Below, piece after piece: positions 1 through 64,000 of a stretch of 64,000 bases of DNA. A program made the translations under genes and the position numbers. The stretch is from a virus (lineage: Duplodnaviria; Caudoviricetes). The stretch's first letter is position 1. Each line of letters starts with the position of its first letter. Where the stretch lies: the IMG/VR virus record IMGVR_UViG_3300028797_000148, positions 1 through 64,000 of that record; one strand, given 5' to 3'. A model generated the notes under the pieces. It was not told the origin of the DNA. It saw only the letters and a program-made list of their open reading frames with translations, and searched no databases.

Positions 1-1
1 G

Positions 2-877
2 CAGAATATCCGTACAAAGGTGCAGGGCGAAATCGACGCTTTAAAAGCGCAGGTTAAAACGCAGGTCACCCGCATGGAGGTTATTACCCCAAATGGCGAA
101 AAGCATGAGGTCGACGGTGTTTTCTGTGAGGAGTTCGAGGACATGGTTAATGATGTTAATGCGGGCTGGTATCCCTATTTGCATGGTGCTGCGGGCTGTG
201 GTAAATCACACACAGCCGAACAGATAGCGAAAGCATTGGGGCTCGACTTTTATACGCAGAACATGCTTAACTTTGCACATGAAATAGCGGGCTATGGTGA
301 CGCTGGCGGTAACTTTGTAGAGACCCCGTTCTTTAAAGCGTTTTCAAATGGCGGGCTTTTCTTTTTGGATGAGGCCGACCGCAGTTCAATTGAAGGACTG
401 CCCGTTCTTAATCAAGCACTACAGCAGGGCTGGTTCAATTTCCCCGTTATCGGTAACGTGAAGGCTCACCCGAATTTCCGCTTTATGTGTGCGGGTAACA
501 CTTTAATGAATGGTGCGGACGAAATGTACACCAGCGGGCAGCAGCAGGACGCATCATTTAAGCGCAGGGTTATTTTCTACGAAATGCACTACGACCGCCG
601 CATTGAATTGCCAATTATGGCGCAGGGTGACGAAATATTAGTGAACTTTGTCGAGGACGTTCGCAGGGCTATAAAGAAAACGGGTACTTTGCACTTTGTG
701 TCGTACACCGAAACAAAGTACATGAAGGAACACGAAAACATGAAAGAAAAAGCCCTTATTCGTTCGACGTTCAAAAGTTTGGATATGGATATTATCCGCC
801 AAATATACGGGGAGCTCGAGGATAAAGAAAATGTGTGGGCTGTGGCTATGTACAAATTAATCCGCAGCCGCAAATAA
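2..877 (+). CDS. MoxR/CobS-like AAA+ ATPase (5'-truncated)
   Basis: Walker A GAAGCGKS, Walker B FFLDEAD; the frame is open back to the window edge. Confidence 0.85.
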   Translation, partial: QNIRTKVQGEIDALKAQVKTQVTRMEVITPNGEKHEVDGVFCEEFEDMVNDVNAGWYPYLHGAAGCGKSHTAEQIAKALGLDFYTQNMLNFAHEIAGYGDAGGNFVETPFFKAFSNGGLFFLDEADRSSIEGLPVLNQALQQGWFNFPVIGNVKAHPNFRFMCAGNTLMNGADEMYTSGQQQDASFKRRVIFYEMHYDRRIELPIMAQGDEILVNFVEDVRRAIKKTGTLHFVSYTETKYMKEHENMKEKALIRSTFKSLDMDIIRQIYGELEDKENVWAVAMYKLIRSRK

Positions 878-894
878 GCGGGCTACAAAGGGCG

Positions 895-935
895 AAAGAT
901 AGTGCAGCGGGTATGTTATCCGCTGGCTATCTTTT
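895..935 (+). terminator. Intergenic hairpin, possible terminator or processing site
   Basis: AAAGATAG/CTATCTTT and CAGCGGGT/ATCCGCTG stems, short T run after. Confidence 0.45.
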
Positions 936-982
936 AACGTAACACAAAGGAAATAAACGCTAAAATATAGGAGGTTTCAATC

Positions 983-1819
983 ATGGCAAAAGTAATATTT
1001 AAAAAGTTCAATGGTACGGGTGAGTTATCCGCACATTTGGCGCAGGCGATTGTAACAAACACTTTTAAGTATGAACAGCAGTCGGGCAGCATGAACGAAA
1101 GCGAAAGTTATGCGAAATTTGCACACACAAAGAATTATGAAGAGGCCGACAATTTGTTGCTTTATGGTTGCAAAGAACTGCAAAAGAAAATAGAAAACGC
1201 TGGCGTCCGCCAAATGCGTATGCAATTGAACAGCTATCAAAATAAGCGCAAAGTTTACAGCAGTATTGTAGGATTTGCCGCAAATGTACCAGCTTATTTG
1301 GCAGGAACACCAAACAGCATGATAAATGTGAAGACCACAAAGGTACGGCAGAAGGTTTTAAATTTCATGTATAATACCTCCGTATCGTGCAGAGTATCGG
1401 CTGAACGTATCATAAAAGCGGCTGCAAAGGTAGTGCAGGCCATAATGATAGTCGAGGCTGGCGGTGTTCGCGTAAATGTGTGGGCTGGTGAGGCTTTTAA
1501 AAGCGGCAGCGACCCCGACTGTTTGTGGCTGTGCAAAATCAAGGACGCAGGGCAGCGCATGGACACCTTAAAAATGGCGTACCCAATAGCTCACCCCAGC
1601 ATGTTACGCCGCCAATGGTTTAAACTTCTTGAAACGACCGAGGGTGTTCCTTCATCATATACATGTGGATATGGCAGCGTAATTGATAACGAAAAGCGGT
1701 GTATGCAAACGTTACAAAATGCGGGTGTTAAGAATATCCAGCGGGCTTTATGTTTCGACGAGGTTGAATATAAAAGCGCAGAAGAAATTGCAAAGATGAT
1801 GGTCGAGGGTGTTAATTGA
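983..1819 (+). CDS. VWA-like partner of the AAA ATPase
   Basis: Directly downstream of a MoxR-type ATPase; alpha/beta pattern with HPSMLRR motif resembles phage CobT/VWA-like proteins. Confidence 0.55.
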   Translation: MAKVIFKKFNGTGELSAHLAQAIVTNTFKYEQQSGSMNESESYAKFAHTKNYEEADNLLLYGCKELQKKIENAGVRQMRMQLNSYQNKRKVYSSIVGFAANVPAYLAGTPNSMINVKTTKVRQKVLNFMYNTSVSCRVSAERIIKAAAKVVQAIMIVEAGGVRVNVWAGEAFKSGSDPDCLWLCKIKDAGQRMDTLKMAYPIAHPSMLRRQWFKLLETTEGVPSSYTCGYGSVIDNEKRCMQTLQNAGVKNIQRALCFDEVEYKSAEEIAKMMVEGVN

Positions 1820-2029
1820 AACACCCCGACCGACCTTTGCGGGTGCAAATATAAATCATTGTATCTGTAGTGAAAACAGACCCCGCACAAAGTTATAAAA
1901 TAAGGTAGTTTTAAGGGCTTTTAAGGGCTTTAAATATACGTACCTTTGTAGTTATCCACAAATAATAAAACAGCCCTTTGTCGGGCTTTAAAATAACGTA
2001 TTAATAATTAATTTATAGGAGGTTTTAAT

Positions 2030-2437
2030 ATGGCAAATGTTAATGAACATGCGGTCGCTGTGGCAAATGAAATCATGCAGCAGCTTTATGCTACGACTGA
2101 TATTAACATTATTTGGTCGTGGGGTATTCGCGGGTATGGCGCAGGGTGGATTTATAATGACTGCGAGTTATATTGCGCGTGTTTGGTTCTTGATGTTTCG
2201 GGGCTGGTTCACAAAGGTCGTGTAATTGTGGCACTTGACGAGGCTAACGACTGGTATGACGTTCTTTTGCTAAATGCAAAGGGCGAGCGTGTTGGAACAT
2301 GGCACAAAGAAATATACTGCGACATGCTGGGGCGCAAACTTGATGAATTGATAGAACGACCCGCAGGCATGACGGACGAGGAATATCGGCACAAATATAC
2401 GGCTGATAATATCCGTAAAATCTTGGAGGAGAAATAA
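2030..2437 (+). CDS. Hypothetical early protein
   Basis: 135-aa ORF with GGAGG and AT-rich leader. Confidence 0.7.
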   Translation: MANVNEHAVAVANEIMQQLYATTDINIIWSWGIRGYGAGWIYNDCELYCACLVLDVSGLVHKGRVIVALDEANDWYDVLLLNAKGERVGTWHKEIYCDMLGRKLDELIERPAGMTDEEYRHKYTADNIRKILEEK

Positions 2438-2558
2438 ATCCCTATATTTAAATTAATGCGTTTTCCGTACCCGCTGGCGGGCGTTCGTACCGTTGGCGGG
2501 TACATTTATAAGATGGCGCAAATTAAACGATTCAGAAACGATTTAAAAGCATTATATC

Positions 2559-3002
2559 ATGAGTTCTTTTATCATCAACAAAGTGGAATACATCAAGGCC
2601 GCAGGGCTGATGTACGGCATCGAAGACGCAAAGGTGCATAAACACGCCTATTTCTTGAATCATATCCGCTATTATTTCTGTAATTGCTATGCGTTGAACG
2701 TGAAAAGCGTTAATTTGCAGTATGACAGCAATATTGCGGTTGACGATGGCGAGTACATGGACGTGTTTGAAGAATACAAGGCCAAAGGGCGCAGGATAGC
2801 AAACTGCGATGGCTGTGGCGACGTGAAGAATTTGGGCGCACTACGCAAGCGGCTGACAAAGTTCTTTGAATGTGTGCTTTATCAGATTGAGGACGAAGAT
2901 TGTGCCGAGTACGCATCATGGCTGGCGTTCATGTGTATTGGCAAATTATGTGAAACCGAAATCGAAGATATTGAAGGCTGGTGGGGCGAAATCGAATTAT
3001 AA
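2559..3002 (+). CDS. Hypothetical early protein
   Basis: 147-aa ORF, co-oriented with neighbours. Confidence 0.65.
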   Translation: MSSFIINKVEYIKAAGLMYGIEDAKVHKHAYFLNHIRYYFCNCYALNVKSVNLQYDSNIAVDDGEYMDVFEEYKAKGRRIANCDGCGDVKNLGALRKRLTKFFECVLYQIEDEDCAEYASWLAFMCIGKLCETEIEDIEGWWGEIEL

Positions 3003-3149
3003 CAAACATCAAATATTTACGACTATGAGTAAGTTTGAAATCTACGCAGCGTATGACGCTATTATTTCATTGGAGGCAAGCGGTGATTTTCGCGGGGCTT
3101 GCAAGAAAATGAAGAGTATTAACAAATCAGTATCAAGGAGGGCATCAAA

Positions 3150-3353
3150 ATGGCAAAGTTAGTGTTTATCTATTTGGCTTGTACGGCTGCATTGATGGTG
3201 GCTGTGCTGCTTATCTGTGGCGGAGGCTGGTATTCTATGGCTGGCCTGCTGTGGGCAGCTGTGCTTTATGTTTCGGGCGATGTGTTCCCCGATACATGGA
3301 AGACGTATTGGACTTCTAACATAAAAATCTTGGCATACTTCAATTGCCTCTAA
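3150..3353 (+). CDS. Small membrane protein
   Basis: Two hydrophobic segments in 67 aa. Confidence 0.55.
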   Translation: MAKLVFIYLACTAALMVAVLLICGGGWYSMAGLLWAAVLYVSGDVFPDTWKTYWTSNIKILAYFNCL

Positions 3354-3413
3354 TGTGCGCGGGTGACGCGTATATAATAATTAATATATATAATTAATAA
3401 AACGTGCTTAATT

Positions 3414-3569
3414 ATGAAAAAGTACATTTGCAGCGTGTGCGGCTCTGACGACATTCTCGTACATGCGTGGGTAAATCCCAAGAACAACAAGGTCGTGGAA
3501 TATGACGAGGAAGAGTGCTATTGCAACAAGTGCAAGGAAATCGTCGAGTATGAAACAATTGAAAAATAG
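3414..3569 (+). CDS. Small zinc-ribbon protein
   Basis: Read manually: MKKYICSVCGS...CYCNKCKEIVEYETIEK, two CxxC pairs. Confidence 0.6.
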   Translation: MKKYICSVCGSDDILVHAWVNPKNNKVVEYDEEECYCNKCKEIVEYETIEK

Positions 3570-3581
3570 AAAGGGCTTGAT

Positions 3582-4004
3582 ATGGAAAATATGACTATCA
3601 CAAAGTTTATTGAACGTTTTCTCAATGGCGACTTCGACCGTCCTTTTAGAAACGTTCAGATTGAGGCAGGATGGTATGACTGGTTCTGCAAGGATTCATC
3701 TTTGGCCGCAAAGACGCAGTATCTTGGCCGTAAGGTGGTGGCAATCAAGGATAGCAGGCGTTTTGATAATGACAAGTGCTATGTGTTCTTTAAGAACAAT
3801 TGCCCAATGGTGGGTAAATTGTACGACCATTTCTCCATCTGTGACATGGAAAGCGGCGACGTTCTGTTCTGCTGCCAGCATCTTGAAAAGGGCAGTCACG
3901 GATGCGACAAGGCTCATTGGGAAATATACGACCGTAACGTGGGATTCGATACCCCCGTAGTTAATGGTTCGTGGCGTGATGTGTTGAACTATTTTAATAA
4001 GTAA
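3582..4004 (+). CDS. Hypothetical phage protein
   Basis: 140-aa ORF with GWYDWFC and FKNNCP motifs. Confidence 0.7.
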   Translation: MENMTITKFIERFLNGDFDRPFRNVQIEAGWYDWFCKDSSLAAKTQYLGRKVVAIKDSRRFDNDKCYVFFKNNCPMVGKLYDHFSICDMESGDVLFCCQHLEKGSHGCDKAHWEIYDRNVGFDTPVVNGSWRDVLNYFNK

Positions 4005-4298
4005 CAGCTATGGCATATCTGAAACTAAACAAACGGCAGCTTGATTTGGTAGGCGAAAGCGTACTCAAGAAAATCAAGGTCAATCGCGAGGCCGTTGACA
4101 TGATTACAAACGAAAGGGCGCGAAACGCTTTGTATAAGGAAATCGACGAATTGAACGAGATTCTTCAGTTATTAACCCAAGTTTAAATCTTTATATCGTA
4201 TGGCATTTATTATTATTATCGGTGTGTTAGGTATGCTTTTCGACGGTTCTATGGTACGTATGGGAGGCAAGTAATAAACAATTTAAATTTCAAGAACT

Positions 4299-4502
4299 AT
4301 GGTTATTGGTATTGCATTGACGCAGGATGATATGCAGCGTATCACAGCGTCTGTAGGTTTAGCGGCAAAGATTCTGACTGAAAGTGCCGAGGACATGGAC
4401 GATGTTAATGAGGCCATGCGGCTGAATATCCTTTATGCCAAGCTGGTTGCTGGTATGAAGAAAGTGGCCGATGAAACTCACGACAACAAGGTCGAAAGCT
4501 AA
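4299..4502 (+). CDS. Hypothetical protein
   Basis: 67-aa ORF with AT-rich leader. Confidence 0.5.
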   Translation: MVIGIALTQDDMQRITASVGLAAKILTESAEDMDDVNEAMRLNILYAKLVAGMKKVADETHDNKVES

Positions 4503-4668
4503 CAATTAATCGGGGCGGGCATATCCCGTCTTGTGTTGTTGTTGATTCCTGCCTACGGGATGGGCGGGTGGTTAGGCGGTATAAATAAAACCTTTGTAGC
4601 CGTAGAGGAAACGGCTACCGCCACAATTATTTTCATCAGTATTAATTAATTTATAGGAGGGCTTTATT

Positions 4669-5013
4669 ATGGCTACAACAAAAAAGAATGATTTCAAGAA
4701 AATCAAGGAATTGGCAAACAAGCACCAGCGTGATTGCTTCAAGTTTGTGACATTGTGGGACTACAAAGGTAAGAAGTTCCGCTTTACGTTTGAGAACTCC
4801 AACGGAACGCCATGCGGCTTTGACTACAAACATTGCATTGACGTGTTCACCAACGACCAATGGCAGCATGTGGCCGACAAAAGTGATATTGACGCTTTTG
4901 TAAAGGGCGAGTGCAATTATACTCAGTATTTCGCCTCCGTTTACGAGTACGGCAAATGGAGTCGTGCGTTTACGGATGCCTGCATCGAATATATCAAGGT
5001 TCTTTATTCTTAA
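4669..5013 (+). CDS. Hypothetical protein
   Basis: 114-aa ORF preceded by GGAGG. Confidence 0.65.
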   Translation: MATTKKNDFKKIKELANKHQRDCFKFVTLWDYKGKKFRFTFENSNGTPCGFDYKHCIDVFTNDQWQHVADKSDIDAFVKGECNYTQYFASVYEYGKWSRAFTDACIEYIKVLYS

Positions 5014-5264
5014 TGGCTATGGGTAGTTATTATTTTTTTACGCAGGAATGGAACGAAAGCGACATCCTGCCACATGGACGGTGTACGGCAAAGGTCACCG
5101 AGTACGGATTCAAGACGGAAAAGGAAATAAACGAAATCGTGTATTGCATGGAGCGTTATTCCCCGTATGATTACGTAGACCACTATAAAGACAAGAACGA
5201 GGAGGCGTACAGACGCCAAATCGAAACACTTAGGGACAACGGGGCAGAAATTGTTGAAGCATAA
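5013..5264 (+). CDS. Hypothetical protein
   Basis: ATG overlaps the upstream TAA (TAATG); start reassigned from 4911. Confidence 0.55.
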   Translation: MAMGSYYFFTQEWNESDILPHGRCTAKVTEYGFKTEKEINEIVYCMERYSPYDYVDHYKDKNEEAYRRQIETLRDNGAEIVEA

Positions 5265-5275
5265 ATTATTCAGAT

Positions 5276-6118
5276 ATGAAAAAGTTTGTAATCTATATTC
5301 GTGTATCAACACGAAAGCAGGGCGCAAGCGGATTAGGCTTGGAAAGCCAGCGCAAGATATGTACCGACCTTGTTAAGTCAAAGGGCGGTGATGTTGTTGC
5401 AGAATTTAAGGACGTGGAAAGCGGTACGCACCGTGACAGAAAAGGTCTGCTGGCAGCGGTTGATTATTGCAAGAATAATAATTGCTCATTGGTTATCGCA
5501 AAGTTAGACCGCCTCGCCCGTGACGTGGAGTTTTGTTTCAAGGTAGTCAACACGGGTATAGATATTCACTTTGCGGATATGCCGACCATCAATACGCTTT
5601 TGCTTGGCGTGTTCGCGGCTGTGGCGCAGTACGAAAGGGAACTTACCAGCGACCGCACGGTCAAGGCTTTGGCGGCAAAGAAGGCACGCGGCGAAAAGAC
5701 TGGCGGCGCAAGTGACGCTTGGATTGAGAACTACAACAAGAAGTCAAATATAGAAAAGCATGAGATTGGAATGAGAAGAGGAGCAACAAAGAACGAAAGA
5801 CATCTTTTAAGCCGTGATGTGCAGGCGTTCATCAAGGCTTTGCGCAGCGTGTTCCCCGATGCCTGCAAGGGCGATGTAACCGAGTGGGATTTCAGCGCGA
5901 TAAACACAAAGGAAACCGCACGTATCAAGCTGTTATCATTGATGCGTGATTACAAGGAACTTGATAGCACGTTATTTGCAAAGTGGGATTTGTCGGGCGA
6001 CGATTTATCCGCAAGACATTTGCAGGTAAAATTGGCCGCACAGATTCAGTCTTTGAGAAACTCAGTCAAGAAACTCAATGAAAACAAAGACAACGAAAAA
6101 GGCGATGCCATCGAATAA
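5276..6118 (+). CDS. Serine recombinase (resolvase/invertase family)
   Basis: N-terminal YIRVSTRKQ catalytic Ser motif, ESG, KLDRLAR, AQYERE. Confidence 0.9.
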   Translation: MKKFVIYIRVSTRKQGASGLGLESQRKICTDLVKSKGGDVVAEFKDVESGTHRDRKGLLAAVDYCKNNNCSLVIAKLDRLARDVEFCFKVVNTGIDIHFADMPTINTLLLGVFAAVAQYERELTSDRTVKALAAKKARGEKTGGASDAWIENYNKKSNIEKHEIGMRRGATKNERHLLSRDVQAFIKALRSVFPDACKGDVTEWDFSAINTKETARIKLLSLMRDYKELDSTLFAKWDLSGDDLSARHLQVKLAAQIQSLRNSVKKLNENKDNEKGDAIE

Positions 6119-6596
6119 CATCATCGTGGAACATTGGCGGCAGTTCGCTTTGCTTTCAAGCGGCAGGCAGCAGGAATACTTCCAGCAGAAAATCAAGGAC
6201 GGACACGTAACTAAATGCGTGTCTGCCCGTGATGTTTTCACCCCTGCGGAAATGAAACGCATAAAGCAGTATTGCCAAATAGAGCCAAAGATGTGCTACC
6301 GCACGGCATACCGATTAGCAAACCTATTCCCCGACCGTATCAAGTATGTGGAGGGCGAGGTGACAATATTCAACGGCGGCATTGGCATAGACCATGCTTG
6401 GAACTTGGTCGACGGTGAACATTACGTCGACCTTACATTTGAATTTGCCCTTAACGAAGACGTAACGAAAGAAACTTACGTTGCCTTGGGCGAATACGAT
6501 ATACACACCATACGCGATGTGGCAAGCGACTTGCAGGTGTATGGCGGCGTATATGGCTATCTGTGGACTAAGAACAATAAACCAAAAAGCAAGTAA
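6078..6596 (+). CDS. Papain/transglutaminase-like protein
   Basis: CYRTA...YVEG...HAWN Cys-His pattern. Confidence 0.5.
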   Translation: MKTKTTKKAMPSNNIIVEHWRQFALLSSGRQQEYFQQKIKDGHVTKCVSARDVFTPAEMKRIKQYCQIEPKMCYRTAYRLANLFPDRIKYVEGEVTIFNGGIGIDHAWNLVDGEHYVDLTFEFALNEDVTKETYVALGEYDIHTIRDVASDLQVYGGVYGYLWTKNNKPKSK

Positions 6597-6600
6597 CATT

Positions 6601-7059
6601 ATGAAAACAAAAACCGTAGTAAGCGACATCAACCATGAGGATTTGGTGGAACTTTTAAGCACAGCATCCTATGGCAGTTCATGGCTAAAACTGAACTACG
6701 ATAGCACCGAGTACGCAGCGTTAAAGAACGAAGACCCCGACAAACAATGCCTCGAAGACAAATGCGCATTGCTTTTGCTTAACGGCAAAACGATTGACAT
6801 CTGCGACTTCTATGCCGAGGATAGCGATGATTCCTACGATTCAAAGCTCCCGCACAGCTATGATGAAGCTTGTGGCAGCATGGATTACACGGTCAGCCTC
6901 AAGGATATAGAAAATGGCTTATCCAAGATGCTTGATGCTGGCGGGTGGCCTGCCAAGTATGTGATGAATCTTATCAATGCCGACGACGGTGATTTCGACC
7001 AGCCGCAGGCAGAAAGCATCATCCAGCATATATTATGGGGGTGTGAAGTCTATGGTTAA
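6601..7059 (+). CDS. Hypothetical acidic protein
   Basis: ATG at 6601 right after the upstream stop. Confidence 0.65.
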   Translation: MKTKTVVSDINHEDLVELLSTASYGSSWLKLNYDSTEYAALKNEDPDKQCLEDKCALLLLNGKTIDICDFYAEDSDDSYDSKLPHSYDEACGSMDYTVSLKDIENGLSKMLDAGGWPAKYVMNLINADDGDFDQPQAESIIQHILWGCEVYG

Positions 7060-7096
7060 AGTTGGTTAATCATTTCGCTATATCATTTATTTTTTG

Positions 7097-7104
7097 TATC
7101 TTTG
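7097..7104 (+). promoter_or_regulatory. Bacteroidota sigma-A -7 element
   Basis: TATCTTTG matches TAnnTTTG; lies upstream of the HNH gene. Confidence 0.6.
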
Positions 7105-7170
7105 CAACGTGGATAGGCGGAGGTAATTGGCCGCTGATAAGGGTAAGTCTATCGCCCTTCCACGTTTTAA

Positions 7171-7956
7171 ATGATAGACGTTTTACTAAAAGATAGACAA
7201 GATATGAAAAGATTATCGACAGAAGATTTTATCCGTAAATCAAAATTGGTACACGGCGAAAAGTACGATTACTCTAAAACCGTTTACGTTAATGCCTACA
7301 CAGATGTTATAATCACATGCCCTATTCATGGCGATTTTTTACAAAAGCCACATGAACATTTAAAAGGGTGCGGCTGTAATATTTGTGCAAGGCACGGCAA
7401 ATTAGTTTTCGGCAAAGGAATAATTGATGTTTCGTACCCAATAAAAGGGATGCAAGTTACAACAGCATGGAAAAACATGCTCAAACGTTGTTACGACGAG
7501 AGTGCAAGAGATAAATTCCCGACCTATCAAAATTGTGTTGTTTGTGACGCTTGGTTAAACTTTAGCAATTTCAAAAGATGGTATGATAAAAATCATATTA
7601 ATGGTTATCATCTTGACAAGGACATTCTAATCAAAGGAAATAAGGTATATTCCCCAAATACATGCTGTTTTGTACCACAAGAAATAAATAAACTTTTTAC
7701 TAAAACAGACAAGTTTAGAGGGAACACCCCGATAGGAGTTCAAAAAGTCGGTGATAGGTTTTATTCAAGACTAAAAATCCGCAAACATCTTGTTTCTCTT
7801 GGATATTACAAAACAGCAGAAGATGCTTTTATTAGATACAAAGCTGCAAAAGAAAACTATATAAAAGAAATCGCAAACGAATATAAAGAAAAAGGACTAA
7901 TATCAGATATAGTGTATAACGCTTTGATGCGTTATGAAGTGAGTATTAATGATTAA
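7171..7956 (+). CDS. HNH-like homing endonuclease with N-terminal Zn module and C-terminal AP2-like domain
   Basis: YDYS...CPIHG...GCNIC module; WKNMLKRCY...LDKDILIKGNKVYSPNTCCFVP; AP2-like LGYYKTAEDA. Confidence 0.75.
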   Translation: MIDVLLKDRQDMKRLSTEDFIRKSKLVHGEKYDYSKTVYVNAYTDVIITCPIHGDFLQKPHEHLKGCGCNICARHGKLVFGKGIIDVSYPIKGMQVTTAWKNMLKRCYDESARDKFPTYQNCVVCDAWLNFSNFKRWYDKNHINGYHLDKDILIKGNKVYSPNTCCFVPQEINKLFTKTDKFRGNTPIGVQKVGDRFYSRLKIRKHLVSLGYYKTAEDAFIRYKAAKENYIKEIANEYKEKGLISDIVYNALMRYEVSIND

Positions 7957-8005
7957 TTAAAAACAATTAGAGTTGGTGCGCCGACACGTATAGGCGTATA
8001 GTTTT

Positions 8006-8971
8006 ATGACACCTTTTCAAGTTGCGCTTTTCAAGCACTTTATTGAAGGCAAGGGTATGGTGACGATTTACATCAATCTGTACCGCAGGTATCACCTCAA
8101 GGCTAACCCGATTAGCGTCGAGGAGTTCCTCTTCAAAGTTCCCGAAACAGAAGTATGCACCAAGGCGTTCTATTGGGTAGCCAACATGAACTATGGCTAT
8201 GACTATTGGACGCAGATGCAGTTGTTTTGGATGGAATTTCTTGCATCCAACGAAAACAACTACACGGCTGATGAATGGTACAAGCTGCAAGGCATGTCGA
8301 AAATCCTGCGCACGAATTGGGATGCGGCAAAGCATTGGAAGCAGGAAAGCCGATTAACGGCGGCTATCCGCTTGGGTATTGACTTGAAGCTTATCGGCGC
8401 AGAGGACAAAGAGCCTACTGCCCCGCCTACAAAGCTATCCGAGGAATATCTTCGCGAAAGCACAAAGGACGAAATCCTTAACCGCGACTTTTCTGCCGAG
8501 AAAGAAGCATCAAGACAAGCGGATGCTCCAGCACCTGCGGATGCGATGCCCGACGGTGGCGGCGTTTTGGGCGAGTTCATGTTCGTCGACCTTACACCCC
8601 GACGCCAGCTGAAAAAGGACGAGATTAGCATCAACCGCAGAAACAAGAAAGGCTCTGTAACGTTCAACCTGCCACTATCCAAAGAGTTCCGTGAGCGTGG
8701 CGGCTACGAATATGCAGCCCTTATGCGTAACAAGGCTGGTGATGTCGTCCTTTTCTTGAACGATGTCAACGGCGTGCCGATGCTCGACGGTAACAGCAGC
8801 GGCGGTAACGGCAATTCCGTAATAAACAGCATTGAACTTGTATCACGGCTGTTTGTTCTCTTGAATCTGAACACCGACTATCATATCGTGAACATTAAGG
8901 AAATTGAGAAGACCGCAGGCCATGTGGCCTATCAAGTTTATGTAAACAACAATAATAACAATCAAAACTAA
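8006..8971 (+). CDS. Hypothetical protein
   Basis: 321-aa ORF. Confidence 0.7.
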   Translation: MTPFQVALFKHFIEGKGMVTIYINLYRRYHLKANPISVEEFLFKVPETEVCTKAFYWVANMNYGYDYWTQMQLFWMEFLASNENNYTADEWYKLQGMSKILRTNWDAAKHWKQESRLTAAIRLGIDLKLIGAEDKEPTAPPTKLSEEYLRESTKDEILNRDFSAEKEASRQADAPAPADAMPDGGGVLGEFMFVDLTPRRQLKKDEISINRRNKKGSVTFNLPLSKEFRERGGYEYAALMRNKAGDVVLFLNDVNGVPMLDGNSSGGNGNSVINSIELVSRLFVLLNLNTDYHIVNIKEIEKTAGHVAYQVYVNNNNNNQN

Positions 8972-8977
8972 AAAGCT

Positions 8978-9511
8978 ATGGCAAGTAGAAGAATCACAAA
9001 AACAATGGCCGAGGAAGCTGCAAATGCAATGGGGGTTAAAGTTTACAAAGACAAATTGCAGGCAGCAGGCGCAAAGATTGACGAGGCTGTTGAGAAAATC
9101 GCAAGAAAGTATATCCCAGCACCCGTTATAGCTTGTGTTGGCGAGTACAAGTCGTATTTTTCAACATCAAATGCGGCCTCTTGCACGACCCTTAACGACC
9201 GTGGTTATCGTGAAAACTATATCACGGGCAAGCTATCATTCCCGATTCCATCAAATTCCACGTACATCACCGTTAATCGCGAGGAGTACAACGTCTTAAA
9301 CTCGCTTTCAAAGCGCAAAAAGCAAATTGAAAACGAAAAAGAGACGTTCATTGAGCAGATGTATGATGCGCTTGTGGCATTAAAGTACGACAAGAACGTA
9401 GAAAAGGAACTCCCCGAGGCTATGCAGTACATCAACTTTCCCGAAGTAAAGGCCGTGCCAATGCCAGTCTTTACGGGTTTACGCGACATTCTTGCGAAAG
9501 CAAACAAATAA
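8978..9511 (+). CDS. Hypothetical protein
   Basis: 177-aa ORF, tightly packed. Confidence 0.7.
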   Translation: MASRRITKTMAEEAANAMGVKVYKDKLQAAGAKIDEAVEKIARKYIPAPVIACVGEYKSYFSTSNAASCTTLNDRGYRENYITGKLSFPIPSNSTYITVNREEYNVLNSLSKRKKQIENEKETFIEQMYDALVALKYDKNVEKELPEAMQYINFPEVKAVPMPVFTGLRDILAKANK

Positions 9512-9532
9512 TAACTTTTAAAATTAAACATT

Positions 9533-9778
9533 ATGTCAAACATTCCCAATTGGAATCCCGAATCTGCCAACACGCAGCGGGCGCAAATCGCCAACTATCT
9601 TATGGCTGGCAACCACATTACACCACTTGAGGCTCTTAACAAGTTCGGTAGCCTCCGTCTTTCAGCCGTAATCTTTGACTTGAAAAAGCAGGGTTACAAA
9701 ATCAACTCGCAAAAGGTCAAGACCGAAAGCGGGAAATTCGTGGCTGAATATTGGATTGATGAGGCCGACCGTATTTAA
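9533..9778 (+). CDS. Winged helix-turn-helix protein
   Basis: ITPLEALNKFGSLRLSAVIFDLKKQGYKI motif typical of phage wHTH proteins. Confidence 0.75.
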   Translation: MSNIPNWNPESANTQRAQIANYLMAGNHITPLEALNKFGSLRLSAVIFDLKKQGYKINSQKVKTESGKFVAEYWIDEADRI

Positions 9779-9967
9779 GGCTTTCTAACGGCATTATCTG
9801 TGCAGGGCGGGTGAACTATCCGCTTTGCACATTTGATGCGCTTACAACGAAAGGAAACAACTTAAAATCATACACTATGGCTATTGATTTACATACCTTA
9901 TGGGAAATTGCAAAGATAACGGGCTGTTTCGTTATCTTGATATGGCTACTTAAACAACGTAAAAAAT

Positions 9968-10225
9968 TTGAGTAACATGGCAGCAAAGAAATATAATCCC
10001 GTGACGTGTTTCATGTATTATATAAACAACAGATTCACGCTTTCGGAGGCAATATCGCTGTTCGGCAAAGACCTTGGCACACACATCTACAATAAAAAGA
10101 TGGAGGTTTCGCAATGGTCTAACGACGTGACTATGACTTGGTATGCGGAGCTTGATACCGCCTGCAAGGATAAGTTAGTCCTTCGCGCCCAGCAGATTTA
10201 CAACAAGACAAAAGTAACGGTTTAA
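9968..10225 (+). CDS. Hypothetical protein
   Basis: 85-aa ORF. Confidence 0.55.
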   Translation: MSNMAAKKYNPVTCFMYYINNRFTLSEAISLFGKDLGTHIYNKKMEVSQWSNDVTMTWYAELDTACKDKLVLRAQQIYNKTKVTV

Positions 10226-10250
10226 AGTTTAACAATAAAAATTTGGAACT

Positions 10251-10454
10251 ATGGCAAAGAAAATGATTAAGTTTACGGATAAGAACACGGGTACTTCACT
10301 CGAGATTCTTGTCGGCAGCTTGGGGCAGCATGTTTACAAGCTGACTAAAAGTGTTAATGAAATGAACGATGCTATCCGCTGGTGCAACCACCATGAGGTC
10401 GGCGAAAAGTTCGACTGCGAGCAGTATTCCTTGGAAATCATTAGTGTTGGCTGA
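10251..10454 (+). CDS. Hypothetical protein
   Basis: 67-aa ORF. Confidence 0.55.
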   Translation: MAKKMIKFTDKNTGTSLEILVGSLGQHVYKLTKSVNEMNDAIRWCNHHEVGEKFDCEQYSLEIISVG

Positions 10455-10456
10455 AT

Positions 10457-10645
10457 ATGGCGCATGTACTTACGGATGCACAATTGGAGGCCATCTGTGA
10501 ACGGTCTCCCGATTGTGGTTGTAACTGCGCTCGCTGCGAAGCTTTCGCGGCAAACATGCGGTACAATAACGGCGACTATGAAAATGATTCCGACTCCGAT
10601 GATGATGAGGAAGATTGGGATGATGGCTACGGGACACAATGGTGA
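10457..10645 (+). CDS. Small Cys-rich protein with acidic tail
   Basis: CERSPDCGCNCARC followed by a D/E-rich C-terminus. Confidence 0.55.
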   Translation: MAHVLTDAQLEAICERSPDCGCNCARCEAFAANMRYNNGDYENDSDSDDDEEDWDDGYGTQW

Positions 10646-10746
10646 AAAGCTATGGCATTGGTTATCATCCTTATCGCCGCAATTTGGGGTATCGGCAGGA
10701 TATATCGGCAATGGTAAGTTAATATTGGTTAAATTTTGGCTTATTA

Positions 10747-10778
10747 TTTGGTATATTCAAATATTCATAGTACATTTG
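10747..10778 (+). promoter_or_regulatory. Bacteroidota sigma-A promoter
   Basis: TTTG (10747-50), 20-nt spacer, TACATTTG (10771-78). Confidence 0.75.
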
Positions 10779-10789
10779 CACCGTGAAAC

Positions 10790-11240
10790 AAGTGTTGCAG
10801 GCTTGCGTATCGGTAAGAATTGGGAAACTTTTATCACAAACCCCCTATATTCGGCAATACCCCTATCTTGTGCTGCAACCACTTGATAGGGGATTCCTTT
10901 TATGGGGGTTTTTCCTTTTTCACAAAACGGCATTTGAACGTCGCCAAGAAAGGATTTGCTGAAACGTGATAAAAGTAAGCAATATCGGTCACACCTCGAT
11001 GTCGTGGATAAAGCTACCAAGAGGGGAACGTACTAAGGTAGCAAGTGCGGGTACGCCTTATCGGTGTTACGCTGGCTTGTACGACCGAAAGCAAATCGGG
11101 AACAGCGTATATCAATGGTATTTGCAATCCTGCCATTGTGTGTGAAGCGAGGGGCTCTAAGGGGGTCGTCTATGATTCATCGCAAAGCACAAAACCAAAG
11201 GCTGATAAAACGGCTTTTAGGGAATATTGTGCTTTCTTAG
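10790..11240 (+). ncRNA. Candidate structured leader or non-coding RNA
   Basis: Several long complementary segments, no convincing ORF, starts just after a promoter. Confidence 0.35.
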
Positions 11241-11297
11241 GGATAAGAAGGGTTTCTATAATTTTTTTAGGCTGGAATATAATAATTTAATTAATAT

Positions 11298-11759
11298 ATG
11301 GACTACGATTTTATTGTTTATACAGACGGTGGCTATTCACAGAAAGCGAATGTAGGTGCTTTCGCCTACGTTATATGTGATGGCCGATGCAATGAGATAA
11401 AACGTGGCGCATGGCGGGCAGAACATGAAACAAACAACCGCATGGAACTAAAAGCCATTATTGCAGCCCTGCACCACATACCAGCAACAAACGTAAGCGT
11501 TCTTGTGCGTTCCGATTCGCAATACGCATTATACACGCTAAACAAGTCGTGGTCGCGCAAGACTAACACAGACCTTTTCCCTATTCACGACAAAATCGTT
11601 GCAGAAAAGAATCTTGATGTTACATACGAATGGGTGAAAGGTCACAGCGGCAACAAGTTCAATGAGATTTGCGACCAGCTATGCAGCGAGGCAGCAGGCG
11701 TGGACTTAAATGCCGAGTATGAGTTCTATAAGCATTTTAAAAAGAATAAAAAGCAATAA
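11298..11759 (+). CDS. rnhA: Ribonuclease HI (copy 1)
   Basis: YTDGG, NNRMELKA, SDSQY, WVKGHSG.NE.CD: all four D-E-D-D catalytic residues present. Confidence 0.92.
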   Translation: MDYDFIVYTDGGYSQKANVGAFAYVICDGRCNEIKRGAWRAEHETNNRMELKAIIAALHHIPATNVSVLVRSDSQYALYTLNKSWSRKTNTDLFPIHDKIVAEKNLDVTYEWVKGHSGNKFNEICDQLCSEAAGVDLNAEYEFYKHFKKNKKQ

Positions 11760-11761
11760 TC

Positions 11762-12130
11762 ATGAGGTACTTTAACTATGATATGGCAAAGCGGATGCAG
11801 GGGACACCCGAGAATGAAGCTTTGCAGAAATATTTCCCCGACAGCGACAAATGGGGTGCTTGCGTTTATTTTACCCGTGACAAGACGGTTGATTTTGTAG
11901 AGATAAACACATTGACAAACTCAAGCATCAACGGCGCAACTTGGACGCATTTCTGTAATATTCAAAATACGGGCGATGGTACATGGGAGGTAAATACGCA
12001 GTTCAACGGCAAATTGGAGGATGAAATGTGGATTTACGGATATTATAAGCATTTCAAGGGTGCTTGCCATTGTGCCGCCAGCGAATCTTTCAGAAACAAG
12101 ACACGTAAACCTATAAAAATATACATCTAA
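11762..12130 (+). CDS. Hypothetical protein between the RNase H genes
   Basis: 122-aa ORF. Confidence 0.65.
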   Translation: MRYFNYDMAKRMQGTPENEALQKYFPDSDKWGACVYFTRDKTVDFVEINTLTNSSINGATWTHFCNIQNTGDGTWEVNTQFNGKLEDEMWIYGYYKHFKGACHCAASESFRNKTRKPIKIYI

Positions 12131-12138
12131 CAAACATT

Positions 12139-12573
12139 ATGCACTATCTTCTTTATACCGACGGGGCATATTTCCCCGAACATGAGCGCAGTTCCATCGC
12201 ATACGTTATGATACAAGCAGTACCAAAAAGGGAGGTGCGCCGCCTGCATCAGACCGTAAAGGGCGAAACCAGCGGGCGGGCGGAGCTAAAGGCCATCATA
12301 AGTGCCGTGTATGCTTTGCCCGAAGATGCCGATAGCTGTACCGTCATAAGCGACTCGAAATATGCTCTTGATGCTTGCAGTAAACGCTGCATACGATACA
12401 AGAATACGGATTTGCTTAACCTCTATGATAACATCATTGAGTCGCGTGGCCTTTCGGTAACGTATTCTTGGGTAAAATCCCACAACGGGAACTTTTACAA
12501 TGAGCTTTGTGACTCTTTATGCCAGCAGGCAATAAACGAATACATTAACAACAAAAACAAAGAAAACGTATGA
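12139..12573 (+). CDS. rnhA: Ribonuclease HI (copy 2)
   Basis: YTDGA, RAELKA, SDSKY, WVKSHNG.NE.CD catalytic motifs. Confidence 0.9.
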   Translation: MHYLLYTDGAYFPEHERSSIAYVMIQAVPKREVRRLHQTVKGETSGRAELKAIISAVYALPEDADSCTVISDSKYALDACSKRCIRYKNTDLLNLYDNIIESRGLSVTYSWVKSHNGNFYNELCDSLCQQAINEYINNKNKENV

Positions 12574-12761
12574 TTAAGATTTCAAAAAACATTTGGAAAA
12601 AGGTATTGGCAGCATTAACCAACGATACCGTTTGGTCGGCTGTAGGTTTGTTCTGTGGAATCATTAACGGCTTCCGCCATTACTTTCACGAAGACCCGCT
12701 GCGTGGCATCTTTTGGATTGTAGTTGCTATCTTCTGTTTGGTGAACATGAAAGATAATTGA
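12570..12761 (+). CDS. Small membrane protein
   Basis: Two hydrophobic segments. Confidence 0.5.
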   Translation: MIKISKNIWKKVLAALTNDTVWSAVGLFCGIINGFRHYFHEDPLRGIFWIVVAIFCLVNMKDN

Positions 12762-12762
12762 T

Positions 12763-13113
12763 ATGGACGAAGTTTTTAACAATTATCTTTGCCACACTAA
12801 CGAATGGCATTGGGGTAAGACGGTTGATATTATCCATAAAAAAGGCATAGGCATAATCTGCGTCAAGCTGGAGGATGATTACCCCGTTACAGCATATATC
12901 TGCGACCTTTCCGTGTTTGTGCTTAAACGCAGGCAGGGCATTGGTACGGAGCTTATCAAGAACGCCTTGGCCGTAGCACGCAAGTATGGTAAAGCATTTG
13001 CCGAGCTCAACGTCGATAAAAGCAAGGACTGGCTTGTAGCTTGGTATTCATCTTTGGGATTTCAGATTACGTATATCGGAAAAGACGAGTACACAATGAC
13101 GAAAACTTTATGA
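12763..13113 (+). CDS. GNAT-family acetyltransferase
   Basis: Acetyl-CoA motif RRQGIGTELI and W.YSSLGF. Confidence 0.85.
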   Translation: MDEVFNNYLCHTNEWHWGKTVDIIHKKGIGIICVKLEDDYPVTAYICDLSVFVLKRRQGIGTELIKNALAVARKYGKAFAELNVDKSKDWLVAWYSSLGFQITYIGKDEYTMTKTL

Positions 13114-13372
13114 AACAGAATTTATTCTCTACAGATTTATCAACGATGTACGATAAAGGCTCTGAGGTTGTCGTATATTGTTATGAAAGCGAAAAAGCCG
13201 AAGCGGAAAAGGAAACAAGAAAAATGGGATATATACCTATTGATTTTGTTTTTATTGATAACGAGCATGGTATAAGTTATCTAATTCCTAAAGGACATTT
13301 CACTTGTGCTCCAAAAGTAAAAATACAATGGGCTGCAAGTCCTTACACAACAATTTTTGCAAGAATGATGCT

Positions 13373-13666
13373 ATGACAAAGGAAGAATTGATTTTTACGA
13401 TTGACTACAACGTGAAAAGTATGGAGTTCGCCTGCGCCGATGATAACTGCTTTAAGGCACATTTTGTCGACGAGAATGGTGAAACTTTCGATTTCATGGC
13501 ATCCCGCCAAAAGGTGCTGGAGCACGCCGAGCGTTTCAGCGCACACCCCGAACGGTATATATCCAACAAAGGGTTATGCGTCGCGCATTTTCACCGCATG
13601 GCTATCAATTGGTACAAGAAAACACACCTATCAAAATGGGCGCAGGAACTTGTAAACAATAATTAA
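13373..13666 (+). CDS. Hypothetical protein
   Basis: ORF track 13304..13666; start taken at MTKEEL. Confidence 0.5.
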   Translation: MTKEELIFTIDYNVKSMEFACADDNCFKAHFVDENGETFDFMASRQKVLEHAERFSAHPERYISNKGLCVAHFHRMAINWYKKTHLSKWAQELVNNN

Positions 13667-13710
13667 CTTAAATAAACGTAACAATACTTTTATATATGCC
13701 AAATTATTTG

Positions 13711-13718
13711 TATCTTTG
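13711..13718 (+). promoter_or_regulatory. Bacteroidota -7 promoter element
   Basis: TATCTTTG just upstream of ssb. Confidence 0.6.
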
Positions 13719-13735
13719 CATCAAATTTCACGAAA

Positions 13736-14143
13736 ATGGCAAAATTGGATAAAAACATAGTATTGCTTGAGGGCTTGATTGGCGATGATTTCAAGTTTGG
13801 CAGGACAAGTGATGCAAAGGAAATGGCAACATTCTCCCTTGCTATCAACTCCTACTTAAAAGAGCTGGCTGATGATACGGAGCGCACAAGGGCGCAAACC
13901 TACGTGCGCATATTCGTATATGACAAGAAACTGCTCGATTATCTTCGCCGTATTGATGTGCATCGTGGTATGCGTGCATCCATCCTTGGCCGTTTAAGCA
14001 GCCATAAATCCGAATACAAGGGCATTGAATACATTCAGCTGACCGTAATAGTTCGCGATATTGGCATTATTCAAACGAAATCATTCAAGAAACGTACAAC
14101 AAAACCAAATTCAACAGAAAATAATAATGAGCAAAAAGATTAA
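13736..14143 (+). CDS. ssb: Single-stranded DNA-binding protein
   Basis: OB-fold pattern (NIVLLEGLIGDD..., FSLAI, V.GRL); next to YqaJ/RecT. Confidence 0.75.
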   Translation: MAKLDKNIVLLEGLIGDDFKFGRTSDAKEMATFSLAINSYLKELADDTERTRAQTYVRIFVYDKKLLDYLRRIDVHRGMRASILGRLSSHKSEYKGIEYIQLTVIVRDIGIIQTKSFKKRTTKPNSTENNNEQKD

Positions 14144-14450
14144 GAAAATCTATCTTTCCGCACCTATCAGCGGCTACGACATTCCCGAACGCCAGCAGAC
14201 GTTTCAAGAAATGGAAACAAAGCTGTCTAAATTGGGCTATCAGATTCTAAACCCGATGAAAAACGGGCTTGATGTAAGCGCACCAACATCTCAGCACATG
14301 AAGCGTGATATTATCATGCTCTTGCAGGCAGACGCCATTTTCCTTATGCAGAATTGGAACAAATCGGCTGGCTGTATTACCGAGCTGCATGTGGCTACCG
14401 CCTGCGGCCTTGATGTGCTTTTCGAGGGTATTTCGGAAGTTCAACTCTAA
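14127..14450 (+). CDS. DUF4406 / nucleoside 2-deoxyribosyltransferase-like protein
   Basis: KIYLSAPISG...NP...DAIFL..NW.KSAGC..E motif. Confidence 0.8.
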   Translation: MSKKIKKIYLSAPISGYDIPERQQTFQEMETKLSKLGYQILNPMKNGLDVSAPTSQHMKRDIIMLLQADAIFLMQNWNKSAGCITELHVATACGLDVLFEGISEVQL

Positions 14451-14640
14451 AAAGACTATTATGATAGCAACAATCATTCTACTTGTATTACATGTGCTTG
14501 ATTTGGGTATCAACCTTGGAAAGCACGGTGAGCCGAAAAGCGGTAATTACAATTTTTGGGTATCGCTTATCTGTTCGGCAATCATTATCTATCTCTACTA
14601 TAAGGCAGGCTTATTCAACAACTTTAATATTTAACAAGAA

Positions 14641-15654
14641 ATGGAAGAAGTAAAAGATTACAAGCAAGACGTCGCCCAAAGCCGTGTAGGTTGTTTGGGT
14701 AGTTCCGATGGCAAGATGCTGGCGCAGATTTGTGCGCTTGGCTATGTACCCAAATCAGCCCACAAGCGTTTGGCAATATGCAAAGGCTTGATTCCGCAGG
14801 AGGAGATTCCCCGTACCGCAGCTATCAAGGCTGGTGACGAAATGGAAATGCTTATCTACAAGCACCTCGCCGCCAACGACCCGCGTTATCAATCTAATCC
14901 AAAATGGGTGTCCGAAAAGTATTCGTATGCCAACGTTAAGCTGATTTCGCACCCCGACCTTGTATTGAAGGATGATGCAAGAAAGATTCTGTTCATCTAC
15001 GAGGTTAAGACCACTAAGTACTCCATTGAGGAAACACGGCAAACCTACAAGGCACAGCTTTTCATTCATTATCTTCTTGGAAAGGAGATTACGGATAAGC
15101 TTGGCGATGGATGGCAGGTTAAGCTTAACTTGGTTCACTACAACACCGACGGATTAGACCTCGCAGAGGCATTGGCAAACGACGCGCTGGAGCTTGACCC
15201 GTCACGCCTTACCGTTAAAGAGGTTCGCTTTACATCTGCCGCATATTTCGACATTAAGAAATCCATGCAGCTTGTAAACGATTTCCTTTCTACGTTCGTC
15301 GAGTTCTACGAAGGCGATGAGGTGGATGCCAATCTGCTGCCAGCAGCCGTAAAGACTCAGTTTGAGGATATTGCGGTAGTGTTGCAGGAAATCAAAGACC
15401 GCGAAAACAAGGTCGATGAGTTCAAGAAACGCCTCTATGAGTTCATGGTGGAAAAGGACATCAAGTCCATCAAGAACGACATGTTTGCCATTACCCGTGT
15501 AGACCCAACGGAAAGCAAGTCTTTCGACGGTAAGAAATACATGGATGATATGGCAAAAGAGCATCCCCGCAAGGCAAAGAAAATCTTGGCTAAGTACACC
15601 AAGACTGTTAAGCGCAAGGGCTATGCCACCATCAAGGTTAAGGAAGAGAAATAA
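14641..15654 (+). CDS. YqaJ/lambda-exonuclease-like recombination nuclease
   Basis: GSSD, G..ME, SHPD...YEVKT PD-(D/E)xK motifs; upstream of RecT. Confidence 0.8.
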   Translation: MEEVKDYKQDVAQSRVGCLGSSDGKMLAQICALGYVPKSAHKRLAICKGLIPQEEIPRTAAIKAGDEMEMLIYKHLAANDPRYQSNPKWVSEKYSYANVKLISHPDLVLKDDARKILFIYEVKTTKYSIEETRQTYKAQLFIHYLLGKEITDKLGDGWQVKLNLVHYNTDGLDLAEALANDALELDPSRLTVKEVRFTSAAYFDIKKSMQLVNDFLSTFVEFYEGDEVDANLLPAAVKTQFEDIAVVLQEIKDRENKVDEFKKRLYEFMVEKDIKSIKNDMFAITRVDPTESKSFDGKKYMDDMAKEHPRKAKKILAKYTKTVKRKGYATIKVKEEK

Positions 15655-15691
15655 TCCGCATAATGTCTAACAATTAAAGAAAGTAATTATT

Positions 15692-16561
15692 ATGGCAGAA
15701 GAAAAGAAAGCTACGGGATTGAAATTGTTCAATCAGACAATCACCAACCCGTCAACACAAAAGTATCTCGCAGATGTTCTTGGCGAGCGCAAGGGTTCAT
15801 TCGTGAATAACCTTACTGCGCTTGTGGCAAACAACGCTATGTTGCAGGATTGCGAGCCTTACACGCTTATGTTCGCGGCTATGAAGGCTACGGCCTTGAA
15901 CTTGCCGCTTGACAACTCGCTGGGATTCGCATACGTTTTGCCTTACAAGGATAACAAGAAAGGCATTACGGTAGCGCAGTTCCAATTGGGCTACAAGGGC
16001 GTTAAGCAGCTGGCATTGCGCAGCGGTTCGTTTGCTACTATCCCCAATGCCACCGACGTCCGCGAGGGCGAGCTTATCAGCCGCAACCGCTTGACTGGTG
16101 AGTGCAAGTTCAACTTCATAGAGGATGCCGATGAGCGCGAATCCAAACCCGTTATAGGATTTGTTTCGTATTTCAAGCTCCTTAACGGCGCAGAATCCAC
16201 ATTCTACATGTCGCTCAAGGAGATGGAAAAGCACGCCCTGCGTTATTCACAGACCTACCGTTCAAAGGATAGCCGCATCAAGGCTGCATCAAAATGGACG
16301 ACGGACTTTAACGACATGGCCTGCAAGACGGTTGTTAAGCTGAATCTTTCAAAGAACGCCCCGTTATCCGTAGAGATGCAGGATGCCTTGAAAGCAGACC
16401 AAGCAATCATGTATGAGCGTGACAAGTACGAATACTTGGATAACGAGCAGGCGGAGGTCGATATGGCAAAGGCGCAGGCCGTAGCCGAAAAGTTCGCTGG
16501 TTTCGATAACGCCGAGGAGGTGACCGACCAAGGTGACGATAATGCTAACGGTAATAAATAA
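15692..16561 (+). CDS. recT: RecT-family single-strand annealing protein
   Basis: LPLDNSLGFAYVLPY, QFQLGYKG..QLA.RSG, W..DF..MA.KTV motifs. Confidence 0.92.
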   Translation: MAEEKKATGLKLFNQTITNPSTQKYLADVLGERKGSFVNNLTALVANNAMLQDCEPYTLMFAAMKATALNLPLDNSLGFAYVLPYKDNKKGITVAQFQLGYKGVKQLALRSGSFATIPNATDVREGELISRNRLTGECKFNFIEDADERESKPVIGFVSYFKLLNGAESTFYMSLKEMEKHALRYSQTYRSKDSRIKAASKWTTDFNDMACKTVVKLNLSKNAPLSVEMQDALKADQAIMYERDKYEYLDNEQAEVDMAKAQAVAEKFAGFDNAEEVTDQGDDNANGNK

Positions 16562-16784
16562 GTATTATGAGTCACGGATTAGAGATACTACATTCGCATA
16601 GTGGGCTTGAGCGGGACTTAAAGTTCCCCAAGCACACCGTGCTTATTGATGCAAAATTCGTGCATTTGTTCCACAAAGATACGGCTATTGCTTTCCGATA
16701 TGGCGGTATTGATTATTTCAAGGTTAATATCCTGCAATTCGTAAAGAACGGAGGCGTATTCAAAAATCTAAATTCATAGTAAAA

Positions 16785-17195
16785 ATGGAAAATAACGATT
16801 CTAAGCGTTTTCTGTTCGCGGACTGGAATAGTTGGCGGGCTTATATGGAAAAAGCCGTTGTAGGCTTTGCAAAGGGCTTTATTTCTATTATGTACGCAAT
16901 CTTTGGAGGTATCGCAACGCTCTTGTATAACGCTTTCATGGCTTTCAAGGCGATTGTGGTGAAATATCCCGTTCATTCGCTTGCTGCACTTTGCGTTATC
17001 CTTTCGGTTGTACTTATGTTCAATTACATTCGTTTCAGCGTGAAGGCGAAAACGGCAGAGGCACAGCGCGACAGCATCGGTTACGAGCTTTACAAGATAG
17101 AGCAGGCTCTTGGCGGTGATACTATTATCATCGGTGGTAAAACAAAGAAACAGAATTATCAGAAAACAAAACAGAAAGAAGAAGATGAAAACTGA
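16785..17195 (+). CDS. Membrane protein
   Basis: Two hydrophobic segments. Confidence 0.55.
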   Translation: MENNDSKRFLFADWNSWRAYMEKAVVGFAKGFISIMYAIFGGIATLLYNAFMAFKAIVVKYPVHSLAALCVILSVVLMFNYIRFSVKAKTAEAQRDSIGYELYKIEQALGGDTIIIGGKTKKQNYQKTKQKEEDEN

Positions 17196-17514
17196 CGATA
17201 GATTGGAGAATGTAGGCGGCATCAGAGGCCGTGCCTATGTGATGTTCGGTGGCAAGGTTGCACTTGGCACATTCAACGACGGTGAGCGTTTCGGCGGTAT
17301 TGCCTTTGCGGAGCTTCTTGACAAGAAAAACGTCGGTGACGATATTTCCAACAAGGAGCATTACGATGCGCAGGTCTATATCGAGGTGAAAAGCCTTGAG
17401 TCGTTGCAGGCGTTACGCGATGTGCTGGATATGTGCGAAAGCGCACTAAAAGACCAATTGGAAAAAGACCGCCTTGATGCAATAAATGGCGCAAAGGGCG
17501 AAACGCAAGTTTAG
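17185..17514 (+). CDS. Hypothetical protein
   Basis: Start taken at MKTDDRL. Confidence 0.55.
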   Translation: MKTDDRLENVGGIRGRAYVMFGGKVALGTFNDGERFGGIAFAELLDKKNVGDDISNKEHYDAQVYIEVKSLESLQALRDVLDMCESALKDQLEKDRLDAINGAKGETQV

Positions 17515-17534
17515 TAAATCAAAAGTTCACGAAA

Positions 17535-18359
17535 ATGGAAGCAAATATTAAAGAGTTAGTAAAAGACCCATCAGCATTGAAACTTTATCTGCTTGATAAG
17601 TTCGGCATGGTGGATGAGCCAAAGACCGTAGATTTCTGCAAGGAGGCTTACAAGTTTATCATGGATGGCGACATGCTACAAATAGTCGGCTTGGAGGCAA
17701 AAACGGGTATGCCCGTAGCAAAGCGCGTGTTTGGCATGAACATGGACGAAAAAGGAAACGTCCAAATGCACGGCGAAATACCTCCTTACATGAGCATCCA
17801 ACTGAAAGATGGCGTTTATTTTGTCTACGAGGATATTGACGGTAGCCGCCGTTGCGAACTTTTTGATGGTAAGAACGAAAAGGAGAATATCCAATACATT
17901 GCCTTTAAGTTCGGTGCTGTATCGCTGAAACTTTGGGGCGAGGACTTGGGAGAATTTCCGCTTACAACCAAAAAGGAGGCTGATGATGATTCGTGTTATA
18001 TCACGTCTTATGCAAAAGCAGCCTGCGATTTCAACGGTAAACGTTGGACTGAGTTGCTTGTGGAGCGTGGACTCTCGTTTGAACTTCCGAAAGACGACAA
18101 AAACGAATGGTACATTCCCGCTATTGGCGAGTTGTACGTGATGTATATATTTAAGAACTACATCAACGATGCCTTGAAGTACGCCAAGCGCAAGCCGTTA
18201 AAGGACGCTTGGTATTGGAGCAGTACGGAGACCTCTGCCGCGAGTGCTTGGGGTCTGGATTTCAACAATGGCGGCTTCTTCTACAACTACTACTACTGCC
18301 TCAAGACGGGTGAGAACTTAGTTCGCCCCGTGTCCGCATTTGACCCGTTATCGCTTTAA
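17535..18359 (+). CDS. C-type-lectin-fold (DUF1566-like) protein; remote DGR target
   Basis: DFNG..WT, WYIPAIGEL, YWSSTE...VRPVSAF motifs; 3' end matches TR except at TR adenines. Confidence 0.9.
   Translation: MEANIKELVKDPSALKLYLLDKFGMVDEPKTVDFCKEAYKFIMDGDMLQIVGLEAKTGMPVAKRVFGMNMDEKGNVQMHGEIPPYMSIQLKDGVYFVYEDIDGSRRCELFDGKNEKENIQYIAFKFGAVSLKLWGEDLGEFPLTTKKEADDDSCYITSYAKAACDFNGKRWTELLVERGLSFELPKDDKNEWYIPAIGELYVMYIFKNYINDALKYAKRKPLKDAWYWSSTETSAASAWGLDFNNGGFFYNYYYCLKTGENLVRPVSAFDPLSL
18224..18339 (+). repeat. DGR variable region VR2 (116 nt)
   Basis: Aligns to TR; 10 substitutions outside the AAC tract, all at TR adenines; 8 NNC codons replace (AAC)4. Confidence 0.92.
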
Positions 18360-18379
18360 CTCTTTATCCCTTTATCGAA

Positions 18380-18589
18380 ATGAAGAAGATATTATTGCTG
18401 ATATTCGCTGTTTCTGCTTTTGTGTGCTGCGGTGCTTACAGAAAAAACTATGATGAAAGCTGGCATGAGTTCGAGCCCATCGGTAACGGTGACCGTGCCT
18501 ATTTTCACACATTGGACTGTAAGGTGTGCAGCGCACATCACGCCAAAATGAAAAAAATAGAAGCAAAACAGAACAAAAATAATCTTTAA
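18380..18589 (+). CDS. Small secreted protein or lipoprotein
   Basis: MKK + hydrophobic signal ending in Cys; CKVC motif. Confidence 0.5.
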   Translation: MKKILLLIFAVSAFVCCGAYRKNYDESWHEFEPIGNGDRAYFHTLDCKVCSAHHAKMKKIEAKQNKNNL

Positions 18590-18753
18590 TGGCTTTGTGA
18601 TATGGATTATACGCAATGCTACTGCTATGAGTGCAAGTTGTGTCAGTTTGATGTCTTTGGGAGGGCGATATGCCTTTCCAAAGACACAGAAACGGGCTAC
18701 TATCAAAGGGCATGTCCCGAGTTTGACGATAGATACGAAAATAATACATAGTT

Positions 18754-19176
18754 ATGGGAAAGAAAGAAGATTATGAAAAGCTTATTGGTCGCAAATTCAG
18801 ACCTACTTTTAAATCTAATATAGACCATTATGAAATACGTGGTTATGATGAATCTACCAATATGGTTTTCACAAAGGTTTACCCGTGCGATGGTGCGGCC
18901 TTTGATGATGAAATAGAGGAGCAGTATCTTATAGGCGGTTTCGAGAATGGTGATTATGAGGTTTGTGATACGCCGCATTTCCCCGATGAGCAGAAAACTT
19001 TCGTGTTGCACAACTACCACATGCCTCCTGCTCCTAAACCGCGTACAAGGCTGTTTAACGCCCCTTCATGCGACCGCTGTGTGCATCGTTTCGGTACTAC
19101 AAGTAATCGCGAATGGTGTACTAAGCACGTCGGAAACGAAAAGTGTTATAGATTTAAACTTGATACAAAGTTATGA
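18754..19176 (+). CDS. Hypothetical protein with C-terminal Cys cluster
   Basis: 140-aa ORF, CDRCVH...C...C. Confidence 0.6.
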   Translation: MGKKEDYEKLIGRKFRPTFKSNIDHYEIRGYDESTNMVFTKVYPCDGAAFDDEIEEQYLIGGFENGDYEVCDTPHFPDEQKTFVLHNYHMPPAPKPRTRLFNAPSCDRCVHRFGTTSNREWCTKHVGNEKCYRFKLDTKL

Positions 19177-19490
19177 AACTATTCGGATTTATCAAAACAA
19201 GAAAAGAATACGCTTTGCTAAAAGATGCTTACGAGACGCTGGATAGCCAATTGCAGTTTGTTACCCGCGAAAACGAGAATCTAAGAAAGGCCAACAATTC
19301 AATAGCAGAGCAAATGAACGGCTACAAAGGCCGTATCAAAGATTTGGAATCAAAGGCGCATGAACTTAACGAACTAAAAAAGAAGTACGAAAAGGTATGT
19401 CAAGATAATCGGCATCTTACAAAAGAAATAGAACGTTTACGGCCACAACCGCATTACGACACGTCTACTCAAGGCAGTTACAAAAGATAA
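19173..19490 (+). CDS. Coiled-coil protein
   Basis: Heptad-rich; ATGA overlap with upstream gene. Confidence 0.6.
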   Translation: MKLFGFIKTRKEYALLKDAYETLDSQLQFVTRENENLRKANNSIAEQMNGYKGRIKDLESKAHELNELKKKYEKVCQDNRHLTKEIERLRPQPHYDTSTQGSYKR

Positions 19491-19642
19491 TTAAACATTT
19501 TGATTATGGAATACGTAGAATTTTTCTTTGGTGATTTTTGGCATTGGTTTGGGCTGGTGATATTGGCAGTCGCTATTCGCGGCGGTGCTCTTATTTCAAT
19601 TGATAAAAGTAATAATAAAAAAGTCGAAAAAAAGGATTAGCT

Positions 19643-19912
19643 ATGAGTATTATCGAAGATATTCTTATTGCTGCAAAGCTAAAAGAAACAAACGAAAGCT
19701 TTCATTCCTTGTGGAAGGGTGAAAAGTATGAAGAAAACGCAAAGCCATGCCGTGAGCTGATAACCGCAGAAATGGAGAAATCGGGCAGGGATATTCTGCC
19801 TTGCGCCATTGATATAGCACATGGCTTTGTCGAGAAAGGGAATGATGTTAATGCTTCATGGATTTTATCTGTAGCCGTTGACATGATTTACGAAAAGGGA
19901 GGTAAGTTATGA
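19643..19912 (+). CDS. Hypothetical protein
   Basis: 89-aa ORF. Confidence 0.55.
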   Translation: MSIIEDILIAAKLKETNESFHSLWKGEKYEENAKPCRELITAEMEKSGRDILPCAIDIAHGFVEKGNDVNASWILSVAVDMIYEKGGKL

Positions 19913-20415
19913 AAAAGATATATCAACGAATAGACGACCCGCGACATGGAGATTGTTATAAATGTGCGATTGCCAGCATCCTTGATTTGGAATACGAAGA
20001 TGTTCCGCATTTTGTGGATATGGGCGAGGACTGGCTGCTGGAGGCGCAAAAGTTCTTCCGCGAACATGGCTACGATTATTCGGGAAAAGAGCTGTATAAC
20101 CCAAGGGTGGCTTTCCTTGAAAATCCGACATGGAATGTTTGGGAGAATGTATGGCCTATCGACGAGTGTACGTTCAATGCGCTTACGCCCGATATGGGAA
20201 TCAACGGTTTGTTTATGGCAGGGGTTTACTCGCCAAAATACACCAGCCCTAACGAGCATCCTATTGACCATCTGCACAGCGTTCTTTGTGATATTAATTT
20301 CAATATTGTCTTTGACCCGCAGCCCGAATACGAGAAAGTCGTAAACTACCCGTATTCAAGGCTTATCGGCTACAATGGCATCCGCAGTATTGATGTAATC
20401 CGTAAAATAGAATAG
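19909..20415 (+). CDS. Cys-peptidase-like phage protein
   Basis: GDCYKCAIASIL N-terminal motif and HSV. Confidence 0.5.
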   Translation: MKKIYQRIDDPRHGDCYKCAIASILDLEYEDVPHFVDMGEDWLLEAQKFFREHGYDYSGKELYNPRVAFLENPTWNVWENVWPIDECTFNALTPDMGINGLFMAGVYSPKYTSPNEHPIDHLHSVLCDINFNIVFDPQPEYEKVVNYPYSRLIGYNGIRSIDVIRKIE

Positions 20416-20417
20416 CG

Positions 20418-20813
20418 ATGAAAGAGTTTGTGTATTACAATATGAATCCGCTACAAAAGCACACTTGCGATTGTGTCCCGCGTGCTATTGCCTTTTTTCT
20501 GCATAAAACTTGGGAGGAGGCTTTTTTAAGTTTGGTAAAGTATAGCGCAAAAAACGGAATTGTTAGTTTCAACTACCGTTCTACTATAAGCAGCTACTTG
20601 AAAGAAAAAGGTTATGTCAAAAAGAAACCACCATACAAGGGGATGAGTGTTGGTGAGTTCTGCGAAAACTTTGCAGACGATGAACATGTATATCTTGTGT
20701 TGATAAAAAGACATCTAACGATTGTTTACAAACGCGATGTTTTAGACACTTGGGATTGCAGGGAGAAAGATGTTGATTTTTATTGGGAAAGAGAAAAAAG
20801 AAAAAATAGTTAG
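20418..20813 (+). CDS. C39-like Cys peptidase-fold protein
   Basis: DCVPRAI...HLT...DTWDC Cys-His-Asp pattern. Confidence 0.6.
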   Translation: MKEFVYYNMNPLQKHTCDCVPRAIAFFLHKTWEEAFLSLVKYSAKNGIVSFNYRSTISSYLKEKGYVKKKPPYKGMSVGEFCENFADDEHVYLVLIKRHLTIVYKRDVLDTWDCREKDVDFYWEREKRKNS

Positions 20814-20815
20814 TT

Positions 20816-21088
20816 ATGGAACTTTTACAGCAACTTCAAGAATTGGCCTTGTGCCTGCTGGTTGGTTATATCATTCCAACGGCAATATGCGTTATCTTTG
20901 CTTTCGTGTATCACCACGAAAACCCGTTTAAGAAAGATAACACGAATACACGTACCTATGTGTTTGCACCCGTAGCAAACATCGGTATCGCTCTTATTAT
21001 CATTTTTGCGCTTATCCCAATGGAGGCGTATTGGTTCATCAGAAAGAAAATAAGAAAGTTTATATCATGGAAGAAAAAGGCATTTTAG
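20816..21088 (+). CDS. Membrane protein
   Basis: Two hydrophobic segments. Confidence 0.5.
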   Translation: MELLQQLQELALCLLVGYIIPTAICVIFAFVYHHENPFKKDNTNTRTYVFAPVANIGIALIIIFALIPMEAYWFIRKKIRKFISWKKKAF

Positions 21089-21831
21089 AGCTAAAGGAAT
21101 CATCGGTTATCGCCGACGATATTGAAAAGAAAATACGTACCGTCGGCGTTCGCGGCCTTGATTTCGAGAAGGCAAAGGAGCTTGGCCTCTTTACCCGTAT
21201 ATCGAATCTGCTTTGTGCTACACATGCAAGCGTTATGGCCGCTTACCGCATATACGGCGGTGTTGATTACCTTGTAGACCAGCTGCAAGCCCGCAAGAAT
21301 GAAATATCGCGGGAAATGAATATGTTCGACAAGGCTTTCGAGCGTTTCGTAAAGTTTTGGACTGACTATTATGCACACGGTAATGCGGCACGCGAGGTAA
21401 ACGAGGAGACGGAGATGCTTTTCCGTCGTATCATGGAATGGGCGCAGCTGCCTTATGAATGGGGACTCGGCGACCCGCAGCGCACAGAGGATAATGGCCT
21501 TGATGTTGCCATCCGCATAAACACCGATGATAAGCAGTACACATTCAGAACTACAACCATCGGCGACGAGGATATTGACGAATCTAAGACAATAGAGTCT
21601 TGGTGTGTTACCAAATACGACACCAAGGAGCATCGTCAAACGACCGTCGAGGAACGTATGGATAAGGCATCGGCCATGATGGTCGCAAAACGCCTTTCGG
21701 CAGAGGATGCGGAAAACATCTATACCGCCAGCATAGTGCGCGACTACACGGAGCATAAGACGGTTGTTATGCCATACAAGGCTTATAAGGCAAACGAAAC
21801 CGTAGGACGTCTAACCAAAATGCAGAAATAA
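21067..21831 (+). CDS. Hypothetical protein
   Basis: Start taken at MEEKGIL. Confidence 0.7.
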   Translation: MEEKGILELKESSVIADDIEKKIRTVGVRGLDFEKAKELGLFTRISNLLCATHASVMAAYRIYGGVDYLVDQLQARKNEISREMNMFDKAFERFVKFWTDYYAHGNAAREVNEETEMLFRRIMEWAQLPYEWGLGDPQRTEDNGLDVAIRINTDDKQYTFRTTTIGDEDIDESKTIESWCVTKYDTKEHRQTTVEERMDKASAMMVAKRLSAEDAENIYTASIVRDYTEHKTVVMPYKAYKANETVGRLTKMQK

Positions 21832-21832
21832 C

Positions 21833-22066
21833 ATGGCAGCACCTATTACAAATTGGGTTCACGAAAAAGGCGTAGTGACCGAAAAAGACCGTATTGCGCT
21901 GGAACGTGCGCAGCGTATTGAGAAAAAGCAGGAGAAAATGGGTTACAGATGGTATAAAATCAATGAACGAAACAAGATTTTTATTCCATTTGGCAAAGAC
22001 GGTAAGCCAACCAAGGAAGGCTATGCGGCCATCGAGCGTTATAAAGCGTATTTGGGGATAAAATAA
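21833..22066 (+). CDS. Hypothetical protein
   Basis: 77-aa basic ORF. Confidence 0.55.
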   Translation: MAAPITNWVHEKGVVTEKDRIALERAQRIEKKQEKMGYRWYKINERNKIFIPFGKDGKPTKEGYAAIERYKAYLGIK

Positions 22067-22085
22067 CGTTAAAGTATATAAAATA

Positions 22086-22117
22086 TTTGGTATATTACAA
22101 ATTACTTTGTATCTTTG
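22086..22117 (+). promoter_or_regulatory. Bacteroidota sigma-A promoter
   Basis: TTTG, 20-nt spacer, TATCTTTG; shares ATTTGGTATATT and TTTGCACCG with the 10747 promoter. Confidence 0.8.
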
Positions 22118-22150
22118 CACCGTTGTTTAATTCATTAAAAACGTTACAAT

Positions 22151-22870
22151 ATGAATATCAAGTTTGAAAAAGAGGTTTGCGCATATCTTAATCTGCCAAA
22201 ACTCCCCGTGAAGGAATGGGATGGTGAAAGTGCATTTGACAAAGGTGTTGCTATCATCAAGCTCGCGTTTAATGAAACCGCCTACGCCGTTGCCCGCTTT
22301 AATCCCGAAAAGGAGAAAGAGCCCAGCATTACCAAGGTGTTCGGCCAAGAGCCTTTCTATGGCATCGAAAAGGTGTTTGTCGTTCCCGACTACATGGAAA
22401 CCAATGTAGAGGATGCAGACCTTGACGAAGAGTCAAAGAAAAAGGCTGCGGAGCTTGCTAACGAGGCCGCTGAAATCGAGAACGATGGTACTAAGGCGAA
22501 TATTGATTTGCCCGACAACCCGTACTACTTCGACAATATCACGAACGACGAGGAGGCCATCGCCTTTATTGCCGCATACAATCAGAAAAACGGTATTCGC
22601 GGCCAAGTTCCCAAGAAGCACGAAACCATCCTTAACCGCCTGCTTGTTATCTACATGGAGCAGCGCAAGGCCGCTGGCGTTGATGATGCTCCTGCTGGAG
22701 CACAAGACGACGGTAACGCTGAAACCGAAACCGAACACCAAGAGCCCGCTAACACGGCTGCGCCCGAAGATGAAACAAAAGATGAAACCGAAGGCACGCA
22801 GGATGAGCAGGCTGGCGACACACAAGAGCCTGCCGCTGGCGGTGAAGATGAGAACGGTAACGGTGAGTAA
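22151..22870 (+). CDS. Hypothetical protein with acidic disordered tail
   Basis: 239-aa ORF behind its own promoter. Confidence 0.75.
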   Translation: MNIKFEKEVCAYLNLPKLPVKEWDGESAFDKGVAIIKLAFNETAYAVARFNPEKEKEPSITKVFGQEPFYGIEKVFVVPDYMETNVEDADLDEESKKKAAELANEAAEIENDGTKANIDLPDNPYYFDNITNDEEAIAFIAAYNQKNGIRGQVPKKHETILNRLLVIYMEQRKAAGVDDAPAGAQDDGNAETETEHQEPANTAAPEDETKDETEGTQDEQAGDTQEPAAGGEDENGNGE

Positions 22871-23040
22871 GGGCTGGTAACGGGTAAGTTCTATGGATTA
22901 CGAATACCACAAACTTAAATCCCAGCTTGCTATACTAAAGGACGTGGCCGAGGATTACCCGACCGCGTCCTTACCTAACGCAATTCAACAGATAGAATCA
23001 AGAATAAAAAACATAGAAAAAAACAGAAACATTTTTTAGT

Positions 23041-23718
23041 ATGGGAAACAATTCAGTAACAAAAGGCGACCTCGAACGCCGTATGCGCAATGCGCTTGTA
23101 CTTGTACCGAAAGACAAGGACTACATGGGTGTGTATTTCGATGATAAGGGATTGCGCCTTGAGGTGACAGCGGATTTCGCCGTTATCACTACGGGATTCC
23201 ATAAGCATGTGTTCACGAACTTTACGGCACAAGGCGTTTCGCGCCCGTATCTTTACACAAAGCGTTTCATTGAGATTGCACTCGCCAACGACTGCACCAT
23301 TAAGGACGCAAAGGGTAACGTTACCCGTTCCTACGGCAAGCTGCTTGGAATCCTCAAGGAAAAGGAAGACAAAAAGGAATTTCAAGTCGCTTGGTATATT
23401 GACCTTTGGTTCAATAATATTTTTCATCCGCTGTACGGCATCGGCGAATCGGAGGCCGAATCGTTCCTCGTTTACGAGTCCTATCTCCACAATATCGCCC
23501 GTAATAAGGTTATCATGTCGGAAAAGATTAACGATATGACCAACCTTGACTTCATCGAAGCGGTTATGCAGGAGGTTAAGGCTTATACCGAGGGCATGGA
23601 TAAGCGTACCATCTTCAAGAAGAAAACCGACGAGGAGATGATGCAGGAAAATATCGAGGCGGCAGCGGCGCAGCAGTCTGAAAAAGCTATGGAGGAGCAA
23701 AGCCATGACGCAAACTAA
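23041..23718 (+). CDS. Hypothetical protein
   Basis: 225-aa ORF. Confidence 0.75.
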   Translation: MGNNSVTKGDLERRMRNALVLVPKDKDYMGVYFDDKGLRLEVTADFAVITTGFHKHVFTNFTAQGVSRPYLYTKRFIEIALANDCTIKDAKGNVTRSYGKLLGILKEKEDKKEFQVAWYIDLWFNNIFHPLYGIGESEAESFLVYESYLHNIARNKVIMSEKINDMTNLDFIEAVMQEVKAYTEGMDKRTIFKKKTDEEMMQENIEAAAAQQSEKAMEEQSHDAN

Positions 23719-23875
23719 CGAACAATACGAAATGCTGAGTGTGTCCGATGTGGCAAAGAAACTTGGCGTTACATCGCAGACGGTCTATAATCAGATTAAG
23801 GCTGGCATGTGGGAGACGCAGGAGTTCAAGCGCGGGCAGTACAAAGGCATACTCGTTAAGTACCCGATAAAATAG
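23705..23875 (+). CDS. Excisionase-like HTH protein
   Basis: Read manually: MLSVSDVAKKLGVTSQTVYNQIKAG, a MerR-like/HTH_17 pattern. Confidence 0.75.
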   Translation: MTQTNEQYEMLSVSDVAKKLGVTSQTVYNQIKAGMWETQEFKRGQYKGILVKYPIK

Positions 23876-23882
23876 ATGCGGT

Positions 23883-24281
23883 ATGGCTAACAAGACAAGT
23901 GATGCTGTTATACGCCATCTTAAAGAGCAATGGGAGGCTGCTTGCAATGGCTACCTCCTTAAGCTCTTGAATATGTGGGATTGCGATTCGTACTACGGCT
24001 ATTGGGTTGCTGATAACGTCGGCGGGCTTTACTGCTATGGCGACGATATTGCTATCAATATGAGCGAGATTATCCTTTGTGTCGAAAAGGGCATAAGCAT
24101 GGATGATTACCACAAATATACTGATTATTGCTCAAAATGCAGCGAGTACGGTTTCAATATTGTGTCCCTTGAAGCATATCATCTTGGTTGTCCCACCGTT
24201 CCGCAGGAAACTTTCGACAAGCTGGATGAGATGAAGGCAAACTTGCAAAAGGCAATAGAGGAGGAAAAAGCAAAGTTCTAA
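23883..24281 (+). CDS. Hypothetical protein
   Basis: 132-aa ORF. Confidence 0.65.
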   Translation: MANKTSDAVIRHLKEQWEAACNGYLLKLLNMWDCDSYYGYWVADNVGGLYCYGDDIAINMSEIILCVEKGISMDDYHKYTDYCSKCSEYGFNIVSLEAYHLGCPTVPQETFDKLDEMKANLQKAIEEEKAKF

Positions 24282-24458
24282 GTAAATGGCTACACCAAAG
24301 AAAAAGCCCGTTGTAAAGGCGAAAAAGAAAAAACGCAAGGTAGTTATCAAGGAAACGGCCAAAGTGCGCCCAAAAGCCTCGAAAACCGCCTCAGATACCA
24401 TGCCTACGCAAATACCGCGTACCAACGGAGTCGTGTTTAGGGTAAAAGCAAGGAGAAA

Positions 24459-24884
24459 ATGATAAATTCATTCAGACGGTTGCTTATCCGAATAGGAAAG
24501 ATACTGCCTTTTGTTCTTTGCTTTATCGTTTGCATAAGCTACACAGAATCGCTATACGGCAATATCATTGTTTACGGTGATATTTCTTTCATAGAAACGC
24601 CAATATCTTTCTTTGTGGCAGAATACTTTGAATACGATTTACTTTCTTTGGCCGTGATGCTTACAATATCCGTAGCCATCGAAACGTGCTATTGGAATAA
24701 GCTCGCAATAATCTACCTTTGCATTAATCTTTACGAAAGAAGTTATTTTGCTACTACAGAAATAAGCGAGGAGGCCGCATTGTTGTTTGCCATATTAAAT
24801 ATTATCACAAGCGGCTTTCTTGCTTTCAAAGGAATTTATTTACTCATACATAATAAGAAAGATTATGAAACTCGACAAACGTGA
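24459..24884 (+). CDS. Multi-pass membrane protein
   Basis: About four hydrophobic segments. Confidence 0.6.
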   Translation: MINSFRRLLIRIGKILPFVLCFIVCISYTESLYGNIIVYGDISFIETPISFFVAEYFEYDLLSLAVMLTISVAIETCYWNKLAIIYLCINLYERSYFATTEISEEAALLFAILNIITSGFLAFKGIYLLIHNKKDYETRQT

Positions 24885-25764
24885 TGTTACCGTAGTGGAT
24901 AATCCCGAATTTAGGATGCTTAACAACCGTGTGGGATTGTTCAACTCCAGCTATCAAGACTTCAAACGCTATGGCATACCGAAAGCCCAGCTTATTTTGA
25001 CGGATATTCCGTATTCATTGGGCGACAAGGCTTACGGCAGTAATCCCAGCTGGTATATTGACGGTGATAACAAGAACGGCGAAAGCGACAAGGCTGGCGA
25101 AACATTCTTTGTGACAGACGAGAATTTCAAGCCAGCGGAGTTCATGCACTTTGCCGCACAGATGCTAAAGCCCGAACAAAAAGGAAAGGTCGACGAAAAC
25201 GACCGCACAAAGACAAGTGCGCCTTGCATGATTGTGTTCTGTGAGTTCATGCAGCAGTTCTATCTTATAGAGCTTGGTAAGCGTTACGGATTCAATCACT
25301 ATATCAATTTGGTTTTCCGTAAAAATTATTCGGCGCAGGTCTTGAAGGCAAACATGAAGATTGTAGGAAACTGCGAGTACGGCCTCGTCCTTTACCGTGA
25401 TAAGCTGCCAAAGTTCAACAATAACGGAACAATGGTTTTCAACTGCATGGACTGGCAGCGCGACTTGGGTATGCCGCGTATTCACGAAACGCAAAAACCG
25501 ATTCCGCTTTTGCAACGATTGATAGAGCTTTTCACAGACCCCGATGATGTCGTTATAGACCCGTGCGCAGGCAGCGGCAGTACATTGATTGCAGCGGCCA
25601 ACCTTGGGCGTAAGGCATACGGTCTCGAGATTTCAAAGCGTTTCTATGTGGATGCCCGCGATGCCATGCAGAATTATATCCAGCCCGATATGTTTGCTAT
25701 GCAGGAAAGCAGGTATTATCAGCGTAAAATGGCACAAGAACAAACACTTGCGCTTGATATTTAA
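24865..25764 (+). CDS. Orphan amino-DNA methyltransferase (N6A/N4C, beta-class motif order)
   Basis: Motif IV TDIPY precedes H.TQKP and motif I DPCAGSGS. Confidence 0.88.
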   Translation: MKLDKRDVTVVDNPEFRMLNNRVGLFNSSYQDFKRYGIPKAQLILTDIPYSLGDKAYGSNPSWYIDGDNKNGESDKAGETFFVTDENFKPAEFMHFAAQMLKPEQKGKVDENDRTKTSAPCMIVFCEFMQQFYLIELGKRYGFNHYINLVFRKNYSAQVLKANMKIVGNCEYGLVLYRDKLPKFNNNGTMVFNCMDWQRDLGMPRIHETQKPIPLLQRLIELFTDPDDVVIDPCAGSGSTLIAAANLGRKAYGLEISKRFYVDARDAMQNYIQPDMFAMQESRYYQRKMAQEQTLALDI

Positions 25765-25804
25765 CCTTATCTGTGTTAAATAAGTGTTAAAGATTTTATT
25801 TTCC

Positions 25805-25835
25805 TTTGTATATCCAAAAGAAAATATTACCTTTG
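25805..25835 (+). promoter_or_regulatory. Promoter for the tRNA/tmRNA cluster
   Basis: TTTG, 19-nt spacer, TACCTTTG. Confidence 0.7.
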
Positions 25836-26021
25836 CACACGATGATAAATTTTCTTTTAGAATAAATGCCTATAAAGAATTAATACGTAAAGCCAAGGCG
25901 TTGTGAAATGTAGTAGGCTTTTTAACCACATTAAATGTTGAACAAAGTAAAATTCATATCATTATAATTTTTGTGAGTGCCGAAACGTTGAGATAACGGA
26001 ATAGGCTCTTTTATCAAACAT

Positions 26022-26103
26022 CGCGGTATAGTGGAATTGGATATTTATAAACCACGTCGGGCTCATATCCCGAAAATTGCGGGTTCGACTCCTGCTACCG
26101 CAA
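26022..26103 (+). tRNA. tRNA-fMet(CAT), expanded D-loop
   Basis: C1:A72 mismatch, three G-C pairs in the anticodon stem, CAT at 26064-66, TTCGA T-loop; 17-nt D-loop. Confidence 0.8.
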
Positions 26104-26109
26104 CAACTT

Positions 26110-26200
26110 GGAAGTGTAAGCCTAATAGACTAAGGCAGTAGTCTTGAAAACTACCAGTAATCGCGCAAGCGGTGTGTGGGTTGGAGTCCCACCACTTCCT
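26110..26200 (+). tRNA. tRNA-Ser(TGA)
   Basis: GGAAGTG/CACTTCC acceptor, GTAGT-CTTGAAA-ACTAC anticodon arm, long variable arm; atypical D and T loops. Confidence 0.75.
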
Positions 26201-26209
26201 CTAAAAAAC

Positions 26210-26300
26210 GGAGAATTACCCAAGCTGGTGAAGGGGCGACATTGCTAACGTCGTAGGTCGGTAAAACGGCGCGTAGGTTCGAGCCCTACATTCTCCGCCA
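26210..26300 (+). tRNA. tRNA-Ser(GCT)
   Basis: GGAGAAT/ATTCTCC acceptor, TTGCTAA loop, long variable arm, encoded CCA. Confidence 0.9.
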
Positions 26301-26334
26301 AAAACTTTCTTTGGCATACTGATTATAAACGGAT

Positions 26335-26408
26335 TGCTCCATAGCGCAATTGGTCAGAGCATCAGAATTTGGGTCTGAGGGTTGCACGTTCGAGTCGTGC
26401 TGGGGCAA
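26335..26408 (+). tRNA. tRNA-Gln(TTG)
   Basis: TGCTCCA/TGGGGCA acceptor (U1-A72), TCAGA-ATTTGGG-TCTGA anticodon arm. Confidence 0.8.
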
Positions 26409-26413
26409 CAAAT

Positions 26414-26490
26414 GGGGTTTTAGCTCAGTTGGTTAGAGCATCTGCTTTGCAAGCAGAGGGTCGTGAGTTCGAGTCTCACATTCTCCACCA
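26414..26490 (+). tRNA. tRNA-Ala(TGC)
   Basis: G3:U70, TCTGC-TTTGCAA-GCAGA arm, encoded CCA; two U:U pairs in the acceptor stem. Confidence 0.88.
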
Positions 26491-26496
26491 TGATAC

Positions 26497-26806
26497 GGGG
26501 GTATTTTGGTTTTGATTGTAGATGGATGGTAAGAAATCGTGCAAGCAATCATGCTTTGAAATGGTAAAAACAATAAATGCTAAGGTTGTCAATATGACTC
26601 CCCGTGCTCAAGTGCTGGCAGCAGCCGCATAAGCACCTCGCTGGTGACTTGCGAAGGAACATAAAAGTTACGGCTTGTTTTCTCCGTTTTCTCAAAACGT
26701 AGTGGTGGAACGCTCGTCCATGTTATAAAAGCTGGTCAGCCCCGACGCACGTAACAAGTTTCTATGATAAATCTGCAAGACGAGGGTTCGACTCCCTCTA
26801 CCTCCA
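26497..26806 (+). ncRNA. ssrA: tmRNA
   Basis: GGGGGTA/TACCTCC acceptor with G3:U, T-arm GAGGG-TTCGACT-CCCTC, internal tag frame 26579-26632 ending LAAAA-stop. Confidence 0.88.
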
Positions 26807-26837
26807 CTTGAATATTTTATTTTTAATCATAAGAAAG

Positions 26838-27992
26838 ATGAGTAGAATTAAATTTAATGTTGATGAATGGCTACCCCGCTTATCGCAAGTTGTAGGCGTA
26901 GTTAATTCAAAAAATCCCCTGCCTATCCTTGGCGACATCTTAATCAAAACAGACATGGAAGCCCAAAGGGGGCTTACGTTCACAGCCAGCGATTCGGAAA
27001 CATGGCTCACCATCGAAGCACCACATCTTAGCTTTGACGATAGCTTTGAAATCTGCATCGCTGCCGTTGACTTCTACAAGGCATTATGCAATCTGAAAGG
27101 AAAGCAGGTTTGTATGACATTGGATGCCGAGCATCACACCGTAGAATGTGATTATGGCAATGGCCGTTTTACGATGGCCTACGAGGATGCTACGGAATAT
27201 CCAAAGCCAAACATGGATGCCAGCGATTCAAAAAGCAAGGTTATCGACGCTGATAAGCTGCTTTACGCGGTAAATAAGCCCGATTACGCCACCGCTAACG
27301 ATGAGTTACGCCCCGTAATGAATGGCATACGCCTTGAGTTCTTTGCAGATGGTATGGTAGCCGTTGCAAGCGACGGTCACAAGCTCGCAAAGTTCAAGGA
27401 TTTGTCTATCATTCCCGAAGGCGATAACGTGGAGGTTTGCGGTTTCACTTTGCCAAAGAAACCAGCTGGAGTGCTGCGTAATCTGCTTAATCAGTTCGGC
27501 GGCGATGTAAGCATCACCTTTAACGACAGATGTGCAACATTCGCAATTGCCGATTGCTTTACATTGAACACCCGCCTTATCGAAGGCCGTTATCCCAATT
27601 ATGAAAGCGTTATCCCAAGGGAAAATACCATCGTTGCCACTATTGACAAGGCTGCTTTCCTTGCTGCCATGAAACGTGTGCTGCCGATGAGTAACGCATC
27701 AAGCGAGCTTATCAGCTTTAAGTTTACGATGGGTAACATGGAGATTAGCGCAGAGGACTACGATTTCAGCCGTACCGCAAGCGAAAACATTTCCTGCGAC
27801 TATGCCAGCCCCGACCTACAGATTGGATTTAAGGGCAGCGTGATTATGGCCGTTCTGCAAAGCATTGATGATGATTCCGTAAAGGTCTACTTAAAGGATT
27901 CCATGCGTGCAGGCGTATTCATGCCAGCTACGCAAAAGGATAACACGTCATATCTTGCGCTTGCAATGCCGATGCTTATTCAAGACAAATAA
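26838..27992 (+). CDS. dnaN: DNA polymerase III beta sliding clamp
   Basis: LPILGDILI, ASDSE, DELRPVMNG, ASDGHKLA, RLIEGRYPNYESVIP, LAMPM motifs. Confidence 0.95.
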   Translation: MSRIKFNVDEWLPRLSQVVGVVNSKNPLPILGDILIKTDMEAQRGLTFTASDSETWLTIEAPHLSFDDSFEICIAAVDFYKALCNLKGKQVCMTLDAEHHTVECDYGNGRFTMAYEDATEYPKPNMDASDSKSKVIDADKLLYAVNKPDYATANDELRPVMNGIRLEFFADGMVAVASDGHKLAKFKDLSIIPEGDNVEVCGFTLPKKPAGVLRNLLNQFGGDVSITFNDRCATFAIADCFTLNTRLIEGRYPNYESVIPRENTIVATIDKAAFLAAMKRVLPMSNASSELISFKFTMGNMEISAEDYDFSRTASENISCDYASPDLQIGFKGSVIMAVLQSIDDDSVKVYLKDSMRAGVFMPATQKDNTSYLALAMPMLIQDK

Positions 27993-27994
27993 CC

Positions 27995-28378
27995 ATGAGT
28001 GAGGCTGATTACTATCCCGCAGGCGCATACTCCGACCCAAACGCGCCATATAACGAGCCAATTATCCCCGAACGCGACTTCGACATTGACGTCGAGTTCG
28101 TAATGAGCAAGGCTGTTACGGTAACGACAAACGACTATGCACCCGAATACGATGATGAGGATGGGCGCGAATACACCAATACCGAAAACACGGATTGGGA
28201 GAAAGCATACGATAACAGCGGCCACCTTACGATAGCTGAAATGTTGCAGGAGCTTGAGTCTTATGTAAAGGATGATATGACGAAAACTGCGCCCAATTCG
28301 GGCAAAGGCCGTTATCTGCAACGTGTGTTGGAATCGTGCCAAGGCTGGGAGGTTAAAGAAAAAACTTTTGAATATTAG
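27995..28378 (+). CDS. Hypothetical acidic protein
   Basis: YYPAGAYSDPNAPYN N-terminus common in Bacteroidota phages. Confidence 0.7.
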   Translation: MSEADYYPAGAYSDPNAPYNEPIIPERDFDIDVEFVMSKAVTVTTNDYAPEYDDEDGREYTNTENTDWEKAYDNSGHLTIAEMLQELESYVKDDMTKTAPNSGKGRYLQRVLESCQGWEVKEKTFEY

Positions 28379-28382
28379 AAAT

Positions 28383-28628
28383 ATGAAACCTATTAAATTC
28401 AAGGAGGCAAACACCGTGTACGGTAAAGGCCAAGAAAGCTTAGAGGAACTGCCAGCGTTAAGATTTGACGACGGTGAGGTTGTATCGTGTTGGAAACTTT
28501 CTTTTTGGGAGGCGTTGCGCCTGCTTTTCACCCGCAGGGTGTGGTTATGTGTTGCAACATTCAACAATCCGTTACAGCCGACATACATGTCTACGCAAAG
28601 CAAGGATTTGTTTGTTCCTAACAAATAA
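28383..28628 (+). CDS. Hypothetical protein
   Basis: MKPIKFKEAN...LPA...SCWKLS motif. Confidence 0.65.
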   Translation: MKPIKFKEANTVYGKGQESLEELPALRFDDGEVVSCWKLSFWEALRLLFTRRVWLCVATFNNPLQPTYMSTQSKDLFVPNK

Positions 28629-28633
28629 GCCCT

Positions 28634-29059
28634 ATGGATTACGGCGACTACATAAACGGCCACATCGAAAGGATGGCGCAAGGTGGGTACAGCGGCCAAT
28701 TGACGGTCGAAGGTATCGACCTTTCGCCAATTGAGGCTCAGTTCTTTAAAAAGGATGGCGATATTTTCTGTTTCATCAAGCGCAAACCAATCATGCAGTA
28801 CAACCACGAAACGCAAAGCTACAGCACAAGGGAGCGCAAGCCTGCATTGCAGATATACATGAAGAAACAGATTAACCCCGACGGTGTGGTGGCCTTTGCT
28901 GGCGATTTTATGTTTATGCGGTTCAAGTTCAAGATTGAGGGCGTTTGGGATAAGATATTAGGCAAGGAAAAGCACCGCCTTAATCTTTTCGTGGAACGTC
29001 TGCCGTTATCAGAACAGACACTTTTGCTAAGTATCAACGAAAAAAAGCGTAAGGCATGA
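28634..29059 (+). CDS. Hypothetical protein
   Basis: 141-aa ORF. Confidence 0.65.
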   Translation: MDYGDYINGHIERMAQGGYSGQLTVEGIDLSPIEAQFFKKDGDIFCFIKRKPIMQYNHETQSYSTRERKPALQIYMKKQINPDGVVAFAGDFMFMRFKFKIEGVWDKILGKEKHRLNLFVERLPLSEQTLLLSINEKKRKA

Positions 29060-29547
29060 AAACCGATGAGCAGATAAAGAACGATTGGCAGAAACTCGAG
29101 ACGGAAAATATCGAGAAAGCCTGCGATTTATTGCGTCAGCATGAAAGCCGCATCGAGGATTACATGGCCGATATTGTTGCATCGCTGTGTAACGTGGATT
29201 GTGCCGAAATGCTGACTAATTCATCTGTTGCTTATTTGGCGCAGGCGCGTTGGCTGTATTGGTATGCCATCCGTTACATGACGAATGAAACATACGATAA
29301 GATTGCCATGCGTACAACAGCCAAAAGCGGCTGCAAGTTCACACCTAACGGTATAGGGCAAAGCATAAACAAGATGGCATTATTGGTAGCCCAAGAGCCC
29401 ATTTGGGTTAAACGCTGGACTATCATCAAGCACATCATCAAACTGCGGGATTCAAGCAAGCAGGCGTATCTGCCGCAGGAAACGGTCACTATATATGTTA
29501 CACCACCGAAAGGCGTAAAGGTAGAAATAAAATCCGATAAACAATAA
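29056..29547 (+). CDS. DnaA C-terminal-like HTH protein
   Basis: IVASLCNVDCAEML...AQARWLYWYAIRYMTNETYDKIA resembles DnaA domain IV. Confidence 0.55.
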   Translation: MKTDEQIKNDWQKLETENIEKACDLLRQHESRIEDYMADIVASLCNVDCAEMLTNSSVAYLAQARWLYWYAIRYMTNETYDKIAMRTTAKSGCKFTPNGIGQSINKMALLVAQEPIWVKRWTIIKHIIKLRDSSKQAYLPQETVTIYVTPPKGVKVEIKSDKQ

Positions 29548-29560
29548 AAATTTTTAAGTT

Positions 29561-29971
29561 ATGATTTACGAAACAACTGCACAATTTGTCGAGGTCGATA
29601 AGAACGGCAACGATAAAGTAAGAAAACAAAAGTTCATTGTTATGGATGCTGCCAATCACGGCGATGCCGAGGAGCAGACATTTGAGGAATGTGACGGGCA
29701 TACCGACCTTGATGTCGTGGCCGTTAAGCGTTCTAAAATCAAAGAGATTCTCAACAGCCGTTCCACCGATGAGGAGAAAATCTTCATTGCGCACGTCGTT
29801 GATGTTCAGATTGACGAAGAGGGCGAGGAAAAGGAGCTTGTTTACAAGATGGCCTTGTACGCATCATCATTCGATAAGGCACACAACTTTATGAACGAAT
29901 GGCTGAAGCAGGGCTACAACATGCGCCTCGACGGTGTTACCCGTACCAGCTTTGTAGATACCATCGGATAG
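29561..29971 (+). CDS. DUF4494-like protein
   Basis: DAANHGDAE...VAVKRSKIKEI pattern recalled from Bacteroidota proteins. Confidence 0.6.
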   Translation: MIYETTAQFVEVDKNGNDKVRKQKFIVMDAANHGDAEEQTFEECDGHTDLDVVAVKRSKIKEILNSRSTDEEKIFIAHVVDVQIDEEGEEKELVYKMALYASSFDKAHNFMNEWLKQGYNMRLDGVTRTSFVDTIG

Positions 29972-29976
29972 GCCGT

Positions 29977-30390
29977 ATGAAGTATTTCAACAAGAAAGTA
30001 AGATATGGCGGTTTCACGTTCGATTCAACAAAAGAGCGTGACCGTTATATCCTGCTTTCCAACATGGAAAAGAAAGGCATTATCCGCGACCTAACGCTGC
30101 AAAAGGAGTTTGAACTATTACCCAAGCAAACGCGCATCGAGATAGAACACAAGAAAACAAAAGATGTTCTGAAAGAGGTTTTTGACGAGCATCCCGTAAA
30201 GTATCATTGTGATTTCTATTATTTCGAGGTAAAGTCACAGAAATACGTTATCGAGGAGATAAAATCCAAGATTACGGAGCAGGTTCGCGACTATCCTTTG
30301 CGTAGAAAGCTTGTAAAGTTCAAGGTTCGGCAGATGAATAGGGAGGCTGGATATGATAAATACGTATTCCGTGAAATCATAATGAATTAA
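29977..30390 (+). CDS. DUF1064-like endonuclease
   Basis: KYFNKKV...FDSTKERDRY...LQKEFEL...Y.CDF...EEIKS. Confidence 0.8.
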   Translation: MKYFNKKVRYGGFTFDSTKERDRYILLSNMEKKGIIRDLTLQKEFELLPKQTRIEIEHKKTKDVLKEVFDEHPVKYHCDFYYFEVKSQKYVIEEIKSKITEQVRDYPLRRKLVKFKVRQMNREAGYDKYVFREIIMN

Positions 30391-30394
30391 CACT

Positions 30395-31024
30395 ATGCTA
30401 TCATACTTAGATACAAAGAACGTTCTTTTTACAAGGGGTATCAGCTTTGATGCAAAGCAGTATCTTTTCGTGGCGCAGGTCGTATTGGGCGAGGATGCGG
30501 CTACGGCGTATGCTATGGTCTACGACGCATCCAACTTTGCCCGTGAAATAGGCACGGAGGATGAGCAGGAATATATTGCAAAGTTCACCAAGCCTGCGGA
30601 GGTTATGCTCCAGCAGCAAGAGTGCGTGCATCTTAAAGACTACCTTGAAGATGCCTACCAAAGCGATATTCAAGCCAAGGCCAGCACGCTCGAAGACTAT
30701 AAGTTCAGCGGCGCGGACATCCAACAGCTGCTCGCAAACCTCCTGCATAACCGTGTTGGCGACAGCGGAAGTCTTGACGATGCAAGCGTAAAGGACGTTA
30801 TATCGCTTATCAAGATGATGTATGAGCAGGGCGCATTGGATTCGGGCGACAGCTTCCAAAAGCATTTCATACAGATTCACGACCCGTTTAACGCCTTGTG
30901 TACCAAATGCGGCCATGAGTTCGAGGCACATGCTGGTATTCATTGCAAATGCCCGCATTGCGGCCAAGTGTACCAATGGTCTGAGGACGAGCGGCGTTTT
31001 TATCCCGATATAGCCACATTGTAA
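30395..31024 (+). CDS. Hypothetical protein with C-terminal zinc ribbon
   Basis: CTKC...CKCPHC. Confidence 0.7.
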   Translation: MLSYLDTKNVLFTRGISFDAKQYLFVAQVVLGEDAATAYAMVYDASNFAREIGTEDEQEYIAKFTKPAEVMLQQQECVHLKDYLEDAYQSDIQAKASTLEDYKFSGADIQQLLANLLHNRVGDSGSLDDASVKDVISLIKMMYEQGALDSGDSFQKHFIQIHDPFNALCTKCGHEFEAHAGIHCKCPHCGQVYQWSEDERRFYPDIATL

Positions 31025-31035
31025 AACAGCGAAAC

Positions 31036-31437
31036 ATGGCAAAGGTAAAATACATTCCATGCGACATCTATAAACGTGGCATTTCAATATTCTTTGGCTC
31101 GATAAAAGAGTTTAAGGCTTGGGTTAAGAGCGAATACACGGATGGAACTGATAAAGGCTTTGCGGAAATGGTTGAAAAACTTGATGAAAATAATGTCGGT
31201 ATGGCATCTTTCAACTATAACAACCAAGACGGTCAAGGCGTTGTCCTTATTCCCAAATATCCGAGCAACCCGAAAGAATACGCTGCGTTGGCACACGAAT
31301 TGTTACATGCAACATTCCATGTGCTTAACTTTTGCCATGTAGAATATTCTTACGATGGCAATAACGAAAGCTTTACATATCTGCTGGAACACCTAACAAG
31401 GTGGGCTTTGGAAAAGGACGGTTATGAAAATGTATAA
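31036..31437 (+). CDS. HExxH zincin-like protein
   Basis: AHELLH...NESFTYL. Confidence 0.65.
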   Translation: MAKVKYIPCDIYKRGISIFFGSIKEFKAWVKSEYTDGTDKGFAEMVEKLDENNVGMASFNYNNQDGQGVVLIPKYPSNPKEYAALAHELLHATFHVLNFCHVEYSYDGNNESFTYLLEHLTRWALEKDGYENV

Positions 31438-31457
31438 TAAAAAATGAAGAAAGCATT

Positions 31458-32123
31458 ATGAAAGAATTGTTACCAAGAGAAAGGGCGTTTAAGGTTGTTT
31501 GTACCAACGACCGTAATGAAGACCAAGATTTATTTGGTTTCTATCCGAGTGCCAAGTTCGCAAGCAGGGCTATCCCATTGCTTAAAGAGCAGTACCGCGA
31601 CTGGATAGAGCGATGTTTCGGCGAGCTTATCGTAAAGCCTACAGACCCCGCCATGATTACCCGTCCCGTATGCACGGATTACGAGCACTATAACCGTGCG
31701 CTTATCCCAAACGAGGAATGGCAGCGCGTGATAAAAAGCGATGCTGCCGCTGAGATTTGCAGTAACAACATGACATGCGGCTATGGCTTTTACTACAAAC
31801 TTTCACAGATGATTAACAAGGAATGGACGGTCGTGGATATTGGCTGTGCCTATAATCCGCAGAGCTATCTTTTCCAAAACCATGCCCGTTTTATAGCCGT
31901 TAATCCCGAATGGCGCGACAGCGATTTCCACTTTGAGCATTTCCAAGCACCAAAGACGGAGTTCTATTCCATGACGGGGCAGACGTTTATCAAGGAAAAG
32001 CTCGAAGAGTTAAATCTCGACATGTCCCGTACATTCGCCATCTGCAACTACGTACCCGATGAATCATGCCAACAATGGGTGCGCGAATATTTCAAGAATG
32101 TTTGGTGTTACTATCCCGCATAA
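31458..32123 (+). CDS. SAM-dependent methyltransferase-like protein
   Basis: VVDIGCAYNPQ motif-I-like segment in the C-terminal half. Confidence 0.45.
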   Translation: MKELLPRERAFKVVCTNDRNEDQDLFGFYPSAKFASRAIPLLKEQYRDWIERCFGELIVKPTDPAMITRPVCTDYEHYNRALIPNEEWQRVIKSDAAAEICSNNMTCGYGFYYKLSQMINKEWTVVDIGCAYNPQSYLFQNHARFIAVNPEWRDSDFHFEHFQAPKTEFYSMTGQTFIKEKLEELNLDMSRTFAICNYVPDESCQQWVREYFKNVWCYYPA

Positions 32124-32127
32124 GATT

Positions 32128-32373
32128 ATGAAAACAAAACTTAACGACAACGAGGTAAAGGAAATCGTGAAAATGCAGCAAAAGATAGATTCCTACGAGG
32201 GGTTTATCCGTGCCGCGTTCATCATGGCTAAATCGGGAAAGCATGTGAACTATCCTATGTTCGCGCATACCGAATTTGCAGACGAGATGAATTTCATTTG
32301 GAAAACCATAAAAGAAAAGTGTGTAGGCAATGAGGGTACGCAAGATAGCAAAGCAACTAAAGCTGTTCCATAA
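32128..32373 (+). CDS. Hypothetical protein
   Basis: Start taken at MKTKLND. Confidence 0.5.
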   Translation: MKTKLNDNEVKEIVKMQQKIDSYEGFIRAAFIMAKSGKHVNYPMFAHTEFADEMNFIWKTIKEKCVGNEGTQDSKATKAVP

Positions 32374-32599
32374 GAACGTAACATTTGACAAGGAGGGCTA
32401 TCCCGTTTGTAAATACAAGATAGCAAACCATTCCGCGAAAACGGACTACATAATGCGAATGACAAGAAAGCATTATTTCGGCCTTGCAAAGAAACACGAC
32501 CCAAACAGCATGATAGGCAAGCTATATATCCATAACGCTTGCAGCCCGTACCTTTACGAGGAGATAATGGAGTTTTGGGGAATGAACTTGTACGAATAA
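32330..32599 (+). CDS. Hypothetical basic protein
   Basis: Last ORF of the + strand block. Confidence 0.5.
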   Translation: MRVRKIAKQLKLFHKNVTFDKEGYPVCKYKIANHSAKTDYIMRMTRKHYFGLAKKHDPNSMIGKLYIHNACSPYLYEEIMEFWGMNLYE

Positions 32600-32610
32600 A
32601 GCATAAGATT

Positions 32611-32655
32611 AGCCGCTAACGTGGTTTTTAAGCCCGCTAACGGCTTTTCTTTTTG
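32611..32655 (+). terminator. Candidate terminator at the convergent junction
   Basis: AGCCG...CGGCT imperfect stem followed by TTTCTTTTTG. Confidence 0.4.
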
Positions 32656-32711
32656 TTTTGATACACTTTACCGACCTGCGATGAAAAACGCGCTTAAAAC
32701 GCCTAAAAACA

Positions 32712-33098
32712 TTATCTGCACGGCTCGCCTATCTCCTCTACCGCACATTTGGTTATGTAACCCGTAAGATATGCCGCATCCTCACCATCCCAATCAACAC
32801 CGTAGTACTCGATAATCGCGTCGGCTACGTGCTTTATTTCGTGGATTAGCGTAGACCAAAACTCGCTTGGTGATGTGGCCTTGCTTACAAATATGGCCGA
32901 CATGCGTATATCTGCGTTCGATACGGCCATACCCGTATTGTAGTTTGATAGAATCTTCAAAGCCCTGCCTGCGTTCCTATCCGACATGCCAAAGCTGCGC
33001 ATTATAGCCCAAAGGTCGTCGTAATCGGTAATATCATATCCGCAATTCACGATGATACCCCAGCGACCGTCGACATCTATGTATTTCGTTTCAATCAT
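32712..33098 (-). CDS. HExxH zincin-like protein
   Basis: IHEIKH...EDAAYL. Confidence 0.65.
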   Translation of the reverse strand: MIETKYIDVDGRWGIIVNCGYDITDYDDLWAIMRSFGMSDRNAGRALKILSNYNTGMAVSNADIRMSAIFVSKATSPSEFWSTLIHEIKHVADAIIEYYGVDWDGEDAAYLTGYITKCAVEEIGEPCR

Positions 33099-33104
33099 AA
33101 AGCC

Positions 33105-33533
33105 CTACCATGCTGAGTGTATCATACTCTCCCAAAATATAACAACGCCCTTACCGCCACAATCGGCAAGGAAACGGTTAAATACAAGCCCTTCATAACC
33201 GTCGGGGTCGCAGATAACATCTTCGATATAGCGAGCCATGTGCTCTTCGTCCTCGATACTGCTGCCCCAATAGTCGGCCTTAACCATGTTTGCCAAGTAC
33301 AATGCGTCGTATTGCTCGTTTGTGTCAATGTTCACGCTGTACTTTTCAAGCATAGCCTTTAACTCCCCCATCGTAAACGGTGTTATACGTTTGATAACGC
33401 CCGTTTGCTTATCTTCCCTTTTCATCTTACTAACGGCAAACTCGCAAAGCAGCTTATTGAAATGCGTGCCGTAATACGAAAGATACTGCTGCATATCTTC
33501 GGGAATCAAATAGTTCATCATTGTATTTGCCAT
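33105..33533 (-). CDS. Conserved hypothetical phage protein
   Basis: YGTHFNKLLCEFAVSKM...YLANMVKADYWGSS...DPDGY motifs. Confidence 0.75.
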   Translation of the reverse strand: MANTMMNYLIPEDMQQYLSYYGTHFNKLLCEFAVSKMKREDKQTGVIKRITPFTMGELKAMLEKYSVNIDTNEQYDALYLANMVKADYWGSSIEDEEHMARYIEDVICDPDGYEGLVFNRFLADCGGKGVVIFWESMIHSAW

Positions 33534-33687
33534 AATCTGTTAATTTTTTCCGATTTCTTTTACACGTTTCAAGAATATGTTAAATTTCTTGCTAATTCTT
33601 GCTAATTCTTTCAAGACTTGCAAGAATTGGAAAGAACTTGAAAGGATTGGATAAGGCAAATGCGCATACCCAACCCTTTTGTTCTAT

Positions 33688-33918
33688 CTACACGAAACGG
33701 CCTCGACTGTCACGACTGCGACGAAACTCCTCATCCATGTCGTTCTCGCTGTCCTCCCATCCGTGTTTGTAACCCATGCGGTAGCCTTGTTCGTATTCGT
33801 CGCCACGCATCATAGGCGAATAGCCATCGTGACGGTAGCCGCCACGCATCGAACGGCGCATTTGCTGACGCATCTTGCCGCCGCCCTCACTTTCCTTGTC
33901 TACAAAAATATATCCCAT
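33688..33918 (-). CDS. Small Arg/Gly-rich protein
   Basis: YEQGYRMGYKHG...RRSRDSRGRFV. Confidence 0.7.
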   Translation of the reverse strand: MGYIFVDKESEGGGKMRQQMRRSMRGGYRHDGYSPMMRGDEYEQGYRMGYKHGWEDSENDMDEEFRRSRDSRGRFV

Positions 33919-33945
33919 AGTCGTATTTGTTTTTAATGGAAAACA

Positions 33946-34491
33946 TTAGCCTTGAGACTTTCCTCCCGAACCGTTCAGTTGGCGTAGGATGGCGAGCATT
34001 TCGGAATTTTGCGCTTTTAGTTCTGCAAGCTGTGCATCTTGAGCCTTTTGCTTTTCCTGCAAAGACTGAATGACGCGTGCGTTTTGCTTATTTTCTGCAT
34101 ATTGCGGATTAAGCACCTCAAGCATCTTTTCCGATTCCGAGATAACGCTTTTGTGAAACGGCACTTGCTCTATCGCTTTTTTTGATGTCTGCAACATCGC
34201 ATCAACCGCTTGCAACATTGCTTCGCGGCTACCGCTAAACGTATCATTACCTCTTGCTGCGATTTCGACATTTATAGGAATCTCCGCAAATGTTTCGTCT
34301 TTGCCATTTATTGTTGCCACGATGTCAATAACCTGCTGCATCTGCATACCAGTCATAACATTTGGTGTTTGCGTTGGAAACTTGGCACGCGGCTGAGATT
34401 TTGTCTTAACCACGCCAACCTCCAAAACGGGCTTTTCGCCGCGTCTCAAAACGTAGAAGGGATTACCACTCCCAAGACTATTGAAATCCAT
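33946..34491 (-). CDS. Conserved hypothetical phage protein
   Basis: 181-aa ORF with C-terminal coiled coil. Confidence 0.75.
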   Translation of the reverse strand: MDFNSLGSGNPFYVLRRGEKPVLEVGVVKTKSQPRAKFPTQTPNVMTGMQMQQVIDIVATINGKDETFAEIPINVEIAARGNDTFSGSREAMLQAVDAMLQTSKKAIEQVPFHKSVISESEKMLEVLNPQYAENKQNARVIQSLQEKQKAQDAQLAELKAQNSEMLAILRQLNGSGGKSQG

Positions 34492-34517
34492 GTTGTTTTG
34501 TTTTTATAAGTTATTAA

Positions 34518-34853
34518 TTAAACTACGGTACGTGACATAAGAGCCAATATGCCGTTAAACCTATCGTTAAAGATAAGCATTACGTTAGTTCCAAGCACGT
34601 CCGCAACCGTTACGGCAGTTCCGTTAGGTAGTGTTAGCGGCCTTGTTACGCCGTTAAGTGTAAGCGTAATAGGCAATGACGTGGTCGCATCCGATGGGAT
34701 AGCGTTCTCCATACGGATAGTCAAATATCCGATTGGCTGAATACGCCGCCAGCCGAGTGCAATATTAACCGCATCTGTACCTACGGTAACTTGTGTGTTC
34801 GCGATGTAAGGCTGACCACCAGCATTGATGGTAATGTTTGCACACCCATTCAT
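34518..34853 (-). CDS. Conserved hypothetical beta-rich protein
   Basis: 111-aa ORF. Confidence 0.7.
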   Translation of the reverse strand: MNGCANITINAGGQPYIANTQVTVGTDAVNIALGWRRIQPIGYLTIRMENAIPSDATTSLPITLTLNGVTRPLTLPNGTAVTVADVLGTNVMLIFNDRFNGILALMSRTVV

Positions 34854-34879
34854 ACCTTTAACCTCCTATGCCTTAATCG

Positions 34880-35830
34880 TTAAAATACAAAGTTGTTGCC
34901 ACCGAAACCGTTGCCGTAGAAACCACCCATGTACGGAGTAGAATTAACTACTTGTAAGTTGGGGTATTGTACGGGTACGGTGTTTGGCATCTTGTTCTTG
35001 ATGTCGTCCACTTGGTTCTGAATGCCTGCGAGCTGACCAAGGATAGGTGCAACGGCCTGCTGAACGACGCCAGTAGTGAAGTTTTGTGACTTCAACGTGG
35101 CGACCTCGGCGGTCAATGCCGTAATCTCACGGTCTTTGCGGTTGGATTCCATTTGGTCGAGCTTGTTGTCAAGCGCAAGATAGTTGCGGTTCATCGTGTC
35201 GGTCAAAGCGTATGTCTGTTGACACATCGCCAATTGGTCGGCTGCGGCCTTTGCGTCTACCTTGTTGCCAACGCCGTTGATTGCGTTTTGCAAGGTGTTC
35301 GTTTGCTGACAAGTAGCAAGCTGTTGGTCGCAACAACACTTTTGGAAAGTGCTTATGATGTTTGCGTCGCCGCTTTGAATTGAATTGATGATTTGCGGTA
35401 CGCTTACGGCTTGCTGCAATGCCAATGTCTGCAATGCGTTCTGAACCGTCTGCACGCCTTGATTGACAAGGTTGAAGTCTTGGCCAAGCATCGTTGACAA
35501 AGTTTGGATTGCCGTGCGCGATGCCTCGCCTTGGTTCGTGATTGCATTCATGATAAGCTCACGACCCGAATCGTTCGACAACTGATTAGCCAAGAAAGCC
35601 GCGCCTGAGTTTCCTCCGCCAAAGCCTCCATTGCCAAATCCGCCACCGTTCCAGCCGAACATTGAAGCAATGATAGCAAGTCCAAATAAATCAGCAATCC
35701 CGTTCATGCCGTAGCCGCCGAAACCGCCGAATCCACCCATTCCAAAACCACCGATGGGAATTGAAAACGGAATGTTACCAAAGCCGCTATTACCGTTTCC
35801 GTTCTCGGGTAATTGATAAATTTCTGCCAT
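34880..35830 (-). CDS. Gly-rich membrane-anchored coiled-coil protein
   Basis: GGFG repeats, hydrophobic segment, CC motifs, Q/N-rich helices. Confidence 0.8.
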   Translation of the reverse strand: MAEIYQLPENGNGNSGFGNIPFSIPIGGFGMGGFGGFGGYGMNGIADLFGLAIIASMFGWNGGGFGNGGFGGGNSGAAFLANQLSNDSGRELIMNAITNQGEASRTAIQTLSTMLGQDFNLVNQGVQTVQNALQTLALQQAVSVPQIINSIQSGDANIISTFQKCCCDQQLATCQQTNTLQNAINGVGNKVDAKAAADQLAMCQQTYALTDTMNRNYLALDNKLDQMESNRKDREITALTAEVATLKSQNFTTGVVQQAVAPILGQLAGIQNQVDDIKNKMPNTVPVQYPNLQVVNSTPYMGGFYGNGFGGNNFVF

Positions 35831-35899
35831 TGTTATTTTCCTTTCTTTTCTTTGTTAAACTTGTTGTTAATTCAAACCGTGTTGTAACGTTACACGGTG

Positions 35900-35930
35900 C
35901 AAATTTACATCGTAAGAAAAGAAAGACAAA
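35900..35930 (-). promoter_or_regulatory. Promoter for the 35830-32712 cassette
   Basis: Minus strand: TTTG (35930-27), 19-nt spacer, TAAATTTG (35907-00). Confidence 0.7.
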
Positions 35931-36018
35931 GCGGGACTTACATAAGTCCGCTTATATAATATAACGCATTGATAATCAACGTGTTATATAAACAAAATCA
36001 CCAAAACAAAAATTTTTT

Positions 36019-37296
36019 CTATGGATTATCCGATATAAAAGGCTGTGTATCAACGGGTATCTCTATGCCAGCCAGCTCAAAATTTATCGGGTCTTTCATG
36101 TAATACACCTTTGGATAATCGTCAACACAGCCCGTCCGTTTCGTGTTACGCAAAAGATGGATGCTTTCGTAGTGGCCTTTTACGTAAATCTTTGACCATA
36201 TTTCGGGTGAAATCATACCTATAAGCTTGCGACGTATGTGGTACGTATCATATTGTCGCATAACACCAAGGTAGCTGTTTATGCTTTGCATGTTATGCAC
36301 CAGCTTCTTGTGCGATGTGGAAAAGTTGTTTAGGCGGTATATGGCGTCGTAGGCGTTTCTTACGGTACGAACACCGACGTATGTGCGATATGGCTTAACA
36401 ACCGCACCTATAAACGCCACACCCTTTGTATAGTGCTGGAAATAGAATTTGTCGGGATGCAGGTAAACATGCAGGTAAAGGCTCAAGAAACGCCGTATCT
36501 TTTCCATGTCCTTGAGCATTTTCTGCTTTTCCTCTTCCGTTTCGCAAACGGCCATGAAATACCCGTCGTCCACATACCGACCGTGATATTTGTACCCAAG
36601 CTTTTCTATGTGAACATCAAGCCAATGCAAAAGGAAATTGGCATTATGCTGGCTCGGCAGATTACCTATTGGCAATCCAAGACCTGCACCGTTTGTAAAT
36701 AATGATTTGTTCTTTGGCAATTGCCTCCATAATTCATCGGGGCTATGCCTGCGGCAGTCCTTTTCGGGCTCATGCAGCATAACCACCTCACTAAGCCAAA
36801 GAATATCCTCCTTATCCTCGCCGAAATAGTTGTCCTTGATGAACTGCAAGAGCATCTTGTTAAGCAGCTGCACATCAATAGACATAAAGAATCCCTGCAA
36901 GTCGAATTTGGCTATCCAAACATCTTTCGTGTAACCCTCGCTACATTCGTACATATCCTTTTCCAATTGCGCCACACCGTACATTACGCCCTTACCCTTG
37001 CGGCAGTTGAATGTCCTATCTGTGAACAGCTTCTCGAGCAAAGGCTCTACACGCATGGCGATATAGTGATGCACGATTCTATCGCGAAATCCCGCAGCGA
37101 ACACCTCCCGCAGTTTCGGTTTCGTAACCACAAAGGCGATGCTTGTTGATGGTCGGTAAGTTCGGGCGTTTATCTCATCAGCCAATCTAAGTAAATCCCG
37201 CTGATAATCGGGGAAATACTTTATATAAGATGGCGATGATGCCTTGTGAATCTTACAAATTTGGAATGCCTCAAATAAGTATTCATCCCTTACCAT
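36019..37296 (-). CDS. DGR reverse transcriptase
   Basis: FRDRIVH, GLPIGNLPSQ (DGR-type GxxxSQ), YVDD active site; adjacent TR and Avd. Confidence 0.96.
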   Translation of the reverse strand: MVRDEYLFEAFQICKIHKASSPSYIKYFPDYQRDLLRLADEINARTYRPSTSIAFVVTKPKLREVFAAGFRDRIVHHYIAMRVEPLLEKLFTDRTFNCRKGKGVMYGVAQLEKDMYECSEGYTKDVWIAKFDLQGFFMSIDVQLLNKMLLQFIKDNYFGEDKEDILWLSEVVMLHEPEKDCRRHSPDELWRQLPKNKSLFTNGAGLGLPIGNLPSQHNANFLLHWLDVHIEKLGYKYHGRYVDDGYFMAVCETEEEKQKMLKDMEKIRRFLSLYLHVYLHPDKFYFQHYTKGVAFIGAVVKPYRTYVGVRTVRNAYDAIYRLNNFSTSHKKLVHNMQSINSYLGVMRQYDTYHIRRKLIGMISPEIWSKIYVKGHYESIHLLRNTKRTGCVDDYPKVYYMKDPINFELAGIEIPVDTQPFISDNP

Positions 37297-37387
37297 AGCA
37301 CAAAAATATATTCCGTTATATACCGTCTATTATACCATTCCAATATTGGAGCGCAAACTTTATTTATTGTCTTGTGTATTCTATCAG

Positions 37388-37491
37388 ATGCGGACACGGG
37401 GCGAACTAAGTTCTCATTCGTCTTGTTGTTGTTGTTGAAGTTGCCATTGTTGAAATTCAGATTCCAAGCATTCGTGGCAGAGTTCTCCGTA
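37388..37491 (-). repeat. DGR template repeat TR (104 nt)
   Basis: 13 AAY codons; differs from VR1 and VR2 only at adenines (plus the VR2 expansion). Confidence 0.96.
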
Positions 37492-37738
37492 AAACACGTC
37501 CGTTTTCTTATTCTTAACTCCTTCATCAGTACCATTGCTGCCGACGACGCGAGAACAACAATCGCGGCAATGTTTCGGAAAGCGTGATGATGCCCAACAA
37601 GAGAGGCCACATTCAATCCTTGTACTGAACGCTGGGAGTGGGACGCCCATTTGAAAGAAAAACACATTGCTCCCGCCAAACTAAGGCTAAAGAGCCCCCG
37701 ATGTGAATCTCTACTATATTGAAACATGTCTTTTGTCA

Positions 37739-38095
37739 TTATTTCATAGTAGCCTTGCGCCAACCAGTCGCCTCGCGGCCTATCTCATCGAGCCTACGGG
37801 CGATATTCGCGTGGGATTTTTCGTCGATAATCTTTTTATCCTGCGATAATGCAAGCAAGAAGAACAATTGCTCTTGCACAAGGATGAAATCCCTGCCAAG
37901 CACACGGACACGTTCCTCGGAATTTGGCGGGCAAAGATTAGCCTCAACGATTTTCATACTAAGCTGTAATGTCAAATCCTCGATGCGGCGGGCTATCGTT
38001 GCACGGTATTCCGCTTTAATCTTCTTTGTAACGCCAAACACGTATTTCGCGAGTTCAAACGTATCTTTGTATATCTTTGTATCTCTTGCAAGCAT
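37739..38095 (-). CDS. avd: DGR accessory variability determinant
   Basis: 118-aa basic helical protein ending EIGREATGW, located between target and TR. Confidence 0.88.
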   Translation of the reverse strand: MLARDTKIYKDTFELAKYVFGVTKKIKAEYRATIARRIEDLTLQLSMKIVEANLCPPNSEERVRVLGRDFILVQEQLFFLLALSQDKKIIDEKSHANIARRLDEIGREATGWRKATMK

Positions 38096-38164
38096 ATATC
38101 GTAGGACGTTGTTGTTGACCTTATTTTGTTATAATTTGCGAAGTTGCCATTAGTGTAATCCCCC

Positions 38165-38212
38165 GTCCTATACCCCGATACCGTCGTTAAGACGATAAAG
38201 GGGACAAAGGAC
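38165..38212. promoter_or_regulatory. Imperfect hairpin/cruciform downstream of VR1
   Basis: GTCC/GGAC, CCCC/GGGG and CGTC/GACG stems; position matches the DGR target-recognition hairpin. Confidence 0.55.
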
Positions 38213-38227
38213 TAAAGAGATAAATGG

Positions 38228-38974
38228 TTAATAAAATGCGGACACGGGGCGAACTAAGCCCTCATACGTCTTGTAGTAGTCGTTGAAGTAGCCAAGGGTG
38301 AAACGCAGATGCCAAGCACTCGTGGCAGAGTACTCCGTAGAAGACCATCCCCAAGACGAACCGACTGGAATTGCAGTACCGCTGATTGCCGCCATGACGA
38401 AGTTGATTTCGCGGACGTGCGCCCAAATCATTGCCATCTCGCCGAGTGAAGGCAACCACCAGCGGCCAGCACCCATATTGGCGTCGGCAGAATCGACATT
38501 GCTGGGGTGATACTCGTTGCAATACTTTGCGGCAGGCGCGTTTGCACCGAGCGTTGTCAGAATGGTGTCCGTCTTTGCGCGGCCATCGAAATCGGCAATA
38601 GCCGTGCGGCGGTCGGTGATGAAGGTAGTGCCACCCGTAACGTTAGATGTAGCCCATGCCTTTGTCGCTTGGTCTTTCGCGATGATAAGCGTGCGCCCGT
38701 TCTCGATGATACCCGCACCAACGGCGATGCTGGCGATGCTGCTTTCCAATGCACGGTCGGCAGGCCAAAAACGTGTGTATGAATCCACGTTTGTAACCAC
38801 CATAACGTTTCCGATGGTAGGCAGTACGCTTTGCAGCTTCTTTGCGAAGTTGGCGTAGGAGTCGCTACCCATAAGCTCGTTGCTGGAGTTAAGGATAGGC
38901 ACGCGAGCACCCGATGCAGCAGCCGTAGTGTTGGCATTGTGCAGGGCTTTAAGAGCATTTTGAATTGTTCCCAT
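38228..38974 (-). CDS. C-type-lectin-fold (DUF1566-like) DGR target, probable receptor-binding tail protein
   Basis: DFDG..T, WWLPSLGEM, WSSTE...VRPVSAFY; last gene of the tail-fibre block. Confidence 0.9.
   Translation of the reverse strand: MGTIQNALKALHNANTTAAASGARVPILNSSNELMGSDSYANFAKKLQSVLPTIGNVMVVTNVDSYTRFWPADRALESSIASIAVGAGIIENGRTLIIAKDQATKAWATSNVTGGTTFITDRRTAIADFDGRAKTDTILTTLGANAPAAKYCNEYHPSNVDSADANMGAGRWWLPSLGEMAMIWAHVREINFVMAAISGTAIPVGSSWGWSSTEYSATSAWHLRFTLGYFNDYYKTYEGLVRPVSAFY
38236..38339 (-). repeat. DGR variable region VR1 (104 nt)
   Basis: Ungapped match to TR with 15 mismatches, all at TR adenines. Confidence 0.96.
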
Positions 38975-39053
38975 AAAATAATACTTTTAATTGTTTTTGA
39001 ATAATAAAGTGTATAAAACTACAAAAATACATTCTTCGTTTCTTTCGAGAGTT

Positions 39054-39383
39054 TTAACCCGCTATCTTTACCCATGTGGAAAGGCTGTTTGAACCGTATG
39101 TCACGATTTCGCCATTGTACGTGACATTCTCGCTATTGTATGTAACGATGTGGTTTGGCGTGCCTACGATGGATGCGGTGCTTATGAAAGTCTCCTTTGC
39201 TACCGTGATAAGCGAGTTTTGTGCATACGTAGCCGTTGGCGAAAGCGACTCTACCGAACCAAGAATCTTGATGCGGTTGGTCTCTACGGTCGTACTTAGG
39301 TTGGAAACGAGCGTCCTTACACGCGCCCATACCCAGCCCAAGCCCGCACCGTCGAGTTTCTTGTCGTCCGTTTGTACTGCCAT
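39054..39383 (-). CDS. Tail fibre-associated protein
   Basis: N-terminus shared with 39408..40091; VTYN repeats. Confidence 0.6.
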   Translation of the reverse strand: MAVQTDDKKLDGAGLGWVWARVRTLVSNLSTTVETNRIKILGSVESLSPTATYAQNSLITVAKETFISTASIVGTPNHIVTYNSENVTYNGEIVTYGSNSLSTWVKIAG

Positions 39384-39407
39384 AACACTTGTTTATACGG
39401 TAGTGTA

Positions 39408-40091
39408 TTATGTTGTTGAGCAGATGCTTTCAATCTCGGACTGCGAAAGCGTTTCCACATCATCCTTGGTTGCATAGTTGCTCAAGTCGATGAATCCTTG
39501 GTACACGTCGAACTTGTAAACGGCTGGCGTGCTGCCCTCGGCAGGTGATGATTCGATAACATAGACGTTAGTTCCCTTTGGATAGGTTTTGGTAACGCCC
39601 TGCTCATACTCCTCGAAACGGTTGTCGATGGTGAATCCGTCGCTCATGTTCCACATCCATCCAAGGTTAGCCGAAGATGGTGTCGGGAGGTTGGCGAAAG
39701 CAAGAGAGCCCTTTGGCTTGATGTATGCCTGCAACTTAGCGTCGATGGCGTTGTTTACATCTGTAGCGGTCTGATAGCCAGCACCGTTAGCCAAGGATGC
39801 GTTATCGGTGGGTACGGGGATATTAACACTCTTGTCAGTAACGGTAAGTGCCGTGCCATTGACCTTTACGGTCTCGATAACGTTTACCTGCGCACCCGAA
39901 GCAATTGCATCCAGCTTTGATTTCAAAGCAGATGTGAAATTCATGTCGGTATGCACATACGATGCGTCCTTAACTACGTTATCATCGTTAGTAAGGTCGC
40001 TGGTCTTGGTTGGTACGATGGATTTGATGATACCCCAAAGTATTCCCAAACCCGCACCGTCAAGCTTTTTGTCGTCTGTTTGTACTGCCAT
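39408..40091 (-). CDS. Tail fibre-associated protein
   Basis: VPTKTSDLTND, DASYVHTD, GAQVNVIE.VKVNG motifs typical of phage fibre proteins. Confidence 0.7.
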   Translation of the reverse strand: MAVQTDDKKLDGAGLGILWGIIKSIVPTKTSDLTNDDNVVKDASYVHTDMNFTSALKSKLDAIASGAQVNVIETVKVNGTALTVTDKSVNIPVPTDNASLANGAGYQTATDVNNAIDAKLQAYIKPKGSLAFANLPTPSSANLGWMWNMSDGFTIDNRFEEYEQGVTKTYPKGTNVYVIESSPAEGSTPAVYKFDVYQGFIDLSNYATKDDVETLSQSEIESICSTT

Positions 40092-40167
40092 AATCTTAAA
40101 ACGTTTTAAATGATTAATAAAAGAAGAAAATTAACTCTATATAGAAAACTGATGATTTTTCATATCC

Positions 40168-40374
40168 TTACCTGCAAATCATACGTATCTCAAATTCGGT
40201 CAATGTTTCGTTGTTCTCATCAACCTCCTGCTCCAATTCGTTGATTTGCTGGACGTGCTGTGGTGTCATAACACCTTTTTCAACCAAGGAGGCATCGGGG
40301 TAGATGTTTTTTTCCTCTACCTTATCCAAGTCCTCTTTCACTTGGTCGCCGTATTTGTTCAACTTGTATGCCAT
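40168..40374 (-). CDS. Small tail-module protein
   Basis: Start reassigned to MAYKLNKY; AS...GVMT and C-terminal EI..IC motifs. Confidence 0.55.
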   Translation of the reverse strand: MAYKLNKYGDQVKEDLDKVEEKNIYPDASLVEKGVMTPQHVQQINELEQEVDENNETLTEFEIRMICR

Positions 40375-40396
40375 AAGCGATATATTTTTAAAGTTG

Positions 40397-40753
40397 TTAG
40401 ATGTTCCTTGGCTTGCGCATAACCATAACGCACTCCCCGTCGATAAGCATAATCTCACCCTCATTAACAAGCAGATATTCCCATTTGCCCTGCGATGTGG
40501 CGCAAACAAGCGAGAAAGCAGCCGTAACGCCTTTGTTGTCCTTTGGGCTTATAGTTACACCTACGGCTGGATTTAACGCGCCTACGGCTACAGAAACGGG
40601 CTTATTTTCCAATATAGCATCCGTTTCTATTCCTTGGTTATCCCTTGGTGTTACGGATGCAGCCATATCACCGCCTCCTTTGTGGGTGACGGTGACACGC
40701 TGACAGCCGTGTATTCCGCAGCAAGAGCCTTGTGTTACGATGTCACTACGCAT
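40397..40753 (-). CDS. Hypothetical tail-module protein
   Basis: 118-aa ORF in operon. Confidence 0.5.
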   Translation of the reverse strand: MRSDIVTQGSCCGIHGCQRVTVTHKGGGDMAASVTPRDNQGIETDAILENKPVSVAVGALNPAVGVTISPKDNKGVTAAFSLVCATSQGKWEYLLVNEGEIMLIDGECVMVMRKPRNI

Positions 40754-41121
40754 AACAGCTGCTTTTGAACCTCGGTACGTAATCCATCATCGAAATCATC
40801 ATCGGGTACGTATGCGATTGTGGTAATCCAATACTCGCCCGTTCCCATGAATCCCGTATCTACCGTAAAGAGATAGTTCTCGTTTTCATCAAGAATCATA
40901 TCGGACTTTGGTATTGTGACGCTTTTCTTGGTGTTCTTGATAACGACCTTGAAATCATCGTCGGCCATAGAAAAGCCCTCGGACTGAATATCCAATGTGA
41001 ATTTCAGCTCCGTGCCTTGGTAGATGGTACGGCGGACATTCTCCTGCGTAGTAGCCTGCTGTTGCTGGCTGTTGTTATCGCCGCCACCGCTAACTTGTGT
41101 ATTGCTATTCTCGTCTGCCAT
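40735..41121 (-). CDS. Hypothetical tail-module (Ig/BppU-like) protein
   Basis: Beta-strand-rich sequence; weak resemblance only. Confidence 0.5.
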   Translation of the reverse strand: MADENSNTQVSGGGDNNSQQQQATTQENVRRTIYQGTELKFTLDIQSEGFSMADDDFKVVIKNTKKSVTIPKSDMILDENENYLFTVDTGFMGTGEYWITTIAYVPDDDFDDGLRTEVQKQLLCVVTS

Positions 41122-41148
41122 AATGCTAAAATATTAAATTTCTGCGTG

Positions 41149-41179
41149 CAAAGATAAACAATGTTTTTGAATATACAAA
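41149..41179 (-). promoter_or_regulatory. Internal promoter for the distal fibre/DGR genes
   Basis: Minus strand: TTTG (41179-76), 19-nt spacer, TATCTTTG (41156-49). Confidence 0.65.
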
Positions 41180-41195
41180 GGACAATGCGAAAGAT

Positions 41196-41657
41196 TTATT
41201 GTCTTTTCACGATTTTGTGCGAATATTCGTTGCGGATGAAGGATTTTTTGAACAGATACTTAACCCAAGCGAATCTTTTACGCTCGTAATTGTACGACAA
41301 ATCATCTTCATGCAGATACGCCTCCTGCTCCGTGCTGATGTTGTAATATGCCAGCTTTGAATCAAAGCCGCAGAATGGAATACGGATAATCCACTCCAGC
41401 ACGTAGATAAGATAGAACGATACGGGAATAACGAAGCACCACCACCATGATATTACATCTGCCAATGATAGTGATACGGCGATAATCGCGGCAACGACCG
41501 TCACCTCAAGCTGCTGCTCAAGGTGGGTCGTTTCGTGGCGTTCATCCTTTGCGGTAAACGCGCTTGCATCACTCCTTACAAATACCCAAGGCCAAATTGT
41601 GATAGCCTTAAAACCCTTAAACGGGATTATTTTGTTATAGATAATATTTGCTTTCAT
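41196..41657 (-). CDS. Membrane protein with HExxH motif
   Basis: RHETTHLEQQ, two hydrophobic segments, NISTEQEAY. Confidence 0.65.
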   Translation of the reverse strand: MKANIIYNKIIPFKGFKAITIWPWVFVRSDASAFTAKDERHETTHLEQQLEVTVVAAIIAVSLSLADVISWWWCFVIPVSFYLIYVLEWIIRIPFCGFDSKLAYYNISTEQEAYLHEDDLSYNYERKRFAWVKYLFKKSFIRNEYSHKIVKRQ

Positions 41658-41659
41658 AA

Positions 41660-43762
41660 TTACGATACATTTGTGATTATACCTCTTGATACCGTTACCG
41701 TCTTACCGTCTTTGTCCTTAAACGTGCCACTCCATCCGTTTGTAACATTTAGGCTGTCGACTTTTAGGCTAAGGGCTGGCCCCGACGGATAGTTATACAA
41801 AGCAAAACCTCCCTGCACAACCTCGTTTTTGGTGTTCGAGCCGACAACAAACTGCAATTCAGAAATAAGATATGTGCTATAAATCTTACCTCCGCTTAAA
41901 GAGCGTATAGAGCCGTCGTTACTCTCAAAATCGCTTCGCATGATGGTTTTGTTTTGGTAAACAATTCCCGTTTTCATGTCTACTGCATAGTTCGGAATCC
42001 ATGTGTCTGCTGACGATACGTTTATATCAACACGACCAGATGTACTTGCAGTCATCATGTCAACGCGAATACAATAAGAGCCTCCCGATGCAACGGTGTA
42101 CGAGAAATCTCCTTTGCTGCCGCTTGAAAGCTGTACCTCTGCACCGCTAACGTAGCTGTTACTATTGTTATAATACAGCCTAACGCGAAGCGTAGCACCA
42201 GCATATTGGGCGAAACATGTGAACTTATACGTCTTACCAGCAACAAGCGTAAAGTTTTCTCCAACTCTTGCCGTGCTGTAACTAACGGAGAAGTTTTTGC
42301 AAAGGTAAGCGTAATTTGTTGGCAAAAGAGGGTTGAAGTCTGAATATCCTTGGTTTTCAGAGCCGTTAAGTGTTCCGTACTGAGAAATCATCCAGTCGCC
42401 ATTGATTATAGCACTACCAAAATGAGCATAACTACCAAAGAACGCTTGAGCTATGTAATATTTCATATCAGACATCATCGCAGTCCAAGGTTTTCCGTTT
42501 CCATAACTTGCATTATACGGGTCTTGGTTAGTCGACGTTACGTTCGTACCACCGTTTCCTGCGTTATCAAGCATATAGAAAGAATTGCCTCGTTTCACGT
42601 ATGGGGCTTGTGTATCGGTCATTACATAAGATGCCGACGAGTTCCAATCACCTGCAAAGTAATAGAATCTTCCAGCTTTACCGCGACTACCCGCACTTCC
42701 GTCGTGCGTGTGAGCAACACATGTACCCGTTATGCTGTTTGAGCTTACGGCAGTACACTTATATGTTGATGTGTGACTCCTTCCGCTATCGCTCGATGTG
42801 CCGCTAACCACAAACAAATCACCAATACGACATGTCGAAAAGTCGGGGTCGCCATCTCTTTTTGAGTAATTTTCAGAATGACCTATCGCTCCATAAGTGT
42901 CCCATTGCGTATCTGTATAAAGGTTATTTCGGGTAAGATACAATTTGTAACCTTTGCCCTCTGCACCGTCCTGTCCGTCCTGTCCATCCTGTCCATCTTG
43001 CCCATCTTGGCCGTTTGTGCCGTTAGTTCCGTCCGTAACGATGTTCACGGTTTCCTTATCAACTACGGTGTTGTTCACGTAAAGGAAGAATGTGACGTAG
43101 TTTGTGAAGTTCGTGCCTGCCGTTAGACCGCCGCTTGGGTAGTTGGTTACGCTACCGCCATCTGCGCTATACTTAATGGTGGCCTCAGATGGATTGCTTG
43201 AGGTTGTACCCGTAGCGACATCAAGTTTCGAGCTGCCACAAGTGATAACGTTTGGTGTGTAAGTGCCATCTTTCTTGTGGGTAATGGCGTTAGCCGATGG
43301 AACGAGGTTATAGATAGCCCCGCCTTTCATACCCACAACGGCGATTGACAAAGCTATCGTGCCGTATGTGGCGTGCTTTGTTTCCACCTCCAGCGTTTCA
43401 CGTTTGCTAACGGCTACCCCGCTATTGTAGTGTATGCGAATCCATTGCTTTGTGCTGATAGTTTGGAATGTGGTCGTAAGAGCCGTGCTGCCCGTACCGC
43501 TGCCGCTTGTTTCCAAAGTAAGCGAAGCGTTTGTAGGCTTAGATGTGTAGCGAATCTGACACAAGGCGGTAACATCTTCAACGCCATAGAAAGCCGCTAT
43601 CTGCGAGTATATGTTAAACGCCGCAGCGGTTTTCATGTCGCTATCGCAGGCAACGCTATCCATCTCGTTAGACAAATCTACCGAGAAAGCGTTTGTGCCG
43701 TTAGTTCCGTCCGTAACAGTCGTCACATGAAATGTGTTTCCTATACTTCTGCGACTTGACAT
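41660..43762 (-). CDS. Tail fibre protein
   Basis: DGTNGTN motifs, collagen-like (GQD)n, GRFYYFAGDW. Confidence 0.75.
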   Translation of the reverse strand: MSSRRSIGNTFHVTTVTDGTNGTNAFSVDLSNEMDSVACDSDMKTAAAFNIYSQIAAFYGVEDVTALCQIRYTSKPTNASLTLETSGSGTGSTALTTTFQTISTKQWIRIHYNSGVAVSKRETLEVETKHATYGTIALSIAVVGMKGGAIYNLVPSANAITHKKDGTYTPNVITCGSSKLDVATGTTSSNPSEATIKYSADGGSVTNYPSGGLTAGTNFTNYVTFFLYVNNTVVDKETVNIVTDGTNGTNGQDGQDGQDGQDGQDGAEGKGYKLYLTRNNLYTDTQWDTYGAIGHSENYSKRDGDPDFSTCRIGDLFVVSGTSSDSGRSHTSTYKCTAVSSNSITGTCVAHTHDGSAGSRGKAGRFYYFAGDWNSSASYVMTDTQAPYVKRGNSFYMLDNAGNGGTNVTSTNQDPYNASYGNGKPWTAMMSDMKYYIAQAFFGSYAHFGSAIINGDWMISQYGTLNGSENQGYSDFNPLLPTNYAYLCKNFSVSYSTARVGENFTLVAGKTYKFTCFAQYAGATLRVRLYYNNSNSYVSGAEVQLSSGSKGDFSYTVASGGSYCIRVDMMTASTSGRVDINVSSADTWIPNYAVDMKTGIVYQNKTIMRSDFESNDGSIRSLSGGKIYSTYLISELQFVVGSNTKNEVVQGGFALYNYPSGPALSLKVDSLNVTNGWSGTFKDKDGKTVTVSRGIITNVS
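42960..43035 (-). repeat. Collagen-like 9-nt coding repeat
   Basis: GTNGTNGQDGQDGQDGQDGQDGAEG. Confidence 0.85.
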
Positions 43763-43812
43763 AATCTTTACATTTTTAATTTATAAAAGCAAAGTTATGC
43801 TTACACACCAAT

Positions 43813-44937
43813 CTAAGATGTGTAAGCAATAACGATACCCGTAATATTCTTTCCGTAATCATTGACGGTGGCAAAGTTGATTTTCAACGTACCCTTACCG
43901 CCCGACATTGAAAGCGGGCGCATACCGTCCGAGCCTCTATCGGGAATATCGGGTAATCCCGAAGCGGTAATCTCGTTCGCATTTCCATCAAGGAGCTTTA
44001 CCTTAATGCTGTTATAGGTCGGGTGTGATGTGCCACCAAGAACGGCAGCGTCCTCGCGTAAGCCTACCCAAATGGAGAATGTTACAGATTCATCCTTTCG
44101 CAGCGATGCGGCATTTCCGTTAGCACCGTTATATTGGATATACAGAAATTCGGGGTCTTGCATATCATCAATGCCAGCGTATGCCGTATAGCGGGTTTGA
44201 CCGCCCGAAGTGAACACGCATTTAACCGTTGCATGGTCTACGACGCTACCCTCGCTAACTTGGAAAGCGTTTGCGTATGTATTGCCATCAATGGTTTTGT
44301 TTTGGCCGCTTGTACCCGTAGAGGCATCGTTAAGATACCATTGTGTAGTACACTCCACGTCGCCACCGTTGGAATCATACAGCTTTCCGTACATGGTGAT
44401 AACCTGCCCTTTCTCCGTAATATCGGACACGCCGTTTACGAAGTTGATGATACCAAGGAATCCGTTACCTTGAATCTCGGTGATACGGATTTGTGCGGCA
44501 CACTCGAAAGGAACGGCACTACCACCAATGCTGCAAGAGCCCTTGAACGTAATCATATCCACATTGACGTTATCGGAACTTGCAAGGTTGCCCATAATCT
44601 TCAATGCTGGCATGTTCAAGGTTTGACCGCCGTAGGTAACGGCCTTCGTTGTTTTCATAAACAGACCGCTTGGGCTTGTTGAAATACCCGTTTCCTCGTT
44701 GAAGGTGATAACCTGCCCCTCGTACATCCATTGGTATGTGCTTTGCGGAACGACAAGCGATGTACCCGACAAAAGCGTAAGGTAAATCGTAGGTCTGTTA
44801 GCGTTCACAGTCCAATCGGGAACGGCAGAAGAGCCAGTCCATGCCTGCGAAAGCGATTTGTCTGATGCAAGATTGCCGTGCAGGGTTGTACCATCATCAA
44901 GTGCGGTAACAAAAAATCTATTACTAATTGAGCTCAT
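43813..44937 (-). CDS. Tail structural protein
   Basis: 374-aa S/T/G-rich ORF in the tail block. Confidence 0.6.
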   Translation of the reverse strand: MSSISNRFFVTALDDGTTLHGNLASDKSLSQAWTGSSAVPDWTVNANRPTIYLTLLSGTSLVVPQSTYQWMYEGQVITFNEETGISTSPSGLFMKTTKAVTYGGQTLNMPALKIMGNLASSDNVNVDMITFKGSCSIGGSAVPFECAAQIRITEIQGNGFLGIINFVNGVSDITEKGQVITMYGKLYDSNGGDVECTTQWYLNDASTGTSGQNKTIDGNTYANAFQVSEGSVVDHATVKCVFTSGGQTRYTAYAGIDDMQDPEFLYIQYNGANGNAASLRKDESVTFSIWVGLREDAAVLGGTSHPTYNSIKVKLLDGNANEITASGLPDIPDRGSDGMRPLSMSGGKGTLKINFATVNDYGKNITGIVIAYTS

Positions 44938-44940
44938 AAA

Positions 44941-45447
44941 TTATTCCTCCTCTTGATTTTGTTGTTGGTTTTCCGTTTCTTCTTCGCTGGTTTCGTTATT
45001 CTCTTCTTGCTGAGTGCCGCCGCCAAGAATATCCTCCACATTACCTACCTCGTTTTCCTCGATAGTTTCCGTTTCGGTATTTTCGTCGGTGTTTTCGGGC
45101 GTTTCGTCGTTCTGCTCGGTTTGTTCATCTACGGTTTCGGTCTGCTCTTCCTGCTCTACCTCCTGCTCTTCTTGGGGCTGCTCCTGCTGATTGTTGTTGT
45201 TAGGTTCAAGCCCCTCATATCCCATTTGGTAGTTGTTTTCTGCAATAAGGGCATCTGCCTCCGTCCCCGTAATCTTAACAACACCCTGCAAACCGTCGAT
45301 ATACTCGTCGGGAGTGAATCGCACGCGGCGCAAATCGTTATTGTCAAGAATCCAATTCATGTCCTTTGTGCGGTAGCGTTCAAGGATAAGGCCGCTGCGT
45401 TGCGCGATATTCTCAACGACCTTGTAAAAAGTGATGTTCATTCCCAT
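44941..45447 (-). CDS. Hypothetical protein with acidic low-complexity tail
   Basis: E/Q/N-rich C-terminal half. Confidence 0.65.
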   Translation of the reverse strand: MGMNITFYKVVENIAQRSGLILERYRTKDMNWILDNNDLRRVRFTPDEYIDGLQGVVKITGTEADALIAENNYQMGYEGLEPNNNNQQEQPQEEQEVEQEEQTETVDEQTEQNDETPENTDENTETETIEENEVGNVEDILGGGTQQEENNETSEEETENQQQNQEEE

Positions 45448-45474
45448 AATTCAAATCCTTTCTTTTATATTGTT

Positions 45475-46611
45475 TTAAATAAATCTGCCATACACATTCT
45501 CGCTGTTATAGGTAACAACCGCACCGTCGTATGTAATCGGCTCGTAAGCACCGATGATATACACGATAGGATAGATAAGCACATTGCCAGTCGACGATTG
45601 CATCACAGAGCTGTCTAAGGTAATTCGCTCGCCCCATCCTCTGTCTGTTTCTGCGCTTTGCGTGCTGTTTCTTGTCTTCCAATTGAAAAGCATGTGCGCC
45701 TGCTTTTTAGCCTCGCTTACAACAGCACCTTTCACGTTCACTACGGTACTGAAAGTCATTGTATTAACGTTTGAACGGTAAGCACCACCATTCTCGCTAA
45801 GTACGTTCGTTTCAATATCGGGGATGCGCCATAAGATAGAACGGTACACCTTGCTCGGATATAGTGTGTTGCCCGATTGCACGGCGCGTAACACTATATT
45901 TATCTCCTCGCCATAAAGTGCATCTACCACCAAGTTTCGCGTGCTTTGTCCGCTTACATAGAACGGCATGGTTTCAACGAGTACCTCGCTGTTTCCATCA
46001 ACGGCATACCACTTGAATGTAATGTCACTTGAAACATCAACACCACCGCGATATGCAACGGCCTGCAAGGTAAACTGCGAGTTATCCATCGTTAGCGGGT
46101 TGAAAGGAATAGAATCCTCACAAAGCACATCAATGGTGGGGCAGTCAAACTCCGCATCCTTTGACGTAGTAAGGGTAAGAATCTGCTCCATAGCACCGAT
46201 GCGTCCCGAATCACGCGGGTCGATGTATTGTGCAACACATCGAATCTGAACAGCATGGTCGTAGCCGACATTCTTTCTGACAACAAGCGTATTGCCGCTA
46301 AGATAATAATCCGCAGACGTGCTTGTAGTCATAATGTGGCTTTCAACATAAGCCGTGTTACGCCATTCATTAACGTACCAATCGGTGCTGTAGAAAGCAA
46401 GCTCATAGGAACGGTTCGCCTCAGAGTCAACACCCGTTATCGACGGAGTGATGATAAGCGGCGTGCGCTGGCGGTTCGGTTGCCAGTCGTTTGAGTTATC
46501 ATAATACCATTGCTCGGTAACGCCGTTAGGTGTCAGATTGAACACCATGTCAAGCGGTTTCAGCTCGGTAGTGATAACTGCGGGTTGTGATACATTTAAT
46601 CTTCTTCCCAT
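45475..46611 (-). CDS. Tail structural protein
   Basis: 378-aa beta-rich ORF in the tail block. Confidence 0.6.
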   Translation of the reverse strand: MGRRLNVSQPAVITTELKPLDMVFNLTPNGVTEQWYYDNSNDWQPNRQRTPLIITPSITGVDSEANRSYELAFYSTDWYVNEWRNTAYVESHIMTTSTSADYYLSGNTLVVRKNVGYDHAVQIRCVAQYIDPRDSGRIGAMEQILTLTTSKDAEFDCPTIDVLCEDSIPFNPLTMDNSQFTLQAVAYRGGVDVSSDITFKWYAVDGNSEVLVETMPFYVSGQSTRNLVVDALYGEEINIVLRAVQSGNTLYPSKVYRSILWRIPDIETNVLSENGGAYRSNVNTMTFSTVVNVKGAVVSEAKKQAHMLFNWKTRNSTQSAETDRGWGERITLDSSVMQSSTGNVLIYPIVYIIGAYEPITYDGAVVTYNSENVYGRFI

Positions 46612-46614
46612 AAT

Positions 46615-49600
46615 TTATGCTACAATTTGATTATCAACAATTCTTGTAAGTTTACCATCATCAACGGTTACGTGCAATGTGAATATGGCCTTATTCTGAT
46701 ACGACCAATCTACGGGCATATCCTCGTTGGTAAGATGCAGGGTCTTTTCGCCCGAATGGAGCATACCCCATGTTACATCTGCCTCCGTTTGGCCGCTTTC
46801 GCTTGCACGCTCCCAAACAAAGAACTCCTCGTCGATGTCGGCTGTTATATCCACGTTTCCATAGAACACATGCGGGGTAATAACCGTATCAACAGCACCA
46901 CGACGGAATGAATACCCGTTGCTTGAAACAAACTCGATGGTGAGGTTATCGTTACCGTCAACCAAACGCCAATAGGGGCTGTTCCATGCAGGCTCATAAT
47001 ACACATCAACACCGCCTTGTCTTACGGGCTGGTGCTGGAGGCATTGCCAGCGACCGCCGTTGTGCCGTACTTCGTGTATTTCGTACTGCTGCGTTTCCTC
47101 GTTGTATTCGTTATAGAAATAGATACCCGCGCCAACGGTAGGCGTTGTGGCCTGCGCACCGTCCACCCAATCACCGCAGAAAACGATAACGGGTACGGGC
47201 AATCCCTCGCGTGTTACCTTGATAAAGTTTCCAACGACAACACCTTGTGCGTAAATCCAGTCAGTATGCTCGCCAACCTCATCCAAAACCGCCCGTACAT
47301 CGGGGTAGTTCTTTACAAATTCGGGAAGCTCACCGATGGTAACGCCATAGTTACCGTTCTTTAGGATAGGCGAATCAACACCCGTATATTTTACTACACG
47401 GCCTTCTGATGTGCTTATCATAAACATGCGCTGGCGACGGATAATGCTTGCCTTTATGCTTTCGTAGTCGGGGTCTGATGGATTTGAATAATCAATACAG
47501 CCCCAGCGTGCGATGGTCATTAGCTCGCAAGGCTCAAAATTCCTTTGTGCTGGAACTTGCTGGTCGCCGTAAAGAACGACGCGAATCTGATTAACTCCGA
47601 GCTCGTCCTCCGTGCCTACGGTGGTATTGTGTGTCGCCACGACGCGCATCCACGATGTATAGTATTTGTTCGAGCCATCCTGCTCAACAGACGAGCTTTC
47701 GTAATCGCTAACGCCTGCCTGCTTTGCAGCAAGGGTGTTGATGATACCCTTGATAACGTTACCGTACATCTGCCCCGTGATATAACCGTCGTACTTTTCC
47801 TTGAGCGAAAGCGTGTAATACGTTACGCCCGTTTCCTCGTCGACGAATTTCTCTACGTAGTCGATTTGGTCGTTATCGCTGAATACGGTATCACCCTCCT
47901 GCGCCTGCAAACGGTTGATAAGCAATTCCACGACCTCGAGGAAAGAACGGACGCGCAATGATTCAAGCTCGGCATTTCCCAGCTTGTCTATGCGCCATCC
48001 CTTACCACCGTATAGGCCGCTAACGAAATCGGGGCTTTGTACCGTATCATGGAAGAATACCATGCCGATAGAATCCAATCCCTGCTGGAATGTGATGCGG
48101 CCTTGGCAGACATCATCAACGATACGCGAAAGCTTTGATTTCACGTCACCAAGGATGGTGTCGCCGTAGTATTTTTCGAGGCCGTTCACTTGTGCGCGTA
48201 AACGGTTCAATCCATCTACGGTCTGCCCTATCTCGTTGACAACGATTTCTATATCATCGGTTAGCGTGATGTCGTACTGCGGCAAAACCTTGTCACCGTA
48301 TTTCACGGTAAGCTGTTTCACGTACAGCATCTTTGTCACGCCCGCATATTGGAAGCGTACAACGGCATTGGGCTTTATCTGCGCAAGCTCGTATGTATGC
48401 GTAGCCAAGAAATACTCATCGAATTTCAGCGGATAGTCGAAATAGTGCTCGTTGTTTGCAGCAAGGTATTCGGCCATCGCGGTATCAAGCTCTCCCTCTG
48501 CCGTGCTGATATACGACAAAGGCAAAGATATGCCGATGATAGCGAACTTATCGCCCGATGCTGGCTTTTGGTACACGTTCGGCATAAGCACGCCGTATGT
48601 CGTGTTTTCTTTCTTGCACAATACCGTTATCTGACCTGCGGAGCTGTCGGGGTATTTATCGCCATCGCGGACGTGGCCATCATCCTCTTCCAAATTCGGA
48701 TTATGGATAACGGGGTCAAAAGTACCGTCGGGCTTGTAGAAATTCTTTTTGTAATCCTCCCAATCCACTTGAACGGGGAACGTACAGCCGATACAAGCAC
48801 CAGTCCGCATATAGATTGACATCTCCTGCGTAGCTGCGGCACTTGCGTATATATCAAATGAAAGCTGCGGCAAAGTTACCTTGAAATAGCTTTGCACGTA
48901 GTTTCCATCGTCGTCCATAGTATCGTCCCAATCATCGGATGGCACTACATGGCCGCGCTGCAATACGGTGTACTCGAAAGCAACGGTATCGCTGACATAT
49001 TTTACGTAGATAAACGTGTTATCCTTATAGAAGGAATACTCAACGATATAGCTACCTGCCGTGTCCTTGAACGTGTACTTTTCCGTGCTTGCATGTGTAA
49101 GGATGGTATTCGGAACGGCGGTAAGGATAGCAGCCTCTTTCTCGTTCTTAGCATCTCCAGCAAGCTCGTTTACCGTAGCAACAAAGTTATTCCATCGTAT
49201 ATAGTCAACACCTTTCTCGCCGCCGCTATACGCCTCCACGTTTACAAGTGATGCGTTACCTAACTGCGGCTTAATCTTTTCAAATTCATGCGACTCATAC
49301 GATGGCTCGCCAGCCTTTAGCGGATTGGGATAGCTACCGTCCGCATCAATGTAGTCGATAATCTCCGTATTGGGATTATAGCCCGATGCGTAAGGATTGA
49401 CTTTCTTGTTTACCGTTTCAGTATATATGCTCGGCATAAGGTGGCTGCGGGTGAACGGGTGCTTAATCAAGCGTACCCTTTGACCGCCTACAATACCGTC
49501 GTATATAGGATATGAGTTAGCGGCATTGGCATCATTGTTGATGGTATAATCCCAGCTTTGATTGCCATTCCAAATAATCTGCGGATAGCCGTAGGGTATA

Positions 49601-50412
49601 TTATCCTCGCTGCCATATCCAGCAAGACGGGTGATAATCTTATTGTTCCTTGGCGTGCGGGAATTGTTCTTTAGGCCAACACCCTGCCCGAACTTGAACA
49701 CAAAAGGCACATCGGGGTCATGCCCCTCAATGGGCTTTTCGTATATCTCGTTAGATGGCAGTCCGTAGATAATCAAGAAACGCTTGCCTTGGTCGTAATA
49801 CTGCTCGCCCTCCTTGATGGTATCAATGATATAAGGAACTTCCCAATTGTCGTAGCCAGTTTTCAGCGCATCGGCAATTGAAACCTTATCAAAGGAAAGA
49901 ACATCGCTTAAAAGTTGGATTTTCGCCTGCTCCACGCTTGAGCTGATACCTACTATCCATTGCGTGCCTTGCAGGTTCTTATTCAGCTTTGCCACATAAT
50001 CAGCAAGGTTGCCAATCCATGTAAACGTCTTATCCTGCGACTTGAACTTTTCCTCGCTACTGCTAACGGCAGCATCCGTGAAAGGAAAGTTTGCAAGCAC
50101 ATACATGGGATGATAGAAAACAAAGCTGTATTTCGTCATTCCCTTATGCTGGCTGTTATCTGCAACCATTCCCTCGCGGACAACCGTTGGCGGGTTTACA
50201 AGGACATATTTCACACCGTTATACAACACGTACTCGGTCATTTCAACGGAAAGGCCGTTATTCTTGTAGTACACATCGCCCGTTATCTTGTCTACCAAAG
50301 ACATGACAATGGAGTCGGAGGTGAATTTCGTCAACTCCAACTCGTTAAACGATGTACCGTCTGCGTTGTAAATCGGTAATGTTATATTTCGCCCTAATGT
50401 ATTTGTACCCAT
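46615..50412 (-). CDS. Large tail tip / baseplate-hub protein
   Basis: About 1265 aa; TRLAGYGS..NIPY hub motif and GWRID.LGNAELESL.VR motif; start reassigned to MGTNTL. Confidence 0.7.
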   Translation of the reverse strand: MGTNTLGRNITLPIYNADGTSFNELELTKFTSDSIVMSLVDKITGDVYYKNNGLSVEMTEYVLYNGVKYVLVNPPTVVREGMVADNSQHKGMTKYSFVFYHPMYVLANFPFTDAAVSSSEEKFKSQDKTFTWIGNLADYVAKLNKNLQGTQWIVGISSSVEQAKIQLLSDVLSFDKVSIADALKTGYDNWEVPYIIDTIKEGEQYYDQGKRFLIIYGLPSNEIYEKPIEGHDPDVPFVFKFGQGVGLKNNSRTPRNNKIITRLAGYGSEDNIPYGYPQIIWNGNQSWDYTINNDANAANSYPIYDGIVGGQRVRLIKHPFTRSHLMPSIYTETVNKKVNPYASGYNPNTEIIDYIDADGSYPNPLKAGEPSYESHEFEKIKPQLGNASLVNVEAYSGGEKGVDYIRWNNFVATVNELAGDAKNEKEAAILTAVPNTILTHASTEKYTFKDTAGSYIVEYSFYKDNTFIYVKYVSDTVAFEYTVLQRGHVVPSDDWDDTMDDDGNYVQSYFKVTLPQLSFDIYASAAATQEMSIYMRTGACIGCTFPVQVDWEDYKKNFYKPDGTFDPVIHNPNLEEDDGHVRDGDKYPDSSAGQITVLCKKENTTYGVLMPNVYQKPASGDKFAIIGISLPLSYISTAEGELDTAMAEYLAANNEHYFDYPLKFDEYFLATHTYELAQIKPNAVVRFQYAGVTKMLYVKQLTVKYGDKVLPQYDITLTDDIEIVVNEIGQTVDGLNRLRAQVNGLEKYYGDTILGDVKSKLSRIVDDVCQGRITFQQGLDSIGMVFFHDTVQSPDFVSGLYGGKGWRIDKLGNAELESLRVRSFLEVVELLINRLQAQEGDTVFSDNDQIDYVEKFVDEETGVTYYTLSLKEKYDGYITGQMYGNVIKGIINTLAAKQAGVSDYESSSVEQDGSNKYYTSWMRVVATHNTTVGTEDELGVNQIRVVLYGDQQVPAQRNFEPCELMTIARWGCIDYSNPSDPDYESIKASIIRRQRMFMISTSEGRVVKYTGVDSPILKNGNYGVTIGELPEFVKNYPDVRAVLDEVGEHTDWIYAQGVVVGNFIKVTREGLPVPVIVFCGDWVDGAQATTPTVGAGIYFYNEYNEETQQYEIHEVRHNGGRWQCLQHQPVRQGGVDVYYEPAWNSPYWRLVDGNDNLTIEFVSSNGYSFRRGAVDTVITPHVFYGNVDITADIDEEFFVWERASESGQTEADVTWGMLHSGEKTLHLTNEDMPVDWSYQNKAIFTLHVTVDDGKLTRIVDNQIVA

Positions 50413-51005
50413 CTTATAATTTTTACAAATGCAAAGATAATACCTAAAATCGTAAACCCCAAACAATACCAGCACCATTTAGGAATTTTTGTCTTTTCGA
50501 CTACGGTATATTCCTTGTGCGTAAGCTGTTCTTGAAGGGAATCGCATTTAGCGACATACTGCCTCAGAGAATCCCGCGCAAGCCTAAAATGCGCAATGGA
50601 ATCGAGCAGCTGCTTTTCGTATTCGCGGTTACGGGACACGGTTTCCTTTTCCTTATGCCACGTCTCCTGCTTGATAACATTGCCTTGCGCATCAACCGTC
50701 ATAACGGTGGAATCCGATTTCTCAACCTTTGTTTCGGTTTCGACTTTCTCGGTTTCCTTTATTTCGGTCTTGTGTTCGGTATCTGTTGAATCCACCTTGA
50801 CGCTTTGAACATCTGTCGAATCCACCTTAACCTCGGTTTTCTGATGGTCGTTCTCAACAATATGTTTCTTTGTAGCGCAAGATGAAAACAGAAGCACCAA
50901 GCAGATGATTAGACCGACATAGAATGGCGTGCCGCATCCGTTGTTAAGCATTTGGTTCTGTTCCCACATGCGGGCGTAGAACTCTCTGTCCTCGCGTGTT
51001 GCCAT
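50394..51005 (-). CDS. Probable unimolecular spanin
   Basis: Lipobox LFSSC, coiled coil, C-terminal TM helix; directly after the endolysin. Confidence 0.65.
   Translation of the reverse strand: MATREDREFYARMWEQNQMLNNGCGTPFYVGLIICLVLLFSSCATKKHIVENDHQKTEVKVDSTDVQSVKVDSTDTEHKTEIKETEKVETETKVEKSDSTVMTVDAQGNVIKQETWHKEKETVSRNREYEKQLLDSIAHFRLARDSLRQYVAKCDSLQEQLTHKEYTVVEKTKIPKWCWYCLGFTILGIIFAFVKIIRWVQIH
50432..50439 (-). promoter_or_regulatory. Internal -7 promoter element for the tail-tip gene
   Basis: TATCTTTG on the minus strand, 20 nt upstream of the ATG at 50412. Confidence 0.5.
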
Positions 51006-51007
51006 AA

Positions 51008-51631
51008 CTAAATATCCTTATATTCGTTGGTTGCATCAAACGAAGGACATGCCTTTCCTTTCCTATCAAGGTCACGGTGGCCGACAATCTTTGCCTTTGG
51101 ATAAAGCTTGCGCAAATCCTTTAGCAAGGCAATCAAAGCCGCCTTCTGCTTATCGGTGCGCGTGTCCTTATCCTTCATTTTCTTGTCACAGCCGCCAACA
51201 TAGCACACACCGATGGAATTTGCGTTGTAGCCCTCGCAATGCGCCCCCACAAGGTTTACATTACGACCGTTCCATCGTTCGCCGTTCAAGCCGATAAGGT
51301 AGTGATAACCGATGTCAGCCCATCCTTTTGCCTTGTGCATCCTGCGGACGGACTCTACGGTTTCTACGCGGCCTTCGGGTGTTGCCGTGCAATGCACAAT
51401 GATGCGGTTTATTGTACGCCGTGATACCTGCAAAGATGATTCGTTAGGCACGATAACAGCCCATGTTTTCTCGCCAACGATACCGTCGGGAACGAGGCCG
51501 TGCGCCTTTTGAAATGCCTTGACTGCCTCCTCGGTTACTGCACCGAAGATACCGTCCTGCACCAAGTTCAGAGCGGCCTGCAAGCGTTTTACAAGCTCGC
51601 CCCTACTGCCTTTTGATAATACTACTGCCAT
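51008..51631 (-). CDS. Endolysin: PG-binding domain + N-acetylmuramoyl-L-alanine amidase
   Basis: DGIFG..TEEAVKAFQ; IIVHCTAT, IGYHY, GHRD, KACPSF. Confidence 0.93.
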   Translation of the reverse strand: MAVVLSKGSRGELVKRLQAALNLVQDGIFGAVTEEAVKAFQKAHGLVPDGIVGEKTWAVIVPNESSLQVSRRTINRIIVHCTATPEGRVETVESVRRMHKAKGWADIGYHYLIGLNGERWNGRNVNLVGAHCEGYNANSIGVCYVGGCDKKMKDKDTRTDKQKAALIALLKDLRKLYPKAKIVGHRDLDRKGKACPSFDATNEYKDI

Positions 51632-51643
51632 AATAATTACTTT

Positions 51644-52156
51644 TTATATTTCGTTACTTGGTTCAATGTCGTTTTTACGCGCTGTTTCGCGCTCTTCTAT
51701 CGTTGCAAAGCTGTCGTCGTCGATGTTTTCCATGAGACTAACCTTTTTGCGGTGCATACAGCCCGCTACACCGCATAGGAAAGGGGAAAGTACGTCGATG
51801 CGCCTGCCTAAACGTGATATATCGCGCTTATAGTTTAAGTCCATCTGCGTCATTCTTTCCTCTATCTCGATGTACTTAGCCCGCATTTCGTGGTTTTCCT
51901 TACGCAGCTCATTACGTTCATCCTTATAATGGTCGCGTTCGGCACGTACCTCCGCAAGCGTTCTGTTCACATCGGCAAGTGTAGTGTTGTAGTATTCTTG
52001 AGCCTCCTTGTTGGCCTGCGCCTCGGTTTGTTTCGCCTCGCCGTTGGCCTTTCGTCGGCTTGCACGCCAATGAAGAAACCAGCCTCCTCCCAAGACGATT
52101 GTCATTAAGGTGTTGATAAGGCTGTAAATCTCTCCTCCAAATCCATACTCTCCCAT
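51644..52156 (-). CDS. Holin-like membrane protein
   Basis: One N-terminal TM segment plus coiled coil; upstream of the endolysin. Confidence 0.5.
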   Translation of the reverse strand: MGEYGFGGEIYSLINTLMTIVLGGGWFLHWRASRRKANGEAKQTEAQANKEAQEYYNTTLADVNRTLAEVRAERDHYKDERNELRKENHEMRAKYIEIEERMTQMDLNYKRDISRLGRRIDVLSPFLCGVAGCMHRKKVSLMENIDDDSFATIEERETARKNDIEPSNEI

Positions 52157-52176
52157 AATGATAAACCTCCTTTCTT

Positions 52177-53691
52177 TTAAGACATGCCCGTTTGAGCATT
52201 GTTATCGACTATTTCATCGCTACGGTTACGGCTGATGTTGTTTGCCGTTTGCGCGTTGCTATCAATAGCCTTTGTATCAAGTGGGATAAGTGCGCCACGC
52301 TCCTTGATGATGCGGTCAATCTCATCGGGTGCAGCATCGGGAGAGTTTTCAATCACGGTCTTCATAGAAAGCCACTTGGCCTCCATAGAAAGGTTCGTAA
52401 TCTTCGTATTGTTAGTCTCCAGCGACCAAGGAACAATCTTTGCGCCAATATGCAGCTTGGAATATTTATCCACGCCGTTATTCTCCAAATCCAATCCCTC
52501 TTGATGCAGATATACCATATCGTTCACGAATTTACGCCAATCCAATGCGCTTTGCGTAGCAAGGGCATAGTCGTTAGACATAGCCAATGCTATTCCGTTA
52601 CCGCCGCTGTTGGTGGTTGTAATATCCTTTGGCGTAATGAACGATGTAGAGCTGAATAGTGAAATCTTTTCCTCAAGGGTTTTAAGATACCCGTCCATAG
52701 TCTGCGGTTCGGGGAACTCCAGCACTTTTGCGTCCTGCTTTCCGTTAGTCGTATCACTTGAAAGATTAATGATAAGGGTGCTTGAATCGCGCTTGAACGA
52801 CTCGGCATCCATCTCACCCGTGAATACAAGTGCGAACGTGCCGAAACGCTTCAATGCAATATCGTTGATGTTTGCCATAAGCTCCCACATCTCGATAGTG
52901 CTTTCTGCATACTCCCAAGCCACCTTACCGCGCTTGATAAGCAAAGGACAACGGCTGAAACCATGCTTTTCCATAGTAATCTCCCAGCCCGTATCACCTT
53001 GCATTACGCGATAGTGGTTTGTATTGTCGTATGTATCAATGATTTTTTTGTTATCAACCATGTAAACGATAGAACGGGCGATTTCGTAGCCGTATTCATC
53101 GTAGTTAGGAATAATCTGATAACCGTCCTCGTAGCTGTATGTCGTTACGATGGTCTTGTTTTCTGATTTATCGAAACTGAAAAGCAGTCCCGTGTTACCA
53201 AGCTGCTTACATGTATTGATAGCCTGCGAAAGCCACCAGTCCATATCACGGTCAGCCCAAGCATCCTTAACCTCCTCAAACGGGTTTATACCACCGTTAT
53301 TAGCATCGGTTTTGCCGAGGTTGAAGAGTAATGGATTGGCTGTCAGCGAACGGACATGTGCCGAGTGAATCAGCTTTTGGAACGATGCCGTTTGTGTCAT
53401 GTCAAGCATACCCAAAGGCAGCTCGCATCCGTCAATAGAAACCTTGATATGCGGTATTGACCTATTCATAATTATATGATGCAGGTCGGGACGATACTCC
53501 GTGATATACAAATCCTGCGACACGGGCTTTAGCGTAAGATTCGTGAAACCCGTATCAATCATGGAATTAATCTGAATGTCCGAGTTCTCGTAGCCGTGTC
53601 CGTTCATCTTACCGCCGCGAGTGAAAGGCTTCATCTTTGTAAGCCTTTCGGGTTCATGCAGAAACCATTTGATGTCGTGTAATCTAATCAT
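52177..53691 (-). CDS. Portal protein
   Basis: 504 aa directly after TerL; helical, SGGNGIAL region resembles SPP1-type portals. Confidence 0.75.
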   Translation of the reverse strand: MIRLHDIKWFLHEPERLTKMKPFTRGGKMNGHGYENSDIQINSMIDTGFTNLTLKPVSQDLYITEYRPDLHHIIMNRSIPHIKVSIDGCELPLGMLDMTQTASFQKLIHSAHVRSLTANPLLFNLGKTDANNGGINPFEEVKDAWADRDMDWWLSQAINTCKQLGNTGLLFSFDKSENKTIVTTYSYEDGYQIIPNYDEYGYEIARSIVYMVDNKKIIDTYDNTNHYRVMQGDTGWEITMEKHGFSRCPLLIKRGKVAWEYAESTIEMWELMANINDIALKRFGTFALVFTGEMDAESFKRDSSTLIINLSSDTTNGKQDAKVLEFPEPQTMDGYLKTLEEKISLFSSTSFITPKDITTTNSGGNGIALAMSNDYALATQSALDWRKFVNDMVYLHQEGLDLENNGVDKYSKLHIGAKIVPWSLETNNTKITNLSMEAKWLSMKTVIENSPDAAPDEIDRIIKERGALIPLDTKAIDSNAQTANNISRNRSDEIVDNNAQTGMS

Positions 53692-53692
53692 C

Positions 53693-55474
53693 TTATATTG
53701 TACTTAATATGTTTAATATTTCGCTTGCGTTCCGTATCTTTCTTACACGGTGTATTCTTGTATCAACCTCCTCTTGGCCGTTGACGTTAAGCAAGGCCAG
53801 CATATCGCTCGCCTGCGCTTTCTTGCGCATAATGCCAGCATCGTCACGTAACATTCGGTAGCAGTCGTATATAGTGCCGCCGCAAAGGAGAATGATGTTA
53901 TCCATAAGGTCGGGCGACATTCCTTTTAGCAATGCCTTCATCTTTTCCTTTGGCAGCATCTCTAAACGGCCATTCGGCGTTTTGCTGAATTGGAACACAC
54001 GGCTTTCAAATACCATGTGTTTCATTACCGTAGTGCCTCCCGACCGTTTCATGTTCTTGTGATTATAGTGAGCATTTGCGAGTCGCGGCTCATAGTGAAT
54101 AAGGCCGCTTTGAATCATCTCCATAGCGACATGGCCTGCCTCATCCTTCATCGTTTTGAATTGGGCTTTACCGCGATTGCTTGGCGAGCCTGCACCGCTA
54201 AATAATATCGCACGCGGGAAGCAATCCTTTAGGAATCCAAATCCCTGCACGTCTATAATCATCTCCTTTTCTTGCAGCTTGTGCTTGTCACGGAATTGTA
54301 TAGCCATGATTACGGCCTCGCGGTTGCTGTTGCTTGTGGAATATTCAATATCCCTGCACACCCAGCCATAATGCGACCACAGCTCCCAATACTTGAATAT
54401 CAAGTTATCGAATCCCGTTGTAGCCATATCCATTGTCATTCGCCGTTGCAATACTTCGCAGCCAGCAGGCGTTTCCAATGGTCTGAACATGCGCTCCACA
54501 TCGTTTGTGGCTAACTCCACGTTTGATAAATCCTCGATGCTTTCCTCTTCGTCCGTTAATGAATAGTTCCAATTAACAGAATACGATGATGCTGCTGTAG
54601 CGGAGTTGGCTGCAAGGCCACGATAACCTTTATTCTTTGATAGCATTTTCTTGTTGTCACGAACATCAAACGTGTAAAACACCATCGAAAGGATAAAGTC
54701 CTCGTATGTCATGTCGGGGTCTTCTGCCAAACGCGCATCTATGTCGGCTTTGCCTTTTTCATAGACCTCTCGTTTTGTTCTGCCCCAAACGGCTTTTTCA
54801 TAATCACCGTTAGGCATAAAGAAAAACATAACGACGCCATCCATCGACTTGTCGACCGTACCGTCGTCGTTAATCCACCCACCGCCATGTACGCCTTTTC
54901 CGCACATCTTACGCATAAAACACTCCCTTTCGGGGTTCTGCGCGAGGAATACTTGCGCCTTTCCGCTTGTGTCGCTACGCAAACGCGGGAAGAATGTGGA
55001 TATTGTTCGCCATAAGAATTTGTTGCACTCGTCGAAAATGAGCTTTTTCGCCTGCAAGCCTTTTGCGATTTTATCTATAACGATAGGGTTCTCGTTATCC
55101 AGCTGCTGAAACTTAATCTCAGAGCCGTTATAGAGTTTCATACCCATGTCTTGATTGTTACGGATAATCTCGCCTATTGGGTCGTGCGGCTGTTTCTTTG
55201 TTGTACGGTCGATAAGAGGGTACATCTTTTTAAGCGTATCATTTACCTTTCCCGCGCCCCAAAAGTCGCTGATATTACGCATAAAGCATACTATCTTAGC
55301 GTTATCGTTCGTAGCAAGGTGCATGATAGGCGCATAGTACAATGCAACGGATTTGCCGCCGCCCGTACCCCCCGTAAAGCATACGACATCAGCATTAGAA
55401 CGGATAGCAAACTTTTGGTTGCCATCCTCTAAAGGTGCTAATACAATATCGTTACGCTTACGTGCCATACGCAA
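53693..55474 (-). CDS. terL: Terminase large subunit
   Basis: Walker A GGTGGGKS, Walker B LIFDE, nuclease MDMA...D, SPDLMD. Confidence 0.88.
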   Translation of the reverse strand: MRMARKRNDIVLAPLEDGNQKFAIRSNADVVCFTGGTGGGKSVALYYAPIMHLATNDNAKIVCFMRNISDFWGAGKVNDTLKKMYPLIDRTTKKQPHDPIGEIIRNNQDMGMKLYNGSEIKFQQLDNENPIVIDKIAKGLQAKKLIFDECNKFLWRTISTFFPRLRSDTSGKAQVFLAQNPERECFMRKMCGKGVHGGGWINDDGTVDKSMDGVVMFFFMPNGDYEKAVWGRTKREVYEKGKADIDARLAEDPDMTYEDFILSMVFYTFDVRDNKKMLSKNKGYRGLAANSATAASSYSVNWNYSLTDEEESIEDLSNVELATNDVERMFRPLETPAGCEVLQRRMTMDMATTGFDNLIFKYWELWSHYGWVCRDIEYSTSNSNREAVIMAIQFRDKHKLQEKEMIIDVQGFGFLKDCFPRAILFSGAGSPSNRGKAQFKTMKDEAGHVAMEMIQSGLIHYEPRLANAHYNHKNMKRSGGTTVMKHMVFESRVFQFSKTPNGRLEMLPKEKMKALLKGMSPDLMDNIILLCGGTIYDCYRMLRDDAGIMRKKAQASDMLALLNVNGQEEVDTRIHRVRKIRNASEILNILSTI

Positions 55475-55525
55475 AAGTAATTAAAAATGCAACAAGTTTA
55501 TAAACCTAATAGAAATTTCTTGTTG

Positions 55526-55650
55526 CAAAGATACACATTACTTTTCTGTATAATTGACTTGTATCAAATTAAGTTCGTGATTTTCACGCGCTTTGTCACG
55601 TTCTTGTGTTTATTTTACTTTTCGTCTTTTCACCTTATTTATTAAATTTG
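55526..55650. promoter_or_regulatory. Divergent late promoters
   Basis: Minus TATCTTTG at 55526-33; plus TAAATTTG at 55643-50. Confidence 0.6.
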
Positions 55651-55694
55651 CACCCAAACAAATCTAATTGTTTAATTTTTAATAGTAGAAAACT

Positions 55695-56327
55695 ATGACA
55701 AAAGAAGAGGCTTTACAGAAAGTAAATGACTATTGTAACGAGAAAAGTTACACCGCTGCAACCCTTACCGATGGTTTTAAAGACAAGTTTGCTGAACATT
55801 TTGCAAAGCGTTATCCCGACGCTGCCGCAGATGATGAAACAGCTCTTGGCGACATGAAGTTCGCGCTTAATTCCGCTTTTAGCGGTGCAAGCACGATTAT
55901 CACGGACAAAACCAAGGAGTTTGAGACGAAAGAAAACGGCTACAAATCCCAAATCGCCGAGTTGCAGAAGAAAATCAAAACTCCGCCCACCGTTGTTGAG
56001 CCGCAGATTCCAAAGGAGGTGCAAGACCAATTGGACGAATTGAAAGCTTTCAAGGATGCGAAGAGTAAGCAAGAAAAGCTTGGTAACATCATGCGCATTG
56101 CAAAGGAGGGCATCCGTTCAGACTTACACGCGTCATTCGACAAGTTCGCTTCCGATTACGCCGTTAAGCTGGATAAGGAAGACAAGGAGCAGGCCGAAGG
56201 GCTGGTAGCAAAGTTCAAGGACATCTTCAAGGATTCACTTGGCGACATCCGACCTCAGAAGCCTACTACCGATGAAACGAAAGATGCAGAAATCATCGGT
56301 TCACTTCCGAAAGTAAAGATTAGCTAA
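55695..56327 (+). CDS. Capsid scaffold-like protein
   Basis: Charged helical protein upstream of the capsid genes. Confidence 0.55.
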   Translation: MTKEEALQKVNDYCNEKSYTAATLTDGFKDKFAEHFAKRYPDAAADDETALGDMKFALNSAFSGASTIITDKTKEFETKENGYKSQIAELQKKIKTPPTVVEPQIPKEVQDQLDELKAFKDAKSKQEKLGNIMRIAKEGIRSDLHASFDKFASDYAVKLDKEDKEQAEGLVAKFKDIFKDSLGDIRPQKPTTDETKDAEIIGSLPKVKIS

Positions 56328-56362
56328 CATCATTTTTATAAACAACTTAAAAAGGAAACATC

Positions 56363-57106
56363 ATGGTAACAAATTTAGCGTTTTTCTTCGAGACCTCCCG
56401 TAAGGTTCGTGGCGGTAAGTTTGTTTGGGTTAAGGATGGTAACGGCGAGCAACGCGGTAACGTACTGCTCGGTGGCACTATTCTGAATCCTAACAAGGGT
56501 TTCGGCAAGTTGTACGCAGCCCAGCTGGTTCAGTACAACATGCAAGGTGGATGCCTTATTTTCCGTTCTTTTGCGGCCAATAACGCCACCGCCCAAGCCT
56601 CCGACACCATAATCTACTTAAAGGGCGACGGATATTCTGACGCTCCCGAGGTCGGCATGGTTATTATGAAAGCTCCCGATGCCGTTACGGTTAAGACAAT
56701 GACCGTTGTGGCTGGCTCGGGTAGCGACCCCGATACCGTTACCGAGTCTTTCGCAGACTACACGGGTCAGTCGGGTAAGATTACCGCCGTTGAATACGAT
56801 GAGGCCAATGCACGTTTCAAGGTAACACTTGATACCGCTATCGGTGCTCTCGAAGTCGGCGATGTGTTGGTAGAGGCACAAGGTACAGCCGCAAGTGCTT
56901 CCGCAAAGGTTCTTGTACCAAAGCCCAACACCTTTATCGAGAAGGATGAGGAACTGCTCCCCACCGAGGGTTATGGCTTCCAAAATGCCAACTATTCTAT
57001 TTCCACCGTCTACAACAAGCAGGCTTTCATTGCCCGTATGCAGCCTCTGCCTAAGTACGTGCTTGCATTGAACAAGTCCCTTATTGACGGAATCTTTTGG
57101 ATTTAA
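56363..57106 (+). CDS. Head decoration/cement-like protein
   Basis: Beta-rich, between scaffold and MCP. Confidence 0.5.
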   Translation: MVTNLAFFFETSRKVRGGKFVWVKDGNGEQRGNVLLGGTILNPNKGFGKLYAAQLVQYNMQGGCLIFRSFAANNATAQASDTIIYLKGDGYSDAPEVGMVIMKAPDAVTVKTMTVVAGSGSDPDTVTESFADYTGQSGKITAVEYDEANARFKVTLDTAIGALEVGDVLVEAQGTAASASAKVLVPKPNTFIEKDEELLPTEGYGFQNANYSISTVYNKQAFIARMQPLPKYVLALNKSLIDGIFWI

Positions 57107-57128
57107 TTAATAAGAAAGGAAACAAGAT

Positions 57129-58415
57129 ATGGCACAAGCATTAAAATACCAATGGAATCCCGATGAGGCTATTGAAAAGCTTTATCAGAAAGGATTCATG
57201 GACGGAACTAACGTAGGTTTCCTCCAAACTCTGATTGACAACACTCTCGAAATCGAGGCCAACGCCTTCTTTTGGCAGGAGCACTTCGCTGTCGAGGGTA
57301 ACGAGTACAAGATTGACCTGCAAGACACCAAGAAGAATCCCGCTTGGACTGTTCGTCAGAAAGTCAACCGTATCGTGCCTATGGCCGATGCAATGGCTCC
57401 TCTGTCTGAGACCGCCCAACTCGACACCGAAGGCTGGGAGGAAAAGACTGGCTCTATCTACCAATACGGTAAGGGCTTGTTTGACACCTCTATGTCTAAG
57501 ATGGAATTGCAGGCACGTCTGCGCGAGCTGAACATTCAAGACCAAAACCTCATCACGGGCTTTGTTAAGGGTGTTGCAGACCTCGTTAAGACCCACAACT
57601 TCCGCGCATCTTACATGGCCGCACAGACCCTTTCCTATGGTGGTGCTTATTCTAACACCAATACCATTGCGTTCAAGGGTACTACGGGCTCTATCACCTC
57701 GACAAAGGGATTCAGCGGCGTTTCTACAATGCAGCAGTCCTATATTCCTATCGAGAACTTCAAGAAGGCTGGTACTAAGGTTTGGTCTGCCAACGACTGC
57801 GATATTCCTTCGCAGATGCAGAAGATTGAGCACGACTTCAAGGTTGCCAAGAATCTTTCTGAGGACTTCGCTATGGAGTGGGACATCCCGTACAGCATCG
57901 TTACCTCTATCTTGATTAACAACAGCTATTTCAAGGCCGAGGTCAATCGCTGGATTCGTCTGTATGCGCCCGACAAGGTTATCGTTGTAACCAGCGGTGC
58001 AAGCGGCATCGACACCGACGTTATCACTTGGGAGCAGCTGGTGGCCTACAGCCGCAGCACCATCTCTAAGATTGCTCCTATCCGTGTCGTTAAGCAGCAA
58101 AGCAAGGTGCAGGATTTCACCACCGTTACCGACGTAAGCGGATGGAAGTCCAATACCGTTGTTCTGCGTCCGCTCGGCATGGCAGGTGTACTCGTTCACG
58201 CAGAGACCGCCGACGTTGCGCTGATGCGTAGCGGTGAGGTGAATAGCAATATTCAATTCTCGCTGGCTAAGATTCAGAACTTCTTGTATGTAATCAACAA
58301 GATTACGCCCAACGGTATGCTCAAGTCTTACCACACGGACGTTATCGGTCGTTACGCAACCGTTCTGAACGAGTCGCTGTATCACGTAGTAGTTGATATT
58401 GCAACCGCAGACTAA
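57129..58415 (+). CDS. Major capsid protein
   Basis: 428 aa, size and position typical of an HK97-fold MCP; codon usage looks biased (not computed). Confidence 0.75.
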   Translation: MAQALKYQWNPDEAIEKLYQKGFMDGTNVGFLQTLIDNTLEIEANAFFWQEHFAVEGNEYKIDLQDTKKNPAWTVRQKVNRIVPMADAMAPLSETAQLDTEGWEEKTGSIYQYGKGLFDTSMSKMELQARLRELNIQDQNLITGFVKGVADLVKTHNFRASYMAAQTLSYGGAYSNTNTIAFKGTTGSITSTKGFSGVSTMQQSYIPIENFKKAGTKVWSANDCDIPSQMQKIEHDFKVAKNLSEDFAMEWDIPYSIVTSILINNSYFKAEVNRWIRLYAPDKVIVVTSGASGIDTDVITWEQLVAYSRSTISKIAPIRVVKQQSKVQDFTTVTDVSGWKSNTVVLRPLGMAGVLVHAETADVALMRSGEVNSNIQFSLAKIQNFLYVINKITPNGMLKSYHTDVIGRYATVLNESLYHVVVDIATAD

Positions 58416-58469
58416 AAAATCGCGATGGCAAACATGATTCGATAATCAAGGTAAAAAACTGCAAGAAAG

Positions 58470-58862
58470 ATGACGGTATTAGAATGGCTTACAGCATCAA
58501 CGACATATACTCGTTTCGACGAGAAGAATCTTGTCAAGATAGCATTGGATAGAGGGTGTGACCCGAATGAAGATGCTTATGGCGATGGTGTTACAGAACA
58601 GCAGAAAGAGCTAATGACTGCTGACATCATATTCACGGCCATACTTTTAAGCCCTTCTAATACATCGTCTTTGCAGCAGTCGCATAACGGTTTCCAAAAG
58701 ACCGTTGGCTCTGAGCAGGATTTCTACCAAGATGAAAAAATCAAGTACGCCATCAAGATTTACAACAAATACGACGACGAGAGGGCAGAGATACTTGAAA
58801 ACGCTCGCAGAAAGATTAAGTTCATACCAATTGAGGACGTAGACCAAATCATACCGCAGTAA
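58470..58862 (+). CDS. Head-tail adaptor
   Basis: Position after MCP; 130 aa. Confidence 0.55.
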   Translation: MTVLEWLTASTTYTRFDEKNLVKIALDRGCDPNEDAYGDGVTEQQKELMTADIIFTAILLSPSNTSSLQQSHNGFQKTVGSEQDFYQDEKIKYAIKIYNKYDDERAEILENARRKIKFIPIEDVDQIIPQ

Positions 58863-58866
58863 AACT

Positions 58867-59208
58867 ATGGTACGCGACGAGATTCTTGAATACCCCTACC
58901 AAGGCGTGATAAACCGCATTATTGTGGGACATGGCGACGATGATGATACCACCGTAGAAATCTACAACGGTATCATGGATGAAACGATTCGCACCGATGA
59001 TAACGGTCGCGCATTGCAGACCTCCAGCCATGTTATATCAATACCTTTAACCAAGGGTAGCGATAACAAATATATCATTCCTATTAAGGGCGACGAGATA
59101 ACGCTGGTTCGGTTCGACCAAGAGGTATCGTTCGTGGTTGATAATGCAGAGCCTTCGCAATTGGGCGGTGTAAGTATCTATGCGACACGCAAGGAATGGA
59201 ACAGATAA
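58867..59208 (+). CDS. Head closure protein
   Basis: Position; small beta protein. Confidence 0.5.
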   Translation: MVRDEILEYPYQGVINRIIVGHGDDDDTTVEIYNGIMDETIRTDDNGRALQTSSHVISIPLTKGSDNKYIIPIKGDEITLVRFDQEVSFVVDNAEPSQLGGVSIYATRKEWNR

Positions 59209-59226
59209 CATACAATACGTAACGAT

Positions 59227-59745
59227 ATGGCAAAGACACGGTTCAAGTTCAATGGAAAGCTTTGGGGTAAGCGTTTGTTCAATAGCGTTGCCGATGAGCA
59301 GACCAAGCGGCTTATAGAGTACGCTGAAACGGAAATCGTGAATATCGTGGAGAATGTGTCTTTTGACAATGAGACTTTCAACTTATCCGACTCCTACGTA
59401 TGGTGTGTTTACTTTAACGGAAAACGCAAGGGCTACGGCACTTATGGGCGCAAGCAGGCGAGGAAAAACTCCTTACTGCACGAATACAGCCCATCTATCA
59501 GCGTTCCCGTGAAAGGTCGCCAATTGGCCAATGATTTTGCAAAGGCTTACAAGCCCGACCAAGACAAAGGCTGGGAAATAGTTTTTGCCGCCACAGCACC
59601 CTACGGTGCATATATGGAGGAGGGTTACACCTTTAAGGGCAAGTTCTATAAGTTCCATATTCTTTCGCAGCGGTACGACCACATCAAGAAAGCTCTCAGT
59701 CCGCTTTGTGTAGTAACACTTGAAATTGATACGCCTAAATATTAA
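59227..59745 (+). CDS. Tail completion (HK97 gp10-like) protein
   Basis: T.NLSDS...ATAPYGAYME motif. Confidence 0.55.
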   Translation: MAKTRFKFNGKLWGKRLFNSVADEQTKRLIEYAETEIVNIVENVSFDNETFNLSDSYVWCVYFNGKRKGYGTYGRKQARKNSLLHEYSPSISVPVKGRQLANDFAKAYKPDQDKGWEIVFAATAPYGAYMEEGYTFKGKFYKFHILSQRYDHIKKALSPLCVVTLEIDTPKY

Positions 59746-59750
59746 GCACG

Positions 59751-60197
59751 ATGATTACGGATTCGTCACGCATACCGATATATGATTTCCTTTCGGAGAT
59801 TCTTGCAGGTGTCACGGATAACATCTATTCCATGACATTGCCTACGGAAACTACGAAATCGGACATCGAGGACGGTTTTATCGTTACCAATGTCGGCAAT
59901 ATCAATGATGATTCCGAGTTTGAGGGCGACGCATACGGCTGGGTTCGCTGCACGGTTACGGCCTACATATCCAAAAAGACTCGCGGGCGTTTGAATAAGA
60001 CGCTTTACGATGCCTACGATAAGGGTATTACAGCGGCCATTAAAGCCCACACGGGGCGCGTTGATGAGGGCGACTACTATATCTTAGAGGATAGCGTTCT
60101 CTCGATGGATGATAACGAGAATACGGTAAAGGGAAACCAATACCATGCTTTCATAAAATCCTTTGTCGTCGTAATAGACCAACAAAGTAATTCGTAA
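59751..60197 (+). CDS. Tail terminator protein
   Basis: Position before the tail tube gene. Confidence 0.5.
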   Translation: MITDSSRIPIYDFLSEILAGVTDNIYSMTLPTETTKSDIEDGFIVTNVGNINDDSEFEGDAYGWVRCTVTAYISKKTRGRLNKTLYDAYDKGITAAIKAHTGRVDEGDYYILEDSVLSMDDNENTVKGNQYHAFIKSFVVVIDQQSNS

Positions 60198-60226
60198 CTA
60201 ATTAAAATAAAGAAAGGAAACAAATT

Positions 60227-60760
60227 ATGGCAAAAAAGACAACTTTGAAGCCGATTGGCCTTGGCTATCGCGCTGTTGGTTCTGCCGCTGATGTGGCTTA
60301 TACCAAGTTCATGGGTGTTTTGAAGGGACTGGCTATCGCGCAGGACGAGCCCGAATCTACCGAGATTGAGGCCGAGTTCTACGATGCACCTTTCGACATC
60401 TTCTATCAAGGTAATCCCGTGCGTATGACCTTTGAGCTGGCAAACTACGAATTGTCGGAGCTGCCTGCCATCTTTGGTGGTACTTATACCGCTGGTACTG
60501 CACCCGTAGGCCAAACGGCAGGTACTCCAGAGACCTACGAGGGTGCTGCTGCTGCTTACACCTCTGAGAAGGAGTGGAAGCTCGATTTCGGTCGCGGCTT
60601 TGGTTCGCTGGTTATCTACAAGGGTCTGACTGTTGGTACTATCAAGAAGGATGCCGACGGTGCGCTGAACTACAGCGTTACCATCACCGCCTTGGTTTAC
60701 ACCGACGGTAGCAACAACGACCACATGTATAAGATTATCGGTGACACGCCTACATCTTAA
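60227..60760 (+). CDS. Major tail tube protein
   Basis: Beta-rich 177 aa before the chaperone and TMP. Confidence 0.65.
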   Translation: MAKKTTLKPIGLGYRAVGSAADVAYTKFMGVLKGLAIAQDEPESTEIEAEFYDAPFDIFYQGNPVRMTFELANYELSELPAIFGGTYTAGTAPVGQTAGTPETYEGAAAAYTSEKEWKLDFGRGFGSLVIYKGLTVGTIKKDADGALNYSVTITALVYTDGSNNDHMYKIIGDTPTS

Positions 60761-60796
60761 TCTTGGCATGAAGGAACTAACGTTTTCGTGAACGTG

Positions 60797-60843
60797 AGGG
60801 GTGCGTTGTTGGGGTGTCCCCGATGATGCGCCCCTTTGCTTTA
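60797..60843 (+). terminator. Rho-independent terminator after the tail tube gene
   Basis: About 18-bp stem 60797-60835 followed by TTGCTTT. Confidence 0.7.
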
Positions 60844-60893
60844 CGAAATGCCGTTAGAATCAAAATAAACTACGTTCACGAAAAAGTTATATT

Positions 60894-61508
60894 ATGGCAA
60901 AGGAAAACGAGAGCAAGCAGATAGCGCAGGAGCAAGAGGAGATAAAGGATTTTCCAATTGACATCCAAAAAAACATCGTTGAGATAATCAATGATACGCC
61001 ATCCTTGATACGCCTTGGTGATAAGGAGTATAAGGTAAAGGGTATGCGCTATTATTCGTTGTACCGTATCTGTAACCTTGTGTTGGATATGCGTAAGGCT
61101 GATGAAACGTTAGATACCGACCAAAAGGTTATAACGGCCTTGTGTACCGATTTGGATGCCATGTGTGAAATCATGGCCGTTGTGCTTTGCAATCACCTTT
61201 TCACTCCCGACGGTAACAATCTTACTTGGGAGGAGGTTCGCACAAAGAACGACTACTATGTTAGCGTTATGAAGGCAAAGGTCATGCAGAGCACATACGA
61301 TGCAAACCAATGGGCGGCAATTGTGCTGGGCGCAATAAAATCAATAGATTTATCCGCTTTTTTTTTACTCAAAAAATCGGTGAGTACGCTTACGGGTTCA
61401 CTTCTGATGCGGAAGAAGAAATCGGAGGAGACAGCATCACTATTTATGGAAGCACTATCATTGCAGATGCAGCAGACTTCCTCCGAGCCTTCCCACAATA
61501 CCGATTAG
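60894..61508 (+). CDS. Tail assembly chaperone (gpG-like)
   Basis: Between tail tube and TMP; contains a T9 slippery site. Confidence 0.7.
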   Translation: MAKENESKQIAQEQEEIKDFPIDIQKNIVEIINDTPSLIRLGDKEYKVKGMRYYSLYRICNLVLDMRKADETLDTDQKVITALCTDLDAMCEIMAVVLCNHLFTPDGNNLTWEEVRTKNDYYVSVMKAKVMQSTYDANQWAAIVLGAIKSIDLSAFFLLKKSVSTLTGSLLMRKKKSEETASLFMEALSLQMQQTSSEPSHNTD

Positions 61509-61738
61509 ACGATTACCTCTATCGGTTAAGCATAGCGCAAGTGCAGTTTATGGCTGTTGACAACACGCACACGAAATACTTACGGGGTACGGACAAAAAA
61601 GCTTGGCAGAACTTTAAGGAGGCATACGAGGCACAGAAGAAGCTCGAACGGTTCTTTAGTTCCATCGGTGCGCCTAAAGACCTCGCTGCTGGAGAGGAGA
61701 TGGAAATCCCGATGCCGCAGCGAAACAAGAAAAAGTAA
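61358..61738 (+). CDS. -1 frameshift extension of the chaperone (gpGT-like)
   Basis: -1 frame open across T TTT TTT at 61358-61366 through to 61738. Confidence 0.65.
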   Translation, partial: FFFTQKIGEYAYGFTSDAEEEIGGDSITIYGSTIIADAADFLRAFPQYRLDDYLYRLSIAQVQFMAVDNTHTKYLRGTDKKAWQNFKEAYEAQKKLERFFSSIGAPKDLAAGEEMEIPMPQRNKKK

Positions 61739-61773
61739 GAATAGTTATAAACTCTATATATACACTTTAAGAT

Positions 61774-64000
61774 ATGGCAGCAAATGATGATGTTCTGATT
61801 GTTGGTAAGCTTGATTCCAAGGAATTAGAAAAGTCGATAAACGATTTGATAGATTTCGTTGGTGATAAGACTACTATAATGGCTGGTAAGTTCGACTCCG
61901 CAATGGATAAGATGAAATCGGCCATGAAGGATTTCGCTATTACGCAGAAAGTTTCCGTCGATTTGATGAAGGAGGCTTGGAAGGATATGTCCGCGTCGTT
62001 TGATGCTATGGTAGCCGCACAATCGGGTGCTACGGGTGGCGGTAAGGGTAAAGAGCCAAAGGAATATGCGCCAAATACCATCGGTGCGCTGGAGCAGGAA
62101 ATTGAAAAACGCCAGCAAAACCGAAAGGAGATGGAGCTTGACAGCGACGCATTACGCCAAGAAAACAAGCTTATCGAAGAGCGAAACAGAAAGCTGGCCG
62201 AGCAAAAGGGCTTGAACACTATGGCGGCGCAGGCAAAGAAAGCTGGCGAGGAAATCCGTGTAGCGTTCTCGCATCCCGCAAACAGCCTTGAGCAAGCGGA
62301 GGCAAAGCTCGCAAAGCTAAAGGCACTTGCTGCCAATTGGAAAGGTAAGGGCGTATTGGATGAAACACAATGGAATAAGATTCAAAACGCCATTGATAGA
62401 ACTGAAAAGTCTATCGAAAAGTTCAAGATGTCCGCAATGACATTGAAGGACTTAAAGCTCCTGCCCGAAAAATCCGTCGACGATATTACTAAGAAGCTGC
62501 AAGCGTTAAAGCATATTCAGATAGACCCGAAAAACGCCACGCAAGTCAAAAAGCTTGGCGACGAATACCAGCGTCTTTCCCGTATGCAGAACGAGCTTTT
62601 AGGCCGCAGCATACAGCTCACCAAATCCAACAACTATCTCGCGCAAAGTTTCGGTTATATCCGTAACCGTATCGTTTATGCGCTTACGCTGGGTGCTGCA
62701 ACATCGTTTGTTAAGCAAGTGTACGACATCCGTGCGCAATATGAACTGCTGGAGCGTTCCTTGGGCGTTCTGATAGGTTCTTTTGAACGTGGTAGCCGTA
62801 TATTCCAAGAGCTGAATACAATGGCCTTGAAATCGCCGTTTACACTTATGGAGTTGGGTACTGCCGCAAAGCAATTAACGGCCTACAATTTCCAAGCAAA
62901 CGAGGTTGTGAACACCACACGCCGTTTGGCCGACCTTTCCGCAGCCTTGGGCGTACCAATGGAGCGTCTTACATACAACTTAGGTCAGATTCGCGCACAG
63001 ACGGTACTTACTGCCCGTGATGCCCGTGACTTCGCAAATGCTGGTTTGCCTATCGTGAAATCGCTGGCCGACCACTTCTCCGAGCTTGAAGGCCGCGTAG
63101 TTTCTACGGGTGATGTCTACGACCGTATGAGTAAGAAGGCCGTATCGTACAACGATGTTATGGCCGTGCTTAACAAAATGACGGACGAGGGCGGTAAGTT
63201 CTTTGATTTTCAAGCAAAGCAGGCCGAAACCCTTCGCGTGCAGTTGGCAAACCTTACATTGGCATGGAACAATATGCTTAATGCCGTTGGTAAGGAAAAC
63301 CAAGGTATGCTGACATTGCCTATCACGGCTCTTAAATCGCTTTTCCAAAATTGGAAGGAACTTAGCCATGTAATATCCGAGGTCGTTATTGCCCTTGGTC
63401 TTTACAAAGGCACGCAGCTTGTAGTAAACAAGCTTGTCGGCGAGAGTGCTATGGTGATGCGAAAGAGCATCCTTATGGATAAGGAAAAGGCTGCATCTGA
63501 ACTGCAAAGGGAGGGTACAGTCCGCCGCTTGCTGGTTAGCGAGCAAAAGCAGATAGCGAACAAAAAGAAAGTTGTCGCAGCAGATTACCAAGCCATCCTT
63601 TCAACACGCGAGCTTTCAAAGACGCAGGCTTTGTTGCTTGCAGCCTTTAACAAGAACGACAAGGAGCTGATGAAAGCCCTTGTTAAGTTGAAGCTGCTGA
63701 AAAAATCCGAAATAGAGAATATCACCGTCGGAAAGGCTTTCTCGCTTGTTATCAAGCAGATGGGTATTTCACTTGCAAGCCTTGGTAAGACTATCGCGAT
63801 GTTCCTGCCGCAAATGGCTGCTATGGCCGCTATCGGTGCTATCGTTGAGGCCGTTTACACATTCTCCGAGATTAGCGATAAGATACGCGACATCAACAAG
63901 AGTATTGTGGATAGCGCAAAGGAAAGTGCCGATTCCATTGCACAATTCATGAAGGATTACAGCGAGACCTACAAAAAAGTCTTTGAGTATCAAGAAAAGG
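61774..64000 (+). CDS. Tape measure protein (3'-truncated)
   Basis: Long helical ORF; tape-measure motif SPFTLMELGTAAKQL...RRLADLSAALG...NLGQIRAQ. Confidence 0.9.
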   Translation, partial: MAANDDVLIVGKLDSKELEKSINDLIDFVGDKTTIMAGKFDSAMDKMKSAMKDFAITQKVSVDLMKEAWKDMSASFDAMVAAQSGATGGGKGKEPKEYAPNTIGALEQEIEKRQQNRKEMELDSDALRQENKLIEERNRKLAEQKGLNTMAAQAKKAGEEIRVAFSHPANSLEQAEAKLAKLKALAANWKGKGVLDETQWNKIQNAIDRTEKSIEKFKMSAMTLKDLKLLPEKSVDDITKKLQALKHIQIDPKNATQVKKLGDEYQRLSRMQNELLGRSIQLTKSNNYLAQSFGYIRNRIVYALTLGAATSFVKQVYDIRAQYELLERSLGVLIGSFERGSRIFQELNTMALKSPFTLMELGTAAKQLTAYNFQANEVVNTTRRLADLSAALGVPMERLTYNLGQIRAQTVLTARDARDFANAGLPIVKSLADHFSELEGRVVSTGDVYDRMSKKAVSYNDVMAVLNKMTDEGGKFFDFQAKQAETLRVQLANLTLAWNNMLNAVGKENQGMLTLPITALKSLFQNWKELSHVISEVVIALGLYKGTQLVVNKLVGESAMVMRKSILMDKEKAASELQREGTVRRLLVSEQKQIANKKKVVAADYQAILSTRELSKTQALLLAAFNKNDKELMKALVKLKLLKKSEIENITVGKAFSLVIKQMGISLASLGKTIAMFLPQMAAMAAIGAIVEAVYTFSEISDKIRDINKSIVDSAKESADSIAQFMKDYSETYKKVFEYQEK

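Follow-up and report, generated by a model that had tools for sequence, protein, structure and literature searches.

The diversity-generating retroelements (DGRs) carried by phages are usually explained as a means of switching host receptors. In the model for Bordetella phage BPP-1, the reverse transcriptase (RT) and Avd reverse-transcribe the transcript of a template repeat (TR) with random misincorporation opposite adenines, and an inverted repeat or hairpin downstream of the variable repeat (VR) is needed for efficient homing.

Non-adjacent second targets within 50 kb are common among phage-associated DGRs (Wu 2018, PMC5758913). In Quimbyvirus, a second target described as 'non-structural' lies near methyltransferases, and a role in phage-host conflict has been proposed for it (Benler 2021, PMC8008677); four more such prophage species have been reported from a study of temperate gut phages (Nature 2025, PMC12629997). 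A distal DGR target, Bacuni_F1_00026, is also known from the cultured Bacteroides uniformis phages Bacuni F1, F2 and F4, where both targets were read as adhesion proteins (Hedzet 2021, PMC8143477).

Here we describe a distal target in a phage from bovine gut. The window, that is, the whole stretch of DNA that was analyzed, comprises positions 1 to 64,000 of an IMG/VR virus record of 84,652 bp that is rated 100% complete. A direct terminal repeat of 133 bp, 99% identical between its two copies, is present at positions 1-133 and 84521-84652 of the genome (1-133 of the window), which is consistent with a complete genome. The TerL of the phage is nearest to that of Bacteroides phage C3_41T2LP, with 53% identity.

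One template repeat and two targets

The DGR genes on the - strand are in the order T1, Avd, TR, RT, the classical layout of a DGR cassette. Target gene 1 (T1, 38228-38974) encodes 248 aa, matches phrog_4245 and includes VR1 at 38232-38339. The 118-aa Avd accessory protein (37739-38095) scores 41.3 bits against the Pfam model bAvd, for which the cut-off is 40, and matches NCBIfam DivGenRetAVD at E 5e-8, which is under the cut-off of that model. The TR (37384-37491) has 13 AAY codons in the target frame, and the RT (36019-37296, 425 aa) matches Pfam RVT_1 with 40.1 bits, the cut-off being 29.6. There are 15 A-site mismatches between VR1 and the TR. An Rfam scan of the TR region gave no match.

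RT, Avd and TR are all intact, and the same replicon contains a second copy of the repeat on the + strand. Target gene 2 (T2, 17535-18359) is an ORF of 274 aa, and VR2 takes up about 120 nt at its 3' end, from 18224 to about 18341 (the alignment extends to 18343), or residues 231-269 of the protein. A blastn comparison of 18151-18400 with the window returns the TR (37491-37384) and VR1 (38339-38193), both on the - strand, and nothing else of note. The distance between the TR and VR2, which are on opposite strands, is 19.0 kb.

With a 12-nt gain in VR2 removed, 14 of the 14 substitutions between the TR and VR2 are at TR adenines, including 10 outside the AAC tract. Since the TR contains 36 A in 108 nt, the probability of all 14 falling on A by chance is about (1/3)^14, or ~2e-7. 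One extra change, C>T at TR position 104, is located where the homology ends and is the same in VR1. VR2 is at the 3' end of its ORF and within the predicted C-type-lectin fold, and the TR adenines occupy positions 1 and 2 of AAY codons. An invariant GC-rich 3' core of 28 nt (GAGAAC...GCAT; 18312-18339, + strand), which forms an IMH-like boundary, is identical in the TR, VR1 and VR2. Directly past GCAT, both VRs have TT whereas the TR has CT, and the sequences then diverge. A 19-nt 3' core, GTTCGCCCCGTGTCCGCAT, has exactly three copies in the 84,652-bp genome, namely those in VR2, the TR and VR1. The first-pass annotation had already listed 10 substitutions outside the AAC tract, all at TR adenines, and a 3' end identical to the TR, and the alignment agrees on both counts. 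As certainly as sequence analysis allows, the single DGR of this phage has in VR2 a true second target that is not adjacent to it.

The 12-nt gain is in frame and lies in the AAC tract of VR2 (18279-18302, + strand), which has eight NNC codons rather than the four found in the TR and VR1. The short tract of four residues is present in 15 of 15 aligned homologues, and in two related strains (X3 and X4) VR2 is without the 12 nt and has the length of the TR. The eight NNC codons differ from one another only at TR-A positions, and thus the gain did not arise by simple duplication within VR2. Slippage at the AAC repeats of the template in reverse transcription is consistent with it. Differences in length between TR and VR are found in 7% of DGRs, with indels beside AAC repeats, and slippage by the RT has been proposed as their source (Wu 2018, PMC5758913).

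The blastn match between VR2 and VR1 runs on beyond the VRs, to 18377 and 38193, respectively. A pyrimidine-rich CTTTA/CCCTTTATC motif found 3' of VR2 (18348-18377, + strand) is also present in the VR1 flank and absent after the TR. Folding shows the motif together with a strong hairpin 3' of VR1 (38150-38227, - strand), and no hairpin 3' of VR2 (fold z-score 0.25). In three other genomes, G003, G004 and G005, a CTTT-rich motif and a strong hairpin come after the VRs, as at VR1; in VR2 of the window phage and of a close relative, L001, the motif is kept and the hairpin is lost. More generally, a CTTT-rich repeat with CTCTTTG or CCCTTTA units occurs after every VR of this DGR clade, including that of Bacuni F1, and is usually the 5' arm of a strong hairpin, while the TRs are without it. 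The motif could be part of target recognition, or simply a sign of shared ancestry. An inverted repeat is not treated as a universal feature in the survey of Wu 2018 (PMC5758913), where it was detectable in only 34% of DGRs.

Genomic setting and relatives of the second target

T2 is part of a long co-directional block of genes on the + strand. Upstream of T2 in the same early block are a RecE-like exonuclease (14641-15654) and RecT (15692-16561), and further along, past T2, the genes for a DNA methyltransferase (24820-25764) and a sliding clamp (26808-27992). Among the products of the virion module, which is on the - strand, are the large terminase (53693-55474), tail proteins and a protein that weakly matches a tail-fibre family. 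T1 is located at the end of this tail module, with tail genes upstream of it.

The Bacteroidota promoter pattern TTTG-N17-23-TAnnTTTG has 8 matches in the window as compared to 2.8 expected by chance, and this enrichment supports a Bacteroidota host. The sites, which are pattern matches only, are at 10747, 22086 and 25805 on the + strand and at 1281, 19166, 35900, 41149 and 50432 on the - strand; most are at plausible starts of gene blocks. The + strand match at 10747-10778 and the next one on that strand, at 22086-22117, bracket RecE, RecT and T2, and so T2 is inside a putative unit of 10.8-22 kb that is separate from T1. The - strand match at 41149 is upstream of genes leading to T1. Scans for sigma-70 promoters and terminators around T2 gave fewer sites than in shuffled sequence. 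Cumulative GC skew was tried as a test of common replication polarity of the VRs; it was uninformative, as the skew merely tracks the direction of transcription.

The flanks of T2 contain two small ORFs. One of 69 aa (18380-18589) begins 20 nt past the T2 stop and has an N-terminus like that of a signal peptide or lipoprotein (MKKILLLIFAVSAFVCCG...); the other, on the opposite flank (16785-17195), encodes 136 aa with long hydrophobic stretches. Neither is conserved beside T2 in the sister clade. Elsewhere in the window, two adjacent fibre-like genes (g109 and g227, with 109 and 227 aa; 39054-40091) share the same first 16 residues, MAVQTDDKKLDGAGLG, a motif absent from both T1 and T2. A possible integrase, which would point to a temperate lifestyle, is encoded by a gene resembling serine recombinases and DNA invertases (5276-6118; phrog_125, E 3e-29).

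Homologues of T2 make up 106 clusters in a large protein database, and relatives are found on at least 437 IMG/VR viral contigs. Neither the region nor T2 had a match in the 'phages' collection by megablast and tblastn at E 1e-5; at E 1, the Bacuni phages are the only matches. A 90%-identical relative has a syntenic gene order. In diverged members, the gene is always in co-directional arrays of small early genes, where its partners are SSB, DUF4406, exonuclease, RecT, N6/N4 methyltransferase, ParB or SAM synthetase. The contig of one distant family member (P0095) has host-like outer-membrane and pectate-lyase genes alongside. For the window phage itself, the first-pass annotation had placed the gene between RecT and other early or middle genes, and the neighbors identified here (the RecE-like exonuclease, RecT, the methyltransferase and the sliding clamp) are in accord with that placement.

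In G003, G004 and G005, which are complete or near-complete genomes with RTs 40-47% identical to that of the window, the T2-family member is likewise a remote DGR target. It is 49 kb from the TR and on the opposite strand in G003, with 14 of 14 mismatches at TR adenines, and 12 kb from the TR on the same strand in G004 (11/11) and G005 (18/18). A sister clade provides 61 variants of a 254-aa protein, which have a mean identity of 91% over residues 1-212. All 13 of the hypervariable columns, each with 8-14 different residues, are in the last 40 residues; the mean entropy there is 1.16 bits, versus 0.27 bits elsewhere. It had been claimed that one RT and TR serve both VR1 and the remote VR2 on the opposite strand, and the A-only mismatches, the recurrence of the layout in three diverged genomes and the confinement of hypervariability to the VR among the 61 variants all uphold this.

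A close relative of the phage, G001 (TerL 83% identical, rated 97% complete), has kept homologues of T1 and T2 (about 35701-36808 and 16691-17434) and has no avd-TR-RT: T1 and the next conserved gene are ~380 nt apart, and the record contains no RT. Either the DGR core was lost with the targets retained, or it was gained in the lineage of the window phage. A T2-type protein can thus function without continuing diversification.

Variation in VR2 was examined in 23 public runs as Logan contigs, which are silent on minority variants. In the probable source sample (X1, X2), a single assembled contig of 10.7 kb passes through VR2 with zero differences. Apparent G>A 'variants' in this sample were rejected because they come from alignment of the TR/VR1 contig to its paralogue, and another piece, in X2, was set aside as belonging to a different phage. 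The bovine-gut or related samples X3 and X4 contain strains about 2% diverged in the flanks of VR2 that differ from it at TR-A positions. Given these differences and the TR length of VR2 in both strains, VR2 has been rewritten since those lineages split. L001 was ruled out as a comparison; with 8% divergence in the gene body and non-A differences in the VR, its VR is not comparable to the window TR.

The T2 protein and its possible role

The similarity of T1 and T2 is limited to ~120 residues at the C-terminus (35% identity, E 1e-15), as expected from the earlier remark that the lectin part is common to T2 and the tail target and the N-terminus is unrelated. T2, like T1, matches phrog_4245. 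Its match to the Pfam family PF07603 Lcl_C (DUF1566) has E 3.8e-7 and 30.8 bits against a gathering cut-off of 34.9; most of its homologues are precomputed as PF07603, and a profile of the T2 family matches Legionella Lcl (8q4e) at E 9.7e-7. T2 was also modeled with AlphaFold2 from 44 homologues. The pLDDT of the model is 85-91 over residues 89-252, while residues 1-88, which begin with a helical hairpin, are poorly modelled. The best structural match of the model is 4eps_A (Z 12.8, rmsd 3.2, 172 residues aligned, T2 residues 47-269), and the part matched is the C-terminal half of the Bacteroides ovatus pilus-tip protein BACOVA_04982. Further matches are the C-terminal domain of Legionella Lcl (Z 7.5) and, on the viral side, the model of a crAss-like phage protein with DUF1566 (E 5.8e-10). 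T2 is predicted, then, to consist of an N-terminus followed by a beta-sandwich and a C-type-lectin adhesin fold of the DUF1566/Lcl_C-like kind. No signal peptide or membrane segment was detected in it, the maximum 19-residue hydropathy being 0.71. For the N-terminal 150 residues, neither features nor structure led to a better-than-chance match in the Atlas, and a profile search of PDB sequences gave chance-level matches only.

If the DGR works as in BPP-1 (Wu 2018, PMC5758913), the TR transcript would be reverse-transcribed by RT and Avd with random misincorporation opposite adenines. The cDNA would replace the homologous stretch upstream of the GC-rich 3' core that the TR and VRs have in common, in the adjacent T1 and also, acting in trans, in the opposite-strand T2 at a distance of 19 kb. 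The product of T2 would be a small soluble protein with a lectin-fold surface subject to recoding at about 13 AAY codons. Because T2 is encoded with the early RecE/RecT and replication genes, and is probably transcribed with them and not with the virion genes, its product most likely has its role within the infected cell, or at any rate is not the receptor-binding tip, and it may be read as a variable binder in phage-host conflict.

The best-supported reading, which we hold to be probable, is that T2 is a DGR-diversified, non-virion binder acting in the cell. An intracellular or non-virion location is plausible because the early-operon position is conserved and export signals are lacking, and also from the Bacuni isolates discussed below. 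Several observations count against this reading, including the extracellular-adhesin fold of T2, which is known from 4eps and Lcl and is also present in T1; a VR2 that has no hairpin and differs in length from the TR; and the lack of a DGR core in G001. Further, absence from the virion does not follow from gene position alone.

The adhesin fold makes a virion or extracellular role possible, although we think it unlikely. T2 would in that case be a virion-associated or extracellular adhesin encoded outside the structural module, serving as a decoration protein or as a second tip that binds a receptor or glycan, and would be docked via its N-terminal helical region. Such a role agrees with a fold that is that of an adhesin tip, with the homology of the C-terminal domain to T1, with structural neighbors in BFVD that include proteins annotated as tail fibre, and with the interpretation in Hedzet 2021 (PMC8143477). 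However, the early-operon position is conserved across diverged phages, T2 is on the strand opposite the structural module, and its N-terminus resembles neither T1 nor the repeated N- and C-terminal motifs of the neighboring fibre genes. The deposited Bacuni genomes, compared directly over 3.5 kb around the distal target, also speak against it. F1 and F2, which have the same host, are separated by 16 substitutions that are confined to 76 nt of the distal VR, and F1 and F4, which have different hosts, are identical over the whole 3.5 kb. These three isolates are a small piece of evidence that the distal VR is not a determinant of host range, in agreement with Hedzet 2021 (PMC8143477).

Two other explanations concern VR2 rather than the protein. 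In the lineage of the window phage, VR2 could be a decaying or rarely used target that was written once and is no longer efficiently rewritten. The missing inverted repeat downstream, the 12 nt by which VR2 exceeds the present TR and the single haplotype through the 10.7-kb contig of the source sample all fit this, as does an identical protein (P0001) of a relative on 9 contigs from several samples. Yet X3 and X4, with only about 2% flank divergence, have a different VR2, of TR length and with A-site changes; the reading frame and IMH-like core of VR2 are intact; the 34% of DGRs with a detectable inverted repeat (Wu 2018, PMC5758913) are a minority; and contigs hide minority variants. We regard decay as improbable. 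Far less credible is that T2 and T1 resemble each other merely through paralogous duplication of a lectin domain, unrelated to the DGR. The two genes do have the domain and some of the downstream flank in common, but VR2 departs from the TR at adenines alone (chance probability about 2e-7), the differences between VR1 and VR2 involve all four bases, and the two proteins share only about 35% identity upstream of the VR. With the A-only pattern present in four genomes, this explanation is effectively refuted.

A broader version of the intracellular-binder reading is offered tentatively, and we would give it only a small chance of being right. The T2 family could be an early-expressed, cytoplasmic set of hypervariable binders, a phage 'antibody' repertoire whose binding would neutralise variable host defence proteins or rival mobile elements, with the same solution recruited independently in Quimby/LoVE-type phages from an unrelated protein.

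Comparison with known systems

The locus resembles that of BPP-1 (mtd-avd-TR-brt) in having an RT, Avd and TR, adenine-specific mutagenesis of AAY codons, a VR at the 3' end of a gene with a C-type-lectin fold, and a GC-rich IMH-like boundary. The only target in BPP-1 is an adjacent tail-fibre gene with an inverted repeat after it, whereas the window phage has a second target that is 19 kb away, without a hairpin and outside the virion module. The arrangement, the indel in the AAC tract and the missing hairpin are all already-known kinds of variation. The DUF1566 class, too, is an established DGR target category, 'd' in Wu 2018 (PMC5758913). Residues 47-269 of T2 are structurally like 4eps and DUF1566 domains of the Legionella Lcl/LdtA type. 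The 4eps and Lcl proteins are exported to the cell surface and have pilin or collagen-like N-terminal parts; in contrast, T2 has no signal peptide and an unrelated N-terminus.

Quimbyvirus and LoVEphage have the same layout as the window phage: one RT and TR, a tail-adjacent target and a distal target on the opposite strand near methyltransferases. Their distal target has been suggested in print to be non-structural and related to defence (PMC8008677, PMC12629997). In LoVEphage (MW660583.1), VR2 is at 34003-34116 and 19 of 19 mismatches are at TR adenines. The distal target itself (33613-34197, 194 aa) has no detectable relation to T2, with nothing found by tblastn and an hhalign probability of 0.2%, and so the layout appears to have arisen more than once. 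From the sequences, the LoVEphage target looks like an independent recruitment of a different lectin-type protein; Quimby/LoVE-type phages would have reached the same layout with an unrelated protein. A non-virion target had been presented in the first-pass annotation as unexplained, and that view overstated the novelty: the arrangement and the speculation about defence had been published (PMC8008677, PMC12629997), as had a direct homologue of T2 (PMC8143477). The window adds a complete 85-kb example from bovine gut to a known layout and opens no new question. A diversified protein among recombination and replication genes does suggest a further role of targeted hypermutation in gut phages, which may be intracellular counter-defence.

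The direct homologue is Bacuni_F1_00026, to which T2 is related over its full length (30% identity, E 1e-25, residues 7-269 by blastp). The RTs of the window phage and the Bacuni phages are 46-49% identical, and in both the IMH-like core encodes a VRPVSAF ending. Like T2, the Bacuni gene is a second target at some distance from the RT (about 11 kb), and its place between DNA polymerase A and a C5-methyltransferase is a replication-module position like that of T2. There are also differences. The Bacuni phages are siphoviruses of 40 kb, as compared to 85 kb for the window phage; their protein has 224 aa and is without the ~45-residue insert that follows the N-terminal helices in T2; and their distal VR keeps a GC-rich hairpin downstream, which VR2 does not have. 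A large uncultured family, which comprises over 100 protein clusters and is found on at least 437 viral contigs, is now linked to the distal target of the Bacuni phages, which can be cultivated and thus provide a model in which the function of the T2 family could be tested.

Follow-up and report, generated by a model that had tools for sequence, protein, structure and literature searches.

In-frame doubling of an AAC-templated tract in the remote variable repeat of a phage DGR: evidence favours a length gain during retrohoming

DGRs are usually described as elements that change the sequence of their targets at fixed length. Length differences between the template repeat (TR) and the variable repeat (VR) were found in 25 of 372 DGRs by Wu et al. 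2018 (NAR 46:11-24, PMC5758913, Fig. 4C-D), with 14 DGRs carrying indels of a multiple of three nucleotides and 74% of the indels adjoining AAC, and template slippage by the reverse transcriptase (RT) was proposed there for in-frame TR/VR indels at AAC repeats (PMC5758913). A 2026 study of the reconstituted BPP-1 DGR (PMC12875486) repeats slippage as a posited model, and BPP-1 cDNA made in vitro displayed rare 1-bp indels only (PMC6182149).

The window, meaning the whole 64-kb stretch of DNA analysed here, is the first part of a phage record in IMG/VR, 84,652 nt long and rated complete by CheckV. It carries a complete phage DGR, in which the RT, TR, Avd and target 1 all lie on the minus strand and a remote target 2 lies on the plus strand, 19 kb from the cassette. 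Like the prototype BPP-1 (mtd-avd-TR-brt), this element combines an RT with Avd, places the TR between avd and the RT gene and shows adenine-specific substitutions. The GC-rich 3' end common to TR and VR, beyond which the sequences diverge, the AAC-rich template codons and a receptor-binding target of lectin fold are further features shared with BPP-1. The components are as follows.

36019-37296, minus strand: DGR reverse transcriptase, 425 aa (Pfam RVT_1, phrog_1423, PDB 8ub7)
37388-37491, minus strand: template repeat (TR), 104 nt, flanked by avd and the RT gene
37425-37436, minus strand: TR tract (AAC)4, template of the expanded tract
37739-38095, minus strand: Avd accessory protein, 118 aa (PF22296 bAvd, phrog_3206 'Avd protein of DGR')
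38228-38974, minus strand: target gene 1, 248 aa, containing VR1
38236-38339, minus strand: VR1, with a 4-codon tract at 38273-38284 (AAC GAC TAC TAC)
17535-18359, plus strand: target gene 2, 274 aa, with a C-terminal Lcl_C/C-type-lectin-like domain bearing VR2
18224-18339, plus strand: VR2, the remote variable repeat, TACGGAG...GTCCGCAT
18279-18302, plus strand: VR2 tract, eight NNC codons encoding FYNYYYCL, residues 249-256 of target 2

The RT matched Pfam RVT_1 with 40.1 bits and phrog_1423 at 4.7e-67, and its top PDB sequence match was the bRT of BPP-1 (8ub7, E 1.1e-12), the profile and PDB sequence matches together marking it as a DGR-type RT. The Avd protein, whose gene adjoins the TR, exceeded the cut-off of PF22296 bAvd with 41.3 bits. 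On the minus strand the TR reads GGC AAC TTC (AAC)4 AAG. The GC-rich 3' end is identical in the TR, VR1 and VR2 through GTTCGCCCCGTGTCCGCAT, and the flanks diverge beyond it, constituting a candidate IMH/IMH* pair. Target 2 has no signal peptide and is neighboured by RecT and replication genes. Its N-terminal part is swapped among relatives that are otherwise 92-97% identical, giving forms of 260, 261, 270 and 274 aa, and these swaps (window 17471-17997; L012, L015, L016 and L038-L046) keep the C-terminal lectin-like domain together with VR2.

The tract of VR2 reads TTC TAC AAC TAC TAC TAC TGC CTC, so that eight codons stand opposite the (AAC)4 of the TR. An earlier note on this DNA had described eight NNC codons gained in frame by 12 nt in VR2, and four codons, AAC GAC TAC TAC, in VR1; the letters at 18279-18302, compared with those at 37425-37436, and at 38273-38284 bear out both readings. 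The gain of 12 nt lies precisely opposite (AAC)4, and the third position is C in 8/8 codons, an outcome with a chance of about (1/4)^8 = 1.5e-5 by simple arithmetic. Elsewhere in the repeat, VR2 departs from the TR at 10 of the 92 positions compared; 10/10 are adenines in the TR, which has A at 27 of the 92, and the 65 non-A positions are all unchanged. The corresponding chance, again by simple arithmetic, is about (27/92)^10 = 5e-6. All of the differences between VR1 and the TR (15/15) likewise fall at adenines, and neither repeat has a substitution at any other TR base. With only 7/12 bases in common, the first and second 12 nt of the VR2 tract are no tandem duplicate; the sixteen adenine-derived positions were therefore mutagenised independently.

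Since VRs are polymorphic in populations and assemblers can build chimeric paths, the long tract might be an assembly artefact in a hypervariable region. The identical 274-aa protein with the 8-codon tract is recorded in JGI, Logan and ENA assemblies, and the loci L029 and L039 are base-identical; a single-assembler artefact is therefore unlikely, although one sample may underlie all of these assemblies. Longer tracts also recur across many unrelated samples, always with frame and NNC kept. Moreover, a tract of 24 nt falls below the k-mer length used in assembly, which makes repeat loops unexpected, and an artefact is considered extremely improbable.

Exact-protein look-ups led to many near-complete relatives of about 80-86 kb, whose sample names point to rumen metagenomes. 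The main allele set comprises 29 distinct VR alleles (L001-L053; 19 VR1 and 10 VR2) from close relatives that share this TR, each allele being a consensus sequence from a metagenome assembly. Of these, 26 differ from the TR at adenines only, and in each of the other three one non-adenine position has changed as well. Tract length is four codons in 21 alleles, five in six, six in one and eight in one, the VR2 of the window; contractions number 0/29, and every tract codon is NNC, including those of the seven other expanded alleles. Length variants of 3n nucleotides, for which the earlier note had suggested looking in related genomes, are thus present in 8/29 alleles, and the length of VR2 is not invariant, with orthologous alleles holding 4, 5 or 8 codons. 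Expansion affects 4/19 VR1 and 4/10 VR2 alleles. Single-codon gains dominate, making up 6/8 expanded alleles in the close relatives and 34/40 in the distinct sequences of a wider survey; a gain of three was never seen, and a gain of four was seen twice, in the VR2 of the window and in P0234. With gains only among the 29 alleles, either selection works against short loops or the mechanism itself has a direction.

The wider survey covered 214 distinct homologue sequences, made up of cluster representatives, which may be the longest members of their clusters, and some listed cluster members. The tract had two residues in one sequence, three in one, four in 168, five in 38, six in four and eight in two, the second 8-residue tract being the unrelated GYGDYYGY of P0234. 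Lineages with other TRs or frozen VRs are mixed in this survey (W-containing tracts, a shared GxLGI tract, the cassette-less L034). It tends in the same direction as the close relatives but is only indicative because the templates are mixed, and the argument therefore rests on the close relatives with the same TR.

The composition of the tracts bears on whether the length changed in the VR DNA after retrohoming, by replication slippage or unequal recombination unrelated to the DGR. The TAC TAC TAC in VR2 is a short tandem repeat that could slip, which speaks for such a process. However, the perfect (AAC)4 of the TR should then slip more readily than the imperfect tracts of the VRs, but its length is stable; the eight codons of VR2 represent no duplication, and a gain of four codons would take several separate events. 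Adjacent identical residues occur in 10/34 five-residue tracts versus 62/164 four-residue tracts. With 24/34 five-residue tracts lacking any adjacent identical residue, the extra codon is therefore usually no copy of its neighbour, which stands equally against a change at the DNA level. Simple codon duplication in the VR DNA was rejected on this scarcity of adjacent identical residues, and a DNA-level change of any kind is judged very unlikely. The stable perfect repeat of the TR, the variable imperfect tracts of the VRs and the scarcity of neighbour copies point to the retrohoming step rather than to slippage or duplication in the VR DNA.

The other source named by the earlier note, a different TR allele with eight AAC codons, calls for a survey of templates. 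Across the 84,652-nt record, the search returned the TR, VR1, VR2 and a 17-nt chance match, which is intergenic and outside the window, and no second or longer TR. Read as DNA, 20/23 related loci have (AAC)4 as their TR tract. In addition, an open reading frame predicted by the gene caller across the TR allowed TR alleles to be surveyed as proteins: among the variants listed for cluster P0109, 13/15 read NNNN (about 80 contigs) and 2/15 read NNNRY (5 contigs). In the genome, the 23 TR loci, the roughly 85 contigs of TR-ORF variants and the pattern scans, no TR exceeded five codons and none had five or more pure AAC. The (AAC)8 allele itself was accordingly found neither in the genome and the 23 loci nor among the TR-ORF variants (about 80 contigs) and the pattern scans.

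As for these scans, the pattern GGCAACTTC followed by five AAC had no match in the viral contig collection, and its four matches in genome contigs turned out to be unrelated Asn-rich gene ends in Bacteroidales MAGs. A scan of genome contigs with the shared 3' element gave only chance matches in unrelated MAGs. The phage database searched contained no close relative, and a look-up by a 109-aa neighbour protein matched the window's own lineage only.

Two kinds of altered template were encountered. In L022 (3580-3710; also P0108 and P0265, 5 contigs) the TR tract is AAC AAC AAC CGC TAC, with two of its five codons not AAC, and the VR1 on the same scaffold, CTC CTC AAC CGC TTC, tracks the altered template. 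Heritable length variants of the TR thus do occur, at low frequency. L036 (1989-2860) and L037 (1277-2150) are Logan contigs, each from a different sample. Their TR locus, bordered by TR-specific flanks and placed between avd and the RT gene, contains a VR-like, adenine-depleted sequence with the 5-codon tract GGC AAC GAC GGC ACC. The VR1 of these contigs is nearly identical to their own TR locus, with three A-to-N and two non-A differences. It looks like a natural TR was overwritten there by mutagenised cDNA or by VR-to-TR conversion and now serves as a new template.

A longer TR allele that wrote VR2 could have been ancestral and have contracted since, or it could have belonged to a co-infecting relative; in either case VR2 would not have been rewritten afterwards by the present (AAC)4 TR. 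Its appeal lies in the existence of altered-length TRs (L022 and P0265; L036/L037), tracked by VR1 in L022 and in L036/L037, and in the rare rewriting of a remote VR2 that is possible in the L019 genome, where nine non-adenine changes are the same across samples. VR2 departs from the present TR at adenines only, so any other allele would have to be recent and match that TR in everything but the tract. Against it stands the lack of any TR with more than five codons or more than four pure AAC in the genome, loci, variants and scans. Furthermore, an (AAC)4 TR and a longer VR1 occur on the same contig in L019, L026, L027 and L052, and ERZ27280280 k141_689747 unites an (AAC)4 TR (L049) with a 5-codon VR2 (L041) in one record. 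Counting the window, six genomes join an (AAC)4 TR and a longer VR in this way, and these six independent genomes would each need an expansion of the TR and then a return to exactly (AAC)4. Authorship of VR2 by a longer allele is therefore regarded as unlikely.

The evidence favours a length gain during retrohoming, with slippage of the RT on the AAC repeat as the most likely route, which was also the reading of the earlier note. For VR2 in particular, the chances are about even that it is the mutagenic retrohoming product of (AAC)4 with four units added by RT-Avd slippage during cDNA synthesis. In the proposed sequence of events, RT-Avd would copy (AAC)4 and lose register on the repeat, where the primer end would pair poorly because two-thirds of the tract bases are adenine and often misincorporated. 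Repeat units would then be re-copied by RT-Avd and mutagenised one by one, independently, resulting in eight NNC codons. Finally, the longer cDNA would replace VR2, and a surface loop of the lectin-like ligand-binding domain would grow by four residues. Placing the length change at cDNA synthesis rather than at integration is an inference.

Slippage within retrohoming is favoured by the dominance of single-unit gains and by the presence of expansions in both targets. Mutated adenine positions amount to 65% in expanded versus 48% in unexpanded tracts (Fisher p = 0.012), and outside the tract to 48% versus 41% in the same two classes of alleles (p = 0.09). The heavier adenine mutation of expanded tracts fits slippage promoted by mismatched primer ends, but selection could likewise be the cause of this heavier load and of the surplus of long alleles. 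Other observations weigh against slippage. RT-Avd of BPP-1 gave only rare 1-bp indels in vitro, at 0.1% (PMC6182149), a backward slip of four units leaves the primer end almost without correct pairing, and altered-length TR alleles do occur (L022; L036/L037, with 5 codons). No RNA structure of the TR that would stimulate slippage was detected, as the fold is no more stable than that of shuffled sequences (z = +1.4) and the tract is unpaired.

The absence of +3 and the two occurrences of +4 would also agree with a new tract having been attached to an old one during integration. According to this explanation, a normal 4-codon cDNA was joined out of register to the old VR2 inside the NNC tract, at the variable 5' junction of retrohoming, with the old tract kept and the new one added (4 + 4 = 8). 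The VR2 tract is exactly twice the template tract, +4 is seen twice (the window; P0234, GYGDYYGY) and +3 never, and, as with slippage, the TR would stay unchanged and the codons would be independently mutagenised. Yet the commonest class is +1 (6/8; 34/40), as unit slippage predicts, and contractions should be about as frequent as expansions, whereas 0/29 were seen. The third-position C would moreover be the only microhomology in the misaligned register. Misaligned integration is held to be rather improbable, and slippage on the repeat during cDNA synthesis is retained as the preferred route.

The predicted consequence for the protein was examined with an AlphaFold (AF2) model of target 2 built from 53 homologues. 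The two target domains scored 26.5 bits and 30.8 bits (the latter for target 2) against Lcl_C PF07603, both below its cut-off of 34.9, and target 2 also matches phrog_4245. In the model the lectin-like domain has a pLDDT above 85 over most of its length, and residues 249-256 of the tract form a loop of lower pLDDT, about 64. Foldseek matched the model to 4eps (E 3.3e-4) and 8q4e (E 3.1e-3, rmsd 1.1 over 79 columns), with weak C-type lectin and Mtd matches in addition. Taken together, the Pfam score below cut-off, the model and the Foldseek matches place the VR in the ligand-binding part of a C-type-lectin-like domain. The loop extension put forward in the earlier note agrees with this model, the tract being situated in the lower-confidence loop of the lectin-like domain.

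Several relatives depart from the arrangement of the window. Compared with window 36270-38028, L017 (Ga0310696_10020917) has a deletion of most of the RT, the TR and most of avd, with target 1 and a diversified VR1 kept; apparently its DGR is dead and its VR frozen. L034 (2501-3238) and L035 (769-1506) encode a target-1 homologue with the 6-residue tract SHGYGT, which is almost the same in P0214. Directly after this homologue comes the gene found past the RT in the window, with no avd, TR or RT, and it looks like the target was inherited there without the cassette. The VR2 of the closest target-2 homologue (P0001, 270 aa) is found in L031 (1650-1813), which belongs to the same record as L019. 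It carries nine non-adenine differences from the TR of its own genome, one of them in the GC-rich 3' element, and is identical in 9 contigs from several samples; the remote target seems to be no longer rewritten in this lineage. An ENA contig of 153,810 nt (ERZ27257207) has a DUF723 gene at the position of the DGR cassette instead of the RT, avd and target 1. A contig of identical length is also listed for the TR-ORF, target 1 and target 2 proteins of the window. The ENA contig may have been assembled as a chimera or concatenate from two strains, of which one lacks the cassette.

It is a tentative thought that loop-length diversification is a frequent and possibly selected output of the DGR in this rumen-phage lineage and not a rare error. 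If it is, the element makes a binding loop differ in length as well as in sequence, like the CDR3 of antibodies. If the RT also alters loop length at AAC runs, the accessible repertoire exceeds the usual 15^n counts, and programs for finding DGRs that allow no gaps would overlook such targets or score them wrongly. With its short constant template, two targets, many near-complete genomes and about a quarter of alleles expanded, the phage family offers a handy natural test system for the slippage model.

Among known proteins, the best structural likeness of target 2 is to the DGR-diversified type V pilus or fimbrial tip proteins of Bacteroides (BACOVA_04982, 4eps), which have an Lcl_C-type domain, and the C-terminal domain of Legionella Lcl (8q4e), of the same type, is the top Foldseek match together with 4eps. 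Unlike the pilus tip proteins and Lcl, target 2 is phage-encoded and without a signal peptide, and its N-terminal part is unrelated. The DGR differs from that of BPP-1 in having two targets, one of them 19 kb off, on the opposite strand and among recombination and replication genes. For BPP-1 we know of no reported tract expansion. The phenomenon seen in VR2 was already described by Wu et al. 2018, and VR2 is a clear and unusually large further example that introduces no new principle. Like the cases of Wu et al. 2018, it has an in-frame indel opposite AAC repeats of the TR, here a multiple of three, and extra codons with the signature of adenine mutagenesis, namely NNC in VR2 and in seven other expanded alleles. 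It differs from them in that nearly all of their in-frame cases were Lineage 4-related and mostly non-phage, whereas the DGR here is a phage one; in the large gain of four codons, which doubles the tract; and in the population evidence of one constant TR with 29 alleles of 4-8 codons. New here are thus a +4 gain in a phage DGR and a constant template beside which about a quarter of natural alleles are expanded and none contracted.
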